A stretch of DNA of 61,964 bases, the filler included. It is 5 parts of 5 records of this genome, joined end to end, with 100 filler letters (N's around TTAATTAATTAA, not from the genome) between each part and the next. Parts side by side here need not be neighbours in the genome. Positions count along the whole stretch, not along the records: positions 1 to 25,767 come from DRR723986_4131; 4 more parts are not named here. The stretch is one strand, 5' to 3'. The notes beneath the pieces are model-generated. The model saw only the letters and a program-made list of their open reading frames with translations, ran no database searches and had not been told where the DNA came from. The position numbers and the translations under genes were made by a program. Shown here piece after piece: positions 1 to 61,964 of this stretch. Position 1 is the first letter of the stretch, and each line of letters opens with the position of its first letter.

Positions 1-4
1 CGCT

Positions 5-84
5 GTCTCGAAGGATGGGCCGCTTGCTCCTGAGTATGCCGCCCATCCTTCGAGACGCGCAGAAATGCGCTCCTCAGGATGAGG
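5..84. repeat. REP-like palindromic element, Rhizobiales type (probably truncated at window start)
   Basis: Perfect 16-bp inverted repeat GTCTCGAAGGATGGGC (5-20) / GCCCATCCTTCGAGAC (41-56), then a GCGC-N6-GCGC mini-hairpin and TCCTCAGGATGAGG; lies downstream of the EamA gene. Confidence 0.7.
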
Positions 85-142
85 CTGTCTTATTGTGGGA
101 AGTCAGGATAGCCGCCAGTTGGGAGCCAGTCTCCCTCGCCCC

Positions 143-1063
143 CTACTTCGGCTGCGGGCCCGTATCGAAACGCGGGTTGGCGGTTTTCAGGACCGGGGTC
201 TGTACAGAAACATTCTCCCGGCTCTCACGCCACACGACGAAGATACCCGAGGCAATGATGACTGCTGAGCCGAGGCCGACGTAGAAGTCCGGTGTTTCGG
301 AAAAGAACAGCATGCCGAACAGGCTTGCCCAGAGGATCTGGCTGTATTGCAGCGGTGCAACGACCGCGGCCGGCGCAGCCTTGTAGGCGGAGATCGTCAG
401 GAACTGGGCAATGACCGAGAGAAAGCCGATCGCCGCCATAAGTCCGAGGTCGAGAAGCTCCACCGGCACATAGAAGACCGGCAGCGTCATCGACATGGCC
501 ATCATGGACAGGATCATCGGGTAGAGGATCAGGACGGCCGGACGTTCCTTGCCGCCGAGTTTACGCACCAGAATGGTGGAAAGCGAATTGGCGAACGCCG
601 CTGTCAGGGCGGCTGCATGGCCAAGGGTCAGCTCCGTCACACCTGGACGTAAAACGATTAGAACGCCGATCAAACCGACGATCACGGCAGCCCAGCGCTG
701 CACCCGCACGGTTTCACCAAGCAGCGGTACGGACAAGGCGGTGATCAGAAGCGGCATGGCAAACAGCAATGCATAGACCTCGGCCAGCGGCAGCGCCGTA
801 AAGGCGTAGAACCCGCAGGACATGGCGATAATGGCCAGGCCTGCCCGCGACAGCACCAGCCAGGGGTGTCTTGGACGGAAATTGTCGACTGCCTTGTCCG
901 CCAGCATCATCATCGACATCGGCACGAAGGCAAAAAGCATCGTGAAGAAGATGATCTGAAAGACCGGATAGCTGCCACCGAGTTCCTTGATGATGGCGTC
1001 ATGCGTGGAAAACAGGGCAAATGCGAGAAGCGCGGCGGCAAGTCCCTTGAGCGATTCAGTCAT
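143..1063 (-). CDS. DMT/EamA family transporter
   Basis: About 10 hydrophobic helices, EamA-like segments (PLLGETV...RWAAVIVGLIGVLIVLRPG; APLQYSQILWA); start placed at ATG 1063 (MTESLKG). Confidence 0.9.
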   Translation of the reverse strand: MTESLKGLAAALLAFALFSTHDAIIKELGGSYPVFQIIFFTMLFAFVPMSMMMLADKAVDNFRPRHPWLVLSRAGLAIIAMSCGFYAFTALPLAEVYALLFAMPLLITALSVPLLGETVRVQRWAAVIVGLIGVLIVLRPGVTELTLGHAAALTAAFANSLSTILVRKLGGKERPAVLILYPMILSMMAMSMTLPVFYVPVELLDLGLMAAIGFLSVIAQFLTISAYKAAPAAVVAPLQYSQILWASLFGMLFFSETPDFYVGLGSAVIIASGIFVVWRESRENVSVQTPVLKTANPRFDTGPQPK

Positions 1064-1374
1064 AGGCCGGGCCTTAATGGTGTGATGGCCGCCCGCAGAA
1101 ACCGGACGGTTGCTGGGCTGGTTCCGGACGTGACGTCTTGTTTCGTCAGCCGAGCGGTGATGGCAAATCAGCGGTTGGTGGCAATGTCTTGCTTCGATCA
1201 TCACTGAAACGAAGAAAAGTTCAAGAAAGGCCGCTTCGTTTCAGACGGGTTTCGGACCAAATGACCAAGAGTTTCCACAAAGCAAATGGCGCAGCAGAGG
1301 TTTCCCGCTGCCGCGCCATCTTTTTCAGTTCGCCAGAACGGCTTTTCAATCCTGGCAACCGGTTCCGGCTCTTT

Positions 1375-2172
1375 TCAGAGGATCTTGCGCCGCAGGTAGG
1401 ACGATACGACCTCACCCACCACCACCAGGGCGATGATGGCCAGGAGCACCATGGAGACTTCCTGCCAGTTGAAGGTATCGATGGCCCCTTGCAGGATCAC
1501 ACCAATGCCCCCTGCCCCGACCAGACCGAGAACCGTGGATTCCCGCAGGTTGATGTCCCAGCGCAGGATAGTCACCGCAAAGAAGGTCGGCATGACCTGG
1601 GGGACGATGGCATAGAGCACCACCTTGAAATGGCTTGCGCCGCACGCCTTCAGCGCCTCGACCGGTTTCGGATCGATTTCCTCGATGGCTTCGCCCAGCA
1701 GTTTGCCCAGGAAGCCGATGGAACGGAACATGATTGCAACAATGCCGGCCACAACACCGGGGCCAAAGATTGCCACGAACAGCAGGGCCCAGATGATCGT
1801 GTTCACCGAACGCGACGAGACCAGGATGAACCGGCCGAGCCAGAGCGTCAGTGCGTTCGGCGTGGTGTTCTGCGCGGCGATATAGGCCACCGGCAGAGCC
1901 AGCACGACCGCCATTGCCGTGGCGATTGTGGCAAGGTTTACCGTCTCCCACAACGCACTCAGAATCTGGTCGAGGTGGGTAGGGTCTGGAGGCACCATGC
2001 GGCTGAAAAGATCGCCCATCTGGGTCGGCGCGTCCCACACCCAGGCCCAGATGATGTTGACGCTGCCGAGGGCCCAGGCAACGACGAGTGCGGTCAGGGC
2101 AAAGTAGCCGTAGCGCTGAAACCGTTGGGCCGGCGTGTAACGCGCCCAGTCTTGGAGCTGTACCTGTTCCAT
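1375..2172 (-). CDS. phnE: Phosphonate-type ABC transporter permease
   Basis: EAIEEIDPKPVEALKACGA EAA loop and RESTVLGLVGAGGIG motif; operon context. Confidence 0.9.
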   Translation of the reverse strand: MEQVQLQDWARYTPAQRFQRYGYFALTALVVAWALGSVNIIWAWVWDAPTQMGDLFSRMVPPDPTHLDQILSALWETVNLATIATAMAVVLALPVAYIAAQNTTPNALTLWLGRFILVSSRSVNTIIWALLFVAIFGPGVVAGIVAIMFRSIGFLGKLLGEAIEEIDPKPVEALKACGASHFKVVLYAIVPQVMPTFFAVTILRWDINLRESTVLGLVGAGGIGVILQGAIDTFNWQEVSMVLLAIIALVVVGEVVSSYLRRKIL

Positions 2173-2966
2173 TATGCGATCCGCTTTCTGATTGCACCGC
2201 TGACGGCTTCGGAAATCAGGATGGCACCCACGATGACCATGGTGATGGCCAGGGCGAAGTCGTAGTCGTAGCGCCCGAAGGCATTCGCCAGGGTGGCGCC
2301 GATGCCGCCTGCGCCAACGATACCGACGACCGCCGAGGCTCTCAGGTTACTGTCGAGCTGATAGATGCCGAGGCCGATCTGGCGCTGCATGATCTGCGGG
2401 AACACCGCGTAAACCAGTGTCGACAGGAACGGCGCGCCCGCTGCCTTCATCGCTTCGACGGGCCCCGGATCGATTTCCTCGATCTTTTCCGCCAGCAGCT
2501 TTGCAACAAAGCCGATGGAGTAGACGATCAGCGTCAGGACACCCGCGAAGGGACCGAAACCGACCGCTTTCACGAAGATGATGGCGACGATTACCGGATG
2601 GAAGCTGCGTGCGATGATGATGACCGCCCGGCCAAAATAATAGATCGGGAGCGGTGCGATATTCCTGGCCGCCATGAAGGCGATCGGGATCGACAGCAGG
2701 ATGCCGCCGACGGTTGCAAGGATCGCGATCTTCAGGCTTTCCATAAACCCGTCGATGAGCAACTCGCTGCGCTGGAAGCTGGGTGGGAAGGCCCCGCCGA
2801 AGATCCGCCCTGCACGGCTCAAGCCTTGCATCATGCGGTCCCAGTCGATCGGCAGCGTCGCAAAGGTGGTCACGATATAGACCGCTATTGCGACATAAAG
2901 GCCGTAGCGCAATAGCGGGTTGGCGATGAAGGGCTGCTTGCGCCAGGTATCCCTCGCCGTACTCAT
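2172..2966 (-). CDS. phnE: Phosphonate-type ABC transporter permease
   Basis: EKIEEIDPGPVEAMKAAGA and NLRASAVVGIVGAGGIG motifs; overlaps neighbours. Confidence 0.9.
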   Translation of the reverse strand: MSTARDTWRKQPFIANPLLRYGLYVAIAVYIVTTFATLPIDWDRMMQGLSRAGRIFGGAFPPSFQRSELLIDGFMESLKIAILATVGGILLSIPIAFMAARNIAPLPIYYFGRAVIIIARSFHPVIVAIIFVKAVGFGPFAGVLTLIVYSIGFVAKLLAEKIEEIDPGPVEAMKAAGAPFLSTLVYAVFPQIMQRQIGLGIYQLDSNLRASAVVGIVGAGGIGATLANAFGRYDYDFALAITMVIVGAILISEAVSGAIRKRIA

Positions 2967-3736
2967 GCCGCAGCACCTTCCATTTGCCTATCTTCGTGAG
3001 GAACACCGGCATAGATCTCGTGCATCGCGTCCTTCGTCAGGGCATCCGGCAGATCGTCGAAAATGATCCGCCCATAGCGCATGCCGACGATACGGTCGCT
3101 GAATTCCTTGGCTTCATTGACGTTGTGAATGTTGATGATCACCGGAAGCTTCAGTTCGCGTGCGAGGTCCCGCAGCAGCGTCATGATCTGTTCCGAGGTC
3201 TTCGGGTCGAGAGAGGCTGTCGGTTCGTCGGCCAGAAGGATTTCAGGTTGCTGCATCAGCGCCCGGATAACGCCGACACGCTGGCGTTCGCCGCCTGAAA
3301 GTTCGTCCGCGCGCTTGTTGGCGTAATGGGCAATCCCGACCCGCTCCATGAGCTCATAGGCCCGGCGGATGTCTTCCTTGGGGTAACGTCTCGAAAGCGC
3401 TGCCCAGGTCGAGATGTAACCGAGGCGCCCGCTCTGGACATTTTCCATGACGGTCAGACGGTCGACCAGATTGAAGCTCTGGAACACCATGCCGATGCGG
3501 CGGCGGCCGACGCGCAGCTCGCGCTTGCCCAGGCTGGTGAAATCGGTGCCATTCAGGAAGATCTTGCCGGAGGTCGGCTCGACCAGCCGGTTGATGCAGC
3601 GAAGCAGAGTACTCTTGCCCGCACCCGAAGAGCCGATCACGGAGACGACCTCTTCACCGGGAACCTCAAGATCCAGGTCTTTGAGCACAGGATCCCCGGC
3701 CCCGTAACGTTTCACAAGGCTTGTTATCTTTAGCAT
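2963..3736 (-). CDS. phnC: Phosphonate-type ABC transporter ATP-binding protein
   Basis: Walker A GSSGAGKS, signature LSGGERQRV, Walker B LLADEPTASLDP. Confidence 0.92.
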   Translation of the reverse strand: MLKITSLVKRYGAGDPVLKDLDLEVPGEEVVSVIGSSGAGKSTLLRCINRLVEPTSGKIFLNGTDFTSLGKRELRVGRRRIGMVFQSFNLVDRLTVMENVQSGRLGYISTWAALSRRYPKEDIRRAYELMERVGIAHYANKRADELSGGERQRVGVIRALMQQPEILLADEPTASLDPKTSEQIMTLLRDLARELKLPVIINIHNVNEAKEFSDRIVGMRYGRIIFDDLPDALTKDAMHEIYAGVPHEDRQMEGAAA

Positions 3737-3755
3737 GTTTTACCTCGATTGAACC

Positions 3756-3785
3756 GGCCCGCCGGAGTTCAACTCACGGCGGGCC
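3756..3785 (-). other. Intercistronic stem-loop between phnD and phnC
   Basis: GGCCCGCCG (3756-3764) / CGGCGGGCC (3777-3785) inverted repeat just after the phnD stop. Confidence 0.55.
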
Positions 3786-3801
3786 GTCAAAGCCAGTTGT
3801 C

Positions 3802-4779
3802 TTACTTGGCAAGACCTTGCGGCGTGTATTCAACACCGTTGCTGGCCTGGATCTGCCGGATGACAGCCCACTGATCCTTGTAGGTGATGGGGACGAACTT
3901 GCTTACGCCCTCGAATTCCTCACCCAGTTTGTTGCCCTTGAAGTCGAAGCTGAAGAACGCTTCCTTGATTTTTTCAACGAGGGCCGGGTCCAGGTCGTGG
4001 GCATAGTTGAAGGAGGTTGTCGGGAACGGATCGCTTTCCCAGACAATGCGCACTTCCTCCGGATCGTAAAGGCCACGTTCCGCCATGCGGTCAACAACTT
4101 CGGAAGCGACCGGTGCAGCGTCATAGTCGCCGGCAACCACACCCAGCATCGACTGGTCATGGGATCCGGAATAGATGACTTCATAGTCCTGATCCGGTAC
4201 GACACCGAGGTCCGGGAACAGGGCACGCGGCGCCTGGTTGCCCGAGTTGGACGTCGGAGACGTGTGCGCAATGCGCTTGCCCTTCATATCGGCAGGCGTT
4301 TTGATATCGCTGTCGGCCTGGGTGTAGATCTGAAGGCGGTAGCCGAACTGACCGTCTTCGCTGCCCATGATCGCAAACGGCACGGCACCGGCGAGATTGA
4401 CGGCAAAAGGCGTCGGGCCGGTCGAGAAGCCCGCGATATGCAGACGGCCGGACCGCATGGCTTCCACTTCAGCCGAATTCGACTGCACGGCGAAGAACTG
4501 CACGTCCTTGCCGGTAACGGTTTCCAGATGCTCGATGAAAGGTGCCCAGATGTCGGCGTAAACGGCCGGATCTTCAACCGGAGTGTAGGCGAAGACGAGC
4601 GTGTCCGGGTTGCTCAGTTTGGCCGGATCGGACGGGGCATCGGCGACAAGATCGCCATTGGCATCGCAATAGATGCTATCAAGTGCACCCTGGTTTGCGC
4701 ATTCAGCTGCATAAGCGGACGAAAGGGCAAAACCGGTCACAAAAGCCACGGAACCGAGCCGGGCCAGCATATTTCTCAT
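3802..4779 (-). CDS. phnD: Phosphate/phosphite/phosphonate ABC substrate-binding protein
   Basis: Signal peptide; TSPTSNSGNQAP and SGSHDQS motifs of the PhnD/PtxB fold; first gene of the phnCEE operon. Confidence 0.85.
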   Translation of the reverse strand: MRNMLARLGSVAFVTGFALSSAYAAECANQGALDSIYCDANGDLVADAPSDPAKLSNPDTLVFAYTPVEDPAVYADIWAPFIEHLETVTGKDVQFFAVQSNSAEVEAMRSGRLHIAGFSTGPTPFAVNLAGAVPFAIMGSEDGQFGYRLQIYTQADSDIKTPADMKGKRIAHTSPTSNSGNQAPRALFPDLGVVPDQDYEVIYSGSHDQSMLGVVAGDYDAAPVASEVVDRMAERGLYDPEEVRIVWESDPFPTTSFNYAHDLDPALVEKIKEAFFSFDFKGNKLGEEFEGVSKFVPITYKDQWAVIRQIQASNGVEYTPQGLAK

Positions 4780-4890
4780 ATTTTCCTCCCATTACAGATC
4801 ACTCGCGCCTCACAGCGCATCGCACCGCAAGGCTCTTGAAAGATCGACTTCAGCCTAGCGGGATGTGGCGAGGGAAAACGAGCGGCGAAG

Positions 4891-4968
4891 TGTTAACAGA
4901 AGCTGTTGGACAGCCCTATTTTGTTAACAGTGTTACAACCCCCCATGTGCGGGTGAAACAATTGTAAC
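4891..4968. promoter_or_regulatory. Candidate response-regulator binding repeats in the divergent promoter
   Basis: TGTTAACAG at 4891 and 4922, TGTTACAA at 4931, TGAAACAATTGTAAC at 4954-4968; AT-rich patch in GC-rich DNA. Confidence 0.45.
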
Positions 4969-5010
4969 GAGATTCTGGTCTCGCAACCTGGTCCTTGTGT
5001 TAGACAGCTC

Positions 5011-5763
5011 ATGAAGGTGCAAGAGAGCGACGGCATGGATGCAAGCGCGACAAGACCGGTGATTGCCATCATCGATGATGACGCGGATGTGCGCGAAACC
5101 CTGTCTGCTCTCATGGAGGCAAGCGGGTTCGAACCGGTTGCGTTTCAGGACAGCGACGGCTTCAAGGCTGCCGGCAGCCCCCAGGATTTCGACCTCGCGC
5201 TGATTGACCTGCGCCTCAAGGGCGAATCCGGTCTGACCCTTGCCATTCACATCCGCGAAACCAGCGAGCTTCCAATCGTCATGCTGACCGGTGTCGGCGA
5301 CGAGATCGACAAGATCATCGGCCTAGAGACGGGCGCTGACGACTACCTGATGAAGCCGTTCAATCCGCGCGAACTCGTCGCCCGCATCCGCGCGGTTCTG
5401 CGACGCTACGGGCATGGCGTTTCAGCCGCGAAAGCCGGCAAGGATCAGGAGATCATCTTCGGCGACAAGAGGGTGAACCTGAAACGCAGGGAACTGCTTG
5501 ACGGCAACGGCGATGAGATTCCGCTGACCAATGCGGAATATGTCCTGCTGGAATATTTCGTGAAGAACCCGGACCGGATCATTCCCCGTACGGACCTGAT
5601 GCGCGAGATCGGCAGCGACATGCAGCGCTATGTCGACCGGACCATCGATGTCCTGATCCTGAGGCTGCGCCGCAAGATCGAGAATGTCCCGTCCAAGCCC
5701 GTTCATCTGCAGACCCGCCGGGCGCAGGGATACATCTTCGTCCTGCAGGCGGACGGACCATGA
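5011..5763 (+). CDS. OmpR/TorR-family response regulator
   Basis: REC domain (IIDDD, LIDLRL, GADDYLMKPF) plus winged helix (DRTIDVLILRLRRKIE); start may be ATG 5035. Confidence 0.93.
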   Translation: MKVQESDGMDASATRPVIAIIDDDADVRETLSALMEASGFEPVAFQDSDGFKAAGSPQDFDLALIDLRLKGESGLTLAIHIRETSELPIVMLTGVGDEIDKIIGLETGADDYLMKPFNPRELVARIRAVLRRYGHGVSAAKAGKDQEIIFGDKRVNLKRRELLDGNGDEIPLTNAEYVLLEYFVKNPDRIIPRTDLMREIGSDMQRYVDRTIDVLILRLRRKIENVPSKPVHLQTRRAQGYIFVLQADGP

Positions 5764-8288
5764 GCACGTCCCGGCTCCGCCAGCCCAGCATCCGCTCGCT
5801 GCTGCTTTCCTCCATCGGCCTGCTTCTTGTCGTGGTCATGGTTGTCGGGGCCATTGCCCTTATCACTCTCAACAGCGCCGAAGAGCAGCTCGGCACGTTT
5901 CACGACCAGACCCTGAGCGACGTTTCCGACGCCCTGGAGCTTTCCGGCAACGCGTCGAAACTGGCCGCCTCCGCGCCCTTTCTGATGACACTCAGCCCCA
6001 GCTTCCAACTGGAAAGCGAGGCCGAACGAATTCTCGCAACGCTTGATCACATCGAGACACTGGGTGGCGGTGATCCCGACCTCATCAGGCCTCTTGCCCG
6101 CATCCGGGTCGCGATCACCGATCTGGCCCGCGCAATGGTTCCACAAGGCAGGAACGCTGCAGAACTCGCACTGATCGATCAGGATCTGGAGCGCCTTCAA
6201 AAACGCTTCAGGAGGCTCGCACAATCTCGGGACCAATCGCCTGAGGACCGTCAGAACTGGTCAACCCTGCAGCAACTGGTCATGGCGGCCATCGGTGCGT
6301 TGCGCAGTCAGGAGCTGATCAAGGTCGGCGAGCAGCAAAGCAGCTTCCGGCGTATCCGTCAGGACATTGCTTCCAATGCCCCGGCCGCCGTGCGCACAGC
6401 CTTGGCCGAGGTCGATGACGCCGTGATGCGGCGGGGCGACCTGTTCTCGCTGCGTTATGCCAGCCTCGCCGCCAAGCTCGATGCCGAAAACGCGCTCTTC
6501 CGCATTCGCACGGAGCTCGCGCAGGTGAACGCCTACGCCCTTCAGAAGGTGACGGACACAAAGCTGCGGCTTCGCGATTCACGCGACAAGACAACGACCA
6601 GCATTACCTTTGCAAAGGCCGTCATTCTTGTCCTGACCGGCATCAGCCTGATTGTTGCCATCGGCTCCGCCCTGTTTGTCTCCCGCTACGTGGTTCGCAA
6701 CCTGCACCAGATTACCGCAGTCATGCGGCGGCTGGCAGCAGGAGACCTGAAGGCGCGGCTCCCCAAGAAGGCAAGCTCGTCGGACGAAATCGGGCAGTTG
6801 TCCGAAGCTTTCCGCAAGTTCCGGTCCAACGCCCTGCGCCTGGAACGGAAAACCAGGGAAGTCTGGCGCCGAAACGAGCTTTTCATCACCGTTTTCCAGA
6901 ACATAAGCGACGGTGTCGCGGTCCTGTCGCCAACCGGGCAGATCCTGGCCGAAAATGATCGTGTCCGGGAGTTGTTGCGCCTTGAAAGTGCTGGCCGCGG
7001 CAAACGCATGACTTTGCCGGAACTTCTGGAAAAGTCACCGTTCGAGCGCCGTGCCAACGAAAACGACCGCGCCGGATTTGGCGAATACGCCGACACGACC
7101 GGCCGGGTGCTGGAAGTGCGCCAGTCGGCATTGCCTGACGGCGGCTCGGTTTGGCTGTTTTCCGAAACGACGGAACGCAAAAGGATCGACGAACGGCTGG
7201 AAGAAATCCGGCGAGTGGAAAGCCTCGGCAAGGTGACAGGCGAAGTTGCCCATGACTTCGGCAACATTCTGTCCACAATCTCCGGAAATCTTCACATGCT
7301 GGAGGGCGAGCTTAGCCCCAAGGCCTCCGTGCTTAAGGCAAGGATCAATGACGCCGTCGAACTCGGTGTTTCGCTGATCGAGAGGCTTCTGGCCTTCGCC
7401 CGCAAACAACACCTCGCCCCCATCGAAACCGATATCGCCGTGATTGCGGAAGGCATGGAAGACCTGTTGTCGATGGCCCTGCCCGAAACCGTAACGCTGA
7501 CGATCAGGTGCGACGAAGGCCCGATGCATGCGCGGATCGACCCCGGCCAGCTGGAAAGCGCCATCTTGAACCTGTGCGTCAATGCAGGTCAGGCCATCGA
7601 AGACGAAGGACATATCGAAATTGCCGTGACGCGGCAGACAGACGGGACGATCTCGCTATCGGTGAAGGATGATGGCTGCGGTATGGATGCAGATACGTTG
7701 CGCCAGGCCGCAGAGCCTTTCTTCAGCGCCCGCGCGAACGGTGAAGGCACTGGCCTAGGGCTGTCCATGGTGCACGGGTTCGCGCACCAGTCAGGCGGCA
7801 CCATCCACATTGCATCGCAGCCGGGGCGCGGAACCTGCGTAACGTTGACCTTTCCCCAGCAACCTGGCGGACAAACCGCCCATTCTGTGGAGACCGTGGC
7901 CGGGAACGGGATTGGGATCGGGCACGCTCTTGTGGTTGATGATGACCGAAGGTCGGCAGCTGCAATATCGGACCTCATGGCAAGGTTCGGGTACAAGGTG
8001 ACGACAGAGCATTGTTTTGAGGATGCCAAGGTCAGGATTGGCTGCGACATGCCCTATTCTATCATGGTGACGGACTTGCAGCTCGACAATGGTCACTCGG
8101 GCTGGGACCTTGTGGCGAAAGCTCTTGATATGCACCCCGATTGCCGGGTCGTTGCCGTTTCGGGGCATCTGCCACAGGACGACCAGTTTTCAGACAGATT
8201 TCCGGAACGTTTTTCGAAGCTGCCCAAGCCGGTGGATGCGGAAGCACTGGCCGAAAAGATTGGGATGCAGCTCAACGCACCTGCCTGA
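5760..8288 (+). CDS. Hybrid sensor histidine kinase (periplasmic helical sensor, HAMP, PAS-like, HisKA, HATPase, REC)
   Basis: Two TM helices, HAMP (DEIGQLSEAF), H-box VAHDFGNIL, N-box NLCVNA, G boxes DDGCGM and GTGLGL, C-terminal receiver (LVVDDD...KP). Confidence 0.92.
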   Translation: MSTSRLRQPSIRSLLLSSIGLLLVVVMVVGAIALITLNSAEEQLGTFHDQTLSDVSDALELSGNASKLAASAPFLMTLSPSFQLESEAERILATLDHIETLGGGDPDLIRPLARIRVAITDLARAMVPQGRNAAELALIDQDLERLQKRFRRLAQSRDQSPEDRQNWSTLQQLVMAAIGALRSQELIKVGEQQSSFRRIRQDIASNAPAAVRTALAEVDDAVMRRGDLFSLRYASLAAKLDAENALFRIRTELAQVNAYALQKVTDTKLRLRDSRDKTTTSITFAKAVILVLTGISLIVAIGSALFVSRYVVRNLHQITAVMRRLAAGDLKARLPKKASSSDEIGQLSEAFRKFRSNALRLERKTREVWRRNELFITVFQNISDGVAVLSPTGQILAENDRVRELLRLESAGRGKRMTLPELLEKSPFERRANENDRAGFGEYADTTGRVLEVRQSALPDGGSVWLFSETTERKRIDERLEEIRRVESLGKVTGEVAHDFGNILSTISGNLHMLEGELSPKASVLKARINDAVELGVSLIERLLAFARKQHLAPIETDIAVIAEGMEDLLSMALPETVTLTIRCDEGPMHARIDPGQLESAILNLCVNAGQAIEDEGHIEIAVTRQTDGTISLSVKDDGCGMDADTLRQAAEPFFSARANGEGTGLGLSMVHGFAHQSGGTIHIASQPGRGTCVTLTFPQQPGGQTAHSVETVAGNGIGIGHALVVDDDRRSAAAISDLMARFGYKVTTEHCFEDAKVRIGCDMPYSIMVTDLQLDNGHSGWDLVAKALDMHPDCRVVAVSGHLPQDDQFSDRFPERFSKLPKPVDAEALAEKIGMQLNAPA

Positions 8289-8322
8289 GCAGGCGCGAAC
8301 CGAACCGAAGGCTCGGTTCAGA

Positions 8323-8655
8323 TCAAACGAAGACCCGTGCCAGTGTCGCGACCGCGAGCGCAGTTGCGGCCCGCTTCGGGCCTGCAAGATCCGACGTGGT
8401 TCCGCCAGGCACCATCAGGTTGATCCGGTTGAGGTCCGTTGCATCCAGATGATCGAGATCGGCCGATTTGGCGGCTTCCTCGGCCGACAGGCGGATTTCG
8501 TCGAGCATTCGCACAAGGCCCTGCCAGATATGGATAGGAGGAGCCTCGCTCGTATTGCACCAGCGAAGAATTTCATCTTCAGATACATTGAGCACCATCG
8601 CAGCCTCACTCGTATCGAGACCGAGATATGTCATCATATCACTGAAGTTACTCAT
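8323..8655 (-). CDS. Small hypothetical protein with N-terminal HTH-like segment
   Basis: LGLDTSEAAMVLNVSEDEILRWCN resembles an XRE-like HTH; start at ATG 8655 after a purine-rich RBS. Confidence 0.6.
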   Translation of the reverse strand: MSNFSDMMTYLGLDTSEAAMVLNVSEDEILRWCNTSEAPPIHIWQGLVRMLDEIRLSAEEAAKSADLDHLDATDLNRINLMVPGGTTSDLAGPKRAATALAVATLARVFV

Positions 8656-8938
8656 TCTTTTCCCCAAGACGCTCTGCGCCCCAAACACCAGAACCTACAT
8701 TTTGCACTGCAATATGGCAAAAATCCAGTTCTTTACGGGAATTGAGTTAACCAATGCGCCGGCAAAGCAGGCGGGCAGCAATGCAATGCTGCGATTCTTG
8801 GCGGTTCTCTTGGTATTTTTGGCAAGAGGGGCCCATTGCAATTGACCGGCGCACTTGGTGGAAGAGCCAATTATCTGAAATATCTGATGAAAATTGATAT
8901 CGGTGGAAAACGGTCGCCTGCCCGATTGTCCGGTTCGG

Positions 8939-8953
8939 TTAATGATAGGTTTA
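8939..8953 (+). promoter_or_regulatory. Putative CtrA box upstream of minC
   Basis: TTAA-TGATAGG-TTTA, a 7/8 match to TTAA-N7-TTAA. Confidence 0.5.
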
Positions 8954-8978
8954 TCCGACCAAATCAACCTGACCAATT

Positions 8979-9833
8979 GTGCCGCCGGACTCTTTGATGA
9001 AGTTCAAGGGAAAATCCTTCATTGCCATCGTTCTGAGCCCGGAGCCGCCCTTTGCGGACTGGTTCCGTGAAATCGACCGGATCATCGAACGCTCGCCGGG
9101 ATTTTTCATAGACCGGCCCATCATTCTGGACGTTCGGGGAACCAAGATTCCCATTGAAGAGCTGGAACAGCTTCTTGCCGAACTTGCCGAACGCTCGATC
9201 CGGGTGATGGGAATTGACGGTGTCGCCGGAACACGCCTGAAAGCCGGCATGCCGCCGAGCTTTTCCGGTGGCCGTCTGGCGTCCGACGTGGACGTCCCGA
9301 CCCCTGCAAACGCTTCGGCCGTGGCTGGAAACGGTTCTGAAACCGAAAAACCGGATGCGAAGGACGCAGATGGCTCGACCAGGAACACAACTGCAAAGTC
9401 CAAGAAGACAGCCGCTGAGCCCAAAGCCAAGGTGAGCAAGGCAAACGGTGACAGCGATGTCGAACCGGAAGCGTGGGAGACCTCGCCGGCCAGCATCGCA
9501 AGCGGATCTTCCATCGTGATTACCGAACCGGTGCGCTCGGGCCAAAGCATCCTGCATCCGGAAGGCGACGTAACTGTCATCGGCTCCGTGAGTTCCGGCG
9601 CCGAAATAATCGCCGGTGGCTCGATACACGTTTACGGCGCCCTGCGCGGACGTGCATTGGCCGGTGTCGCAGGGAAAGACAGCGCCCGTATCTTCTGTTC
9701 CAAGCTGGATGCGGAGCTGGTTTCCATCAACGGGCTCTACAAGGTCGCGGACGATTTCGATGGCGCCCTGCGCAACGCACCTGCACAGATCCGCTTCGAA
9801 AACGAGACCCTCGTCTTTGAAGAGCTGAACTAA
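8979..9833 (+). CDS. minC: Septum site-determining protein MinC
   Basis: PVRSGQ...[34 protein letters not shown] beta-helix; start may be ATG 8997. Confidence 0.93.
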
Positions 9834-9889
9834 CCACAGGGCCGGCTGCAGAAGGCCGCCGGACTGACAACAAAAACAGGACGAACACC

Positions 9890-10711
9890 ATGAGCAACGC
9901 TACTGTCGTTGTGGTCACGTCAGGCAAGGGCGGCGTGGGCAAAACCACCACCACCGCAGCTATCGCCTCGGCGCTTGCCAAAGAAGGCTACCAGGTCTGC
10001 GCCATCGACTTCGACGTCGGGCTGCGCAACCTCGACCTGATCATGGGTGCGGAACGGCGGGTCGTGTTCGACCTCGTCAACGTGGTGCGCGGCGAAGCTT
10101 CGATCAAACAGGCGCTGGTGCGCGACAAGAAGCTGAACAACCTCTACCTGCTTCCGGCCTCCCAGACCCGGGACAAGGACGCATTGACCGAAGAGGGCGT
10201 TGCCAGCGTCATCAGCGAATTGCGGATGTATTTCGACTGGGTGATCTGCGACAGCCCTGCGGGCATCGAACGCGGCGCGACACTGGCCATGCGCCATGCG
10301 GATGAGGCCATCATCGTGTCCAACCCGGAAGTGTCGTCCGTACGCGACTGCGACCGGATCATCGGCCTGCTCGACGCGAAGACCAAGATTGCCGAAGACG
10401 GAGGTCGGATGCCGAAGCACCTGATGATCACCCGTTACGACACCGAGCGTGCCAAGACCGGTGACATGCTGGCAACCGACGATGTCGTCGACATTCTCTC
10501 CGTGCCGCTCATCGGTGTCGTGCCGGAAAGCAAGGACGTGCTGAAAGCGTCGAACGTCGGTCTGCCGATCACGCTGTCGGACGAAAATTCGCCTGCTGCC
10601 AAGGCCTATACCGAGGCCGTGCGCCGTCTGCTGGGTGAAAATATCCCGGTCACCATCCCTGAGGAAAAGAAGGGCCTGTTCGGCAAGTTCTTCAAGGGGA
10701 GGGCCGCATGA
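9890..10711 (+). CDS. minD: Septum site-determining ATPase MinD
   Basis: Deviant Walker A SGKGGVGKTT, DFDVGLRNLD, C-terminal amphipathic helix KKGLFGKFF. Confidence 0.97.
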   Translation: MSNATVVVVTSGKGGVGKTTTTAAIASALAKEGYQVCAIDFDVGLRNLDLIMGAERRVVFDLVNVVRGEASIKQALVRDKKLNNLYLLPASQTRDKDALTEEGVASVISELRMYFDWVICDSPAGIERGATLAMRHADEAIIVSNPEVSSVRDCDRIIGLLDAKTKIAEDGGRMPKHLMITRYDTERAKTGDMLATDDVVDILSVPLIGVVPESKDVLKASNVGLPITLSDENSPAAKAYTEAVRRLLGENIPVTIPEEKKGLFGKFFKGRAA

Positions 10712-10968
10712 ACATCCTGAGCCTCTTTGGCAAAAGAGGTGAAAGTGCCTCTGTTGCCAAGAACCGGCTGCAAATTCTGCTGGCGCACGAACGGGCCGAC
10801 GACGGCTCCGACGCGGTCCTGATCTCAAGTCTGCGGGAAGATATCCTGGCCGTCGTGGCAAAGCGCGTTGCGATCGACCCGGACTCCGTCCGTCTCGAAA
10901 TGGACAGGACCGGTGACGTCACCACTCTCGGCATCGATATCGAATTGCCGCCGGCGAAAGCCTCCTGA
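10708..10968 (+). CDS. minE: Cell division topological specificity factor MinE
   Basis: SASVAKNRLQILLAHER motif; ATGA overlap with minD. Confidence 0.95.
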   Translation: MNILSLFGKRGESASVAKNRLQILLAHERADDGSDAVLISSLREDILAVVAKRVAIDPDSVRLEMDRTGDVTTLGIDIELPPAKAS

Positions 10969-10973
10969 CGTTC

Positions 10974-10999
10974 AAGACCGGCCTTCTGGCCGGTCTTTT
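10974..10999 (+). terminator. Rho-independent terminator after minE
   Basis: AAGACCGGCC-TTCT-GGCCGGTCTT followed by TT, between convergent genes. Confidence 0.7.
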
Positions 11000-11003
11000 C
11001 CTA

Positions 11004-12533
11004 TCAGCCCGGCTGAGCTGCCGATTGAATGGGGACATGCCGGAAATCCAGCAGGTCGGAAGAATAGACCGCGACCTGTGCCCTGCCCCGCCGTTTCGCC
11101 GAATAAAGTGCAACATCCGCCTGGCGAAGCAGTTCCGAAGGCTTGTGCGAAAAAGCGACGCCGACACTGGCTCCGAAGGTATAGGTGGCACCGTCCAGGT
11201 TCACCGGCCGGCTGAGCTGTTCCACGATCGCCCGGCTTGCCGAAAGCACCCGCTCTCGCCGTGCCCTGCCGAACACAATGACGAACTCATCCCCGCCCAG
11301 CCGGACAACCGTGTCGTCCGCATTGACAAGGCCGGTCAAAGCTTCCGCGACATGCAAAAGCACCAGGTCCCCTGTTTCATGGCCGTAGGTGTCGTTTATT
11401 TCCTTGAACCGATCAAGGTCGACATAGAGCAGCGCGTGACCGTCCGCCAACGGCTTGACGTCCTGCAGGAGCGCCAGCTTTTCATCCAGCAATCGCCTGT
11501 TGCCCAGCCCCGTCAGAGGGTCGCTCCTGACCTGATTGGCCAGTAGTTCCTTGACCTTGTCCGCCTGGTGTTTGGCTTCCGCAAGCGCCCGGACCGTATC
11601 TGTTGCACGGTGGAAGAACATGCGCGCGGACAAGAACATGCCGAGATAAACCGCCAGCACCCCAAAGGCCAGAAGAGGCAACATCCGAAATCCGGCCAGT
11701 TCCGGGTTCCAAACGAAAAACCCGAGGTGCCGCCTGTCCACGGTCTCAATGTCGTATCCAGCCTGCCAGAAGGCCGGGGGTATTTGCGCCAATCCAAGAC
11801 CGGGCAAGTGATATTTCTCCGCCATATCCGCCAGGACTGAGGCATTGATAGGCCGTGCGAAGACCAGCACATGATCGGTACTGGTGTCGCTGTCCTCCGT
11901 GTAGGACGTCAGCAAAACAGCGCTGGCGAGGTAAAGCGTCTCAAGGTTGCCAACCAGACCTGTTGCCGGAACCGGCGCCTCATCCTGCGGCGTATTTCGG
12001 GCATCGGCAATCAGAACGCTCATCGAAGGCCCATAGCGAACCCGCAAGTCCGTATTGGCGACCTTGCCTTCCACCACATGAACCTTGGCCTGGTTGTTGC
12101 CATCCAGCAGGTGGATCCCGTCGATCTGCAGTTCTTCCTGCATGTAGTCGACAAACGTTTCCCGAATCCAGGTCATGTCAAAGGATTCGACAAGGTTTTC
12201 GACCGCGTCGTTCCAATAGCCGTACTCAAGCGTGATGTCCGCCAGATGATCGGAGCGATCGCCAAGCATGGCCGTGAAAATATGTTCTGAAGATCGGATG
12301 GAATTGCGGTCAAGGGTCCAGGAAAGGAACGACACAAACGCCATCAGGCTCACCGCACTGATGATCACGGTTATCCAGAACGGCTTGGACAGACGGCGGA
12401 TTTCTACCGCTTGCGCTTCGCCCTTGGCCTTTTGAAGCGGCGGCGAACCATGCCCGACAGGCTCGTATCGCACTTGCTTGTTCGCTCTCTTGGATGCATT
12501 CCAGCTGGAATACCTATATTCCGGCAGCTGCAA
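11004..12533 (-). CDS. Membrane diguanylate cyclase (CHASE4-like sensor plus GGDEF)
   Basis: EYGYWNDA CHASE4-like motif between TM helices; DPLTGLGNRR, DLDRFKEIND, RLGGDEF; start codon uncertain. Confidence 0.88.
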   Translation of the reverse strand: MQLPEYRYSSWNASKRANKQVRYEPVGHGSPPLQKAKGEAQAVEIRRLSKPFWITVIISAVSLMAFVSFLSWTLDRNSIRSSEHIFTAMLGDRSDHLADITLEYGYWNDAVENLVESFDMTWIRETFVDYMQEELQIDGIHLLDGNNQAKVHVVEGKVANTDLRVRYGPSMSVLIADARNTPQDEAPVPATGLVGNLETLYLASAVLLTSYTEDSDTSTDHVLVFARPINASVLADMAEKYHLPGLGLAQIPPAFWQAGYDIETVDRRHLGFFVWNPELAGFRMLPLLAFGVLAVYLGMFLSARMFFHRATDTVRALAEAKHQADKVKELLANQVRSDPLTGLGNRRLLDEKLALLQDVKPLADGHALLYVDLDRFKEINDTYGHETGDLVLLHVAEALTGLVNADDTVVRLGGDEFVIVFGRARRERVLSASRAIVEQLSRPVNLDGATYTFGASVGVAFSHKPSELLRQADVALYSAKRRGRAQVAVYSSDLLDFRHVPIQSAAQPG

Positions 12534-12921
12534 GTATCCTAGAGAAGCCTTTCAGCTCTATCAACACAAGAAATATTATTTAAAATCAATACTTAGCCAA
12601 ATATTTCACAAATACTCGACCTGAATGACAATCACCGTTAAAAATTACAATAAATTATCCTCAAAACAACTTTCATGAATACGCATTAGTCACGAGCCAA
12701 CTTCTGAAACTCGAAATCGTTTCTTGTGAAAAACCCAAGCGAGATAACATAGCCCCCGTGGACAGCGCACAGTTCGTCGGGCGCGGCGAAGAGCCGGATA
12801 AAGGTTGAGGCCAGCCAGGTGGTCCGGCTCCCATGCTCATTCCTCTCAGCCCCTGAGGTCGCCCCAGCTCAATAACACTGAGGTTCAGTGAACGGAGAAA
12901 AGCTGGAGCCGGGTTTTCCGG

Positions 12922-14523
12922 TTACGCCTCGTAGACGATCTCGCGGGTTTCGCGGAATTTCACGTCCGGGAACTTTTCGGTTACGTGACCGATTTCCCAG
13001 GCGTTCTTGAACAGGAACACCGGCTTGTCGTCACGGTCGTTGGCGATCGACATGCGGTGGCCTTCCAGCATCTTCTGCAGGGTCTGGCTGTCGGTTTCGA
13101 TCCAGCGGGCGGTGGTGTAAGGCACTGCTTCGAAGCCGATTTCAGTGCCATACTCCGCCTTCAGCCGATCCACCACGACATCAAGCTGCAGTGCGCCGAC
13201 CACGCCGACGATCCAGTTGGAGCCGAGATCCGGTTTGAAGATCTGCACCAGACCTTCTTCTGCCAGGTCCTGAAGGCCTTGGCGCATCTGTTTGACGCGC
13301 ATGGTGTCGGACAGGCGTACGCGGCGCAGGATTTCCGGTGCGAAGGCCGGCAGGCCGGTGACGTGGATGTTCTCGCCTTCGGTCAGGGTGTCGCCAACAC
13401 GCAACTGGCCATGGTTGGGAACACCGATGACGTCGCCCGGATAGGCAAGGTCGGCGATTTCCCGTTCCTCGGCAAAGAAGAAGATCGGTGCTGAGACGGC
13501 AATCTGCTTGTCGGCGCGAACGTGCTTCAGCTTCATGCCGCGCTTGAAGGTGCCGGAGCACAGGCGCACGAAGGCAATGCGGTCGCGGTGCTTGGGGTCC
13601 ATGTTTGCCTGCACCTTGAAGACGAAGCCGGTGACCTTGTCTTCCTGCGGCATGATTGTGCGCCCGCCGGTCGCCGGCTGCGAATGCGGCGGCGGGGCGA
13701 AGTCGGCGATGAAATCGAGCACTTCCTCGATGCCGTAGTCGCGCAGCGCCGAGCCGAAGAAAACCGGCGTCAGGTGCCCTTCCAGGAAGCTTTCCTTGTC
13801 GAATTCGGCGTAGCCTTCGGCGCCCAGTTCGACGTTCTCGGTCAGTTCATCCATGATCCGGTCGAACACGGTGCCGGTCAGAACCTCGTCATCAAGACCG
13901 GAAACGTCCTTGGTCTGGGTAAAGGCACCACCGCGCTCGCCGTCGGACGTGTGGAATTTCTTCTTCTGCCAGTCATAGACGCCGAAGAAGTCCGAGCCCA
14001 TCCCGACGGGCCATGTCTGCGGAGAGACGTCGAGAGCCAGTGCCTCCTGTACCTCGTCCAGAATCTCCAGCGCATGCCGGCCTTCACGATCGATCTTGTT
14101 GACGAAAGTGATGATCGGGATGTCGCGCAGGCGGCAGACTTCGAACAGCTTGCGTGTCTGGGTTTCGATACCCTTTGCAGCGTCGATCACCATGATGGCC
14201 GCATCGACGGCGGTCAGCGTGCGATAAGTATCTTCGGAGAAGTCCTCGTGGCCAGGCGTGTCGAGCAGATTGTAGACGATGCCCTTGCGCTCGAAGGTCA
14301 TGACGGAAGACGAGACGGAAATGCCGCGTTCCTGCTCGATCTTCATCCAGTCGGACCTTGCACGGCGGCGTTCGCCGCGGGCGCGCACTTGGCCCGCCGC
14401 CCGGATCGCGCCGCCTGAAAGCAGCAGCTTTTCGGTCAGGGTCGTCTTACCGGCATCCGGGTGTGAAATGATCGCAAAGGTGCGCCGGGACTGATAAGGC
14501 GCCGTGCCGTTTAGGCCAGTCAT
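12922..14523 (-). CDS. prfC: Peptide chain release factor 3
   Basis: RRTFAIISHPDAGKTTLTEKLL, DTPGHEDFSEDTYRTL, FKVQANMDPKHRDR; start ATG 14523. Confidence 0.97.
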   Translation of the reverse strand: MTGLNGTAPYQSRRTFAIISHPDAGKTTLTEKLLLSGGAIRAAGQVRARGERRRARSDWMKIEQERGISVSSSVMTFERKGIVYNLLDTPGHEDFSEDTYRTLTAVDAAIMVIDAAKGIETQTRKLFEVCRLRDIPIITFVNKIDREGRHALEILDEVQEALALDVSPQTWPVGMGSDFFGVYDWQKKKFHTSDGERGGAFTQTKDVSGLDDEVLTGTVFDRIMDELTENVELGAEGYAEFDKESFLEGHLTPVFFGSALRDYGIEEVLDFIADFAPPPHSQPATGGRTIMPQEDKVTGFVFKVQANMDPKHRDRIAFVRLCSGTFKRGMKLKHVRADKQIAVSAPIFFFAEEREIADLAYPGDVIGVPNHGQLRVGDTLTEGENIHVTGLPAFAPEILRRVRLSDTMRVKQMRQGLQDLAEEGLVQIFKPDLGSNWIVGVVGALQLDVVVDRLKAEYGTEIGFEAVPYTTARWIETDSQTLQKMLEGHRMSIANDRDDKPVFLFKNAWEIGHVTEKFPDVKFRETREIVYEA

Positions 14524-14701
14524 GAAGATCTCCTGATCCCAAATCCGGCGGGGCCGCGCAAACACGCCGGGAAAACCGGGGCGCAACCTTCCACTCAGAG
14601 CCGGACGGATTGATGTTTCGTTGGCGGAAGGTCATAGAGAGAATTCTTGAAGATTTCCAGTAGAGAATCGCCGATTTGCCCCGACAGTCCGAGGAGACCC
14701 C

Positions 14702-15256
14702 ATGAGCCGAAGCAAATGTCTGATCGTCGGCCTGGTGATGATTGCCGCCACAGCGGCCATTCTCCTGGCCATGGGGCGGATCCCGATCTGTGATTGCGGC
14801 TATGTCCTGTTGTGGACACCGGCCAGCGATTTCGCCGGTTCCTCGCAACATATCGCCGACTGGTACACGCCCTCGCATATCATCCACGGCTTCCTGTTCT
14901 ATCTGTTCCTGTGGCTGGTCTTCAGACGCAGTTCCGTCGGTGAGCGCGCGCTCGGAGCGATCTTCATCGAAGCAGCCTGGGAAATCGTCGAGAACAGCCC
15001 CTGGATCATCGACCGGTACCGCGAAGCGACCATTGCCGTTGGTTACACCGGTGACAGTGTCCTGAATTCCGTCTTCGATATACTCTGGATGCTCGCCGGC
15101 TTCTTCTTTGCCTGGCGCATGCCGGTCTGGGTCACGATCCTGGTCGGGATTGCCTTCGAACTGCTTGCGCTCTGGGTGATAAAGGACAATCTGACGCTGA
15201 ACGTTCTGATGCTGGTCTACCCGGTCGAGGCGATCAAGGTCTGGCAAGGCGGGTAG
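14702..15256 (+). CDS. DUF2585/UPF0314 family membrane protein
   Basis: [10 protein letters not shown]...[17 protein letters not shown] motif; GGAG RBS. Confidence 0.85.
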
Positions 15257-15330
15257 GCACTGCCACCTGCGGCCTCCCCTCCTACGCCGTTATCGTTGAG
15301 CCTGTCGAGAGAAATACATCCGAGTGAAGC

Positions 15331-16011
15331 TCAGAGCTGAAACAGCTTGTGCTTTTTCAGGAGCTCGATCAGCACCTCGCGGGCATCCTGGCGATGAAGA
15401 TGGTGGCGCTGGCGTGCCGCCTGGGCGTCACCCTTGCGGATTGCGTCGAAGACCGCCCGGTGGTCTTCGTTGGACTTGACCGGCAGCGGGCGAATGTAAA
15501 GCGTCATGGCGCGTGCCCGGCGTACCTGATTGGACATCATCGAGACGATGGACTGGACACGCGAGTTGCCACCGAGGCGGACAAGCTCCGTGTGGAAGGC
15601 ATCATCGGCTATCGCCCAGGCTTCCCGGTCCTCACGCTCCAATGCATCTTCCATGGCCTCGATCGCCTGCTTGAGATCCGCAAGATCCGTTTCCGAATAG
15701 CCTTTTTCAGCGGCTTCTTCGGCAGCAAGGCTCTCCAGTTCGGTCAGGATGGCGTAGATTTCCTCCATGTCCTTCAACGACAAGGTGGCGATGCGGACAC
15801 CCTTGCGTGGTCGCACCTCCAGAAGGCCTTGCTGGGCCAGCATCAAGGTTGCCTCGCGCACCGGTGTGCGGGACATGCCAAGCCGGTCGGCAAGTTCGCT
15901 TTCGAGATGATCGGAGCCTGCCGCCAGTTCACCGTCGAAAATGAGCTGGCGGATCTGTTCCATGGCCTGGGTGGTGATGGTCTTTTGTTTCGGAGCCTCA
16001 AGCACAGTCAA
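15331..16011 (-). CDS. GntR family (FCD) transcriptional regulator
   Basis: LGMSRTPVREA HTH, FCD motifs DDAFH and EDHRAV; start placed at TTG 16011 after GGAG (ORF is open to 16068). Confidence 0.88.
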   Translation of the reverse strand: MTVLEAPKQKTITTQAMEQIRQLIFDGELAAGSDHLESELADRLGMSRTPVREATLMLAQQGLLEVRPRKGVRIATLSLKDMEEIYAILTELESLAAEEAAEKGYSETDLADLKQAIEAMEDALEREDREAWAIADDAFHTELVRLGGNSRVQSIVSMMSNQVRRARAMTLYIRPLPVKSNEDHRAVFDAIRKGDAQAARQRHHLHRQDAREVLIELLKKHKLFQL

Positions 16012-17056
16012 ACTCCCGGATTTTCTGCCCCTTGCGGTCCGACTCATAGATGGCCTGTTCGATTGCAATCACCTTCAGGTAGCTCCGCGCCTCGTTTTCC
16101 AGCGGCTTTCCATCCAGGAGACCGTCTACAACATGGCTTATCAGATTCTTGACGCAATCGCCGCCAAAGCCAGGCCAATCCTGTGCCACCAGCAGAAGAG
16201 TTTCGTCCTTGTCGCCGAAATGGCGCAAGCGCACCGAGCCGTCGCCTTTCAATGTCAGCGTTCCCCGGGTGCCCTCCAACAAAGCTTCACCAAGTGTGGT
16301 TCTGCAATTTTCGGCGGCGTGGTCCAGAAGCCTGTTGCCGTCGAAGAGCGCTCTCACCCCGTTTGAATAGTCGAAAATGAAATAGCCGGCGTCCTCTCCC
16401 TTGATGGCCGGGTTGAGCCTGCGAAGATCCGCATAGACCGCCTCGGGCTCGCCGATCAGGTAGCGAAACGTATCGATCCAGTGAACGCCGGTTTCATGGA
16501 TCAGCAACCTGGGCATTTCCTGAAAATATGGCTGCCGGTCCAGGTAGGCCTTCGGCCCCTGCCCGTCCCCTGTGCGTAGCCGGAAAGTTACCTGCAGCAA
16601 ATCGCCAAGCAGTTGCCGTTCCAGAGCCTGTCGGATTGTCCGGTACCAGGGCTGAAAACGGAAGTTTTCATGGATGACGATAATCACGCCGGCTTCTTCT
16701 GCCAGCTCGGTTGCCTTCCGGGCTTCCTCGAGCGAGGTACAGAACGGTTTCTGACAGATGATCGCCTTCACCCCCTTCCTGATTGCAAGCTCGATGGCGC
16801 TGAAATGCGTCGGCGGTGGCGTGATGATGTCCAGCAGATCGGGTTTCGCCATCTTCAGCATGCACTCCAGATCACTGAAGGCAGTCAGTCCAGTGGCCTT
16901 CGCCTTCGCGGGATCCTGATCACAGGAACCGACCAGCCGAACCCGTTTGACCCTGCGCCAGGCATCATAGTGAAACTGGGCAAAGTAGCCCGCTCCAAGA
17001 CAGGCAACGCGTAACGTGTCCGAGACGCCCAGGTCTTTTGCAGAGCCGTCGTTCAT
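15998..17056 (-). CDS. Gfo/Idh/MocA family NAD(P)-dependent sugar oxidoreductase
   Basis: GAGYFA Rossmann motif, CQKP in place of EKP, HENFRFQP, GVHWID; start ATG 17056. Confidence 0.88.
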   Translation of the reverse strand: MNDGSAKDLGVSDTLRVACLGAGYFAQFHYDAWRRVKRVRLVGSCDQDPAKAKATGLTAFSDLECMLKMAKPDLLDIITPPPTHFSAIELAIRKGVKAIICQKPFCTSLEEARKATELAEEAGVIIVIHENFRFQPWYRTIRQALERQLLGDLLQVTFRLRTGDGQGPKAYLDRQPYFQEMPRLLIHETGVHWIDTFRYLIGEPEAVYADLRRLNPAIKGEDAGYFIFDYSNGVRALFDGNRLLDHAAENCRTTLGEALLEGTRGTLTLKGDGSVRLRHFGDKDETLLLVAQDWPGFGGDCVKNLISHVVDGLLDGKPLENEARSYLKVIAIEQAIYESDRKGQKIREFDCA

Positions 17057-17166
17057 CTTTTTTCGTCCTCCCGCACACTCCTGAAATCGGCAGAAGACCC
17101 GAGGGCTTTCCCTGTTTCGAAGCGGCAATTCCATCATTGGATTTTTGATAGTCGACATTAGCGCCG

Positions 17167-17194
17167 TTGACAAGGGATTGGTTAGCGTATACGC
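17167..17194 (+). promoter_or_regulatory. Candidate sigma70 -35 box and GntR-type palindrome upstream of dctP
   Basis: TTGACA at 17167-17172; perfect palindrome GCGTATACGC at 17185-17194 over the expected -10 region. Confidence 0.4.
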
Positions 17195-17247
17195 AATCGA
17201 ATGTGTAAATTGATACGGCCTTGGAGCGGCCGTGGGAGGAGATTGAA

Positions 17248-18261
17248 ATGCTTGACAAGAAATCCTTGAGCCGCCTGCTGATGAGCGCGGCAATTCTCAC
17301 AATGGGTATGAGCGGCGCGCAGGCTGTCGAAACCTTGCGATTCAGCCATACGGACAACCCTGGCGGATCCCGTCAGCAGGCTGCGGAACTGTTTGCGGAG
17401 AAGGTCGCGGAATATACGGACGGCCGTTACGAAGTTCAGATCTTCCCGTCCGGATCGCTCGCAAACGATCCGAAAGCCATTGAACTGCTGCAGCTTGGCG
17501 GCATCGACTTCACGGTCTCGGCCACGGGCAGCTACGCCACGCACATGCCGACGCTGAACCTCACGGCCATGCCCTTCCTGGTCGACACCTACGAGCAGGG
17601 TTGGGAACTCTATGACAATTCGGAATGGCTGCAGGGAGAATTCGCCAAGCTGCCGGAAAAGGGTTTCCGGGTATTGTCGACGTGGGAAGCCGGGTTCCGC
17701 AGCTTCACTACCAACGAACCGCTGAATTCGCCAGAAGACGCCAAGTCCATGAAAATGCGCGTCTTCCCGAACGACATGATCCGCTGGTCGATGGAAGCCA
17801 TCGGTTTCCAGACGGTCGTCATGCCGATTACCGACGTCTACATTTCCATTCAGCAGGGCATCGTCAACGGCCAGGAGAACCCGGTCGACACCATCAAGTC
17901 ACTGCGGTTCTATGAAGTTGCGCCCTACATCACGCTGACACGCCACGTCTACAGCCCTCTGCCCCTGACGGTGGCCGAAAAGACCTGGCAGTCCTTTTCC
18001 GACGAAGACAAGGAAGCCGTGATGAAAGCTGCAGCCGATTCCGCAGCCTTCAGCCGGAACCTCGTCAAGAGTTCGGTCGAAAGCCAACTCACGGAAATGC
18101 AGGAATCCGGCGCCACAGTCAGCGTTCCCGATATCGCGCCGTTCCGCGAGGCGGTGCAGTCGGTCTACGCAAAAGCCAAGGATGTCTACGGCGAGGAAGC
18201 CGTCGACCAGATCCTGTCCGATGCGGCAGCGATCCGCGAAAAACTCCCGGCCCAGAACTGA
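17248..18261 (+). CDS. dctP: TRAP transporter substrate-binding protein
   Basis: Signal peptide; GFRSFTT, KMRV, QQGIVNGQENP motifs; GGGAGGAG RBS before ATG 17248. Confidence 0.92.
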   Translation: MLDKKSLSRLLMSAAILTMGMSGAQAVETLRFSHTDNPGGSRQQAAELFAEKVAEYTDGRYEVQIFPSGSLANDPKAIELLQLGGIDFTVSATGSYATHMPTLNLTAMPFLVDTYEQGWELYDNSEWLQGEFAKLPEKGFRVLSTWEAGFRSFTTNEPLNSPEDAKSMKMRVFPNDMIRWSMEAIGFQTVVMPITDVYISIQQGIVNGQENPVDTIKSLRFYEVAPYITLTRHVYSPLPLTVAEKTWQSFSDEDKEAVMKAAADSAAFSRNLVKSSVESQLTEMQESGATVSVPDIAPFREAVQSVYAKAKDVYGEEAVDQILSDAAAIREKLPAQN

Positions 18262-18383
18262 TCAGGCAACGAGATCAACGCACGGGTGATCGAGCCGGTT
18301 GCCCGTTCAACAGTTGATCGTTTCTTGTGGGTCGGAGCGCCGAACGGCGTTCGAAAGAACGCAGGGTGCTCCGGGACTCAACT

Positions 18384-18421
18384 GCCGGAACCGCACGTCA
18401 CGCGGCGGTTCCGGCCCTTTT
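18384..18421 (+). terminator. Intercistronic hairpin with T-run between dctP and dctQ
   Basis: GCCGGAACCGC (18384-18394) / GCGGTTCCGGC (18405-18415) followed by CCTTTT. Confidence 0.5.
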
Positions 18422-18437
18422 CAAAAAGAGACGACCC

Positions 18438-18968
18438 TTGGATTACCGAGATCACTATCCGGCTGCGCTTCGCTGGCTCAGTCACCTGGTCGATATATGC
18501 CTGGCGCTTGGCGGCTTTTCGATCGTCACCCTGGTGTTCTGCAACGCCTGGCTTCGCGGCTTCGCCGGCTTCGACCTCGCATGGTCGCTGGAAGTGACCA
18601 GCTTCCTGCTGCTCTGGAGCACCTTCATCGGCTGTGCGGCAGCGGTTGCCCGGGGCGCGCACATGCGCGTTACCGAAGTTGTCGAGAAACTGGTGCCGCT
18701 GACGGGTCAACGTGTCTTGTCGATCGCAATCGACGTGATCATCGTCGTCCTGCTGCTCAGCCTGATCTACACCGGTGTCAATATCTCGATCCACACCTGG
18801 GCACAGAAGACAACGGTTCTCTACTGGCCTGTCGGTCTGCTCTACGCGTCCATGCCAGCCGGCATGACACTGACCCTGATCTTCCATCTCTTCAACATGG
18901 TCTATGACCTCAAAAATCCTGTCGTTCCTCATGCAGCGCACTCAGATGGCGGCGAGGCCCTCTCATGA
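18438..18968 (+). CDS. dctQ: TRAP transporter small permease
   Basis: Four TM helices, WSLEVTSFLLLWSTFIG...GAHMRV motif; start placed at TTG 18438. Confidence 0.85.
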   Translation: MDYRDHYPAALRWLSHLVDICLALGGFSIVTLVFCNAWLRGFAGFDLAWSLEVTSFLLLWSTFIGCAAAVARGAHMRVTEVVEKLVPLTGQRVLSIAIDVIIVVLLLSLIYTGVNISIHTWAQKTTVLYWPVGLLYASMPAGMTLTLIFHLFNMVYDLKNPVVPHAAHSDGGEALS

Positions 18969-20248
18969 TCCTGATCTTCGTTGTTGCGGTCTTCCTGACC
19001 TCCGTTTTCATCGGCATTCCGCTGGTCTGGGCAATTCTGATCACCGCTGTCCTGCCGATCATCGTCTTTGATCTCGGCTATCCCTTGCAGGCGCTGTTCC
19101 TGAATTTTATCGGCGGGGTGGAGCCGAACCACTTCCTTGCGATCCCGCTCTTCATCGTCGCCGGGGAAATGATGAGCCGCGGTGGTGTCGGCCTGCGCAT
19201 CATCGGCTTTGCAAGGGCTGCCTTCGGCTTCATGGCAGGCGGGCTCGGCATGGTCGTCGTCGGCGCCTCCATGATTTTCGGCGGCATTTCGGGTTCGGCC
19301 ATTGCCGACAGTGCAGCCATCGGTTCGGTCATGATCAAGAACATGTCCCGCGAGGGCTACAACACCGCCTTCGCCGCCGGTCTGGTGGCTGCAGCCGGGA
19401 CAATCGGCATCATCATCCCACCATCCATTCCGATGCTGATCTACGGCTTTGTCGGCAATGTTTCGGTTGCCGATCTCTTCCTAGGTGGCATGGTTCCCGG
19501 CATTCTGTTCGGCGCCCTGTTCATGGCGGTTTGCTATTATGTCGGCAAGACCACCAAGTGCGACCCCGGTGGGCGCACCACGACCTTCAAGGAATTGACC
19601 AGTTCCTTCATCGGTACCGCCCCTGCCCTGTTCATGCCGATCGTGATCCTCGGCGGCATTTTCACCGGCTGGGTAACCCCGACGGAAGCCGCGGCCCTTG
19701 CCGTCGTCTACGGCCTGTTCGTCACAATTGTTGTCTACCGGGACTTCAAACTCCGCGATCTGCCGCGTCTTCTTATCGACAGCTTCGTCACCAGCGCGGT
19801 GGTGATGGTCGTGATCGGTGCAACGACAGTCCTTGGCTGGCTGATCACGCTTGAACAGATGCCCCAGATCCTGGTCGGTTTCGTGCAGGCGTTTTCAACC
19901 GGACCCTGGATGTTTCTTTTGCTGGTCAATGTCGTGCTTCTGGTCCTCGGTCTCGTTCTCGATCCGGTTCCTGCAATCCTGTTGACGGCACCGCTGTTCC
20001 TGCCGACCGCGCAAGCCTTCGGTGTCGACCCGGTCCATCTGGGTGTGATCATGACCTGCAATGTGGCCGTCGGCCTGTTCACACCTCCGGTTGGCGCAAC
20101 ACTTTATGTTGCCTCGCGGATATCCGGCGTCGGTGTTTTGTCGATCGCCCGCAACATGGCACCGCTCTACATAGCCGCAATCGCCGCCCTGCTCGCCGTG
20201 ACTTACATACCCTTCCTTTCGATGGGTATGGTGAACCTGTTCCGCTGA
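18965..20248 (+). CDS. dctM: TRAP transporter large permease
   Basis: LAIPLFI, GGISGSAIAD, IIIPPSIP, GVDPVHLG, TPPVG motifs. Confidence 0.93.
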   Translation: MILIFVVAVFLTSVFIGIPLVWAILITAVLPIIVFDLGYPLQALFLNFIGGVEPNHFLAIPLFIVAGEMMSRGGVGLRIIGFARAAFGFMAGGLGMVVVGASMIFGGISGSAIADSAAIGSVMIKNMSREGYNTAFAAGLVAAAGTIGIIIPPSIPMLIYGFVGNVSVADLFLGGMVPGILFGALFMAVCYYVGKTTKCDPGGRTTTFKELTSSFIGTAPALFMPIVILGGIFTGWVTPTEAAALAVVYGLFVTIVVYRDFKLRDLPRLLIDSFVTSAVVMVVIGATTVLGWLITLEQMPQILVGFVQAFSTGPWMFLLLVNVVLLVLGLVLDPVPAILLTAPLFLPTAQAFGVDPVHLGVIMTCNVAVGLFTPPVGATLYVASRISGVGVLSIARNMAPLYIAAIAALLAVTYIPFLSMGMVNLFR

Positions 20249-20258
20249 GGAGAAGAAC

Positions 20259-20549
20259 ATGTATGCCGTAACGGTGGTGTTTCAGATCAAGGCCGAGGCG
20301 GTGGAGGATTTTCTGCCGCTCATGATCGCAAACGCCGAAGCGTCCCTGAAGGACGAACCCGGATGCAGGCAATTCGACGTCTGCACCGACCCTGATCGCC
20401 CCGGCGATGTGTTTCTCTATGAACTTTATGACGATGCCGACGCCTTTCAGGCGCATCTGCAAACCCCTCACTTCAAGTCGTTCGATGCAAAGGTTGCCGG
20501 GATGATCGCGCAGAAAACGGTCCGAACCTACACGAAGGTGGTCTCATGA
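20259..20549 (+). CDS. ABM/LsrG-like dimeric alpha-beta barrel protein (putative monooxygenase or isomerase)
   Basis: 96 aa; EPGCRQFDV...FLYELY...AFQAHLQTPHF ABM pattern. Confidence 0.85.
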   Translation: MYAVTVVFQIKAEAVEDFLPLMIANAEASLKDEPGCRQFDVCTDPDRPGDVFLYELYDDADAFQAHLQTPHFKSFDAKVAGMIAQKTVRTYTKVVS

Positions 20550-21343
20550 GCCCCTGGCAGGTTTTCGCGGTCAAATATGCCGACAGGAATGCGCGCACGC
20601 GCAAGGACAGTTTCCTGTTCGACGACAACCACGACCAGCCACACGAGATGGATTACTTCATTTGGGTGCTGCGGCGGCAGGACGAGATCATTCTGGTCGA
20701 CACAGGTTACGACGGCGAGGAAGGTACGCGGCGCGGCCGTCCTGTCCGGCTCAATCCGGTAGAGGCCCTGGCCCCTCTCGGCATTGAACCTGAGGCCGTG
20801 AAGACCATCATCGTCACCCATTTGCATTATGACCACGCGGGCGGCTTGAAGCATTTTCCCAATGCCACCATCCATCTGCAGGCAGCGGAAATGGCTTTCG
20901 CCACAGGTCCCTGCATGTGCCAGGGCGCGATGAAGGCTCCCTACACCGCGGACCATGTCTGTGAAGCTGTGCAGAGGCTCTATTCCGGGCGGGTAATCTT
21001 TCACGAAGGAGATGGCGAAGTCCGGGAAGGACTTACAGTTCATCGCATTGGCGGGCACAGCAAGGGATTGCAGGCTGTTCGTGTACTGACAGAAGCCGGC
21101 TGGATGTGCCTGGCTTCCGACGCGGCCCACTACTACGAGAATTTCCTGGAAGCCAAACCGTTTCCGATCGTGGTCGACATGCAGGACATGCTGGATGGTT
21201 TTGGCACCATTCAGCACCTTGCCAGCTCGATAGACCTTGTTGTGCCGGGACATGACCCCCTGGTGCGAACGCTCTTTCCGCAACACGGCCCGGATCACAT
21301 CTTCCGTCTCGACCGTGGTCCGCTCAAGGGGATCCGCTCATGA
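20546..21343 (+). CDS. Metallo-beta-lactamase fold lactonase (AHL-lactonase-like family)
   Basis: VDTG, THLHYDHAG (HxHxDH), GHSKG, ASDAAH, PGHD motifs. Confidence 0.88.
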   Translation: MSPWQVFAVKYADRNARTRKDSFLFDDNHDQPHEMDYFIWVLRRQDEIILVDTGYDGEEGTRRGRPVRLNPVEALAPLGIEPEAVKTIIVTHLHYDHAGGLKHFPNATIHLQAAEMAFATGPCMCQGAMKAPYTADHVCEAVQRLYSGRVIFHEGDGEVREGLTVHRIGGHSKGLQAVRVLTEAGWMCLASDAAHYYENFLEAKPFPIVVDMQDMLDGFGTIQHLASSIDLVVPGHDPLVRTLFPQHGPDHIFRLDRGPLKGIRS

Positions 21344-22572
21344 AGCTGGGCGTGATCGCGGATGATTTTACCGGAGCCTCCGACATTGCATTGATGCTGT
21401 CGGAAGGCGGCATGACGGCGGCTCAATATGTCGGTGTGCCCGATGTTCCGGCACTTGCGTCGGTGGACGCCGGCATCATCAGTCTGAAGTCCCGAACGAT
21501 CCCAGCTGCAGAGGCAGTTGCCCAGTCCCTGCGAGCCTGCGACTGGCTGACCGCTCAGGGATGCAAGCAGATTGTCTTCAAGATCTGTTCGACGTTCGAT
21601 TCGACCGACGAAGGCAATATCGGCCCTGTGGCGGAAGCCCTTGCCGACAGGCTTGGCGAGACATGTGTGATCGTCTGCCCGGCCTTTCCGGAAAACGGAC
21701 GAACCGTCTACCAGGGACATCTCTTCGTCGCAGACAGGCTTTTGAGCGAAAGCGGCATGCGCCACCATCCGTTGACGCCAATGGGCGACCCGGACATCCG
21801 GCGGGTGCTGGCTCGTCAGACGTCCTGGGCAGTCGGTCATGTCTCCCTCGATCACGTGGCAGATGGTCCGGCCGCAATCAATCTCGCCTGCCCTGCCGAC
21901 GGCAAGTCGATGGTGATTGTGGATGCAATCCGCAACGATGATCTTGCAACCATTGGGCGGGCAATCGCGGCACGAAAGCTTCTTGTCGGAGGCTCGGGCT
22001 TGGCACTCGGCTTGCCCAAGAACTTTGGCCACGCGCCTGCGGCAGCGAACTGGACCGGACATTCGGGCAAAGCCGTGGTTCTGTCCGGTTCATGTTCAAT
22101 GGCAACTCGCACCCAGGTCGCGAGCTACAAGGCCATTGCGCCCTCGCGTGAACTGAACGTCGATGACATCATGGCAAAGACACTGTCGGTGCAGGAAATC
22201 GCCGGCTGGGTACTTCACCAGGACGCATCGCCCCTGCTTTATTCCTCCGCCGACCCGGAGGTGGTGGGTGCTGCCCAACAAAAACACGGCAGGGAAAAAA
22301 GCGCGACGGCGATTGAGCAGTTTTTTTCCGATCTGGCGGCGTCGCTGTTCAACGCCGGTGTCAGCCGAATGGTGGTCGCCGGCGGCGAAACGTCAGGGGC
22401 CGTTGTTTCCGGTCTCGGGGCAAACACGCTGGATATCGGTCCGAAGATCGCGCCGGGTGTTCCCGCGCTCAAGGTGAGCGGTCAGCCGCTGGCGCTGGCG
22501 CTGAAATCCGGCAACTTCGGTGGCCCGAACTTCTTCTCCGAGGCGCTCAGCGTTCTGGAGACAAGCCGATGA
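21340..22572 (+). CDS. otnK: 3-oxo-tetronate kinase (four-carbon acid sugar kinase, DUF1537)
   Basis: GVIADDFTGASD, KICSTFDST..GNIGP, GSCSMAT, GGETSGAV, LKSGNFG. Confidence 0.88.
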   Translation: MKLGVIADDFTGASDIALMLSEGGMTAAQYVGVPDVPALASVDAGIISLKSRTIPAAEAVAQSLRACDWLTAQGCKQIVFKICSTFDSTDEGNIGPVAEALADRLGETCVIVCPAFPENGRTVYQGHLFVADRLLSESGMRHHPLTPMGDPDIRRVLARQTSWAVGHVSLDHVADGPAAINLACPADGKSMVIVDAIRNDDLATIGRAIAARKLLVGGSGLALGLPKNFGHAPAAANWTGHSGKAVVLSGSCSMATRTQVASYKAIAPSRELNVDDIMAKTLSVQEIAGWVLHQDASPLLYSSADPEVVGAAQQKHGREKSATAIEQFFSDLAASLFNAGVSRMVVAGGETSGAVVSGLGANTLDIGPKIAPGVPALKVSGQPLALALKSGNFGGPNFFSEALSVLETSR

Positions 22573-23216
22573 GCGAAAGCGCAACCACCCGCGAACAGAT
22601 TTGCCTGATGGCAAAATCGATGTTCGACCGTGGTTTGACACATGGATCGACCGGCAATCTCTCCGTTCGTCTGTCGGATGGCACATTGCTCGTTACCCCG
22701 ACCGGCTCCTCCATGGGGTTTCTGGACCCGGCCCGGATCAGCCATCTTTCTGCCCACGGCGAACTGCTTTCGGGTGACAGGCCGACGAAGGAAATCCCGC
22801 TTCACACGGCCTTTTACGAGACCCGCCATTCGGCAGGTGCGGTCGTGCATCTTCATTCGTGCCACTCGGTTGCGCTTTCCCTGTTGCCGGAGATCGATCC
22901 GGACAACGTTCTGCCACCCCTGACGGCCTATGGGATCATGCAGCTAGGCAAGGTGAAGCTTCTGCCGTTTTTCGTGCCGGGAGATCCGGCAATGGGAGAC
23001 GCGGTCCGAGGACTTGCAGGCCGTCGTTCTGCCGTTCTGCTGGCCAACCACGGGCCCGTTGTTGCCGGCCGGGATCTGGCTGCCGCCGTCCATGCCATGG
23101 AAGAGCTGGAAGCAACAGCCAGGCTTGCCCTTCTGCTTCGCGGCACTGCCGCAACGGCGCTCAATCCGGACCAGATCGGCCGGATCGTCGAGCGCTACGA
23201 CGTTGATTGGATTTGA
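22569..23216 (+). CDS. otnC: 3-oxo-tetronate 4-phosphate decarboxylase (class II aldolase fold)
   Basis: GSTGNLS, PTKEIPLH, VVHLHS, LLANHG metal motifs; coupled to otnK. Confidence 0.85.
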   Translation: MSESATTREQICLMAKSMFDRGLTHGSTGNLSVRLSDGTLLVTPTGSSMGFLDPARISHLSAHGELLSGDRPTKEIPLHTAFYETRHSAGAVVHLHSCHSVALSLLPEIDPDNVLPPLTAYGIMQLGKVKLLPFFVPGDPAMGDAVRGLAGRRSAVLLANHGPVVAGRDLAAAVHAMEELEATARLALLLRGTAATALNPDQIGRIVERYDVDWI

Positions 23217-23227
23217 GGAACAGTCCC

Positions 23228-24343
23228 ATGAAAATTGCCCTGATAAAAGGTGACGGTATTGGCGTCGATGTGGCGGAAGCAGCCATTGCCGTGCTGGAAA
23301 CAGCCTTGAAGCACACGGGAGAACCCGCGCCCCGCTATGACGAGATCCAGGCAGGGGCGGGTTACTTCAAGGAGACTGGCCTCGACATCGAAGACGGCGG
23401 AGAGGAACGCGCGGGGCTTGCCGATGCAATTTTCCTTGGGGCCATCGGCCTTCCCTCGATCCGGCATGCAAACGGCACGGAGATCTCGCCGCATTTGCGC
23501 CTGCGCGATCGCTTTGGGCTTTATGCGGGTGTTCGCCCGGTCAAAGCCTATCCCAACGCACCGCAAAGGCTCGCCGATCCGCGCGCTGCCGATATCGATC
23601 TCGTTATCCTGCGGGAATCTACCGAAGGGCTGTTCTACTCTGCAGCAGCACACAAGCGCAGCCTCGTAGTCAATGATGACGAAGTTCAGGATGTCTTGCG
23701 CATCACGCGCAAAACCACCACCAAGCTGCATCGCTTTGCATTCAACCTTGCCCGCAAACGGCGCGAGCGCGGCCATCTGGGCAAACTCACCTGCGTCGAC
23801 AAGGCGAATGTGTTCACCTCTCTGGCCTTCTTCCGCCAGATCTTCGACGAAGTGAAATCGGAATTTGCCGACGTGCCTGTCGGCTACAATTACGTCGACG
23901 CACAAGCGCTTGACCTTGTGCGCAAGCCCTGGGAGTTCGACGTTCTGGTGATGGAAAACATGTTCGGCGACATCCTTTCGGACCTTGCCGGTGGCCTGGT
24001 GGGTGGCATGGGCATGGCCGCCTGTGGGGAGATCGGCGACACCACCGGATTGTTTCAGCCTGCCCACGGCAGCGCCCCCGACATCATGGGAGAAGACAAG
24101 GCCAACCCGCTGGCCGCGATCTTGAGTGCTGCGCTGATGCTGGACTATCTCGCCGAGAAGTTGGACAAGCCCTCCCTTGCCGATGCCGCAGACCTGATCA
24201 ACGGCGCGGTCGACACCGGCTTTCAGGAAAATGTGTTGCGACCGATGGAATTCGGCGGTGACATGGGAACCAGGGCGGTCACGAACCAACTGCTTACGCT
24301 TATCGGATCATCGACTGCGATCAGAAGGTCTGCCAGCGCCTAG
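23228..24343 (+). CDS. Beta-decarboxylating dehydrogenase (isocitrate/isopropylmalate/tartrate family)
   Basis: [44 protein letters not shown] motifs; start ATG 23228. Confidence 0.9.
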
Positions 24344-24371
24344 TGCGCACTGGCATCACGCCGACAGCACG

Positions 24372-25406
24372 TCACTTCAGCTTGCGGGAAATGCCACCAC
24401 AGCTCTCGCGCACGATGAGATCCCCGTGGAGCAGATGAGTGCGCGTTTCCAGGGACCGGTTCGCAAGGCGATCGAGCAGGATTGTCATGGCCTTTTCGCC
24501 GATATGTTGCCGGGGTTGGCGGATTGTCGTCAATCCGGGTGTGAAATTGTTGGCAAAGGGAATGTCGTCGAAACCAAGCACGGAGAAATCTTCCGGGACG
24601 CGGTAGCCACGCAGTTGAAGCGCCGAGATGACCCCAATGGCGGTGTTGTCGTTGAAACAGAAGAAAGCGGTCGGCAGGTCGTCCTTGATGAACAGCCGTT
24701 CGACGGCGGCACGCCCGCTCTCGCTGGAGCCGTCGCCCTCCACGCGCCAGTCGCGCAGTGCCTCGGGCGATTCCTTCAAGCCTTGCAAGTAACCGGAATG
24801 GCGCAGATCGCTGCGTATGTCAGCCGGCCCGCCAGAGATGTAGGTGATCCTGCGGTGCCCAAGCGAGATCAGGTATTCGGTCGCGACTTTGGAGGCCGCA
24901 ACATCATCCACTCCGACGTAGCTGATTTCGGGGTTCGAGACCGGACGCTCGGTCGCAACGATCGGCGGCAGGTTGGTGAGCGGTGTTTGTGGCTGTCCGG
25001 CAACCGGAATATGTCCTGTCAGCAAGACAAGCCCGTCGGCCATGCCCGTCGACAGGAAACGCAGGTAGTTCTGCTCCAGTCCGCTGGTACCTTCGGTGTT
25101 GCCGATGAGGACACCATAACCACGGTCGTTTGCCGCCTTTTCCAGCCCTGTCAGAATGCCGGCAAAGTTTGGATCAGCAATGGAAGACGCCAGCACCAGC
25201 ACCATCTGTGAGCGCTGCATGCGCAGGTTCTGCGCCATGGCGTTGGCGGTGTAGCCGGTCCGGGCAATGGCGGCCGTAACCTTCTTGCGCGTGCTCTCGG
25301 CAACCTTCTCCGGCGAGCGCAAGGCCCTGCTGACGGTCGCGATGGATACGCCCGCCAGTTTCGCAACGTCTTCAATGGTCGCCGGCCGCTCGCCCGGTTC
25401 GCTCAT
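24372..25406 (-). CDS. LacI family transcriptional regulator
   Basis: [42 protein letters not shown]. Confidence 0.95.
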
Positions 25407-25496
25407 TTTCTATTTCCAGACATGCTGCGGTGCGGCCTCGTGGTAAGTCCATGAATCGCAACGCCATCTACGCTGTATAGAACGCATTGCACATAA

Positions 25497-25553
25497 TGAA
25501 AAGGTTTACAGAGGCCAATGTAAAGGTTTACACGATCCATGAAAACGTTTACA
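25497..25553. promoter_or_regulatory. Three tandem LacI-type operators
   Basis: TGAAAAGGTTTACA (25497), TGTAAAGGTTTACA (25519), TGAAAACGTTTACA (25540) between divergent lacI-like and ABC genes. Confidence 0.8.
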
Positions 25554-25608
25554 TCAAACGCACGGCGCCATTGAGGAAGAGGACTTTGGCGCCTTGGGAG
25601 GAACAAGA

Positions 25609-25767
<159 letters not shown>

Positions 25768-25867
25768 NNNNNNNNNNNNNNNNNNNNNNNNNNNNNNNNN
25801 NNNNNNNNNNNTTAATTAATTAANNNNNNNNNNNNNNNNNNNNNNNNNNNNNNNNNNNNNNNNNNNN
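25768..25867. other. Artificial contig spacer
   Basis: N-run flanking TTAATTAATTAA (stops in all frames). Confidence 0.99.
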
Positions 25868-26041
25868 CTACGAGGAAGGCAACTCAAGGTGAATAACGGA
25901 GTTGCCCTGCCACCAAAACGCCTTTTATCAACATTCCACAGTGACTCGTAGTAGAATGAATGCCCAAATGCAGGCGACTGGACGCGGGCAACTGGACGCG
26001 ACGACGATACTTTAATGCCTTGAGACGAGGATTGTTCAAAC

Positions 26042-27748
26042 GTGGTGATGCTAGAAGCTGGTGAAATTCTCCACCGTCGCGGTTTGCTCGACAGCGAGCA
26101 ACTGAAGACACTGCGCGAACAGTCTCTGGCGGCCGGTGACCTGGTCAACTCCGCCATCGGCCAAGGCATGTGCGACGAAGAGCACGCGCTCCGAGCCCTT
26201 GGTGACGAACTGGGCATGGAGTACGTTGACCTTCGCAATGCCGATGTTGACCTCGAAGTTGTCGGCAGCTTTCCGCAAAAGCTGATCTATCGCCACTCAC
26301 TCTTTCCTCTTTCCAGGGTCAACGGTTCATTGACCGTTGCAACCAGCGATCCGCTGGACGTGTACGCGCTCGACGAAGCCAGCGCCGCGACTGGATTGAC
26401 CATTGTCCCGGTCGTCGCCGAGAAAGCCGAAATCGCCCGGCTGATGAAAAAGCACTTGGGCGTCGGTTCGGAGACGGTCGAAGGACTGTTGGCGGCCAAG
26501 GAAGAAGAGGGTGATATCCAACTGCTGGAGGATATCGAGACCGATGGCAGCGAACTGAGCGAGATGGCTCAGGAAGCATCGGTTGTTCGCCTGGTGAATG
26601 AAATCCTCGTCGAAGCGATCGACTCGCGGGCGAGTGACGTGCACGTTGAATCGCAGTCCGGTGGACTGGTAATTCGCTACCGCATCGACGGCATCCTGCA
26701 TGTGCAGCCCGTTCCACCGGAGATCAACCGGTTCCAAGCTGCCATCATTAGCCGCTTGAAGATTATGGCCAAGCTGAATATCGCCGAAAAGCGATTGCCT
26801 CAGGACGGTCGAATCAAGTTGAAGGTGCATGGTCGTGAGATCGACATTCGTCTGTCGGTGATCCCGATGATCCACGGCGAAGGCTTGGTGATGCGTATTC
26901 TCGACAAGGGGGCGATGAAATTCGACCTCCAAGGGCTCGGGATGGATCCGCACACCTACAAGATCTTTAGCAAACTGATCCGCTTACCGCACGGCATCAT
27001 CCTGGTAACCGGGCCGACTGGTTCTGGTAAGACCACAACGCTTTACAGTTCCCTGCTCGAGATCCGCAGCCCAGAGAACAAAATTATTACCACCGAGGAT
27101 CCGGTCGAATACCAGCTTGATGGTATTAACCAGATTCAAGTGCACAGCAAAATTGGTTTGACGTTTGCCGCGTCGCTGCGAAGTATTCTACGTCATGACC
27201 CGGACATTGTGCTGGTCGGTGAAATTCGGGACCAAGAGACGGCGGAAAATGCGATCCAAGCATCGTTGACCGGTCACATGGTCTTTAGCACGCTGCACAC
27301 CAACGACGCCGCCGGTGCATTCACCCGTATGGTCGACATGGGCGTTGAACCGTTCTTGGTTTCAAGTACCGTCGAAGGCATCATGGCGCAGCGGTTGATT
27401 CGTCGCTTGTGCAATGAATGCAAGGAAGCGTACACGCCGAACCGGGACGATTTGCCAGAGGATTTCCCGTGGGAGAAACTCGAGGGCAAGCAGTTGTATC
27501 GAAGTGTTGGATGCCGAACATGCCGTCAGGTTGGTTACGCTGGGCGGATGGGTATCTATGAACTGCTAGTTACCAACGAAGACATTAAAGCACTTGCGCA
27601 CGAACGTGTGAGTACTTGGGACATCAAGCAGGCGGCCCTGAAGGCTGGCATGCGAACCTTACGAATGGATGCGTGGGACAAGGCCATTGCAGGTGGCACC
27701 ACCATTGACGAAGTACTGCGGGTCACCAAGGGAGACCGAATCGCCTAG
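26042..27748 (+). CDS. gspE: Type II secretion/pilus assembly ATPase GspE/PilB family
   Basis: ASDVHVE, RLPQDGR, Walker A GPTGSGKT, TEDPVEY, LRHDPD, STLHTND, CxxC zinc motifs. Confidence 0.95.
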   Translation: MVMLEAGEILHRRGLLDSEQLKTLREQSLAAGDLVNSAIGQGMCDEEHALRALGDELGMEYVDLRNADVDLEVVGSFPQKLIYRHSLFPLSRVNGSLTVATSDPLDVYALDEASAATGLTIVPVVAEKAEIARLMKKHLGVGSETVEGLLAAKEEEGDIQLLEDIETDGSELSEMAQEASVVRLVNEILVEAIDSRASDVHVESQSGGLVIRYRIDGILHVQPVPPEINRFQAAIISRLKIMAKLNIAEKRLPQDGRIKLKVHGREIDIRLSVIPMIHGEGLVMRILDKGAMKFDLQGLGMDPHTYKIFSKLIRLPHGIILVTGPTGSGKTTTLYSSLLEIRSPENKIITTEDPVEYQLDGINQIQVHSKIGLTFAASLRSILRHDPDIVLVGEIRDQETAENAIQASLTGHMVFSTLHTNDAAGAFTRMVDMGVEPFLVSSTVEGIMAQRLIRRLCNECKEAYTPNRDDLPEDFPWEKLEGKQLYRSVGCRTCRQVGYAGRMGIYELLVTNEDIKALAHERVSTWDIKQAALKAGMRTLRMDAWDKAIAGGTTIDEVLRVTKGDRIA

Positions 27749-27941
27749 AATCACCTTTATCACGCCCAGCCCCTACCCACCGAACCCCACCCACCTCCAG
27801 AAACGACGCCACTTGAGGCTTCTGGTCGACGTCCTGACACGACGCCTGGATGCCCAGCTTGGCAGAGAGCTCAACATCGGGCACCGCTCGGCCCTCGTAA
27901 ACACTCAAGCGACCGTCAACCTGACGATGCACTGAAACGTT

Positions 27942-29141
27942 ATGCCAGATTTTGCATATACAGCCCGTGATATGACGGGACAGAAAAAGACAGGAGTCCT
28001 GTCGGCGAACAGCCAGCATGATGCCCTCGTGCAACTCGACTCGATGTCGTTGATGCCTGTCGAGATCAAAGCAGCTCAGTCGGCTGATGCTGTCAGGTCG
28101 AAACGGGTCAGCGGTCAGGTGATGGCCAACGCCTACAACCAGATGGCGGCATTGCTGCGAAGTGGTGTTCCGCTGATGCGTGCTCTAACGGTGATGAGTC
28201 AGCAGGCCAGCAAGCCAGCGCTCAAGGCCGTCCTAGAAGAAGTCAAAGCAAGAGTCGAAGACGGCGAGCCGCTCCCAGAGGCAATGGCTCGTTACCCAAA
28301 AGTGTTCAATGACATGGCCGTCAACATGGTGCGAGCCGGCACCGAGGGTGGTTTCCTTGAAGACTCGCTCGAGCGAGTCGCGATGTTTACCGAACAGCAG
28401 GAAGACTTGAAGGGGCGTGCAGCCGGTGCACTTGCCTACCCGATCTTCCTAGCCTGCGTCGGCGGCGCTGTCGTCGTGGTCTTGATCGTCTTCTTTGTAC
28501 CTAAGTTTGAGCCACTGTTTGGAAAGCTTCGCGAAAACGGGCAGCTTCCCGCCGCGACTGACATGTTGCTCAATTTTAGTGAGTTTTTGCAGACATCCTG
28601 GTTCGGCATTATCGCTGTCGCAATCTCGGCTGTATTTGGTTTGATCTCTTTCCTGCGTACCGATCGCGGCAAGTACGTTCGCGACTTGGTGAAGATCAAG
28701 ATTCCGGCCTTTGGTTCGATCTTCTTGAACCTGGCTGTCGCGAGATTCTGCCGGGTATTCGGAACGCTGCTTGAGAATGGTGTTCCCATTCTGCGAGCGC
28801 TCGACATCAGCAGAAATGCGGCCGGGAATTTGATCCTGAGCGATTCGATCGAGAAAGCCAGCGAGAATATCACCGCCGGTGAAAAGCTAGCAACGCCTTT
28901 GGCCCAGTCCGGTCACTTCCCCAAGCAGGTGGTTGAGATGATTTCGGTTGCCGAAGAGTCCAACACGCTGGATTCCGTGATGGTGCAAATATCGGACTCC
29001 CTTGAGCGAACAACGTTCCGTCGGCTGGATATTTTGGTCCGCCTGCTCGAACCCATGATGCTCCTGGTGATGGCCGGGATTGTCTTTTTTATCGTTTTGG
29101 CGTTAATGGTACCGCTACTTAACAGTGCTGGCTCGGTTTAA
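27942..29141 (+). CDS. gspF: Type II secretion inner-membrane platform protein GspF/PilC
   Basis: LLRSGVPL, AGTEGG, ALAYP, FFVPKF, LLEP motifs; three TM segments. Confidence 0.93.
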   Translation: MPDFAYTARDMTGQKKTGVLSANSQHDALVQLDSMSLMPVEIKAAQSADAVRSKRVSGQVMANAYNQMAALLRSGVPLMRALTVMSQQASKPALKAVLEEVKARVEDGEPLPEAMARYPKVFNDMAVNMVRAGTEGGFLEDSLERVAMFTEQQEDLKGRAAGALAYPIFLACVGGAVVVVLIVFFVPKFEPLFGKLRENGQLPAATDMLLNFSEFLQTSWFGIIAVAISAVFGLISFLRTDRGKYVRDLVKIKIPAFGSIFLNLAVARFCRVFGTLLENGVPILRALDISRNAAGNLILSDSIEKASENITAGEKLATPLAQSGHFPKQVVEMISVAEESNTLDSVMVQISDSLERTTFRRLDILVRLLEPMMLLVMAGIVFFIVLALMVPLLNSAGSV

Positions 29142-29249
29142 TCGATCCAGCGGATGTTTGCAGCCAGATATAGTCACATTCGAATGCGAAACAATCGCGT
29201 TCCTACAGCAACAAATCCACTAAACACCGATCATTTTTGGAGTAAACCA

Positions 29250-29699
29250 ATGAAGAGAGCACGTCGTCCTTCGCGAAGCAGTGTCCGTATGTCCGGGCGA
29301 AAAATGAGTGTTCGTCAGATGTCACGCGCTGCGTTCACCCTGATGGAAGTCATGCTAGTGCTCGTCATCATTGCTGCCATCGCTGGCATCGCGGTGATGA
29401 ACTTGGGCGGCTTCCAGAAGCGAGCTCTGGAGAACAAGACACGCGCCGAGATCAGTGTCATCAAGAACGCTCTGAAGAGCTACAAGCTTGAAATGTTCAC
29501 TTATCCAGAAGAGCTGAATGCTCTTTATGAAAAGCCATCTGGATTGGTCGACGAATCGAAGTGGTTTCAGGTGATGGATAAGCCAATCGAGGGCGACGCT
29601 TGGGGCAACCCTTACGAGTACGAGACGGATGGCAAGACATTCACCATCCGTAGCGTCGGGGAAGACGGTCAAAGTGGTACCGAAGACGACATCTCCTAG
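29250..29699 (+). CDS. gspG: Major pseudopilin GspG
   Basis: Basic leader then AA-FTLMEVMLVLVII; DAWGNPYEY and SVGEDGQSGTEDDI GspG C-terminal motifs; start ATG 29250 after GGAG. Confidence 0.9.
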   Translation: MKRARRPSRSSVRMSGRKMSVRQMSRAAFTLMEVMLVLVIIAAIAGIAVMNLGGFQKRALENKTRAEISVIKNALKSYKLEMFTYPEELNALYEKPSGLVDESKWFQVMDKPIEGDAWGNPYEYETDGKTFTIRSVGEDGQSGTEDDIS

Positions 29700-29833
29700 T
29701 TGTGATCTTTGGTCACTAGCCGCAAGTGCTTGTTAGCAAAACGCAAGCAATTTGTCTTCAGCTCCGCTTTTTGCGGAGCTGATTTTGCATGGATGCTCAC
29801 TAGGAAATCCTCAATCCCCTTTGCCTGCATTCC

Positions 29834-30502
29834 ATGCGTGTTTCCCTTCAGAACGTTCGTCCGCAAGCCAAAACTGGTTTCACGCTTTTTGAGCTGATGC
29901 TAGTCCTGGGCATCATTGCGTTGATTGGAGCGATTCTAGTTCCGACGATTGATGATGTTCTCGAACGTCAGAAGCTTCGTAGTGCGGCGACTGCATTGCG
30001 TGTCCGCTGGGACGAAGCACGTTTGGAGGCGATGCGGACCGGACAGGCGCAGGTGTTTACTTGCACGCTTGAGTCGTCGAGTTACGCCGTGAAGCCGCTG
30101 TTGCTTGCATCCGATGCGGTCAACACCGCCGATGGTGCAGCGGTCATGTCGGGTGGTGGCATTGCCGAACGTGGTGATGCTGGAATGCTGACTGCTCCGG
30201 ACGCATCAGCGTCTGAACCAGAAGAGCTAGACGATGAAATTACGTTTCATGCCTGTCTAGTTGCTGGTGACGCGCGAGCCATGGCGACCGCTCAACAGGC
30301 TCAGCAGGATATGGCTGGCGTGAACGATTTGTCGGTCGCAACTGTCGCTCAGCAAGTCATCTTCTATCCTGACGGTTCGACCAGTACCGCCGAAGTGCAA
30401 GTCAAGAACAAGCGTGGTGACATCCGCGCGGTGCAAGTGCGTGGAATTACCGGACACACCCGGATTCTAGAAGTGCTGAACGTGCCATCGGAGTCTGAAT
30501 AG
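29834..30502 (+). CDS. Minor pseudopilin (GspH/FimT-like)
   Basis: G-FTLFELMLVL prepilin motif; IFYPDGSTS; position after gspG. Confidence 0.8.
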   Translation: MRVSLQNVRPQAKTGFTLFELMLVLGIIALIGAILVPTIDDVLERQKLRSAATALRVRWDEARLEAMRTGQAQVFTCTLESSSYAVKPLLLASDAVNTADGAAVMSGGGIAERGDAGMLTAPDASASEPEELDDEITFHACLVAGDARAMATAQQAQQDMAGVNDLSVATVAQQVIFYPDGSTSTAEVQVKNKRGDIRAVQVRGITGHTRILEVLNVPSESE

Positions 30503-31333
30503 ATGCTGGAATGCCACATGATGCCGAGGAACACTGTGATGCGTCGATCGTCCAGGATGGTAGGCGGCGAAGCGATGCCTTCTGCTAGGTCTTTCCGCCG
30601 TGGCGGCTTGTCGCTTTTGGAAGTGATTCTGGCGCTTTCCATCTTGGCGTTTTCTGCTGCATACCTTGCGCAAGCGATGGGACTGGCGACAGAGAACGCA
30701 CTCAAAGCACAGGATCTGACACGAGCCGAATTGGTTGCCGAGAGCGTCATGAATCAGGTGATTGCCGGTGTTCTGCCCTCCGATCCGGTAAGCTGGACGC
30801 CCTACGTGGCTGCGTCGGGTGATTCAGGGTGGCTGTACAGCATTCAAAACGTCCCTGCGGAAGTCGAAGGAATGCTCGGGTTTTCAATTGCTGTCAAACG
30901 CAACGATTTGGATGCGGCGAACCCGGCCGTTTACGACTTTTTCATGAATCGTTGGATCATCGATCCAGCGTTAGGACTAGATACTCCACCGGAGGAAGAG
31001 CTCGACGAAGAGGGGGCAACTTCGACGGCTCCGGCTACGGATTCGGGCTCCGGAGCAGCGGCTGGCTCTGCTGGCGGCGCTCAAGCTGGTAATGCGGCAG
31101 GGGCTGGTGGTCTGCCTGGTATCGGCGGCGCTGGTGGTGGTCCTGGTGGCGGTGGTCGTGCTGGCGGAGGCGGTGGAGGTCGTGCCGGCGGCGGCGGAGG
31201 TCGTGCCGGCGGCGGAGGTCGTGCTGGTGGTGGCCCTGGCGGAGGAGGAGGTGCTCGTCCTGGCGGTGGAGGCGGTGGTGCCCGTCCTGGCGGTGGAGGC
31301 GGCGGCGGTGGACCACGTGGTGGAGGCCGATAG
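30503..31333 (+). CDS. Minor pseudopilin (GspI-like) with Gly/Arg-rich tail
   Basis: G-LSLLEVILAL prepilin motif; low-complexity C-terminus; start uncertain. Confidence 0.78.
   Translation: MLECHMMPRNTVMRRSSRMVGGEAMPSARSFRRGGLSLLEVILALSILAFSAAYLAQAMGLATENALKAQDLTRAELVAESVMNQVIAGVLPSDPVSWTPYVAASGDSGWLYSIQNVPAEVEGMLGFSIAVKRNDLDAANPAVYDFFMNRWIIDPALGLDTPPEEELDEEGATSTAPATDSGSGAAAGSAGGAQAGNAAGAGGLPGIGGAGGGPGGGGRAGGGGGGRAGGGGGRAGGGGRAGGGPGGGGGARPGGGGGGARPGGGGGGGGPRGGGR
31124..31330 (+). repeat. Degenerate coding repeats (GGGGRA / GGGGARP) in the GspI-like tail
   Basis: Repeated GGCGGAGGTCGTGC and CGTCCTGGCGGTGGAGGCGG units. Confidence 0.85.
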
Positions 31334-31334
31334 C

Positions 31335-32381
31335 ATGATGAAGAAAAAACAATGCCTCGGAAACCGGGCGGCCTTCACACTGGTCGAGCTGATGCTCTCG
31401 CTCACCTTAGTGGTGGTTGCGACTGCAATACTGGGGTCGCTGATGCAGTTGTACTCGCGGAACTTCGCCACTAAAGGTGATGACATCCGACGTCAACAAC
31501 TAGCCAAAGCTGTCTTGCACATGATGGCTGAGGACATTCGCAGCGTTGTGCTCAAACAGGAGTATGACACGAGCGTGCTCGAGCAGCTTCTTGGTTCCGG
31601 TGGTTCAGGCGGAGCTCCTACTGGCGGCGCGGCACTGGGCGGCGATTCCGGCCTTGCAGGCGATGCCGCTTCAGGTGAGTTGGCTTCCAGCATCTCAGAT
31701 ACATCCAGCTACGGCAGCGAAGGCGACTTGGTTGAAGACGTCAGCAGCGAACGGGAGCTGGGTATTTACGGCGACCAATTTACGCTCATGGTTGATGTTT
31801 CACGCGTCCCTCGACCAGATCAATACATGGGCGAGATGGCTTCGCCAATGACGGGAGTCATCGCCGACATTCCCGGCGACTTGAAAACGGTGACTTATTT
31901 CATTCAGTCCGCCACCAGCCAAGGCGTCCAAGACAATATGTCGAACTTCACACGCAAAGATGCGTCGGAGACGTTCGCTTCCGGTCTGGTACGTCGAGCC
32001 CTTGATCGTCGCGTGCTTGCTTACGCAGAAGAAATCGGAGACGTCGACCGCCTTTCGCGAACCGGTGAGATCGTTGCACCGGAGGTTGTCGCGCTGGAGT
32101 TCTCCTACTTTGACGGCACCGAATGGCTCATCGAGTGGGACTCAACTCAACAGGGGCTACCGTGGTTGATCCGAATGAACATCGCAATTCAATCTGCCAG
32201 CGATGAAGAAAACGGCACCGTCGAACCAGGGATTTCACTTAGCACGCTTTCTCTTGCAGATCGCCAAGCATACGGGATCGAGATTTTTGAGTTGGTCGTC
32301 GCAATTCCTGGCGCTAATCTTCAGGCCGCCGATGCTGCGGCACAGGATCAGGCTGCCGGCATGAGTTCAGTAGGTCTATAG
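31335..32381 (+). CDS. Minor pseudopilin (GspJ-like)
   Basis: AA-FTLVELMLSL prepilin motif; LVRR...APEVVALEFSYFDGTEW..EWDS..LP GspJ-like C-terminus; start ATG 31335. Confidence 0.8.
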   Translation: MMKKKQCLGNRAAFTLVELMLSLTLVVVATAILGSLMQLYSRNFATKGDDIRRQQLAKAVLHMMAEDIRSVVLKQEYDTSVLEQLLGSGGSGGAPTGGAALGGDSGLAGDAASGELASSISDTSSYGSEGDLVEDVSSERELGIYGDQFTLMVDVSRVPRPDQYMGEMASPMTGVIADIPGDLKTVTYFIQSATSQGVQDNMSNFTRKDASETFASGLVRRALDRRVLAYAEEIGDVDRLSRTGEIVAPEVVALEFSYFDGTEWLIEWDSTQQGLPWLIRMNIAIQSASDEENGTVEPGISLSTLSLADRQAYGIEIFELVVAIPGANLQAADAAAQDQAAGMSSVGL

Positions 32382-32393
32382 GAGGCAGGGCTC

Positions 32394-34229
32394 ATGAAGA
32401 AACGCACAGCGAAATACGACCAGGGCAAACGCGTTGGCAAGCAGAACCGCGGCTTTATTCTGCTGCTGGTGCTTGTGGTTGTGACCATGGCAACGCTGGC
32501 CGCTCTCACATTCTCCAAGAGCATGTTGCTCTCACACGAGACCAGCCAGATATCAGGTTCACGATTGAAGGCTCGCATGGCCGCGGAGAGTGGGCTCCAG
32601 TCGGTGCGAGTCTTTGCTGCTCAGCCGCTCGCAGTCCGGCTTGAGCTAGGTGGAGCATGGGAGAACGACATGTTCTATGCTCGCAATGTGATCCCCGGTG
32701 CAACCCCCGACGAACGATGCAATTACACCGTCATGGCACCCGCGTTGGACACCTTTGGTTCTTACTCGGGCGTCCGTTTCGGACTGCAAAACGAGTCCGC
32801 CAAACTGAATTTGAACGCTTTGGCCCAACTTGATGCATTGGCAAGCTCTGGTGAACTCGGGGCCTCTGATGCTGGCGGTGGCGATCCAACAACAGCGCTA
32901 CTGGCCAGCGCTGCAGCTTCGACAGGTGTTTCATCGACAATTGCCGCTGACATGCTGCTGGCACTTCCAGGGATGACCGAGGAAATTGCCGACGCGATTC
33001 TTGACTGGTTAGACGAGGATGATGAACCACGCCCTTACGGAGCTGAGTTCGATGATTACTACTCGTCGCTCCCGAGTCCATATAAGCCTGCCAATGGGCC
33101 GATCAACAGTGTTGAGCAACTGCTGCTGGTTCGTGGCGTTACTCCGCAGATGCTGTACGGCTTCGACAGTGACCGCAACGGAGTCATTGATCAGGCGGAA
33201 TCGGCACAGATGGCTCTTGGTGTTCCTCCGGGTACGCAACCCGGCATGACGGCAGTAGTCGACCCGACTGTTGGGCAGCCGCCACCGTTGGGTTGGGCCG
33301 CTTACATGACGCTGCATAGCTTGGAGAAAAACTGGACACGCGAAGGCTTGCCGCGCGTGAACATCAATGGCGACGACCTTCAAGTGCTCTACGATGAACT
33401 CCTTGAGGTGCTGGGCGATGACACCATGGCCAGCTTCATTGTTGCCTATCGACAGTTCGGTGCACCCGGGGGCGGAGGGACGAGCCCGCTGGTCACGTTG
33501 GCATCAATGGCTGCTGCAGAATCTGAGGACGATTCGATTGCGAGCACGCTCGGCGGACTCAACAACACCATTCCCGGTGCAGCGGGTGGAGGAGCACAGC
33601 AAGCACAACCTTGGACGGCCGATATGATGGGTGCTGTCGATATGACCAAGGGCGGCTCGGTCCAGTTCAATCAAGTGCTTGATCTCTTCGGCGCCACGGT
33701 AACGATCCAGCAGGGCAACTCGCAAGTTGTCTATAGCTCACCCTTTGAAGAGTTGCCCGCGAGTCTTGCACTGGCAACTCCATTGCTGATGGAAAACTTG
33801 ACGACCGTCGACGCAGATGCAATTCCTGGTCGAATTAATATCATGGAGTGCCCGATTGAGGTCTTGAGCGGTATCCCAGGTCTGTCTGATGAGATCGTTC
33901 AGCAAATCTTGGAAGCCAGAGCGGATGGTTCCGAGAGTGAAACTAGAAATTATGAGACATGGTTGGCCGTTGAAGGCATCGTGACCATGGAAGAAATGCG
34001 AGCCATCTTGCCACTGGTGACCTGCGGCGGAGACGTCTTCAAAGCGCAGATTATCGGCTACATGGAAGGCAGCAATGCATCCAGCAGGGTGGAGGCGATT
34101 GTCAGCGGAGCCGGCGATGTGCCCGAAGTGCTGTTCTTCCGGCGGCTCGACCACCATGGGCGAGGCGCTGACATCACCACACTTGGCCAGCGCTTCGATG
34201 CCACGATGGCTGGTGGCCTGATTCAATAA
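32394..34229 (+). CDS. gspK: Minor pseudopilin GspK
   Basis: RGFILLLVL lacking Glu+5; ESAKLNLN, DAILDWLDEDD, EQLLLVRGVT, GRINI motifs. Confidence 0.88.
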   Translation: MKKRTAKYDQGKRVGKQNRGFILLLVLVVVTMATLAALTFSKSMLLSHETSQISGSRLKARMAAESGLQSVRVFAAQPLAVRLELGGAWENDMFYARNVIPGATPDERCNYTVMAPALDTFGSYSGVRFGLQNESAKLNLNALAQLDALASSGELGASDAGGGDPTTALLASAAASTGVSSTIAADMLLALPGMTEEIADAILDWLDEDDEPRPYGAEFDDYYSSLPSPYKPANGPINSVEQLLLVRGVTPQMLYGFDSDRNGVIDQAESAQMALGVPPGTQPGMTAVVDPTVGQPPPLGWAAYMTLHSLEKNWTREGLPRVNINGDDLQVLYDELLEVLGDDTMASFIVAYRQFGAPGGGGTSPLVTLASMAAAESEDDSIASTLGGLNNTIPGAAGGGAQQAQPWTADMMGAVDMTKGGSVQFNQVLDLFGATVTIQQGNSQVVYSSPFEELPASLALATPLLMENLTTVDADAIPGRINIMECPIEVLSGIPGLSDEIVQQILEARADGSESETRNYETWLAVEGIVTMEEMRAILPLVTCGGDVFKAQIIGYMEGSNASSRVEAIVSGAGDVPEVLFFRRLDHHGRGADITTLGQRFDATMAGGLIQ

Positions 34230-34405
34230 GCCATCCATCCATCCATACCACTTCCTTCAAACCGAACACGTCAGCCAACATTCCTTTCGAATCTGACGAC
34301 CCACCGAGTAAAATAGAGTAGTCGGTACAGCGAACGGCACTTTCGCCGCGATGGCAATTGTGCTTGCAGCCGCTGTGACTTACTGAAACGACAGGACGAT
34401 ACATC

Positions 34406-36118
34406 GTGGCAAAACAAACCGTAATCGACTGGGGACGTGAGAGCGTTGTGGCTGCAGTTTGCAGCCAACGGGGCTCCAATTTTTCCATCGAAAAGATCAG
34501 CTACCAGAAGTATGGTGGGGAGGGAGAGCACCCTTCAAGCGCGGCGGCTCTGAAGGCGGCCATCGATGAAGTGGGTGCGAAGGGCCCGGCCATCGTTCTG
34601 GCTTCCCGCGAGCTGGTTGAGGTGCGGACGATCTCAATTCCGCAAATGGACCCAGCCGAGCTTCCGGACGTAATCCGGTTCCAGGCCCAGCGTCAGTTTG
34701 CGAACATGGGCGATTCTTGGCCCATCGACTTCGTGCTCCTGCCCGCTCACTCTGCCGGTGAGATGGTCACAGCCCTGGTTGGCGTGATCTCACTTCAGGA
34801 AATGCAGTCCATTGAAAAGGCCTGCGAAAGTGCCAGTATCCAACCTTCCCACGTCGGAATGCGTCCGCTGGAGATCGCTCGGTACGGTACGGCATCCGGG
34901 CAACTGCCTCAGTCTGGTTCGTCGCTCTTGATCAGTGTTTCTGAGCAAGTCGCCGATTTGATGCTGCTCAACGAGGGCCGCGTCGTTCAGATTCGCGGCA
35001 TGAAGCTACCCACGGATGCGGCACAGACGCCTGCGGTTGTAAAGGGCGAGCTACGGCGAAGTCTCATGGCGGCATCGAAGCACTTGCCAACCGGCAAGTT
35101 CGATTCGGTCATGCTCCTGGCCGACACCGAACACGCTGCGTTACTTGAGCCCATCGTTGCCGATGCTACCGGTGCAAGTGTTGCAACCACAGATCCAACC
35201 AACCTTCTCGCTTCCGGGCTGACCATCGACGACTTGCCGGCCAGCGGTCCTCGCCTGGCCGCCGTTGCTGGGGCGGTAGCGCTGCCTTCGGCCGACAAGG
35301 CGACGGTTCTCGACTTCAAGAACCCAAAGAAACGACCTCCCAAGAAGAGCAATCGCAATACCTTCATTTTGGCTGGAGCAGCGGTCGCACTGTTGGCCCT
35401 CGGTGGTATCAGTTGGTGGTACTGGACGAATGCCGATCTCGACGATCAACTGACCGCATTGCTGGCCGACAAAGAGAACAAGGAACAGCAACAAGAGTCC
35501 GCTGAGAAACGATCTGAAGAGTTCGCGGAAGTTGAGCAATTTCTGGCTCAGTCGCCCAACTGGCTCGATGAACTGACCTACATCTCATCGAAGATTCCAC
35601 CGGCCGACAAAGTGCAGATTGCGGGCGTCCAGTTCTTGACGGGCGTGCGTGGGCAGGCCCAAGTGCAGATCAATTCCGTCGTCGCGGATTCGGCCGAATC
35701 GCTCGACGCGTTCGAGGAAAGCCTACGCGATGACAATCACGATGTGAGCAGTAAGAATCGCCAGCAACTCCGCGAATCGATTGGGAAATACGAATGGGCC
35801 GCCTCGCCCACAATCGTTGAACTGCTTGATCGCGGCTGGAACATGGATGGCAAGATCGAAGAACTAATGCGGCTGCAGCGAGAAAACTCGTCATCGAAGA
35901 AGGACGCGCAAGAACCAAAACAGGACGCCGCCGAAGAGGATGGCGATTCAGGCCAAGAGGAGAGTGCGGAGCAAGCCAGTTCACCTGAGCAGGCTGACAG
36001 CAAGCCAATGGCCGACGATGATGCGTCGAGCGAAGATCAGCCAGAGAGCTCAGCAGACGGTCCAGCAAGCAGCGATTCAGAAGGCAGCGGCGATGAGTCC
36101 GATGGCGATGAGTCCGGT
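34406..36118 (+). CDS. PilM/GspL-like actin-fold assembly protein with TM and PilN-like region (3' truncated)
   Basis: IDWG start, ELPDVIRFQA, single TM after KKRPPKK, coiled coil, acidic low-complexity tail; follows gspK. Confidence 0.7.
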
Positions 36119-36218
36119 NNNNNNNNNNNNNNNNNNNNNNNNNNNNNNNNNNNNNNNNNNNNTTAATTAATTAANNNNNNNNNNNNNNNNNNNNNNNNNN
36201 NNNNNNNNNNNNNNNNNN
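36119..36218. other. Artificial contig spacer
   Basis: N-run flanking TTAATTAATTAA. Confidence 0.99.
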
Positions 36219-36787
36219 TAGCCCCAGGCCACCGCATCATGGCGCGCGGTGCCGCCGCGCGGCTGCCACAGCGCCCCCAACACCGGGTAGCGCGGCCCGT
36301 GAATATTGATGATGGGCACCAGTTTTTTCACCTCGGCCGGGTCGATAAACCGGGTGGCCACACCCTGCAGCGCATTGGCATGGGCGGTGCGCAAATAGCC
36401 GCGCACCTCGTGTTCGGTCTGGGCCAGCATCATCACGCCGCGGGGGCTGAACATGACGTTATAGTTCAGATCCTGGCTCATGGTTTCATACAGGCTGCGC
36501 GATTTTTCATAGAGCGCGGCTGACGGATCTTGTAGGTAGTTCGAGCGGATGATCGTGGTGTTGCGGCCCGTGTTGCCGCCGCCCAACCAGCCTTTTTCAA
36601 TGATGGCAACATTGGTGATGCCAAAATTTTTGCCCAGATAAAATGCCGTGGCCAGCCCGTGCCCACCGGCGCCCACGATGATCACGTCGTATTTCTTTTT
36701 CGGCTCGGGGCTGGCCCAAGCCCGCTGCCAGCCGGTGTGATAGCGCGCCGCCTCGCGGGCAACTGCAAAAACGGAATAGCGTTTCAT
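36219..36787 (-). CDS. soxB: Sarcosine oxidase subunit beta (5' part, truncated)
   Basis: [41 protein letters not shown]; start ATG 36787. Confidence 0.93.
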
Positions 36788-36976
36788 GCGCAAAATATCC
36801 CCAAACTTCGAATCCATGGCCCAAGCCTTTGATGCTATGTGCCCATTTCCCTCTTGCCACCCCCGTTTGAACGCGCCGCTATAGTGTGATGTTGCGACAT
36901 GGGCGCCGCCTGCGGCACATTACCCCTTTTTCCAAACCCCTCAGATAGCTATGTCTGGCCCAACAAAGGAGATCAC

Positions 36977-38230
36977 ATGACGTTCTGGATCATCATTTCC
37001 GCCTTGGCATTGCTGGTTGGGGCATTGTTGGCGCAAGCCATGTTGCGTGGGCGTCTGAATGACGAACACCCAGCCGCCTTTGATCTGCGCGTCTATCGCG
37101 ACCAGTTGAAAGAGGTCGATCGCGATGCCGCGCGCGGTGTGATCGGGCCAGAAGATGCCGAGCGGATCCGCACCGAGGTGTCGCGCCGCATTCTGGCGGC
37201 TGATGCGCAATTGCAGGCCGCCATGGCTGCGGGGCCCCAAGGTGCGCAGGCCAACAAGCCGCGGCTGGTGCCTTTGGTGATGGCGGCGGTGGTGGTTGCG
37301 GGGGGCGTGGCGCTTTATGCGCAATTGGGCGCGCCGGGCTATGGTGATCTGGGCCTTCAGGCGCGTATCGCCCAAGCCGAAGAGTTTCGCGCCACCCGCC
37401 CCGCCCAGGCCGCAGCCGAGGCCGAGGCCCTGCCAGCCATGCCCAATTTGAATATCAGCGCCGAATACAAAGCCTTGGTTGAAAAGCTGCGCGTGGCCGT
37501 GGCCGCCCGCCCTGATGATTTGCAGGGCCAAATGCTGCTGGCCCGCAACGAGGCGGCGATGGGCAATTTCAAAGCAGCCTACCGCGCGCAAGAGCAGGTG
37601 CTAACCATCAAAGGCGATGCCGCCACGGGCCAGGATTACCTGGATTACGCCGATATGATGATTTTGGCGGCTGGTGGCTATGTCTCGCCCGAGGCCGAGC
37701 GCGTGTTGCGCGCAGCCCTTGCGCGCGACCCCGAAAATGGCGGTGCGCAATATTACATGGGCCTGATGGCCGCCCAAACCGGCCGCCCCGATCAGGCGTT
37801 TCGGCTGTGGAACGCGCTGCTTCGCAAAGGCCCAGCCGATGCGCCCTGGATCGGCCCCATTCGCGAACAGATCGAAGATATGGCCGTGCGGGCGGGCGAA
37901 ACCCGCTTTGCCCTGCCCCCGCTCGAAACCGCCCCGCAACAGGCGCCCCTGGCGGGCCCCACGGCGGAAGACATGCAAAACGCCGCGCAAATGTCGCAAG
38001 ATGACCGCCAAGAGATGATCCGCGGCATGGTGGATCGGCTGGCCGAACGTTTGGGCACCGAGGGCGGCACCCCCGCCGAATGGGCGCGGCTGATTGGCGC
38101 CTTGGGTGTGCTGGGCGATACCCAGCGTGCGGCCGCCATTTGGGCCGAGGCGCAGACCGTCTTTGCAGATGTGCCCGGTGTGCTAGACCAGCTGCGCGCC
38201 GCCGCGGCGCAAGCCGGTGTTGCCGAATGA
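36977..38230 (+). CDS. ccmI: c-type cytochrome biogenesis protein CcmI/CycH
   Basis: N-terminal TM, VYRDQLKEVDRD..RG, LYAQLGAP, TPR-like repeats, MIRGMV; AAGGAG RBS. Confidence 0.9.
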   Translation: MTFWIIISALALLVGALLAQAMLRGRLNDEHPAAFDLRVYRDQLKEVDRDAARGVIGPEDAERIRTEVSRRILAADAQLQAAMAAGPQGAQANKPRLVPLVMAAVVVAGGVALYAQLGAPGYGDLGLQARIAQAEEFRATRPAQAAAEAEALPAMPNLNISAEYKALVEKLRVAVAARPDDLQGQMLLARNEAAMGNFKAAYRAQEQVLTIKGDAATGQDYLDYADMMILAAGGYVSPEAERVLRAALARDPENGGAQYYMGLMAAQTGRPDQAFRLWNALLRKGPADAPWIGPIREQIEDMAVRAGETRFALPPLETAPQQAPLAGPTAEDMQNAAQMSQDDRQEMIRGMVDRLAERLGTEGGTPAEWARLIGALGVLGDTQRAAAIWAEAQTVFADVPGVLDQLRAAAAQAGVAE

Positions 38231-38703
38231 TCTTTGACGATATCGCCGATTTTCGCACAGCCCTGCCGCCCATGCAGGCCATCGCGGGGCTGGATTTGGG
38301 GGAAAAAACCATCGGCGTTGCGGTGTCTGATACGTTTTTATCGGTCGCCACGCCCTTGGAAACGGTGCGGCGCAAGAAATTCACGCTGGATGCGGAACGG
38401 TTGCTGGAAATCATCGCCGCGCGTCGGTTGGGCGGGCTGGTGTTGGGCTTGCCCCGCAACATGGATGGCAGCGAGGGGCCGCGCTGCCAGTCAACCCGCG
38501 CCTTTGCTAGAAACCTGTCGCGCCTTAGCGATGTGCCGATCGGCTTTTGGGACGAGCGGCTTTCGACCGTGGCTGCGGAAAAAGCGCTGCTCGAGGCGGA
38601 TACGACACGAAAACGTCGCGCCGAGGTGATCGACCACGTTGCCGCCTCGTATATTTTGCAAGGTGTGCTAGATCGTTTGGGGCATTTGGGGGCAGGCAGA
38701 TGA
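38227..38703 (+). CDS. ruvX: YqgF/RuvX pre-16S rRNA nuclease
   Basis: GLDLGEKTIGVAVSD, GLPRNMDG, WDERLST, IDHVAASYILQ. Confidence 0.93.
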   Translation: MIFDDIADFRTALPPMQAIAGLDLGEKTIGVAVSDTFLSVATPLETVRRKKFTLDAERLLEIIAARRLGGLVLGLPRNMDGSEGPRCQSTRAFARNLSRLSDVPIGFWDERLSTVAAEKALLEADTTRKRRAEVIDHVAASYILQGVLDRLGHLGAGR

Positions 38704-38936
38704 GCGATACAAACAGCCTTTGGGCGCGCAACGAAGTGGCCAGCCCTTGCGTGAAAATCTGCGTGGTCCACCCCCAAGAGCGCATTTGCGTGGGCTGCTT
38801 TCGCACCATCGACGAGATCGCGCGCTGGTCGCGCATGGGCCAGGACGAGCGCCAAGATGTGGTGGATGCCCTGCCAAACCGCCAAAGCAGCCTGCAAAAG
38901 CGCCGCGGCGGCCGCGCGGCGCGCACAAGCGCCTGA
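38700..38936 (+). CDS. DUF1289 family small Cys-rich protein
   Basis: SPCVKIC...CVGCFRTIDEIARW motif. Confidence 0.88.
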   Translation: MSDTNSLWARNEVASPCVKICVVHPQERICVGCFRTIDEIARWSRMGQDERQDVVDALPNRQSSLQKRRGGRAARTSA

Positions 38937-39719
38937 TCACACGCCCAGCCAGGCCGCGTGCTGTGCCAATTGCGGCCTGAAATAGGCCATGGCCCGGCAT
39001 GAGCCAATACCGGGTAAATCAGAACTGGGTAAATCCGCATCCTCTGGTGCCTGCTTGGCATCGCCCCATGGGGCAATACCATGCAGGCAATGGCGGTGCA
39101 GCAGCACCGCGCCACCGGCCGGCAGATGAACCGGGCGCGGGGGGATCGTGTCGAAAACCTGGCGGCGCGCGGCGCCATAGGCCTCGGTGATATCTACCTC
39201 GCTGGGGGTGGCGCCACGCATAGCTGCGCGAAAGGCCGCGCCCATTACCAGGTGGCTGCCCGGCCACACCATCAGCGGCGCGTTCTGGCTGTGATCCAGC
39301 GCAATGCCCAAAATAAACCCATGCGGTTCGCGCAAAAAGCGCCGCTTTTGTGGGCCTTCGGGCAGCAACCCGTCGATATGTGCGCCAAACCTGAGCGTGC
39401 GAAACCGATGCGCCGCCTCGCTTTCGTTGGCGTCTTGTTGGGGATAGCCCGGAAATACCACCGACAGCTGTGCCCGGTGCCAATGCGCAGGCGCCGCGAT
39501 ATGGGCCTGCCATGGCCCCGCCAGCGCCACACCATCCAGGCTGCCATCGGGCGCGTTTGGCAGCGCATCTACCCCCACAAACCATGTGCTGCCATGGCGA
39601 AATGCCGCGTGTGGTGCATCGCGCAGGATCACAGCCGCGCGCGTATAAGCCGCCTGCGCCCAGGCGCGCGATTGCTGTGTGGGCGCAAAGGCGCAAAACC
39701 CCTGCGCCGCTAGCCCCAT
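38937..39719 (-). CDS. Hypothetical protein, possible 2OG-Fe(II)/PhyH-like dioxygenase fold
   Basis: AHIDG (HxD), LMVWPGSH, distal LHG and late Arg; overlaps the tauE-like stop. Confidence 0.6.
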   Translation of the reverse strand: MGLAAQGFCAFAPTQQSRAWAQAAYTRAAVILRDAPHAAFRHGSTWFVGVDALPNAPDGSLDGVALAGPWQAHIAAPAHWHRAQLSVVFPGYPQQDANESEAAHRFRTLRFGAHIDGLLPEGPQKRRFLREPHGFILGIALDHSQNAPLMVWPGSHLVMGAAFRAAMRGATPSEVDITEAYGAARRQVFDTIPPRPVHLPAGGAVLLHRHCLHGIAPWGDAKQAPEDADLPSSDLPGIGSCRAMAYFRPQLAQHAAWLGV

Positions 39720-40531
39720 CCCAGCGCCTTTCGCAGCATGTTCAGCGCCACCAGCGTAAGAAAAATCGCAAAAATGCGCTTTAGCCTTGCCGCATCGGTG
39801 GCATGGGCCAGCCTTACCCCCCAGGGGGTGGTGATCAGCGTCATCGAAATAATCACGCCAAAGGCCGCGATATTCACCGCACCAATGCTAAGGGGCGGCG
39901 CGCTTTGCACAGGCATCAGCAAAAACCCCAGCACCGAGGGCACCGCAATCACCACGCCAAAGCCCGCCGCCGTGGCCACGGCCCGGTGAATGGGGGTGTT
40001 ATAAAGGCTCATCAAAGGCACGCCAAAACTGCCGCCGCCGATGCCCATCAAGACCGATAAAAACCCAACCACAGGCGAAATGGCCATTCGCCGCCAGCCC
40101 CCGGGCATGGCCTGCCCCAGCCGCCAATGCGCGCGCCCAAGGCCCAGATAAAGCCCGATGATCAGCCCCAAAACGCCAAAAATCAGCTGCAATGTCACCG
40201 AGCGCAGCGAGGCCGCCACCAACACCCCCAGCAACGCCCCCGCCCCAATGCCAGGCGCCCATCCGCGCAAAATAGCCCAATCCACTGCACCTTTGCGATG
40301 ATGGCTTAACACCGACCTGATCGAGGTAACAAGGATCGTTGAAAGCGATGTGGCCAAACACACCTGCATCAATTGCGGCCCGCTATAGCCCAAAGTGGTG
40401 AAAACGTAATAAAACGATGGCACCAAAACGATGCCGCCCCCAACCCCCAACAGCCCGGCCAAAACACCGGCAAAGGCGCCCACGACCGCAAGCATCGCAA
40501 GCATTTGCAAAAGCAACATTAAATCTGGCAT
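39710..40531 (-). CDS. TauE/SafE (TSUP) family transporter
   Basis: AGLLGVGGGIVLVP and MGIGGGSFGVP repeated motifs; multiple TM helices. Confidence 0.9.
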   Translation of the reverse strand: MPDLMLLLQMLAMLAVVGAFAGVLAGLLGVGGGIVLVPSFYYVFTTLGYSGPQLMQVCLATSLSTILVTSIRSVLSHHRKGAVDWAILRGWAPGIGAGALLGVLVAASLRSVTLQLIFGVLGLIIGLYLGLGRAHWRLGQAMPGGWRRMAISPVVGFLSVLMGIGGGSFGVPLMSLYNTPIHRAVATAAGFGVVIAVPSVLGFLLMPVQSAPPLSIGAVNIAAFGVIISMTLITTPWGVRLAHATDAARLKRIFAIFLTLVALNMLRKALGWG

Positions 40532-40623
40532 AGATGCGCCCCCCGCAAGCCCAGTTTCGCACGCCCAGTTTCCCCGTGTGCGCGGTTTAACCCTGATTGT
40601 GGAGATTGAAAAGCACCGCCGTG

Positions 40624-41646
40624 TCAGCCCTGCGCCTGCGCCTCTCGCACATGGCGCAGCGCCTCTTGCACCAGATCGGTGCCAGCCCCGGGCCGGTGGG
40701 CCCCTTCCGACAGCACCCGCCGCCAGCCCCGTGCGCCCGGCCGTTGGGCGAAAAGCCCCAACATATGCCGCGTGATTTGCGCCAGTTTCCCACCCTGATC
40801 CAGATGCGCCTGAATATAGGGCAGCATTTGGCGCACCACATCTGCCGCATCAGGCCCCTCGGGGGCGCCCGCCCCTGCGATTAGGCGGTCGGCATTGGCC
40901 AAAATTTCGTGTGGGCGATGATAGGCCGCGCGCCCGATCATCACGCCGTCGATACCACCGTCAAGCAGCTGCGCTGCCTGCTGCAGGCTGTCGACGCCGC
41001 CATTGATCGAGATATGCAGATGCGGAAACAGCGCCTTCATCCGAAAGACCAAATCATAATCCAGCGGCGGAATATCGCGGTTTTCCTTGGGGCTGAGCCC
41101 CTGCAGCCAGGCCTTGCGCGCATGAATTGTCACCCGCTCGACCCCGGCGGCGATGATGCGCGCCAGAAATTCGGGCAAAACCTGGTTCGGGTCTTGGTCG
41201 TCTACGCCGATCCGGCATTTCACGGTGACGGGCACGCCGGGCGCGGCCGATATCATGGCAGCGCAGCATTCGGCCACAAGGCCTGCGTCTTTCATCAGCA
41301 CAGCCCCGAATGTGCCCGATTGCACGCGGTCGCTGGGGCAGCCACAGTTCAGGTTGATCTCGTCATAACCCGCCCGCGCACCCAACCGCGCCGCCACCGC
41401 CAATTCGCCCGGATCCGAGCCGCCCAATTGCAAGGCAACAGGATGCTCCTCGGGGTTATAATCCAGCAAATGCAGCGCCTGCCCCCGCACCAAAGCCGGC
41501 ACTGTGACCATCTCGGTATAAAGCAGCGCATGCCGACTGATCAGGCGGTGCATATAGCGGCAATGCCTGTCGGTCCAATCCATCATCGGTGCGACACTGA
41601 GACGAGCGGCCCGGCATATATCTGTTTTTGTTGAAGTTTTTGCCAT
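40624..41646 (-). CDS. dusA: tRNA dihydrouridine(20/20a) synthase
   Basis: SVAPMMDWTDRHCR, LYTEMV, QLGGSDP, NLNCGCPSDRVQSG, HARKAWL; start placed at ATG 41646. Confidence 0.95.
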   Translation of the reverse strand: MAKTSTKTDICRAARLSVAPMMDWTDRHCRYMHRLISRHALLYTEMVTVPALVRGQALHLLDYNPEEHPVALQLGGSDPGELAVAARLGARAGYDEINLNCGCPSDRVQSGTFGAVLMKDAGLVAECCAAMISAAPGVPVTVKCRIGVDDQDPNQVLPEFLARIIAAGVERVTIHARKAWLQGLSPKENRDIPPLDYDLVFRMKALFPHLHISINGGVDSLQQAAQLLDGGIDGVMIGRAAYHRPHEILANADRLIAGAGAPEGPDAADVVRQMLPYIQAHLDQGGKLAQITRHMLGLFAQRPGARGWRRVLSEGAHRPGAGTDLVQEALRHVREAQAQG

Positions 41647-41671
41647 TTTCCGTATTTTCGCCTCGTTACTC

Positions 41672-41763
41672 GTAGTCCCTATTTCCGCCGTTTTCCCCTT
41701 GTTTTTGACCGTTCCAACATATACGGGACTACACTGTAGTCCCAACGTCTCTAATGTAGTCCC
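41672..41763. repeat. GTAGTCCC repeat cluster (candidate integrase arm-type or regulatory sites)
   Basis: GTAGTCCC at 41672, 41736 and 41756; inverted copy at 41725 forming GGGACTACA-C-TGTAGTCCC (41725-41743). Confidence 0.75.
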
Positions 41764-41769
41764 GAGCTT

Positions 41770-42840
41770 ATGATCCGGAAAAACACCCGCACAGATGGAA
41801 CCACGACCTTCACAGCTCAGGTCCGATTCAAGCGCGGCGGTAAGACTGTTTATCAAGAAACGAAGACCTTTGAAAGAGAGCGCGTCGCCCGGGCGTGGCT
41901 GGCACGGCGGCGAGAGGAGCTCGAGAAGCCCGGAGCGCTCGAGAAGGCGCAATCGCCCGGCGGAACCCTGGCCGACGCAATCCGGGACTACACAGATGAC
42001 GTCGACAGGATCGGGAAGACGAAGGCCCAGGTCCTGAGGTCCCTGCTCGAGTTCGATATCGCGTCGAGGCCCATGTCGGAAATCCGCTCCCAGGATATTG
42101 TTGAACTGGCGCGCCAGCTCGGCCGCGGAGGACGCCAGCCGCAGACGGTCCAGAACTACCTCTCCCACCTGGGCGCCGTCTTCGCGGTCGCGCGTTCCGC
42201 TTACGGCTACGACGTCGACCGGAGCGTCATCTCCGACGCGCTGGAGACGACCCGGCGCCTCGGCATGACCGGGAAAAGCGGGAAGCGCGACAGGCGGCCG
42301 ACGATCGAAGAGATCGACGCTCTCCTTGCTCATTTCGAAGAAATCCGAGCGCGGCGGCCCTCTTCGAACCCCATGGCACACGTTGTTGCTTTCGCCCTCT
42401 TCTCTACGCGGCGACAGGAAGAGATCACGCGGGTCGAATGGGATGACCTCGACGAGCGTCACTCGCGGGTCCTTGTCCGGGACATGAAGCACCCGGGACA
42501 AAAGCGCGGAAACGACGTTTTCGTCGACCTGCCGCCCGAAGCGATGGAGATCATCCGGAAAATGCCGCGCAGGGATCCCCGGATCTTCCCTTTCTCGACT
42601 GACGCAATCAGCGCGGCGTTTACAAGGGCTTGCAAGGTCCTCGACATCGAGGATCTCCACTTCCATGACCTGCGACATGAGGGGGTCTCGAGGCTCTTCG
42701 AGATGGGCTGGACCATTCCGCGCGTGTCGGCTGTCAGCGGACATCGCTCTTGGTCGTCTCTTCAGCGCTACGCGCATCTCCGCGAGACCGGCGATCGCTG
42801 GGCCGGCTGGCCCTGGCTTGAGCGTCTCGAGCGGCTCTGA
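41770..42840 (+). CDS. dusA-associated tyrosine recombinase/integrase
   Basis: Catalytic set R (STRRQEE), K (RDMKHP), HxxR (FHDLRHEG), H and Y (SGHRSWSSLQRY); arm-binding-like N-terminus; adjacent to dusA 5' end. Confidence 0.92.
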   Translation: MIRKNTRTDGTTTFTAQVRFKRGGKTVYQETKTFERERVARAWLARRREELEKPGALEKAQSPGGTLADAIRDYTDDVDRIGKTKAQVLRSLLEFDIASRPMSEIRSQDIVELARQLGRGGRQPQTVQNYLSHLGAVFAVARSAYGYDVDRSVISDALETTRRLGMTGKSGKRDRRPTIEEIDALLAHFEEIRARRPSSNPMAHVVAFALFSTRRQEEITRVEWDDLDERHSRVLVRDMKHPGQKRGNDVFVDLPPEAMEIIRKMPRRDPRIFPFSTDAISAAFTRACKVLDIEDLHFHDLRHEGVSRLFEMGWTIPRVSAVSGHRSWSSLQRYAHLRETGDRWAGWPWLERLERL

Positions 42841-43155
42841 AAATCCGGATTCTGCACAATTTAACAAATAAATTTGTTTGTCTGAATGTGCGAGAAGGGC
42901 CCGGAGGCCCACCTCTTACGCCTCAGGCTTAAAGGCAAAGCCAACACCATTTACCTAGGGCCACGCCAACTGCGACGTGAAAGAGTTGCTCTACACCAGT
43001 CGATCGGTCCCGGCGTCGGCGCGAACTTAGCCTCCGCCACCAGGCAACACAATAGTCGGTCATATTATCTTCCGCTTTCGGAACCCAAGGCAGCTCCTTG
43101 TGTTTTGGATTTTCACTGACCTGTGGGATTCTTCCATTGAAACGGGGAGAGCAAC

Positions 43156-44343
43156 TTGAGCGAGACTATTTTCATTCACTGCGAAACATATTCGCGAAAG
43201 CCCAACAAGGCAGGGCAGTCTGTGGAGCAAGTAATTGCAGAAGGACTTCGGGATGGTGCTTTTCACTCTCATATTCCGAGTCCCCACCCACCCATCGTAC
43301 TGTTGGGGTCAGCCTCTTCATTCAAAGAATTACACGATACACATGTCGCGCGCCGAAGCACTAGCGTCACGAGGGACAGTCAAAACACTCGGCGTGCAAT
43401 TCGAAAGGATCGCCACACCCTTTTCACGGTTATCGCGTCTTATCCAGTTAAAACAGCCATGGTAAATAGCCTTGATAAAGAGGTTGAACGGCTGAAGTCA
43501 TGGGCGAAAAAAACATGTAGATGGGTGAAGCAAAAATATGGGGAACAGTTGAAGGTGGCACTTCTGCACATTGACGAAGAATATCCCCATATTCATTTTT
43601 GGCTGCTTCCAGATGACCCTGGCGCAAATGCAAAAACACTGCATCCTGGCAAACGCGCAAAGCTTGAGACAGAAGCGAAGCTAAAATTGGAAGGCACGCC
43701 CGCCCGCACTTCTGTTAAACTGGGAAATCAAGCCTTTAAGCAAGCGATGCGCGCATGGATTGATGATTATTTTCTGAATGTCGGCGCAGAACTTGGCTTT
43801 CACCGTGACGGACCTCGTCGGCGCCGCTTGGGTTCAGCTCAGTATCAGGCCGAGAAGGCAACGCTTGCGGCATATTGTGAATTGGAAGAACGGAGTGCGG
43901 AGCTACGTAATGTTGTTGCGCGCCTTCAGGCTCAAAAGCAAGAAGCAGAGCAAGAAATTGAGGAAATGAAAAAAGCTTCAAGGAAAACTGAATTATACCT
44001 AAAGAGTCGACTTTCAGAATTGCAGAGGTTTGAAGAGCGAGCTGAGAGATACCAGCAAAAGCTTTCTGATATTGCTTATCAGATCGTAGCAATTGAGCCG
44101 ATGATTGAAGCCGCAGTTCGTGAAATCGAAAATGGCACCATCGAATTCTCCGAAAAGCAGGAATGGCTCGTAAATGATCCTGCTCCGTTCGAGGCAGCAG
44201 GAAAAATGGGGTTGCGCCTTTATCCGGCAATCAAGTGGTTGTCATTTCTTATTTCGTCAGCGGAAAGTGGGAGTATGGAAGCGCAAAACCAAGAACTACA
44301 GCTTACTTCAAATGAAATTGAGGAAAACCCTTATCACCATTAG
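43156..44343 (+). CDS. Mob/Pre (MOB_V-like) relaxase with C-terminal coiled coil
   Basis: LHIDEEYPHIHF matches the HxDExxPHxH HUH motif; VIASYP motif II-like; TTG start after GGGGAG. Confidence 0.75.
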   Translation: MSETIFIHCETYSRKPNKAGQSVEQVIAEGLRDGAFHSHIPSPHPPIVLLGSASSFKELHDTHVARRSTSVTRDSQNTRRAIRKDRHTLFTVIASYPVKTAMVNSLDKEVERLKSWAKKTCRWVKQKYGEQLKVALLHIDEEYPHIHFWLLPDDPGANAKTLHPGKRAKLETEAKLKLEGTPARTSVKLGNQAFKQAMRAWIDDYFLNVGAELGFHRDGPRRRRLGSAQYQAEKATLAAYCELEERSAELRNVVARLQAQKQEAEQEIEEMKKASRKTELYLKSRLSELQRFEERAERYQQKLSDIAYQIVAIEPMIEAAVREIENGTIEFSEKQEWLVNDPAPFEAAGKMGLRLYPAIKWLSFLISSAESGSMEAQNQELQLTSNEIEENPYHH

Positions 44344-44358
44344 ACTTAAGCTCTACGG

Positions 44359-44676
44359 TTATGGATTCAAAGGACTGAGATCAATTTCGCCGCCTTTGCT
44401 TCTGAAGGTCGCCGCATCCGCATCCCAGGTTGCCACCACATAGCATGGATCTACTCCAGCCCCGCTGTTCCCGTCACTTGTGACACAACCGCTCCCATGG
44501 ATGGGGATCAGAACAAATGATTTTTCCCCTTGCAGCACTGAGAACGGACGAAATCCACTCCGGCGGAAAAAGGCGACCCCGTCCACGATCAGATGGAATC
44601 CGCAGCCGCCAGAGCCGCACCAGCCGTATCCGATATTGGTGCAGTGAAACTCGTTGTATAGAACGGTGCCCATGAC
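44359..44676 (-). pseudogene. 3' remnant of a Cys-rich hypothetical gene interrupted by IS21
   Basis: Protein-like frame (WCGSGGCGFHLIVDG...) whose upstream part runs into the IS left end at 44677. Confidence 0.6.
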
Positions 44677-44783
44677 TGTGAATCGGCATGCAAAAGTGAC
44701 CCACTTGGGTGGGTTATGATCATCTAAAACTGACCCACCTGCATTGTTAACATCCGTGCGCTTTGGGCACGGAGGAAGAGCAG

Positions 44784-46295
44784 GTGTTACTGATGGAAAC
44801 GGCAATGAAGATCCGAGGCTGGATCTTGGGGGATGGGCGCAGCATCCATTCCGTGGCGCGCGAGACGGGGATTTCGCGAACGACGATTAAGAAGTATCTG
44901 AAGAACCCGGATCAACCGCGGTATCGCGGACGGCAACCGCGTATTGGGTCCAAGCTGAACGCGCAGTTCGAGGCGCGTCTGCGGGAACTTTTCGATCATG
45001 ATCTGTCCCTTCGGCGCCGTGACCGGCGCACAGCGAAGAAGCTCTATGAAGAGCTTGTCGCGGAGGGCTACACGGGCTCCTATTCGCCAGTTCAACGTTT
45101 TGTCAGTGAGCTCAAGAAGTCATCGGGAACCGACGGAACTGATGCATTCATCCCGCTCTATTTCGCGGCTGGCGATGCGCTTCAGTTCGACTGGAGCGAG
45201 GAATATGTCCTGTTAGGGGGTGTTCAACACAAGGTTCACGTCGCCCATTTCCGCCTGTGCCACAGCCGCAAGCCTTTCGTCGCGGCCTACATGAACGAGA
45301 AGCAGGAGATGGTACTCGATGCCTTTGTGCGCGCGCTGGCATTCTTCGGCGGCGTCCCGCGCCGAGTGATCATCGACAACCCCAAAACCATGGTGACCTA
45401 TGTCTCACGATCGAAGGACCGGATCTTTCATCCACGCTTTCTGGCCTTGATGAACCATTACGTCATCGAACCTGTCGCCTGCACGCCGGCCTCGGGATGG
45501 GAGAAGGGTCAGGTCGAGAACCAGGTGCAGTTTCTACGTGGCGAGCTCTTCACGCCCAGGCTGGCCTTTGACGATCTGGCGGCACTGAATGCCTGGCTTC
45601 TGCTTCGCTGCGAGGAGCTGGCTGAACGCCGCCATACTGATCAACAGCATCGCACAATCGCCGAAGTCTTTGCGGATGAGAAGATCGAGCTGCGCCCGCT
45701 GGGCCGCCCTTTCGACGGTTATGTTGAAAAAACTCTGCGGGTCAGATCCACCTGCCTCGTGCAGTATGACAGCAATCGCTACAGCGTGCCGTGCGAACAT
45801 GCGGGGCATCACGTCTCGTTGCGCGCCTATGCTGATCGGCTTGTCATGATCGCAAACGACGAAATTATCGCTGAACATAAGCGGCGCTTCACACGCAATA
45901 TCAGCTACTTCGAGCCCTGGCACTATGTGCTGCTGCTTGATCGCAAGCCCGGTGCGCTGCGTGATGGCGCCCCTTTTGTTGGCTGGGAATTGCCCAAATC
46001 GATGGAGCAGATCAAGGATCACTACATGCGCGAGAAAGGTGGCGACCGCGAGTTTGTCGATCTGCTGCTGCTGGCACTCGAACATGGCATCGACGTGGTC
46101 GAGATGGCCTGCGATCTGGCCGTCGAACAACGCACCCTGCGCTTGCCAGCGATCATCAATCTGGTCAATCAGCTGCTGGAGCCGACAATCGCGCCACTGG
46201 CGGAGACACATGCCTATCCACAGCTGACCCTACGCCCAGAGGCCGATTGCAAGCGATATGAAGCGCTGTGTGCTGCGGGGAGGGTCGCGGCATGA
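44784..46295 (+). CDS. istA: IS21 transposase IstA
   Basis: HTH ([19 protein letters not shown]), DDE residues QFDW / IDNPK / [18 protein letters not shown] start after GGAGG. Confidence 0.95.
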
Positions 46296-47023
46296 ACGCC
46301 CTCATCGATCAACTCGTTGCCCTCAGGCTTCATGGGATGGCAGCTTGCGCTCAGGATTTGCTTGCCGCGCGCACGCCACCCAGCCTGACAACAGCGCTGA
46401 AGACCTTGATCGAAGCCGAGACCAAAGAGCGATGGGTGCGGTCCATCCAGTATCAGATGCGCATCGCCAAATTTCCCCACCACAAGGACTTCGCTACCTT
46501 CGATTACAGCGCAGCGACCATCACGAAAGTGCAGATCGACCCGTTTTGCTCAGGCCAGTTCACCGATGACGCGCACAACATCATCCTCGTCGGTGGAACC
46601 GGCACTGGAAAGACGCACATTTCCATCGCGCTCGGGACCAACTTGGTCAACCGGGGCAAGCGGGTGCGCTTCTATAATGCCGTCGATCTGATCAATGCCC
46701 TCATTGCAGAGCAGGCCGAGGGCAACACCGGGAAGATCATCAAGCAACTGACCGCCTTGGATTGCGTCATCATCGATGAACTTGGCTATATCCCGTTTCC
46801 CAAGTCCGGCGGGTCACTGCTGTTTCATCTGATCAGCAAGCTGTATGAGACGACCAGCGTCATCATCACCACAAACCTCGAGTTCGGCGAATGGGTGTCG
46901 GTGTTCGGCGATGCAAAGATGACCACCGCGCTGCTGGATCGGGTTACCCACCACTGCAGCATTATCGAAACCGGCAACACATCTTACCGTTTCGCCCAGA
47001 GCAAATCTCGAACAAAATCCTGA
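46292..47023 (+). CDS. istB: IS21 helper AAA+ ATPase IstB
   Basis: [28 protein letters not shown] overlap with istA. Confidence 0.95.
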
Positions 47024-47032
47024 ACCAGAAAA

Positions 47033-47088
47033 AGCAAAGCCCACAGGCGAGCCTGCTATATGGGGGCCGCTCGCCTGTGGGCTTTGCT
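47033..47088. repeat. Perfect 20-bp inverted repeat downstream of istB
   Basis: AGCAAAGCCCACAGGCGAGC (47033-47052) / GCTCGCCTGTGGGCTTTGCT (47069-47088), 16-nt loop. Confidence 0.85.
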
Positions 47089-47126
47089 ACCCCCCGGGTG
47101 GGTCATTTTTAAATGATCACGATGGG

Positions 47127-47226
47127 NNNNNNNNNNNNNNNNNNNNNNNNNNNNNNNNNNNNNNNNNNNNTTAATTAATTAANNNNNNNNNNNNNNNNNN
47201 NNNNNNNNNNNNNNNNNNNNNNNNNN
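47127..47226. other. Artificial contig spacer
   Basis: N-run flanking TTAATTAATTAA. Confidence 0.99.
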
Positions 47227-47345
47227 CCCGTAGAAATACGGCTCACAGCCCTTAGGCCTGTGAGCCCAAAGTTTGCAGGTCTTCAAACTTCAAGTCAAAA
47301 ACATCGAGCGTCAACTACTTCTGTCTCATTTACCATCCACTCAAC

Positions 47346-47891
47346 TCAACAACCGCCCGCCAATTTTTTGCTCAAAACCAGTGAGGCATAGTTGGTTTCC
47401 TTCCAGTTCTGCTGCGCCACAACCTTATACCCGCGCTTAACATAATAGTCAATCAACTCAACAGCCTGTTCTGAAGTGTCAAGCGCCAATTCGCTGTAGC
47501 CCTCACGTGCGGCCTGCGCCTCCAGAAAGTCCATCATAAACGAGCCAAGCCCACAAGACTGCAACTCCGGAGCCACGGCGAACTGCTGGAAATACGCAAC
47601 TGCTGGATTGTGATAATAAACATTCTGGTTGCCGGCATCAGGCACACACAGCGTCACCGTTCCCACCAACTGATTGTTTAACAAGCCCACATAACAAGTC
47701 CCTTTGTCAATGCGCGAATGCGTGATCTTCACGTCCTGCCAACTGGCCACATAATGCATCCCGCGTGCCGCCAGCGGCGCATATGCGCGGTTGAGTAGCT
47801 TGGTAAGCGCCTCCAGATCGTCAGACGTGTTAAGCTGGCGCAATACAACAGTTTTGTCATCCGACAGGTTAAATTCCGATACAGCTTGCAT
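47346..47891 (-). CDS. GNAT family N-acetyltransferase
   Basis: FAVAPELQSCGLGS acetyl-CoA motif A; LALDTSE; YYVKRGY. Confidence 0.88.
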   Translation of the reverse strand: MQAVSEFNLSDDKTVVLRQLNTSDDLEALTKLLNRAYAPLAARGMHYVASWQDVKITHSRIDKGTCYVGLLNNQLVGTVTLCVPDAGNQNVYYHNPAVAYFQQFAVAPELQSCGLGSFMMDFLEAQAAREGYSELALDTSEQAVELIDYYVKRGYKVVAQQNWKETNYASLVLSKKLAGGC

Positions 47892-47938
47892 AACTCTAAA
47901 TCCAAACTGTTTAGTAAAACTCTTGCAATTCCCGCTGT

Positions 47939-48382
47939 TTAAGTTGGCTCACCAAAAAAACGGCGATAGACTGGTCCACGCGCACGCATCTGCGCTTTAA
48001 TTTGCAGCTGCATCAGCGGCTCCAAAAACTTGGGTTTGGCCGTGAAAGTGATGTCGTCCACAATCTCGGTGTTCTGCCCCACCGCACGCAGCAGATGCAC
48101 ATGCCGCCAGCTCGCAAGCGGAAATGGCAATTTGCGGCCTTCATCCACAAATAACGCTTCGCTCGCAGTGATTTCGCGTTCGGTGATAACACTTTCCCAG
48201 CGCTGAGGCAACAGCGGAAAGTCAAGTACGATATGCACCTCGTCGCCTGGATGTGAACCGTCAAAACGATCAACCTTAACCGGAAGAAGCGGCGGCTTGA
48301 GCGCCTCAAAAAGCTCCAGATCAAAACGATCAAAGTTAGCCCTGAAATTGCCGGCTACCAGCGTTTGTACCACTACATGCAT
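47939..48382 (-). CDS. SRPBCC/START-like protein
   Basis: FVDEGRKLPFPLASWRHVH...TEIVDDITF pattern; start placed at ATG 48382. Confidence 0.65.
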   Translation of the reverse strand: MHVVVQTLVAGNFRANFDRFDLELFEALKPPLLPVKVDRFDGSHPGDEVHIVLDFPLLPQRWESVITEREITASEALFVDEGRKLPFPLASWRHVHLLRAVGQNTEIVDDITFTAKPKFLEPLMQLQIKAQMRARGPVYRRFFGEPT

Positions 48383-48802
48383 CTTCTCACCGCAGTCCTC
48401 TCTGAACATTTAGCCCATTTGATGTTCCACGCACAGGTTTCCCCTCCACTATTACGCGAACATACTATCCGACCGAGGCGACGGCTGCTAATAGTTGGAA
48501 TTGTGCCTGCACCGCTCTGCAATTGCCGCACCTGCAGAGAACAGCTACTTGCCGGCAGCTCTAAATTGCATCCAATTTTTCCGCTGTAAGTCTTGCAGGC
48601 CCGTCTACCAGCCGCACCGTGCGCCACAGACAATTCATAGGGCCTCCTGACGTCAAAACATGTGTTTGCAACCTCAATTCCACTTGCGGAATCTGACGCA
48701 GACAATTGATTCTGGAAGCAAACTCACAATAGATACGCTCCGCTCATCTGGACTTCTTTTAGCACACACTCTACTCAACGTTGGTACACACAATAATTGC
48801 AC

Positions 48803-49801
48803 ATGAGCACTCCTCGTATTTTGGTTCTTGGCGGCACCCGCTTTGTTGGCCGCATGACGGTAGAACGGCTGATTCAGCAAGATTTTGATCCCGTACTTTT
48901 TCATCGCACAGTTGAGCGCAATGCTCTGTTTCCCAAACTTGAACATCTAAACGGCGACCGCGAAACCGATGATATTAAACAAGTTCTTGGGCGGGATTGG
49001 GACGTCGTAATAGACTTCAGCTGTCAGATGCCACTCAGTTTTCAATCGCTCCTCGCCGAGCTGCGTGGCCGCGTGGGACGTTATATATTAATCTCTTCGA
49101 TATCGGCGCTCGATTTAACAGATCTCTCAAAACCCATTCCAGTAGATCAGGAGCTGCTGCCCTGCAGCGATGCCGAAAAACGCGAAACCAATATGAGTGC
49201 GTACGGCGTCCGCAAAGCCGAAACCGAACGGGTTTTGGCCGCCGAAAAGGACCTGGAAGGTGTGGTGCTGCGCCCGGCACTAATATTTGGCAAATACGAT
49301 TTCTCCGATCGCATGTACTACTGGATCGACCGTGTGCGCACGCAGGAACGCATTATGCTGCCGCACAACAATCGTGAAGACGTTTCGCTCACGTATGGCC
49401 CGGATCTTGCCAATGCGATTATTGCAGCCATGCGCCGCGAAACCGTGGACCCCGTCTACAACGCGATCACACCGCCGGACTACAGTCTCGCTTCCATTGT
49501 CAGCCACTGTGAAAATTTACTCGAACGCACAGTGGAACGCGTGGAGTTGCCCGCCGAGTTTCTGCTGGAACAAGGTGTACAGCCCTGGCAGCACGTGCCG
49601 ATGTGGCTCAACGGTGCGCGCCTGACGATCGAACACGGTAACTTCATCGATCATTTGGTCGGCCAGGCAACCTCTCAAGCACACGCAATGCGCGAAACCG
49701 TCCGATTTTACTCCGAGCGCGAGTGGCCTGAAATGAAATATGGCCTGCCGCGGGAACGCGAAGCAGAGCTTTTGCAGTTGTACGCCACGGCGACTGCCTG
49801 A
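48803..49801 (+). CDS. NAD-dependent epimerase/dehydratase (atypical SDR)
   Basis: LVLGGTRFVG, GDR, WDVVID, YGVRK (YxxxK), LRPALIFG. Confidence 0.85.
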   Translation: MSTPRILVLGGTRFVGRMTVERLIQQDFDPVLFHRTVERNALFPKLEHLNGDRETDDIKQVLGRDWDVVIDFSCQMPLSFQSLLAELRGRVGRYILISSISALDLTDLSKPIPVDQELLPCSDAEKRETNMSAYGVRKAETERVLAAEKDLEGVVLRPALIFGKYDFSDRMYYWIDRVRTQERIMLPHNNREDVSLTYGPDLANAIIAAMRRETVDPVYNAITPPDYSLASIVSHCENLLERTVERVELPAEFLLEQGVQPWQHVPMWLNGARLTIEHGNFIDHLVGQATSQAHAMRETVRFYSEREWPEMKYGLPREREAELLQLYATATA

Positions 49802-49851
49802 ATTGAACTATTGAACGTACAAACACTCACACATTCCCGGAGAATTGTTGC

Positions 49852-51495
49852 ATGAAAGCCTCTGACCTGTTAGTTAAGGCTCTCGAAAACGAAGGTGTTG
49901 AGTACATCTTTGGTGTGCCTGGCGAAGAAAACCTCGACTTTGTTGAGTCCTTGCGCAATTCCAGCATCAAACTCATCCTAACGCGCCACGAACAGGGCGC
50001 AGGATTCATGGCCGCAACCTATGGACGCCTGACGGGACGCCCCGGCGTCTGCCTGGCTACACTCGGTCCCGGCGCAACCAATCTGGTCACGCCGGCTGCT
50101 TACGCCCTCCTGGGCGCGATGCCCATGCTCATGATAACTGGCCAGAAGCCGATTAAATCCAGCAAACAGGGCCGTTTCCAGATCGTAGATATCGTAGACA
50201 TGATGCGGCCGCTTACACAGTTCACGCGCCAACTCGTAGATGGCAACAACATTCCTCCGGGTGTGCGCGAAGCCTTCAGACTTATGCGCGAAGAGCGCCC
50301 CGGACCCGCTCACCTGGAATTGCCGGAAGACATCGCGGCCGAACAGACCGAAGCCCCGCTTATAGAACCCGAATTCGCACGCCGCCCCGTCGCCAGCCGC
50401 AAGGCTATCAGCGCCGCCGTACAAATGATCCAGAACGCCAAACGCCCGCTCCTGCTGATCGGCGCGGCGGCGAACCGCAATCGCACCAGCAAATCACTGG
50501 AAGCACTCATCAACAAAACCGGTATCCCATTTTTTAATACTCAGATGGGCAAAGGTGTCATAGACGAGAACCACGAACTCTACATCGGAACCGCTGCCCT
50601 CTCAGACAGCGACTACATCCATTGCGCCATCGACCGGGCCGACCTGATAATTAACATCGGTCACGACGTCATCGAAAAACCGCCTTTCTTCATGCATCAC
50701 GACGACGGCCGCAAAGTCATTCACATCAACTACTTCTCTGCCGCTGTTGATGCCGTCTACTTCCCGCAGTCCGAAGTTGTTGGAGACATCGCCAACGCTG
50801 TACAGCGCATGAGTGACGAGATCGATGTGCAAGAAAGTTGGGAACTGGACTACTTCCTGCGCATTAAAAATCAGATGGATGAACATATCAACGGACTGGC
50901 GGCCGACGCCTCCTTCCCCGTCAAACCTCAAAGACTTGTTGCCGACATTCGCGCGGTAATGCCGGCAGATGGAATTGTAACGCTCGATAACGGCATGTAT
51001 AAAATCTGGTTTGCGCGCAACTATCGCGCTAACCAACCCAACACCTTACTCCTGGACAATGCTCTGGCTACAATGGGCGCTGGACTGCCGTCGGCTATGG
51101 CCGCCAAAATTGTCCATCCCGAGCGCAAAGTAGTTTCCGTTTGCGGTGATGGCGGATTTATGATGAATTCGCAGGAGCTGGAAACCGCAGTGCGCCTTAA
51201 ACTGGACCTCGTCGTCATAGTCCTGACGGATTCTGCGTATGGAATGATCAAGTGGAAACAGGAAGGCATGGGTTTTGATGATTACGGCCTCGACTTTGGC
51301 AACCCCGACTTTGTTAAGTACGCCGAAGCATATGGCGCACATGGGCACAGACTGGCGGCCACCGAAGACCTGCAGACGCGATTAAGTGAACTTGTTAACA
51401 CTCCAGGTGTGCATCTGCTCGATGTTCCGATCGACTATTCGGACAATCACAGATTGCTTAACGACGAGCTGCGAGCCAAGACCTGTCTCCTCTAA
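49852..51495 (+). CDS. ThDP-dependent enzyme, acetolactate synthase large-subunit-like
   Basis: FGVPGEENL, TRHEQGA, TLGPGATN, GDGGFMMN ThDP motif. Confidence 0.9.
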   Translation: MKASDLLVKALENEGVEYIFGVPGEENLDFVESLRNSSIKLILTRHEQGAGFMAATYGRLTGRPGVCLATLGPGATNLVTPAAYALLGAMPMLMITGQKPIKSSKQGRFQIVDIVDMMRPLTQFTRQLVDGNNIPPGVREAFRLMREERPGPAHLELPEDIAAEQTEAPLIEPEFARRPVASRKAISAAVQMIQNAKRPLLLIGAAANRNRTSKSLEALINKTGIPFFNTQMGKGVIDENHELYIGTAALSDSDYIHCAIDRADLIINIGHDVIEKPPFFMHHDDGRKVIHINYFSAAVDAVYFPQSEVVGDIANAVQRMSDEIDVQESWELDYFLRIKNQMDEHINGLAADASFPVKPQRLVADIRAVMPADGIVTLDNGMYKIWFARNYRANQPNTLLLDNALATMGAGLPSAMAAKIVHPERKVVSVCGDGGFMMNSQELETAVRLKLDLVVIVLTDSAYGMIKWKQEGMGFDDYGLDFGNPDFVKYAEAYGAHGHRLAATEDLQTRLSELVNTPGVHLLDVPIDYSDNHRLLNDELRAKTCLL

Positions 51496-51540
51496 ACCCC
51501 GAAAAATATCAATTGTCCAACTCACATATTTTTAGATTCC

Positions 51541-52935
51541 ATGAGTAACACAAAAGCCGTCTATTCGCCCTTCGATGGACATCATATTGCCGACGTGCCG
51601 ATGGTGGACGCCGCGCAAGCTGAAGTTATGATGCAGGAAGCCTACGAGCTTTCGCGCGACCGCGACCGCTGGCTCAGCAAACCTGAACGCATCGAAATCC
51701 TGCGCCGCGCCGAGCAGATTATGAACAGCCAGATTGAAGAGCTGACAAATCTAATGGCCGAAGAAGGCGGCAAACCCTACAAAGACTCCAAGGTTGAAGC
51801 CCATCGCGCTGTCGACTGCATTCGCGTAGCTATTGAAACACTGCGTACCGACGCCGGCGAAGAGATTCCCATGGGCGGAACAAATCGCGCACTTAACCGC
51901 ATTGCTTTTACACAGCACGAGCCAATTGGTGTCGTAATGGCAATCAGCGCGTTTAACCATCCCTTTAACCTGATTGCACATCAGGTGGCGCCTGCAATCG
52001 CCGTCGGCTGTCCCGTAATTGTTAAGCCGGCGTCCAGCACTCCGCGCTCATGTTTTAAGTTCGTTGAAATCCTGCGTGAAGCCGGTTTGCCCGAGGAATG
52101 GTGCCGTGTAGCAGTCTGTGCCAACGATGTCGCGCAGAGTCTGGCAACGGACAAACGCACAGCGTTTTTAACATTTATTGGTTCCGCACGCATTGGATGG
52201 ATGCTCAAATCCAAACTGGCTCCCGGCACGCGTTGTGCGCTGGAACATGGTGGTGTGGCTCCCGCAATTGTTGAGGCCGATGCAGATATTGACGACGCAT
52301 TACCTCTGCTGGCCGTTGGCGGAATGTATCATGCCGGTCAGGTCTGCGTTTCCGTGCAGCGCCTTTACGTGCATGCCGACATATGCGACAAAGTTAGCTC
52401 CGGCCTGGTCGATATTGTTAACAAAATGAAAGTTGGCGATCCACTCGATCCTGCAACAGACGTTGGTCCATTAATTTCTACCGGCGATGTTAATCGCGTT
52501 GACGAATGGGTTAAAAACGCAGTTGCCAAGGGCGCTAAACTGCTTTGCGGTGGCGAGAAAATTAACGACTACTGTTATGCGCCCACGATTGTTCTCGATC
52601 CGCCTGACGATTGTGAACTGTCACAGGATGAAGTCTTTGGCCCCGTAATCTGCATATATTCCTACACGGATCGCATGCAGGCCATCAAACGCGCAAACTC
52701 TCTCGACGTTGAATTCCAGGCCTCGGTCTTCACAAAAGATATCGACGTTGCCATGGATACTTCACAACGACTTAACGCAGCCGCGGTCATGATCAACGAT
52801 CATACAGCCTTCCGCGTAGATTGGATGCCGTTTGCAGGTCACAATGTTTCGGGTTATGGCACCGGTGGCATTCCCTACTCAATGGAAGACATGCAAAAGC
52901 GCAAGATGACGGTCATTCGCTCCAAGCTGATTTGA
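51541..52935 (+). CDS. Aldehyde dehydrogenase family protein
   Basis: FNHP, VKPA, FIGS, LEHGG, GQVCVS catalytic Cys, EVFGP. Confidence 0.93.
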   Translation: MSNTKAVYSPFDGHHIADVPMVDAAQAEVMMQEAYELSRDRDRWLSKPERIEILRRAEQIMNSQIEELTNLMAEEGGKPYKDSKVEAHRAVDCIRVAIETLRTDAGEEIPMGGTNRALNRIAFTQHEPIGVVMAISAFNHPFNLIAHQVAPAIAVGCPVIVKPASSTPRSCFKFVEILREAGLPEEWCRVAVCANDVAQSLATDKRTAFLTFIGSARIGWMLKSKLAPGTRCALEHGGVAPAIVEADADIDDALPLLAVGGMYHAGQVCVSVQRLYVHADICDKVSSGLVDIVNKMKVGDPLDPATDVGPLISTGDVNRVDEWVKNAVAKGAKLLCGGEKINDYCYAPTIVLDPPDDCELSQDEVFGPVICIYSYTDRMQAIKRANSLDVEFQASVFTKDIDVAMDTSQRLNAAAVMINDHTAFRVDWMPFAGHNVSGYGTGGIPYSMEDMQKRKMTVIRSKLI

Positions 52936-52962
52936 GAGTTGTTAACAACAGCGTCTTAATAC

Positions 52963-53000
52963 AAAACGGCTCTACGGCTTTAACTGTAGAGTCGTTTTTT
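52963..53000 (+). terminator. Rho-independent terminator
   Basis: AAAACGGCTCTACGG-loop-CTGTAGAGTCGTTTTTT stem with G-U pairs and a T tract. Confidence 0.8.
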
Positions 53001-53527
53001 TATGGGAACTGGTCCAAGCACCCATTTTGCGAATTAATCGACAAAGCCTTTTCTCGCAAGAGCAGAATCAAACCATTGATCCACGCTTTATGCCACCTCA
53101 TACTTCGGGGCATAGCTTTTCTGATGTTTTTGTTTGTTGTTGTTTCTGTAGTTAACAATAATCGATCCAAGCCGCATTTCTGCTGCTCGTTCGGGCGTGG
53201 AATCCAGACAATTATTGTGGCTCAATTGCGCCGCGTTTCATGAAGCTACAATCCTGTCCCGAATTCGGCGTGTCACGATTCATAGGCTCAACCATAGTGG
53301 CTTTGTCAGGTGCAACCTCAAGCACAGTTTCTTTATCGACCGTCTTATTCCTCACTGTGATTATCTGTTCAGTCTGCAAAACTGTGAACAAACGTTCCAG
53401 CACCTCACTACCTACCAAATTATTGCAAGCTCAGATTGAGCTGGTACAGATTCAGTATGTCCTCAAATTCTAGTCGTTTTAGTGTTCGCACCCAGACTGC
53501 CAGTGGTGTTCACAATCCAGATTAGCA

Positions 53528-54250
53528 CTAAAAATCAAACACATTCGGCGCACTGTTTCTTGCCATGTATTGACCAGCAAAAAAGGCATATATGTGATCG
53601 ATGGTATAAGACTGCGATTCATCTTTTGCCCCAAACAAAGACTCAAACGCCGCACTACTTAACTCACATGTCTTTAACCCCGGGCCTTCTGCAATTACAC
53701 TATGGTATGGCATGGAACTTTCACTGGACGGTGCAATCACTTATAAGGCCTTGTATCTGTGTTTGTCAATCAAATATTGACCATAATACGCAATCAGCTT
53801 TGGGAATAATTCTACTCTGCTACGAATGCTGTGGTTTCTATTTTCCAGCTCAACGGATTTGTCGATGCAGCTCCGTGAATATGTTAATCTTTCAGGACTA
53901 TCTCCCAGCTCAACAGCAAACTCGTGGCGTAGGTTCGGCAGCAGATTCAAAATTTCAGTTTTGTACGGAAAAACATTCGGTACAAAATCAAATGTTATCT
54001 CATTTTTGTCGTGGAACAGTTCAATCAGAACGTCAAGTTCTTTCTGCGAAGGTACGACAAACTTCTTTTCATTTATCGTATTCCAAAGATAGAACTTTGC
54101 ATCGTTGTAGGCCTGCAGCACAATTGTTGACCCCAGGCTCCGATCTGTCCACTCCACTTCACGATATCCTAGACGCACAGCCTCAATAAACTGTCTCTTC
54201 GTGATCTCAGTCATATCGACCGGCAAATTGTGAATTTCACTATTTTTCAT
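53528..54250 (-). pseudogene. Hypothetical (immunity-like) gene split by one in-frame TAA
   Basis: ORFs 53741-54250 and 53528-53740 are contiguous in the same frame, separated only by TAA at 53741-53743. Confidence 0.55.
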
Positions 54251-54524
54251 TGCGTCTCAATTCGTTTGGCAATGGGATATTCACTGCTCGTGTTAAATTC
54301 TCTAACTCCTGCCATTCGGCATCTCCAAGCGGAATACTAAACTCATCTACCCATGACAAGACAAACTCCAATACCAGGTACTCCTCACCTGCCGCAACAT
54401 TTTGATCTTGGCCATCACAGTATTGCTGAGGAACATAGCTCCGGCAATACTCAACGAAGTTTAGCAGTAGCTTTTTATGTGCCTCGTTCATAACGATCTC
54501 CCCCATTTTGAGCGCTGTGCTCAT
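54240..54524 (-). CDS. Small acidic hypothetical protein
   Basis: 94-aa ORF overlapping the next gene start; part of a co-oriented array. Confidence 0.55.
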   Translation of the reverse strand: MSTALKMGEIVMNEAHKKLLLNFVEYCRSYVPQQYCDGQDQNVAAGEEYLVLEFVLSWVDEFSIPLGDAEWQELENLTRAVNIPLPNELRRNEK

Positions 54525-54672
54525 TCACTACCTTGCGTAACAGACTTGTTCTTTTTGTTAGCTCTTACGCGTTAAGATAGTAATCGCCCTCGTTTTGAGA
54601 AATTCTGTCAACTAAACACGAACTGCATCAGTAGTCGGTTAACAAGGCGGAGTTTCTTCACTTGTTCCCTCC

Positions 54673-55017
54673 TCAGGGAGCGTAAATTCGAACTTCACCA
54701 TCACTGAAAGTTGCATCGTCCCGGTAGCGCATGCTTCCCGGTGGTGCCGTAAAAACGAGTGTCTCAAACTCAGATAGCACAAGAGTACCGTTTTTTTGTG
54801 TTACAGAACTTAGCTTTAAAAACTTTAGATACATGATATTGTCAAATTCAATCTCAACAATGTCTCCGGCGGCTTCAATCTTGGTCAGCCAATGTTGACA
54901 GTCATATGGACGGCCATACCATCCATTTGGAAGACGGAGGTTTCCAGCCATATTGACCCGGAACCATTCGCGAATGACGTTTTCAATCTCAATCGTGTCC
55001 ACCTCTAAGGGCCTCAT
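54673..55017 (-). CDS. Hypothetical protein (LPNGWYGRPYD motif)
   Basis: 114-aa ORF in AT-rich DNA with protein-like composition. Confidence 0.65.
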   Translation of the reverse strand: MRPLEVDTIEIENVIREWFRVNMAGNLRLPNGWYGRPYDCQHWLTKIEAAGDIVEIEFDNIMYLKFLKLSSVTQKNGTLVLSEFETLVFTAPPGSMRYRDDATFSDGEVRIYAP

Positions 55018-55070
55018 GTATTAAACATACTGTTTCGCCAAAAACAGAGCACAAAACAACCGCGCTCAAC

Positions 55071-55526
55071 TCAAGACTGCTGGGCATCTGCCCAAACACA
55101 GTCTAGTGCAAATCCTAGCTTCAAGAAGTAGTCTTTCTCTGCATCAGTGATTCGAACCCCCAAATAGTCCTCATGCGAAATAGTCGCCACAAGTTCCGTC
55201 TCATCATTTGAAAATGATGGATCTTCTAATCCAAATGAACACCAAAAGTCAAAACTCTTTGATTTGATGAATTCTATCAACGCCTCATTTAACTCAAAAC
55301 GCACCTCCGGGCCATAGCCGTACAATTTTGGCTTATCCGCATCAATTGCAACTTTCTGTGCGCTAAAGCGAACAGAAAACTCCCTCGCCGAATCAATATC
55401 AAAACATTCGTTTAAATCTAAATTCTTGACCCTATCCAAGAAGTAATTAATCGTTCCCAGCCATATGCGCGTACGCGTGTCGGAATCAAATCCTGTCAAT
55501 TCATCTACATACATCTTGGCATTCAC
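55071..55526 (-). CDS. Acidic hypothetical protein (EDPSF...ISHE motif)
   Basis: 151-aa ORF, GTG start with AGGTAG upstream. Confidence 0.65.
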   Translation of the reverse strand: MNAKMYVDELTGFDSDTRTRIWLGTINYFLDRVKNLDLNECFDIDSAREFSVRFSAQKVAIDADKPKLYGYGPEVRFELNEALIEFIKSKSFDFWCSFGLEDPSFSNDETELVATISHEDYLGVRITDAEKDYFLKLGFALDCVWADAQQS

Positions 55527-55555
55527 AATTCAGCTACCTGCTTCCTGACTCGATT

Positions 55556-56053
55556 TCAACTTGTTATCTTTTTACAGTCCAATTCAGCTTCTGCAGTAAT
55601 ATCTGCAAGAGCTTGTTCTAGAATTGTTTTGACTTTGGGGCATAGCTCTTTGTTGTCTCTTGAGCTGAATAGCAACTTTCGACTGGAGAGTAGAGGCCAG
55701 TTTACGACTAACCCCGCTAAACCCTCTGTTAGATTTTCATCTTGTAAGTTCCAAGCCAATAACACCCAATCATCCAGCTTTCTTAGCATGTCGGGAGAAA
55801 GTTTCTCCAAACGATATCCCATTCGGGAGATGGACTCTATGATCGCTGTACAAATGTCTAGAGAAGAAAATTCTGCCTTAGAGGATTCTACACCTATCAG
55901 TCTTAAAACAGCCCTTTCAACCTCATGAACGTCCAGTCCTTCAGGCAAGACTTCAACCCAATCAACCTGCACTGCAAACTCCGGGATAAAAAGCGACAGC
56001 CGATATAAAAATCTCCATGTAAAAACATGTGAGTCTGAATGAAGGGCACACAA
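55556..56053 (-). CDS. Helical hypothetical protein
   Basis: 165-aa ORF, Leu/Glu rich; start uncertain. Confidence 0.55.
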   Translation of the reverse strand: MCALHSDSHVFTWRFLYRLSLFIPEFAVQVDWVEVLPEGLDVHEVERAVLRLIGVESSKAEFSSLDICTAIIESISRMGYRLEKLSPDMLRKLDDWVLLAWNLQDENLTEGLAGLVVNWPLLSSRKLLFSSRDNKELCPKVKTILEQALADITAEAELDCKKITS

Positions 56054-56297
56054 TCTACTTTTAACATGTAGTAGTGCATTAATATATCAAATTTAGGACC
56101 TAGTGAGTAATGTCTGAAATTCGGTAATTGCATCGTATACCGCAACAATACGCTTCCGGTCTATGGCGACTATTTAGTGAATCGCGCTTGGGCTCTTTGA
56201 GACCAGTCTTTGAGACTTGGGGCTAGAATCAGCCCCCACCTACAATTTGCAATCGTATACGCACTCGACACAAGGCAAATACATTTAACGTGCTAGA

Positions 56298-56397
56298 NNN
56301 NNNNNNNNNNNNNNNNNNNNNNNNNNNNNNNNNNNNNNNNNTTAATTAATTAANNNNNNNNNNNNNNNNNNNNNNNNNNNNNNNNNNNNNNNNNNNN
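56298..56397. other. Artificial contig spacer
   Basis: N-run flanking TTAATTAATTAA. Confidence 0.99.
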
Positions 56398-56464
56398 CAA
56401 TCTGTCACCCATGTCTCGAGCCGCTCATTCCAGATCGAAATTTCGGCGATGTATTTGCCGCGGA

Positions 56465-57970
56465 TCAGCCGCCCTGCCCTGCCAGGGCGCCGCGAACGGT
56501 TTTCAATGCTTCACGCGGCTGGCCGGACAAGAGTATACGCACGGCGCGCAGGATATGCCGCCCAAGCCTCGGCATGAAGAAGTATAGTGCCACAGGATAG
56601 ACCAGCGCTCCGACAACAACCGTGGCGATGACATGAAGCAGCGGGTTCGCGCCCTCTGGCATAAAATCCATGAAGAGCCAGACTACAATGCCCATGAGAC
56701 ATGAGGCAAAGAAAGCAGCAGAACCGGCCACGAGTTGGCGAACGACACTGAAGCCGACAACGCGTTGGATCATCCACGTACTGAGGATGAACGTGATGAC
56801 CTGTTTCGCAAGCAACGCGAAGGCAATGGCAACCAGACCGTATTGATAGGTAACGGCGAGCAGCACAGATGTCGCGATAATGGATGTCAGAGTGATCCAC
56901 GCGACTACATCCGGCCGGCCTACGCCACGGAAGACCCCCATCACAATCGCCGTGATCGGCGCCCGCAAGCCAATAACCATGTAGATCTGGAAAATTGGCA
57001 CACTTGGCGCCCACTGTTCGCCGAAGACAACCGGGATAGCGACGGGTGCGACCACGAAGGCGCCCATGAAGGTCGGATACGCCAGTAACGCAGACATCCG
57101 GATGGCACTATCCATGGCTTGATGCAGATTCTCTCGGCTGTCCTGCATGGCCGACGCAACTGGCATTGCAACAGCTGCGAACGGTGCAATCAACGCCTGG
57201 TTAGCCTGCTGGAACAGACGGGTCGGCAAATTGAAAACGCCAACAGCATGGGATCCGAGTGTCATGCCAATCAGGGTTTTCGGCAGCATCTGGTCGAATG
57301 TCTGAAGGATGTTCCCTGTGCCATTGACGAGGTTGAAATTGATCAGCTCTTTAAAGTCCAGCCAGCTGGATTGCACTTTGGGCACCCATCGCGCGAAGAA
57401 GAGAAAACCGACCAGGCGCACGATGCGTCGGGACAGCTCCATTCCCACCAGCGCCCATTCGTTTCGCCACATCAGGGCCATGACGACCCCGATCACAGCG
57501 GCCGTTACGGTGCCAAGAATATCAACGATCGTGATTTCCTTGTATCGTAACTCCCGCCGCAACATCGCGGCCGGGACAGCGATCACAGCACCGATCGGCA
57601 GAACGGCGCCCGTAATAATCAAAACCGGCACCACGGATGGTTCGCCGTACGCCCTGGCGATCAGGGGCGCCAGAAGGATGAGCACTCCCCACGAGACGAT
57701 CGAAAACAGGAACGACTGAAGGAAAACCGAGTTCAGATGTCCCGGCCGCAATTCCTTGCGCTGAACGAGGGCGTCACCCAACGTTCCGGATGCGATCGCA
57801 TCCGGCAGGGTCACGATCACAAGCGCCATCACAAACACGCCGTAGTCGTCCGGCGTCAGGATGCGGGCGATAACGACGATTGAAAGCAGGGACCCGATCA
57901 GTGTGACCCAGTTTGCAATCGCGTTGAGCGCGACAGCCTGTCCAGCTTTTTTTAGCAGGTTAGGGCTCAT
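56465..57970 (-). CDS. Wzx/WzxC-like polysaccharide flippase
   Basis: IARILTPDDYGV, ALVQRK, FGEQW motifs; many TM helices. Confidence 0.9.
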   Translation of the reverse strand: MSPNLLKKAGQAVALNAIANWVTLIGSLLSIVVIARILTPDDYGVFVMALVIVTLPDAIASGTLGDALVQRKELRPGHLNSVFLQSFLFSIVSWGVLILLAPLIARAYGEPSVVPVLIITGAVLPIGAVIAVPAAMLRRELRYKEITIVDILGTVTAAVIGVVMALMWRNEWALVGMELSRRIVRLVGFLFFARWVPKVQSSWLDFKELINFNLVNGTGNILQTFDQMLPKTLIGMTLGSHAVGVFNLPTRLFQQANQALIAPFAAVAMPVASAMQDSRENLHQAMDSAIRMSALLAYPTFMGAFVVAPVAIPVVFGEQWAPSVPIFQIYMVIGLRAPITAIVMGVFRGVGRPDVVAWITLTSIIATSVLLAVTYQYGLVAIAFALLAKQVITFILSTWMIQRVVGFSVVRQLVAGSAAFFASCLMGIVVWLFMDFMPEGANPLLHVIATVVVGALVYPVALYFFMPRLGRHILRAVRILLSGQPREALKTVRGALAGQGG

Positions 57971-57994
57971 GAAAAACTCCGGGCCATAACAAGT

Positions 57995-59173
57995 CTACCT
58001 TCCGGCATAGGAGGACGGAACCTCCTGAGGGGCGAGCCCGCTGGGCACACTCAGACGCAACACAAGTGAAGCAAGCCTGATTGCTTGTGAGAATTTTCCT
58101 GTTTGCAAGGAAAGACGAATGCGCCACACTATTGCCCGGGCGACAGCGCGCGCTATTTGAGCACCAACAGGCGACGTGTGCTTAATATCGAATAGCAGAG
58201 CACTCGCGTGTTCGTCGATAAACCGCTCCTCCCCGCCATACTTCATCATCAGTGCCTTGCGCAGGTCCGCAATCTCAACACTGGCGAGCCGGTCGCCGGA
58301 AATGGAGGCGGCGCTGTGCAGATCCTTACTGGCTTCCTCCCACATTCCCTTCCTGATCATGACGACCCCCCGGCGGATCAATGCCCACCGGGTCATCCCC
58401 GTTTCGATCAATGAACAATCCGCGGGCAGGTATTTGCCAAGAGGAAGGGCCTTATCGATCCGGGAAAAAATTTCCCTATCAAAGCGGCGCCAGTTTGAAT
58501 TGCGGTCCGCTGCATCGACGACATTGCTGGCGGTTCCCCGTGGACGATTGTGTTGCCTCTGGTGGAACACGACGAGTTCTGTGGACGCGGGGCGGCCATG
58601 CTGGGCAAGCCGCAGCAGCATGTCATAGTCTTGAGACCGGATCAGCGTCTCATCAAAGGGACCCACTTTGCGGTACAAGGATTTCCGAACCAACATCCCA
58701 GGCTGGTGCGCAAACATGTCGAGAAGCGTTTCAAAAAGAAAATCTTCTGGCAGACTTTCGCTCCAGTAGCCCGTATCGCTCCATTTCACATGACCGTTCG
58801 GCGCAATTGTAAATCGATCGTGCCGGCCGTACGCAAAGTCGGCCTCGGGGTTAGCTTCCAGAAGTCCAAGCAGGATCTCAAGCGCGTCGGGTTCGGCGAT
58901 ATCATCATCGTCGAACACCCAGATCAGGTCACCTTTCGCGATTTCCAAAGCCTTGTTGAGCGCCGCCGATTTTCCGGCATTTTCCTGATTCAGGATTGAA
59001 ATGTCACTTCGATACGCTTTCAGGCGATCAATGGTGTCATCCGTGGATCCGTCATTGATGACGATGATCTCATCCGGCCGCCTCGTCTGCGCCAGGATGG
59101 AATCCAACGCCTCCAGCAGCAACTCGGCCCGATTGAAGGTCGGAACGAGAACGGTGACCGAATTTGAGGGCAT
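57995..59173 (-). CDS. Glycosyltransferase family 2
   Basis: [27 protein letters not shown]; start ATG 59173. Confidence 0.92.
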
Positions 59174-59361
59174 TGGTCTTCCTTCTGCTTGAGCGCTTTC
59201 CTGGTCTTCGGCCGTTTTCGACTGGCATCGGACTTGCTTGGGATCAGACTGAAAAGTGGCTCTGTCGTTGGTCTCCAAACCTGCAACCTGCATGCCAAAC
59301 GGCACGAAACGCAGCGAACACCATCAAAGAGTGACAGCGGCGCAACCGAGAGGAGTTCGCA

Positions 59362-60645
59362 TTGAAAATCGCGTTCTTTACAAACGCTTTTCCGATGATG
59401 TCGGAGGCCTTTATCGCGAACAGTGCGGCTGCCCTGGTAGAAGCCGGGCACGACGTTGACCTGTACGGAATCGGGAATGTCGACGCGACCGGACTTTCTG
59501 TTCCGGAAGTGGAACCCCTACACCTCGAACAATCGACGATAAACATGCGTTGGCCGGACAATCTCTCCGATCGCTGGCGCAAGCTGCCCGGCACTCTGAA
59601 GGATTTGGTATCCCGGCATGGCATGGGCAGCCTGGTCAGAATGCAGCCGGGCATTTACCGGCGGACGTTCCTGGACCTGTCCGCCGTTTTCCAGGCTGCT
59701 CAACTGCCTTCAGACGCCAGTTACGACATCATCCACTGTCAGTTCGCGCCGCTTGCGGAGCATGTCATAAAACACCGCCGGGCGGGTTTTCTGTCCGGTC
59801 ACCTGGTTGTCAATTTCCGGGGATATGACATTTCCGAACTGGTTACGTCCCAGGGTGAGCATCTGTACGACCATATCTGGCCGGAAGCTGACGCCTTCAT
59901 CTCAAACTCCGAATATTTCCGCCAACGCGCAATCGCGATCGGCTGTCCGGAAGACCGGATCAGCATCGTCGAGTCGGGCATGCGCCTCGAAAGCTTCCCA
60001 TTTCAGCCGATTAGCGAAGTTTCCAATGGCGACATCCGGTTTCTCATGGTCGGGCGCCTGATCGAGCGTAAAGGATTTCACGTCGCTTTGGCTGCGCTCT
60101 CACGATACGCGCGGGCAAGCGGACGCGGCATCGCTGTCGACATTGTCGGTGACGGCGACATGCGTGCCGAACTGGAGCAACTGGCGCGCGATTGCGGCCT
60201 CGGTGAAGCCGTGACTTTCCATGGCGCTCAAAGTCACAAGGCTATCGCGGACTTCATTCGCCAGTGCGACGTTTTCCTCGCGCCGTCCATGACCTGCTCG
60301 AAAGGCAGCCAGGACGGACCCGTCAACACACTGAAGGAAGCGATGGCGATCGGCCGTCCGGTCGTGGGAACCCGTCATGGCGGCATCTCGGAACTCGTGA
60401 TCGACGGTGAGACCGGCGTGCAGTGCGAGGAAGGCAGTGTCGATGCGCTTGAGCATGCCATCCACCGCATCCTCGGTATGCAGGCCCGTTGGCCGCACAT
60501 GCTCACCAATGCCCGCCAGGTCGTTGAGACCACCTATGCACTGCCGCGAACGACCGATGCCTTGATCGACGTTTACAACTCCATCCTGACGCCCCCCTCC
60601 TCCACTCCCGGTGATGCTGCCGGTCTTGCAAAGGAAGCTGCCTGA
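59362..60645 (+). CDS. Glycosyltransferase family 4 (WcaL-like)
   Basis: FPMMSEAFI, FRGYDIS, VGRLIERKG, KEAMAIGRPVVGTRHGGISE; TTG start after GAGGAG. Confidence 0.9.
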   Translation: MKIAFFTNAFPMMSEAFIANSAAALVEAGHDVDLYGIGNVDATGLSVPEVEPLHLEQSTINMRWPDNLSDRWRKLPGTLKDLVSRHGMGSLVRMQPGIYRRTFLDLSAVFQAAQLPSDASYDIIHCQFAPLAEHVIKHRRAGFLSGHLVVNFRGYDISELVTSQGEHLYDHIWPEADAFISNSEYFRQRAIAIGCPEDRISIVESGMRLESFPFQPISEVSNGDIRFLMVGRLIERKGFHVALAALSRYARASGRGIAVDIVGDGDMRAELEQLARDCGLGEAVTFHGAQSHKAIADFIRQCDVFLAPSMTCSKGSQDGPVNTLKEAMAIGRPVVGTRHGGISELVIDGETGVQCEEGSVDALEHAIHRILGMQARWPHMLTNARQVVETTYALPRTTDALIDVYNSILTPPSSTPGDAAGLAKEAA

Positions 60646-60646
60646 A

Positions 60647-61735
60647 ATGACTTCGACAACGAACACTGAGGCCAAGGCCACCGTCATCGTCACCGCACGT
60701 GACCGGTTCAGTCTGGCATCCCGCTCACTGAACAATCTCGTCGAGAAGACGACCGGTTCCTATGACCTGATTTATGTGGATGCCGGCAGCCCTAAAGCTG
60801 TTGCGGAAGAAGTCCGTGCCATCTGCGAGAAAAACGGGTTCCGGTATCTGCGCTATGATCATTTTCTGGCGCCCTGCCAGGCCCGGAATATCGGTCTGCG
60901 TCTCGCGAAGACACCCTACGTTGCATACTGTGAAAACGACGTGATGGTCTCAGAGGACTGGCTGGTAAACGCAGTGAACTGCGCGGAAGAAACCGGCGCA
61001 GAAGTGGTCCAGCCCCTGATCTGCCAGGGACTGCCCATGTTCACCGAAATTCACCAGGCCGGTGGTGACTTCGCAGAAGACATGAATGCGTTCTTCAATG
61101 GCGCAGAGGAACAACATCGTCTGACGGACAGCCACCTCAAACACCAGGGCGAAAAGATCAAGGATGTCGACCTGAAGCGCACCGAAATTCAGGTAACCGA
61201 GGTTCATTGCTTCCTTGTACGGCGTGACGCTTTTGCGTGGCTTGGCGAGTTTGATGAAAACATGCCATGCTCCAAGGACCATATTGATTTCAGCATCAAT
61301 GTCTGGGCCAAAGGCGGCCGGATCATGCTGGAGCCGACCTCCGTCGTTTCCTTCTGTGTACCAAGCAATACATACGCTGTTGAGCCGATGGACCGCGCCT
61401 TCTTCATGTTACGCTGGTCACCGGACTGGCAGCGCCAAAGCCTGAACCACCTTCAGAAAAAATGGAAACTGGAGAACGATCCGTACTTCAAGAACTATAT
61501 GGGCAAAAGGGATTGGCGCTATCGCGCCGGGGTCGCCAAGCCGATCATCCGGAGTATTCCGATTATCGGTCGCAGCTACAAGGTGCAGCAGATTGGCGTC
61601 GAGCTGCTTATGCCCATCCTGTATTTTATCGGTGCCCGGCTCGTTAAACAGCAGGCGCGGGATTACCAGTCTTCCGGGCTGGCCACCCCGGAAGGTGCGC
61701 CGCAAGAAGCCATGAAGGTCAGCTCCGCAGCATAG
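60647..61735 (+). CDS. Glycosyltransferase family 2
   Basis: YVDAGS, ARNIGL, YCENDV (variant DxD), HCFLVRRD; start ATG 60647. Confidence 0.85.
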   Translation: MTSTTNTEAKATVIVTARDRFSLASRSLNNLVEKTTGSYDLIYVDAGSPKAVAEEVRAICEKNGFRYLRYDHFLAPCQARNIGLRLAKTPYVAYCENDVMVSEDWLVNAVNCAEETGAEVVQPLICQGLPMFTEIHQAGGDFAEDMNAFFNGAEEQHRLTDSHLKHQGEKIKDVDLKRTEIQVTEVHCFLVRRDAFAWLGEFDENMPCSKDHIDFSINVWAKGGRIMLEPTSVVSFCVPSNTYAVEPMDRAFFMLRWSPDWQRQSLNHLQKKWKLENDPYFKNYMGKRDWRYRAGVAKPIIRSIPIIGRSYKVQQIGVELLMPILYFIGARLVKQQARDYQSSGLATPEGAPQEAMKVSSAA

Positions 61736-61760
61736 CGGAAAGCTTCAATCAGACCGGAGG

Positions 61761-61792
61761 GGTGCCAAACGCATTGTCGTGCGTTTGGCACC
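61761..61792. terminator. 13-bp stem-loop between the convergent GT2 gene and tRNA
   Basis: GGTGCCAAACGCA (61761-61773) / TGCGTTTGGCACC (61780-61792); no clear T tract. Confidence 0.5.
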
Positions 61793-61909
61793 GATTCCTC
61801 GTTTCTACGACCTGGCCACAATGGAATGGGGATGCTGAGCTGCAAGACAGCCTTCAGCGCCCTAAATGAACGGAAAACTGCCGAATCCAATTCATGATTT
61901 GAAGGAAAA

Positions 61910-61964
61910 TGGCGCACCCGGAGCGATTCGAACGCCCGACCCCCAGATTCGTAGTCTGGTGCTC
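61910..61964 (-). tRNA. tRNA-Arg(ACG), 5' part missing at window end
   Basis: Reverse complement gives anticodon arm CCAGA-CTACGAA-TCTGG, T-loop GTTCGAATC and an encoded CCA end. Confidence 0.93.

Follow-up and report, generated by a model that had tools for sequence, protein, structure and literature searches.

Gene content and organisation of the divergent locus

The window, by which we mean the whole 61,964-nucleotide stretch of DNA that was analysed, comes from a marine bacterium and contains ten genes of interest at positions 15331-24343. The genes were identified by ORF calling and by searches against Pfam and against NCBIfam with its curated cut-offs. Two of them are located on the minus strand and are divergent from the other eight. 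One encodes a GntR/FCD regulator (15331-16068, start codon uncertain; Pfam GntR 5e-15, FCD 7e-25) that reached no NCBIfam equivalog at cut-off, and the other a Gfo/Idh/MocA oxidoreductase, hereafter Gfo, with a longest ORF at 15998-17293 and a probable ATG at 17056 (15998-17056). The plus strand starts with the TRAP transporter genes for the solute-binding protein DctP (ORF 17221-18261, or 17248-18261 from the ATG at 17248; Pfam DctP 2e-74), the small membrane subunit DctQ (18327-18968; Pfam DctQ 1e-22) and the large membrane subunit DctM (18965-20248; Pfam DctM 5e-107; TIGR00786, 395 bits, cut-off 268). These are followed by genes for an ABM-fold protein of 96 aa (20259-20549; Pfam ABM 1e-20), a metallo-beta-lactamase-fold (MBL) hydrolase (20546-21343; Pfam Lactamase_B 8e-19), the 3-oxo-tetronate kinase OtnK of the DUF1537 family (21340-22572; Pfam SBD_N and NBD_C), the 3-oxo-tetronate 4-phosphate decarboxylase OtnC, which has a class II aldolase fold (22569-23216), and an Iso_dh-family dehydrogenase (ORF 23207-24343; Pfam Iso_dh 2e-77). 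The start of the latter is probably at 23228 (23228-24343), as judged from the length of database protein P0001 (371 aa). All ten genes were thus found at the positions and in the divergent arrangement given by the original prediction, which had been made from the letters alone.

The genes of the operon are tightly coupled: they overlap by 4 bases at dctQ/dctM, ABM/MBL, MBL/otnK and otnK/otnC and are about 10 bases apart at dctM/ABM and otnC/Iso_dh. OtnK and OtnC were both recognised at the equivalog level, as had been predicted for the final steps, with 549 bits to NF043035 (cut-off 350) and 298.6 bits to NF043034 (cut-off 250), respectively. Kinases from other cluster types also exceeded the OtnK cut-off in nine of nine cases tested (497-610 bits).

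The divergent promoter region contains a perfect 10-bp palindrome, GCGTATACGC, at 17185-17194, which occurs once in the window, where 0.03 occurrences would be expected. Of the 24 orthologous loci that were tested, 19 have a NNGTATACNN palindrome in the spacer between the Gfo and DctP genes. We consider GCGTATACGC a candidate operator for the GntR/FCD protein, the predicted and probable repressor of both divergent units, and the operon is probably under the control of this regulator.

Conservation of the cluster without LtnD and OtnI

Eighty loci with an Iso_dh orthologue were fetched and the neighbours within 9 kb were counted. All ten genes were present in the same order and orientation in 28 of the 80 loci, so that the gene combination is conserved in other genomes, as anticipated; elsewhere, the set was found with its genes rearranged, for at least four gene orders in all, and with different transporters. 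The arrangement is thus not a chance juxtaposition. For the individual partners, the counts were 45 for OtnK, 54 for Gfo, 56 for a lactonase (MBL 51, an unrelated SGL type 5), 51 for a regulator homologue (>=35% identity) and 55 for ABM, which was present in 40 of the 45 loci holding OtnK. A second clade, in which the Iso_dh proteins are 43-48% identical, contained all six enzymes, including Gfo, in eight of eight loci. Partner genes were absent from the vicinity of Iso_dh in 16 of the 80 loci, and in at least some of these genomes (e.g. G085) they are located elsewhere.

The association was also evident across 301 Rhodobacteraceae genomes: OtnK was found in 34 of the 37 genomes with Iso_dh, directly adjacent to it in 14, versus 77 of the 264 without (Fisher p = 1e-13, relatedness uncorrected). 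The remaining three (G080, G195 and G262) had no OtnK at E<=1e-90. Five of the 80 loci contained the cluster without otnK/otnC, retaining TRAP, ABM, MBL, Iso_dh and Gfo, and in both such genomes searched (G001 and G002) a canonical LtnD-OtnK-OtnC-OtnI set was located elsewhere. Three further Rhodobacteraceae genomes searched that have an Iso_dh locus without OtnK (G003-G005) have an OtnK gene at another site, next to OtnI and/or LtnD.

Zhang et al. reportedly described a four-step pathway for L-threonate as well as D-erythronate in PNAS in 2016, which proceeds through LtnD or DenD, OtnI, OtnK and OtnC. The cluster shares with this pathway the last two enzymes at the equivalog level, the product dihydroxyacetone phosphate (DHAP) and, in many cases, a TRAP transporter, but has Gfo, a lactonase, the Iso_dh protein and ABM instead of a beta-hydroxyacid-dehydrogenase-type LtnD/DenD and a TIM-barrel OtnI. 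Queries with LtnD and OtnI from Roseibium yielded no match in the 62-kb window (tblastn), in agreement with the claim that LtnD, DenD-type and OtnI genes are missing from the cluster, and each of LtnD and OtnI was found near Iso_dh in a single locus of the 80. The original prediction had left room for ltnD, denD and otnI elsewhere in the genome, co-regulated with the cluster, and searches of relatives showed a different picture. G006 and G009 each have a single OtnK, the one in the cluster; no LtnD exceeded the cut-off in these two genomes, and the sole Hyi/OtnI-family gene stands alone in an unrelated context. The cluster is also present in G028, G309 and G139, the last of which is a single 3.2-Mb contig; a threshold as permissive as E<=1e-10 gave no OtnI-family match in these three genomes, and LtnD did not exceed its cut-off in any of them. 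In these relatives, the cluster is independent of OtnI and LtnD.

Features of the upstream enzymes and the transporter

The Iso_dh protein reached no NCBIfam equivalog (best 251 bits, cut-off 540). It has the fold, Arg triad, Lys and metal-binding Asp triad of tartrate dehydrogenase, D-malate dehydrogenase, isopropylmalate dehydrogenase (IPMDH) and homoisocitrate dehydrogenase (HICDH), but differs from all of them in the sugar-acid operon context, in reaching no equivalog cut-off and in having Phe at the position of the catalytic Tyr of the family; its specificity loop is three residues shorter than in IPMDH of Bacillus. The segment RESTEGLF corresponds in the alignment to RELTGGLY in IPMDH and to RENTEGLY in HICDH. 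The Phe is found throughout a monophyletic clade comprising 30 of 103 aligned sequences, and relatives of the protein number 451 in one-per-species genomes. The clade with the Tyr-to-Phe change is new here. In this family, the Tyr serves the decarboxylation half-reaction, and the Arg triad binds two carboxylates and is kept in enzymes that act on malate-type diacids. We know of no family member without the Tyr, and the chemistry is therefore not readable from relatives; given the conserved Phe, the earlier label of a beta-decarboxylating dehydrogenase is unsafe. We propose that the protein may be a (2R)-hydroxy-(di)acid dehydrogenase.

Gfo matches Pfam GFO_IDH_MocA and its C-terminal domains; among solved structures, it is closest to 5UHW, an oxidoreductase from Agrobacterium that is uncharacterised (4e-38). 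The MBL protein carries the motif HLHYDH and has its best NCBIfam and PDB relatives among the AidB, AiiA, AttM and GcL lactonases, all under the cut-offs. Gfo is proposed to act as a lactol (hemiacetal) 1-dehydrogenase yielding a gamma-lactone, and the MBL hydrolase as the corresponding gamma-lactonase. In loci of the Kiloniella/Terasakiella type, the MBL gene is replaced by an SMP-30/gluconolactonase-family (SGL) gene, and OtnK is paired with a FucA-like protein of the aldolase fold that falls under the OtnC cut-off. Since a lactonase of either type is kept together with Gfo in every cluster type, the lactone step is integral to the cluster.

The closest named relative of ABM is LsrG, a phospho-DPD isomerase of AI-2 processing with which it shares the fold of about 96 aa (NCBIfam 49.6 bits, cut-off 135; PDB 3QMQ, 8e-10). 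LsrG acts on a 2,3-dione, shifting a keto and a hydroxyl group through an enediol, which is what the OtnI step needs. However, only about one third of the residues are identical, no lsr genes are present here and the substrate would be unphosphorylated. Because the likeness is weak and the shared Glu and His are common in the ABM family, ABM could also be mutarotase-like or an oxygenase. An OtnI/Hyi-family gene is divergently adjacent in 13 of 80 metagenomic loci with deeper members of the Phe clade, and its place is occupied by the LsrG-like ABM in the marine clusters; these two observations suggest that an isomerase is needed. ABM, to which the original prediction had assigned no role, probably stands in for OtnI, and we propose a cofactor-free ketol/enediol isomerase that would set the keto group at C3.

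The transporters belong to carboxylate-binding types. In DctP, the positions corresponding to Arg152, Arg173 and Asn213 of 4P47 are conserved, and these three residues constitute a carboxylate-binding set according to PMC11668362. The top NCBIfam matches of DctQ and DctM are the 2,3-diketo-L-gulonate TRAP subunits YiaM and YiaN, far under the cut-offs. Second-clade clusters carry TRAP or TTT carboxylate transporters; TctC/TctA genes take the place of TRAP in both annotated loci (L089 and L093), and an equally large gap is found in a third locus, L095. The conserved Arg/Arg/Asn set and the transporter types indicate that the imported substrate is an acid. Some Iso_dh loci in Rhodobacteraceae adjoin ABC sugar transporters of the CUT1 type, which would be appropriate for a neutral substrate. 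This counts against the explanation favoured below, as do the Iso_dh loci without nearby partners, the three genomes with Iso_dh but no OtnK at E<=1e-90 and the pairing of OtnK with a FucA-like protein.

A putative sugar-acid route and its alternatives

We favour, at a probability of roughly 0.45, a self-contained operon for an imported sugar acid that would join the tetronate pathway at 3-oxo-tetronate without LtnD/DenD or OtnI. The TRAP transporter (TTT in some relatives) would import an acid with a free aldehyde in its lactol form, the smallest fitting substrate being a uronic-acid-like C5 sugar that is either linear or 3-C-carboxy-branched. Gfo would convert the lactol to a gamma-lactone, the MBL lactonase would open the ring to a polyhydroxy dicarboxylate and the Tyr-less Iso_dh would oxidise the (2R)-hydroxyl. 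Since a lactol with a free carboxylate needs at least five carbons, one carbon would have to be lost before OtnK, either within Iso_dh, leaving an enediol, or right after the ABM step. ABM would place the keto group at C3 to give 3-oxo-tetronate, which OtnK would phosphorylate at O4 and OtnC would decarboxylate to DHAP. We infer the substrate, the roles of Gfo, MBL, Iso_dh and ABM and the order of their steps. The best-fitting compounds (penturonic acids, pentarates and 3-C-carboxy-tetrose) are, to our knowledge, not common marine metabolites.

The originally suggested order of oxidation, ring-opening, decarboxylation, phosphorylation and decarboxylation is retained as the leading model because a lactonase and Gfo occur in every cluster type and the transporters are carboxylate-binding. 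The decarboxylating label was not retained, and none of the tests singled out apiose or ascorbate. No description of such a route was found in the literature searched; a conserved operon in a marine bacterium appears to feed a sugar acid into the known OtnK/OtnC finish via uncharacterised upstream enzymes.

The cluster might instead serve plain tetronates, with import of L-threonate or D-erythronate, both of which are (2R)-hydroxy acids, a non-decarboxylating Iso_dh replacing LtnD/DenD, ABM replacing OtnI, and Gfo and the lactonase as no more than a side entrance through which tetroses or tetrono-1,4-lactones enter. The equivalog-level OtnK/OtnC, the clusters and three whole genomes without OtnI, the carboxylate-type transporters, the likeness of ABM to an isomerase and the loss of the Tyr that serves decarboxylation are all consistent with this. 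Furthermore, two other one-enzyme bypasses of LtnD and OtnI were shown in 2026: ApnO, which together with OtnK and OtnC converts D-erythronate to DHAP (PMC13753588), and Ltn3D, an SDR L-threonate 3-dehydrogenase that feeds OtnK/OtnC (PMC12994016). Ltn3D resembles the present case in that OtnI is dispensable owing to a non-canonical enzyme upstream and in its occurrence in sugar-acid 'funnel' clusters of marine Rhodobacteraceae; it is a single SDR acting directly at C3 (PMC12994016), whereas the cluster here has four conserved upstream enzymes and no SDR. We nevertheless find the plain tetronate route unlikely, given that Gfo and a lactonase are present in every cluster type, even through a non-homologous swap, which is hard to explain for a side entrance, and that the dicarboxylate-binding Arg triad is fully conserved in Iso_dh. 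We also know of no characterised Iso_dh-family enzyme that acts on a monocarboxylate. Moreover, the two searched genomes with the otnK/otnC-less cluster keep its other genes despite having a canonical L-threonate cluster. Counting against the favoured explanation, genomes that have the present cluster in addition to a canonical L-threonate one would also fit simple stereoisomer specialisation.

The oxidative D-apiose routes share with the cluster a logic of an aldose dehydrogenase, a lactonase, a 3-oxo-acid-forming enzyme, a DUF1537 kinase and a class II aldolase-fold decarboxylase, in which ApnO (about 275 aa) has a KARI-like Rossmann-plus-knotted fold that differs from Iso_dh (PMC13753588). 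No ApnO-like gene was recognised in the cluster, and the kinase scores as OtnK rather than as OiaK (114 bits, cut-off 700).

We consider it improbable that the substrate belongs to the ascorbate family, such that Gfo would oxidise erythroascorbate or ascorbate, an acidic enediol lactone, or a dehydro/diketo product, MBL would open the ring, ABM would rearrange a 2,3-dione, as acted on by LsrG, and Iso_dh would oxidatively decarboxylate to a 3-oxo acid for OtnK/OtnC. On reasoning, such a scheme gives all six enzymes a role with a fitting redox count, and the YiaM/YiaN matches point in the same direction. UlaG ring-opens ascorbate 6-phosphate, and in an ascorbate pathway of Cupriavidus 2-carboxy-L-lyxonate is reportedly decarboxylated by a PdxA-family enzyme. 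OtnK/OtnC accept C5/C6 3-oxo acids in vitro, according to PMC12994016. However, the compound to be decarboxylated would lack the carbinol-carbon alpha-carboxylate that Iso_dh enzymes bind, and C6 ascorbate would end as a tetrulose phosphate, for which no further-processing enzymes were recognised among the annotated neighbours; of the partners in the known pathway, neither cytochrome b561 nor a WD40-like protein nor an amidohydrolase was seen in the annotated neighbourhoods.

Finally, the clusters without otnK/otnC and the Iso_dh loci without nearby partners would be expected if otnK-otnC were merely inserted into a TRAP/ABM/MBL/Iso_dh/Gfo module for another acid with no shared pathway, but this is very improbable in view of the recurrence of the association in at least four gene orders and across the Iso_dh clades, the genome-wide co-occurrence with OtnK, the otnK/otnC genes found elsewhere in both searched genomes with the shorter cluster and the 4-base start/stop overlaps across MBL, otnK and otnC.

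Gene content of the cluster

The ten genes named in the original prediction were all recovered on the expected strands by ORF calling and searches against Pfam and NCBIfam. On the minus strand lie the gene for a GntR/FCD regulator (15331-16068; ORF and Pfam) and that for a Gfo/Idh/MocA oxidoreductase (Gfo), the latter with a longest ORF reaching up to 17293, an ATG at 17056 and the Rossmann domain from residue 94. Divergent from these and separated from them by about 190 bases, the plus-strand genes begin with dctP (ATG at 17248) and continue with dctQ, dctM, an ABM-family gene (96 aa), a metallo-beta-lactamase-fold (MBL) hydrolase, otnK, otnC and an Iso_dh-family gene, which starts at 23228 in the database form of the protein (P0001). 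The ORFs overlap by 4 bases at four junctions of the cluster and are separated by about 10 bases at two.

The OtnK protein scored 549.1 bits on the NCBIfam model NF043035, above the curated cut-off of 350, and has the Pfam architecture SBD_N (4e-72) plus NBD_C (2e-37), while OtnC scored 298.6 bits on NF043034 (curated cut-off 250), with the next family at 95 bits. None of the other enzymes of the cluster reached an NCBIfam equivalog cut-off. The MBL protein contains HLHYDH, matching the HxHxDH metal motif of lactonases, and its nearest relatives are the lactonases AidB, AiiA, AttM and GcL, all below equivalog cut-offs. The ABM protein matched Pfam ABM at 1e-20, yet scored 49.6 bits on the LsrG model NF007791 (cut-off 135); the Glu and His that we take, from the LsrG numbering, to belong to the active site are identical in an alignment with 3QMQ, but both residues are widespread in the ABM family. 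The DctP protein keeps Arg, Arg and Asn aligned to Arg152, Arg173 and Asn213 of 4P47, a set described as carboxylate-binding in TRAP solute-binding proteins (PMC11668362).

The possibility that the Gfo protein is ApnO was ruled out, since ApnO is described as KARI-like and about 275 aa long (PMC13753588). The structure 5UI9, from the PDB series 5UHW-5UIB, serves only as a search model in a citing paper.

Conservation of the gene set

A search of one-per-species genomes found 451 relatives of the Iso_dh protein, and we studied the loci surrounding the best 80 of these, which are 71-87% identical to it. Their hosts are Roseibium/Labrenzia/Stappia, Hoeflea, many Rhodobacteraceae, Kiloniella, Terasakiella and some gammaproteobacterial MAGs. 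The window order with all ten genes was found in 28 of the 80 loci, in line with the expectation that the combination is conserved; 3 further loci are truncated by contig ends and 5 contain the same cluster without otnK and otnC. Genes within 9 kb of Iso_dh were counted by tblastn with identity thresholds rather than from ORF calls, because our crude ORF caller let opposite-strand ORFs displace some true genes. As lower bounds, several contigs being short, the counts among the 80 loci were 54 for Gfo, 55 for ABM, 51 for MBL with an SMP-30/gluconolactonase-type lactonase (SGL) in 5 more, 45 for OtnK, 39 for OtnC, 43 for the orthologous TRAP transporter and 51 for GntR. Gfo, a lactonase and ABM occurred together in 49 loci, and no partner gene was detected in 16 of the 80.

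Several other gene orders were observed. In Rhodobacteraceae, MBL is divergent from (GntR)-Iso_dh-(OtnK-OtnC)-Gfo-ABM; in Kiloniella and Terasakiella, GntR-Gfo-SGL lactonase-DctMQP is divergent from Iso_dh-OtnK-aldolase-fold-ABM; and in Stappia stellulata an ABM-OtnK-OtnC unit lies beside TRAP-GntR-Iso_dh. At the Kiloniella and Terasakiella loci L061, L065 and L072, the gene after OtnK (559-592 bits) encodes not OtnC but a protein with the class II aldolase fold; for the protein in L065 the best match was an L-fuculose-phosphate aldolase subfamily (216 bits, cut-off 264), and the OtnC model gave 77 bits.

The absence of LtnD and OtnI from the cluster, as originally predicted, extends to the whole 62-kb window, where tblastn found no homologue of either. 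Each was present within 9 kb of Iso_dh in a single one of the 80 loci, and in both cases this was L063. Located on a 9-kb contig from a Planktotalea MAG, L063 is the sole locus in which Iso_dh and MBL adjoin canonical LtnD-OtnK-OtnC-OtnI genes; no ABM gene is visible, and the contig ends just upstream.

The genome-wide search for ltnD and otnI proposed at the outset was carried out in the genomes of relatives. With the LtnD model, no protein over the cut-off was found in the genomes G006, G009, G010, G139, G028, G309 and G200, and the OtnI family gave no match at E ≤ 1e-10 in the cluster-bearing genomes G139 (one 3.2-Mb contig), G028 and G309. In Labrenzia alba (G006) and Hoeflea poritis (G009), the sole OtnK is the copy in the cluster, and a stand-alone OtnI/Hyi-family gene is located amid unrelated genes. 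The presence of OtnI in a genome is a poor discriminator because the model also catches hydroxypyruvate isomerases: across 301 genomes, 207 match at 1e-60 and 18 pass the cut-off. Five of the genomes searched (G001-G005) have an Iso_dh locus without otnK and otnC nearby, although the window-type cluster minus these two genes is found only in G001 and G002; OtnK is located elsewhere in all five, with LtnD and/or OtnI adjoining wherever genes were called.

To quantify the association in a sample that was not biased by the query, we used a census of 301 evenly drawn Rhodobacteraceae genomes, among which Iso_dh (E ≤ 1e-100) was present in 37, OtnK in 111 and an ABM homologue in 74. OtnK was found in 34 of the 37 genomes with Iso_dh and 77 of the 264 without (Fisher p = 1e-13) and ABM in 34 of 37 and 40 of 264, respectively (p = 7e-21), p values that overstate the association because related genomes are not independent. 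By coordinates, otnK directly follows the Iso_dh gene in 14 of the 37. OtnK was not found at E ≤ 1e-90 in three of the Iso_dh genomes (G080, G195 and G262). The last of these is an exception in which Iso_dh and the ABM homologue are 670 kb apart on a contig of more than 1.6 Mb.

Of the 40 genomes that carry ABM and lack the first-clade Iso_dh, 10 have ABM about 1 kb from OtnK. We sampled 8 of these 10 and found ABM-MBL-OtnK-OtnC divergent from Iso_dh-Gfo in all 8, with GntR after Gfo in 7. The Iso_dh proteins of this second clade are only 43-48% identical to that of the window, compared with 52-81% for the other proteins. The transporter between the two units is the orthologous TRAP in L090 and a TctC-TctB-TctA tripartite tricarboxylate transporter (TTT) in L089 and L093; in L095 the two units are separated by an equally large gap. 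Since the six-enzyme set is kept in the second clade with either type of transporter, it is older than either Iso_dh clade. We conclude that the cluster very probably encodes one pathway that feeds OtnK and OtnC without LtnD or OtnI.

The Iso_dh clade and a proposed pathway

The original label of beta-decarboxylating dehydrogenase for the last gene is insecure. The protein has the Iso_dh fold (Pfam, 2e-77) and keeps the three Arg, the Lys and the three Asp of Bacillus IPMDH and Thermus homoisocitrate dehydrogenase (HICDH), in an R,R,R,K,D,D,D pattern seen in P0001 and all eight second-clade sequences. We take the Arg triad to bind the substrate, the Lys to be catalytic and the three Asp to bind the metal. 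What does not fit the label is a Phe at the tyrosine position and the failure to reach any named equivalog cut-off (AksF2, 250.6 bits with a cut-off of 540; tartrate dehydrogenase, 221.6 with 470; leuB, 219.4 with 353). The window motif RESTEGLF aligns with RELTGGLY in Bacillus IPMDH and RENTEGLY in Thermus HICDH, and the Phe (Phe136 of P0001), seven residues after the third Arg, is present in all six first-clade sequences aligned (the window and five others) and in all eight of the second clade. In IDH, IPMDH and HICDH, the tyrosine at this position acts as the general acid, donating a proton to C3 once the carboxyl has been lost. The residue after the Phe is Y, H or F, and this variability makes a shifted tyrosine unlikely.

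We aligned 103 full-length sequences, consisting of the window protein, the eight second-clade proteins and the nearest 50%-identity cluster representatives in a collection of 1.8 billion proteins. The position is Phe in 30 and Tyr in 64, and in a midpoint-rooted FastTree phylogeny the Phe sequences form one clade, which includes 6 sequences with another residue there. The deeper members of this clade, from soil and freshwater metagenomes (loci L096-L175), keep RE(S/N)TEGLF, and a gene of the OtnI/hydroxypyruvate-isomerase family is divergently adjacent in 13 of these 80 loci (such as L123, L134, L146 and L173). No coherent pathway beyond this neighbour emerged from the deeper loci, where peptide-type ABC transporters, a CoA-transferase, an enoyl-CoA hydratase and an alcohol dehydrogenase were found; the exceptions are L105, with Gfo-Iso_dh-OtnK-OtnC, and L124, with OtnK-OtnC-ABM-Iso_dh. 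The branch with the OtnI-like neighbour, a large one from soil and freshwater, has peptide/opine-type ABC transporter genes nearby and no OtnK, and its pathway is probably different from that of the window and also undescribed. The chemistry of the Tyr-less clade may be new.

Every cluster type retains an oxidoreductase and a lactonase, even where a lactonase of another family stands in for MBL, and this makes a lactone look like an integral intermediate of the pathway. The TRAP and TTT transporters in the clusters and the carboxylate-binding residues of DctP argue that the imported substrate is an acid. For Gfo to make a lactone from an acid, this should be an aldehydo-acid in lactol form, and a furanose lactol with a free carboxylate has at least 5 carbons; since OtnK and OtnC handle a C4 acid, one carbon would have to be shed after the lactonase step and before the kinase acts. 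In the scheme that we propose, a uronic-acid-like C5 acid would be oxidised by Gfo to a lactone, which the lactonase would open to a polyhydroxy-diacid. Iso_dh would then oxidise the diacid at the (2R)-hydroxyl, CO2 would be lost and ABM would place the keto group at C3 to give 3-oxo-tetronate, after which OtnK is predicted to phosphorylate O4 at the expense of ATP and OtnC to turn the 4-phosphate into DHAP and CO2. This scheme would employ every gene once, and we put the probability of the whole chain at 0.45.

The loss of CO2 could take place in two ways. With a branched diacid, a tartrate-like core would be decarboxylated within Iso_dh to an enediol, and the missing tyrosine could be a device that avoids fixing the 2-oxo isomer. 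A linear pentarate would instead be oxidised to a 2-oxo acid that ABM shifts to the 3-oxo acid, which would shed CO2 readily because it is a beta-keto acid. That deeper members of the Phe clade adjoin OtnI/Hyi-like isomerases supports a need for a keto-shift of their products, supplied here by ABM, whose nearest named relative, by a weak match, is the keto-shift isomerase LsrG. Speculatively, and with considerable doubt, the Phe-for-Tyr clade could be a new enzyme class that acts as an oxidant on diacids of the 3-hydroxy-malate type and whose released product is the decarboxylated enediol rather than a 2-oxo acid, with the partner isomerase (ABM here, OtnI/Hyi-like elsewhere) ketonising the enediol to a 2-hydroxy-3-oxo product. 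Together with Gfo and the lactonase, it would then constitute a new catabolic pathway whose substrate is a C5 acid sugar of branched or uronic type. This sugar would be a marine metabolite that is abundant yet has escaped recognition, and its users would include up to about one quarter of the sampled Rhodobacteraceae species and the majority of the Roseibium genomes retrieved.

A plain tetronate route, in which Iso_dh is the 2-dehydrogenase and ABM the isomerase, is simpler and agrees with the lost tyrosine, but it is unlikely: Gfo and the lactonase would be reduced to accessories, the conserved Arg triad would be left unexplained, and the clusters lacking otnK and otnC would be redundant where the genome already has a canonical L-threonate cluster. 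We consider a route of the ascorbate family improbable since, despite having a role on paper for all enzymes, it obliges Iso_dh to accept a substrate without an alpha-carboxylate, and the partner enzymes of the known pathway were not seen in the annotated neighbourhoods. A mere juxtaposition of unrelated units is very hard to reconcile with the recurrence of the set in several orders and clades and its genome-wide association with OtnK.

The route of Zhang 2016 reportedly reaches 3-oxo-tetronate via LtnD or DenD plus OtnI. Other published ways are the SDR Ltn3D (PMC12994016) and ApnO (PMC13753588). None of the three routes is known to involve proteins of the Iso_dh, ABM, MBL or Gfo type. The lower half, OtnK and OtnC, is the known pair and is present in the window. 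The gene combination is not described in the full-text literature searched; supplementary data to Zhang 2016 and Carter 2018 might show such neighbourhoods. Only the finishing enzymes of the cluster are known ones, and its four upstream enzymes, all conserved, together with their starting compound mark out a well-defined gap in marine carbon cycling that can be tested directly. If correct, the lactone-based chain proposed here would be a fourth and mechanistically different way to 3-oxo-tetronate, after LtnD plus OtnI, Ltn3D and ApnO, and would provide the first function for an Iso_dh clade without the catalytic tyrosine of the family and another case of an ABM-fold isomerase. The identity of the substrate could point to an overlooked exchange of metabolites between algae and bacteria.

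Divergent spacer and flanking regions

The spacer between Gfo and dctP contains the perfect palindrome GCGTATACGC at 17185-17194 (1 match, 0.03 expected), and the palindrome NNGTATACNN is present in the same spacer of 19 of 24 orthologous loci. From its sequence, GCGTATACGC is a plausible candidate operator for the GntR-type regulator. A scan for promoters and terminators gave sites no commoner than in shuffled sequence. Contigs from four RNA sequencing runs, each from a different study, contain sequence 95-99% identical across all of the cluster. Those of run X17 leave 17002-17206 bare, and one of them runs from ABM through otnC; those of run X14 break at 17051/17058, within the divergent spacer. 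Contigs cannot prove transcription or operon structure, and these patterns, with breaks in the spacer in two of the four libraries, are no more than a weak hint of expression.

Upstream of the cluster, prfC and the GntR gene flank an ORF of 266 aa (14447-15247, minus strand), which overlaps the prfC ORF at its annotated end and has no match in Pfam or NCBIfam; it may not be a real gene. Downstream, a LacI-family regulator gene (24372-25406, minus strand) is convergent with the Iso_dh gene and is 89-94% identical in most Roseibium loci. In those loci the genes that come next encode an ABC sugar transporter, a TIM-barrel protein resembling xylose isomerase and a second protein of the Gfo type (clusters c0, c5, c6, c2 and c1), in place of which the window has a PilB/GspE-type ATPase (26042-27748). 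Further along, the segment 52000-56000 has a G+C content of 0.43-0.47, compared with about 0.58 elsewhere, and a strongly negative GC skew, and may be a horizontally acquired island.
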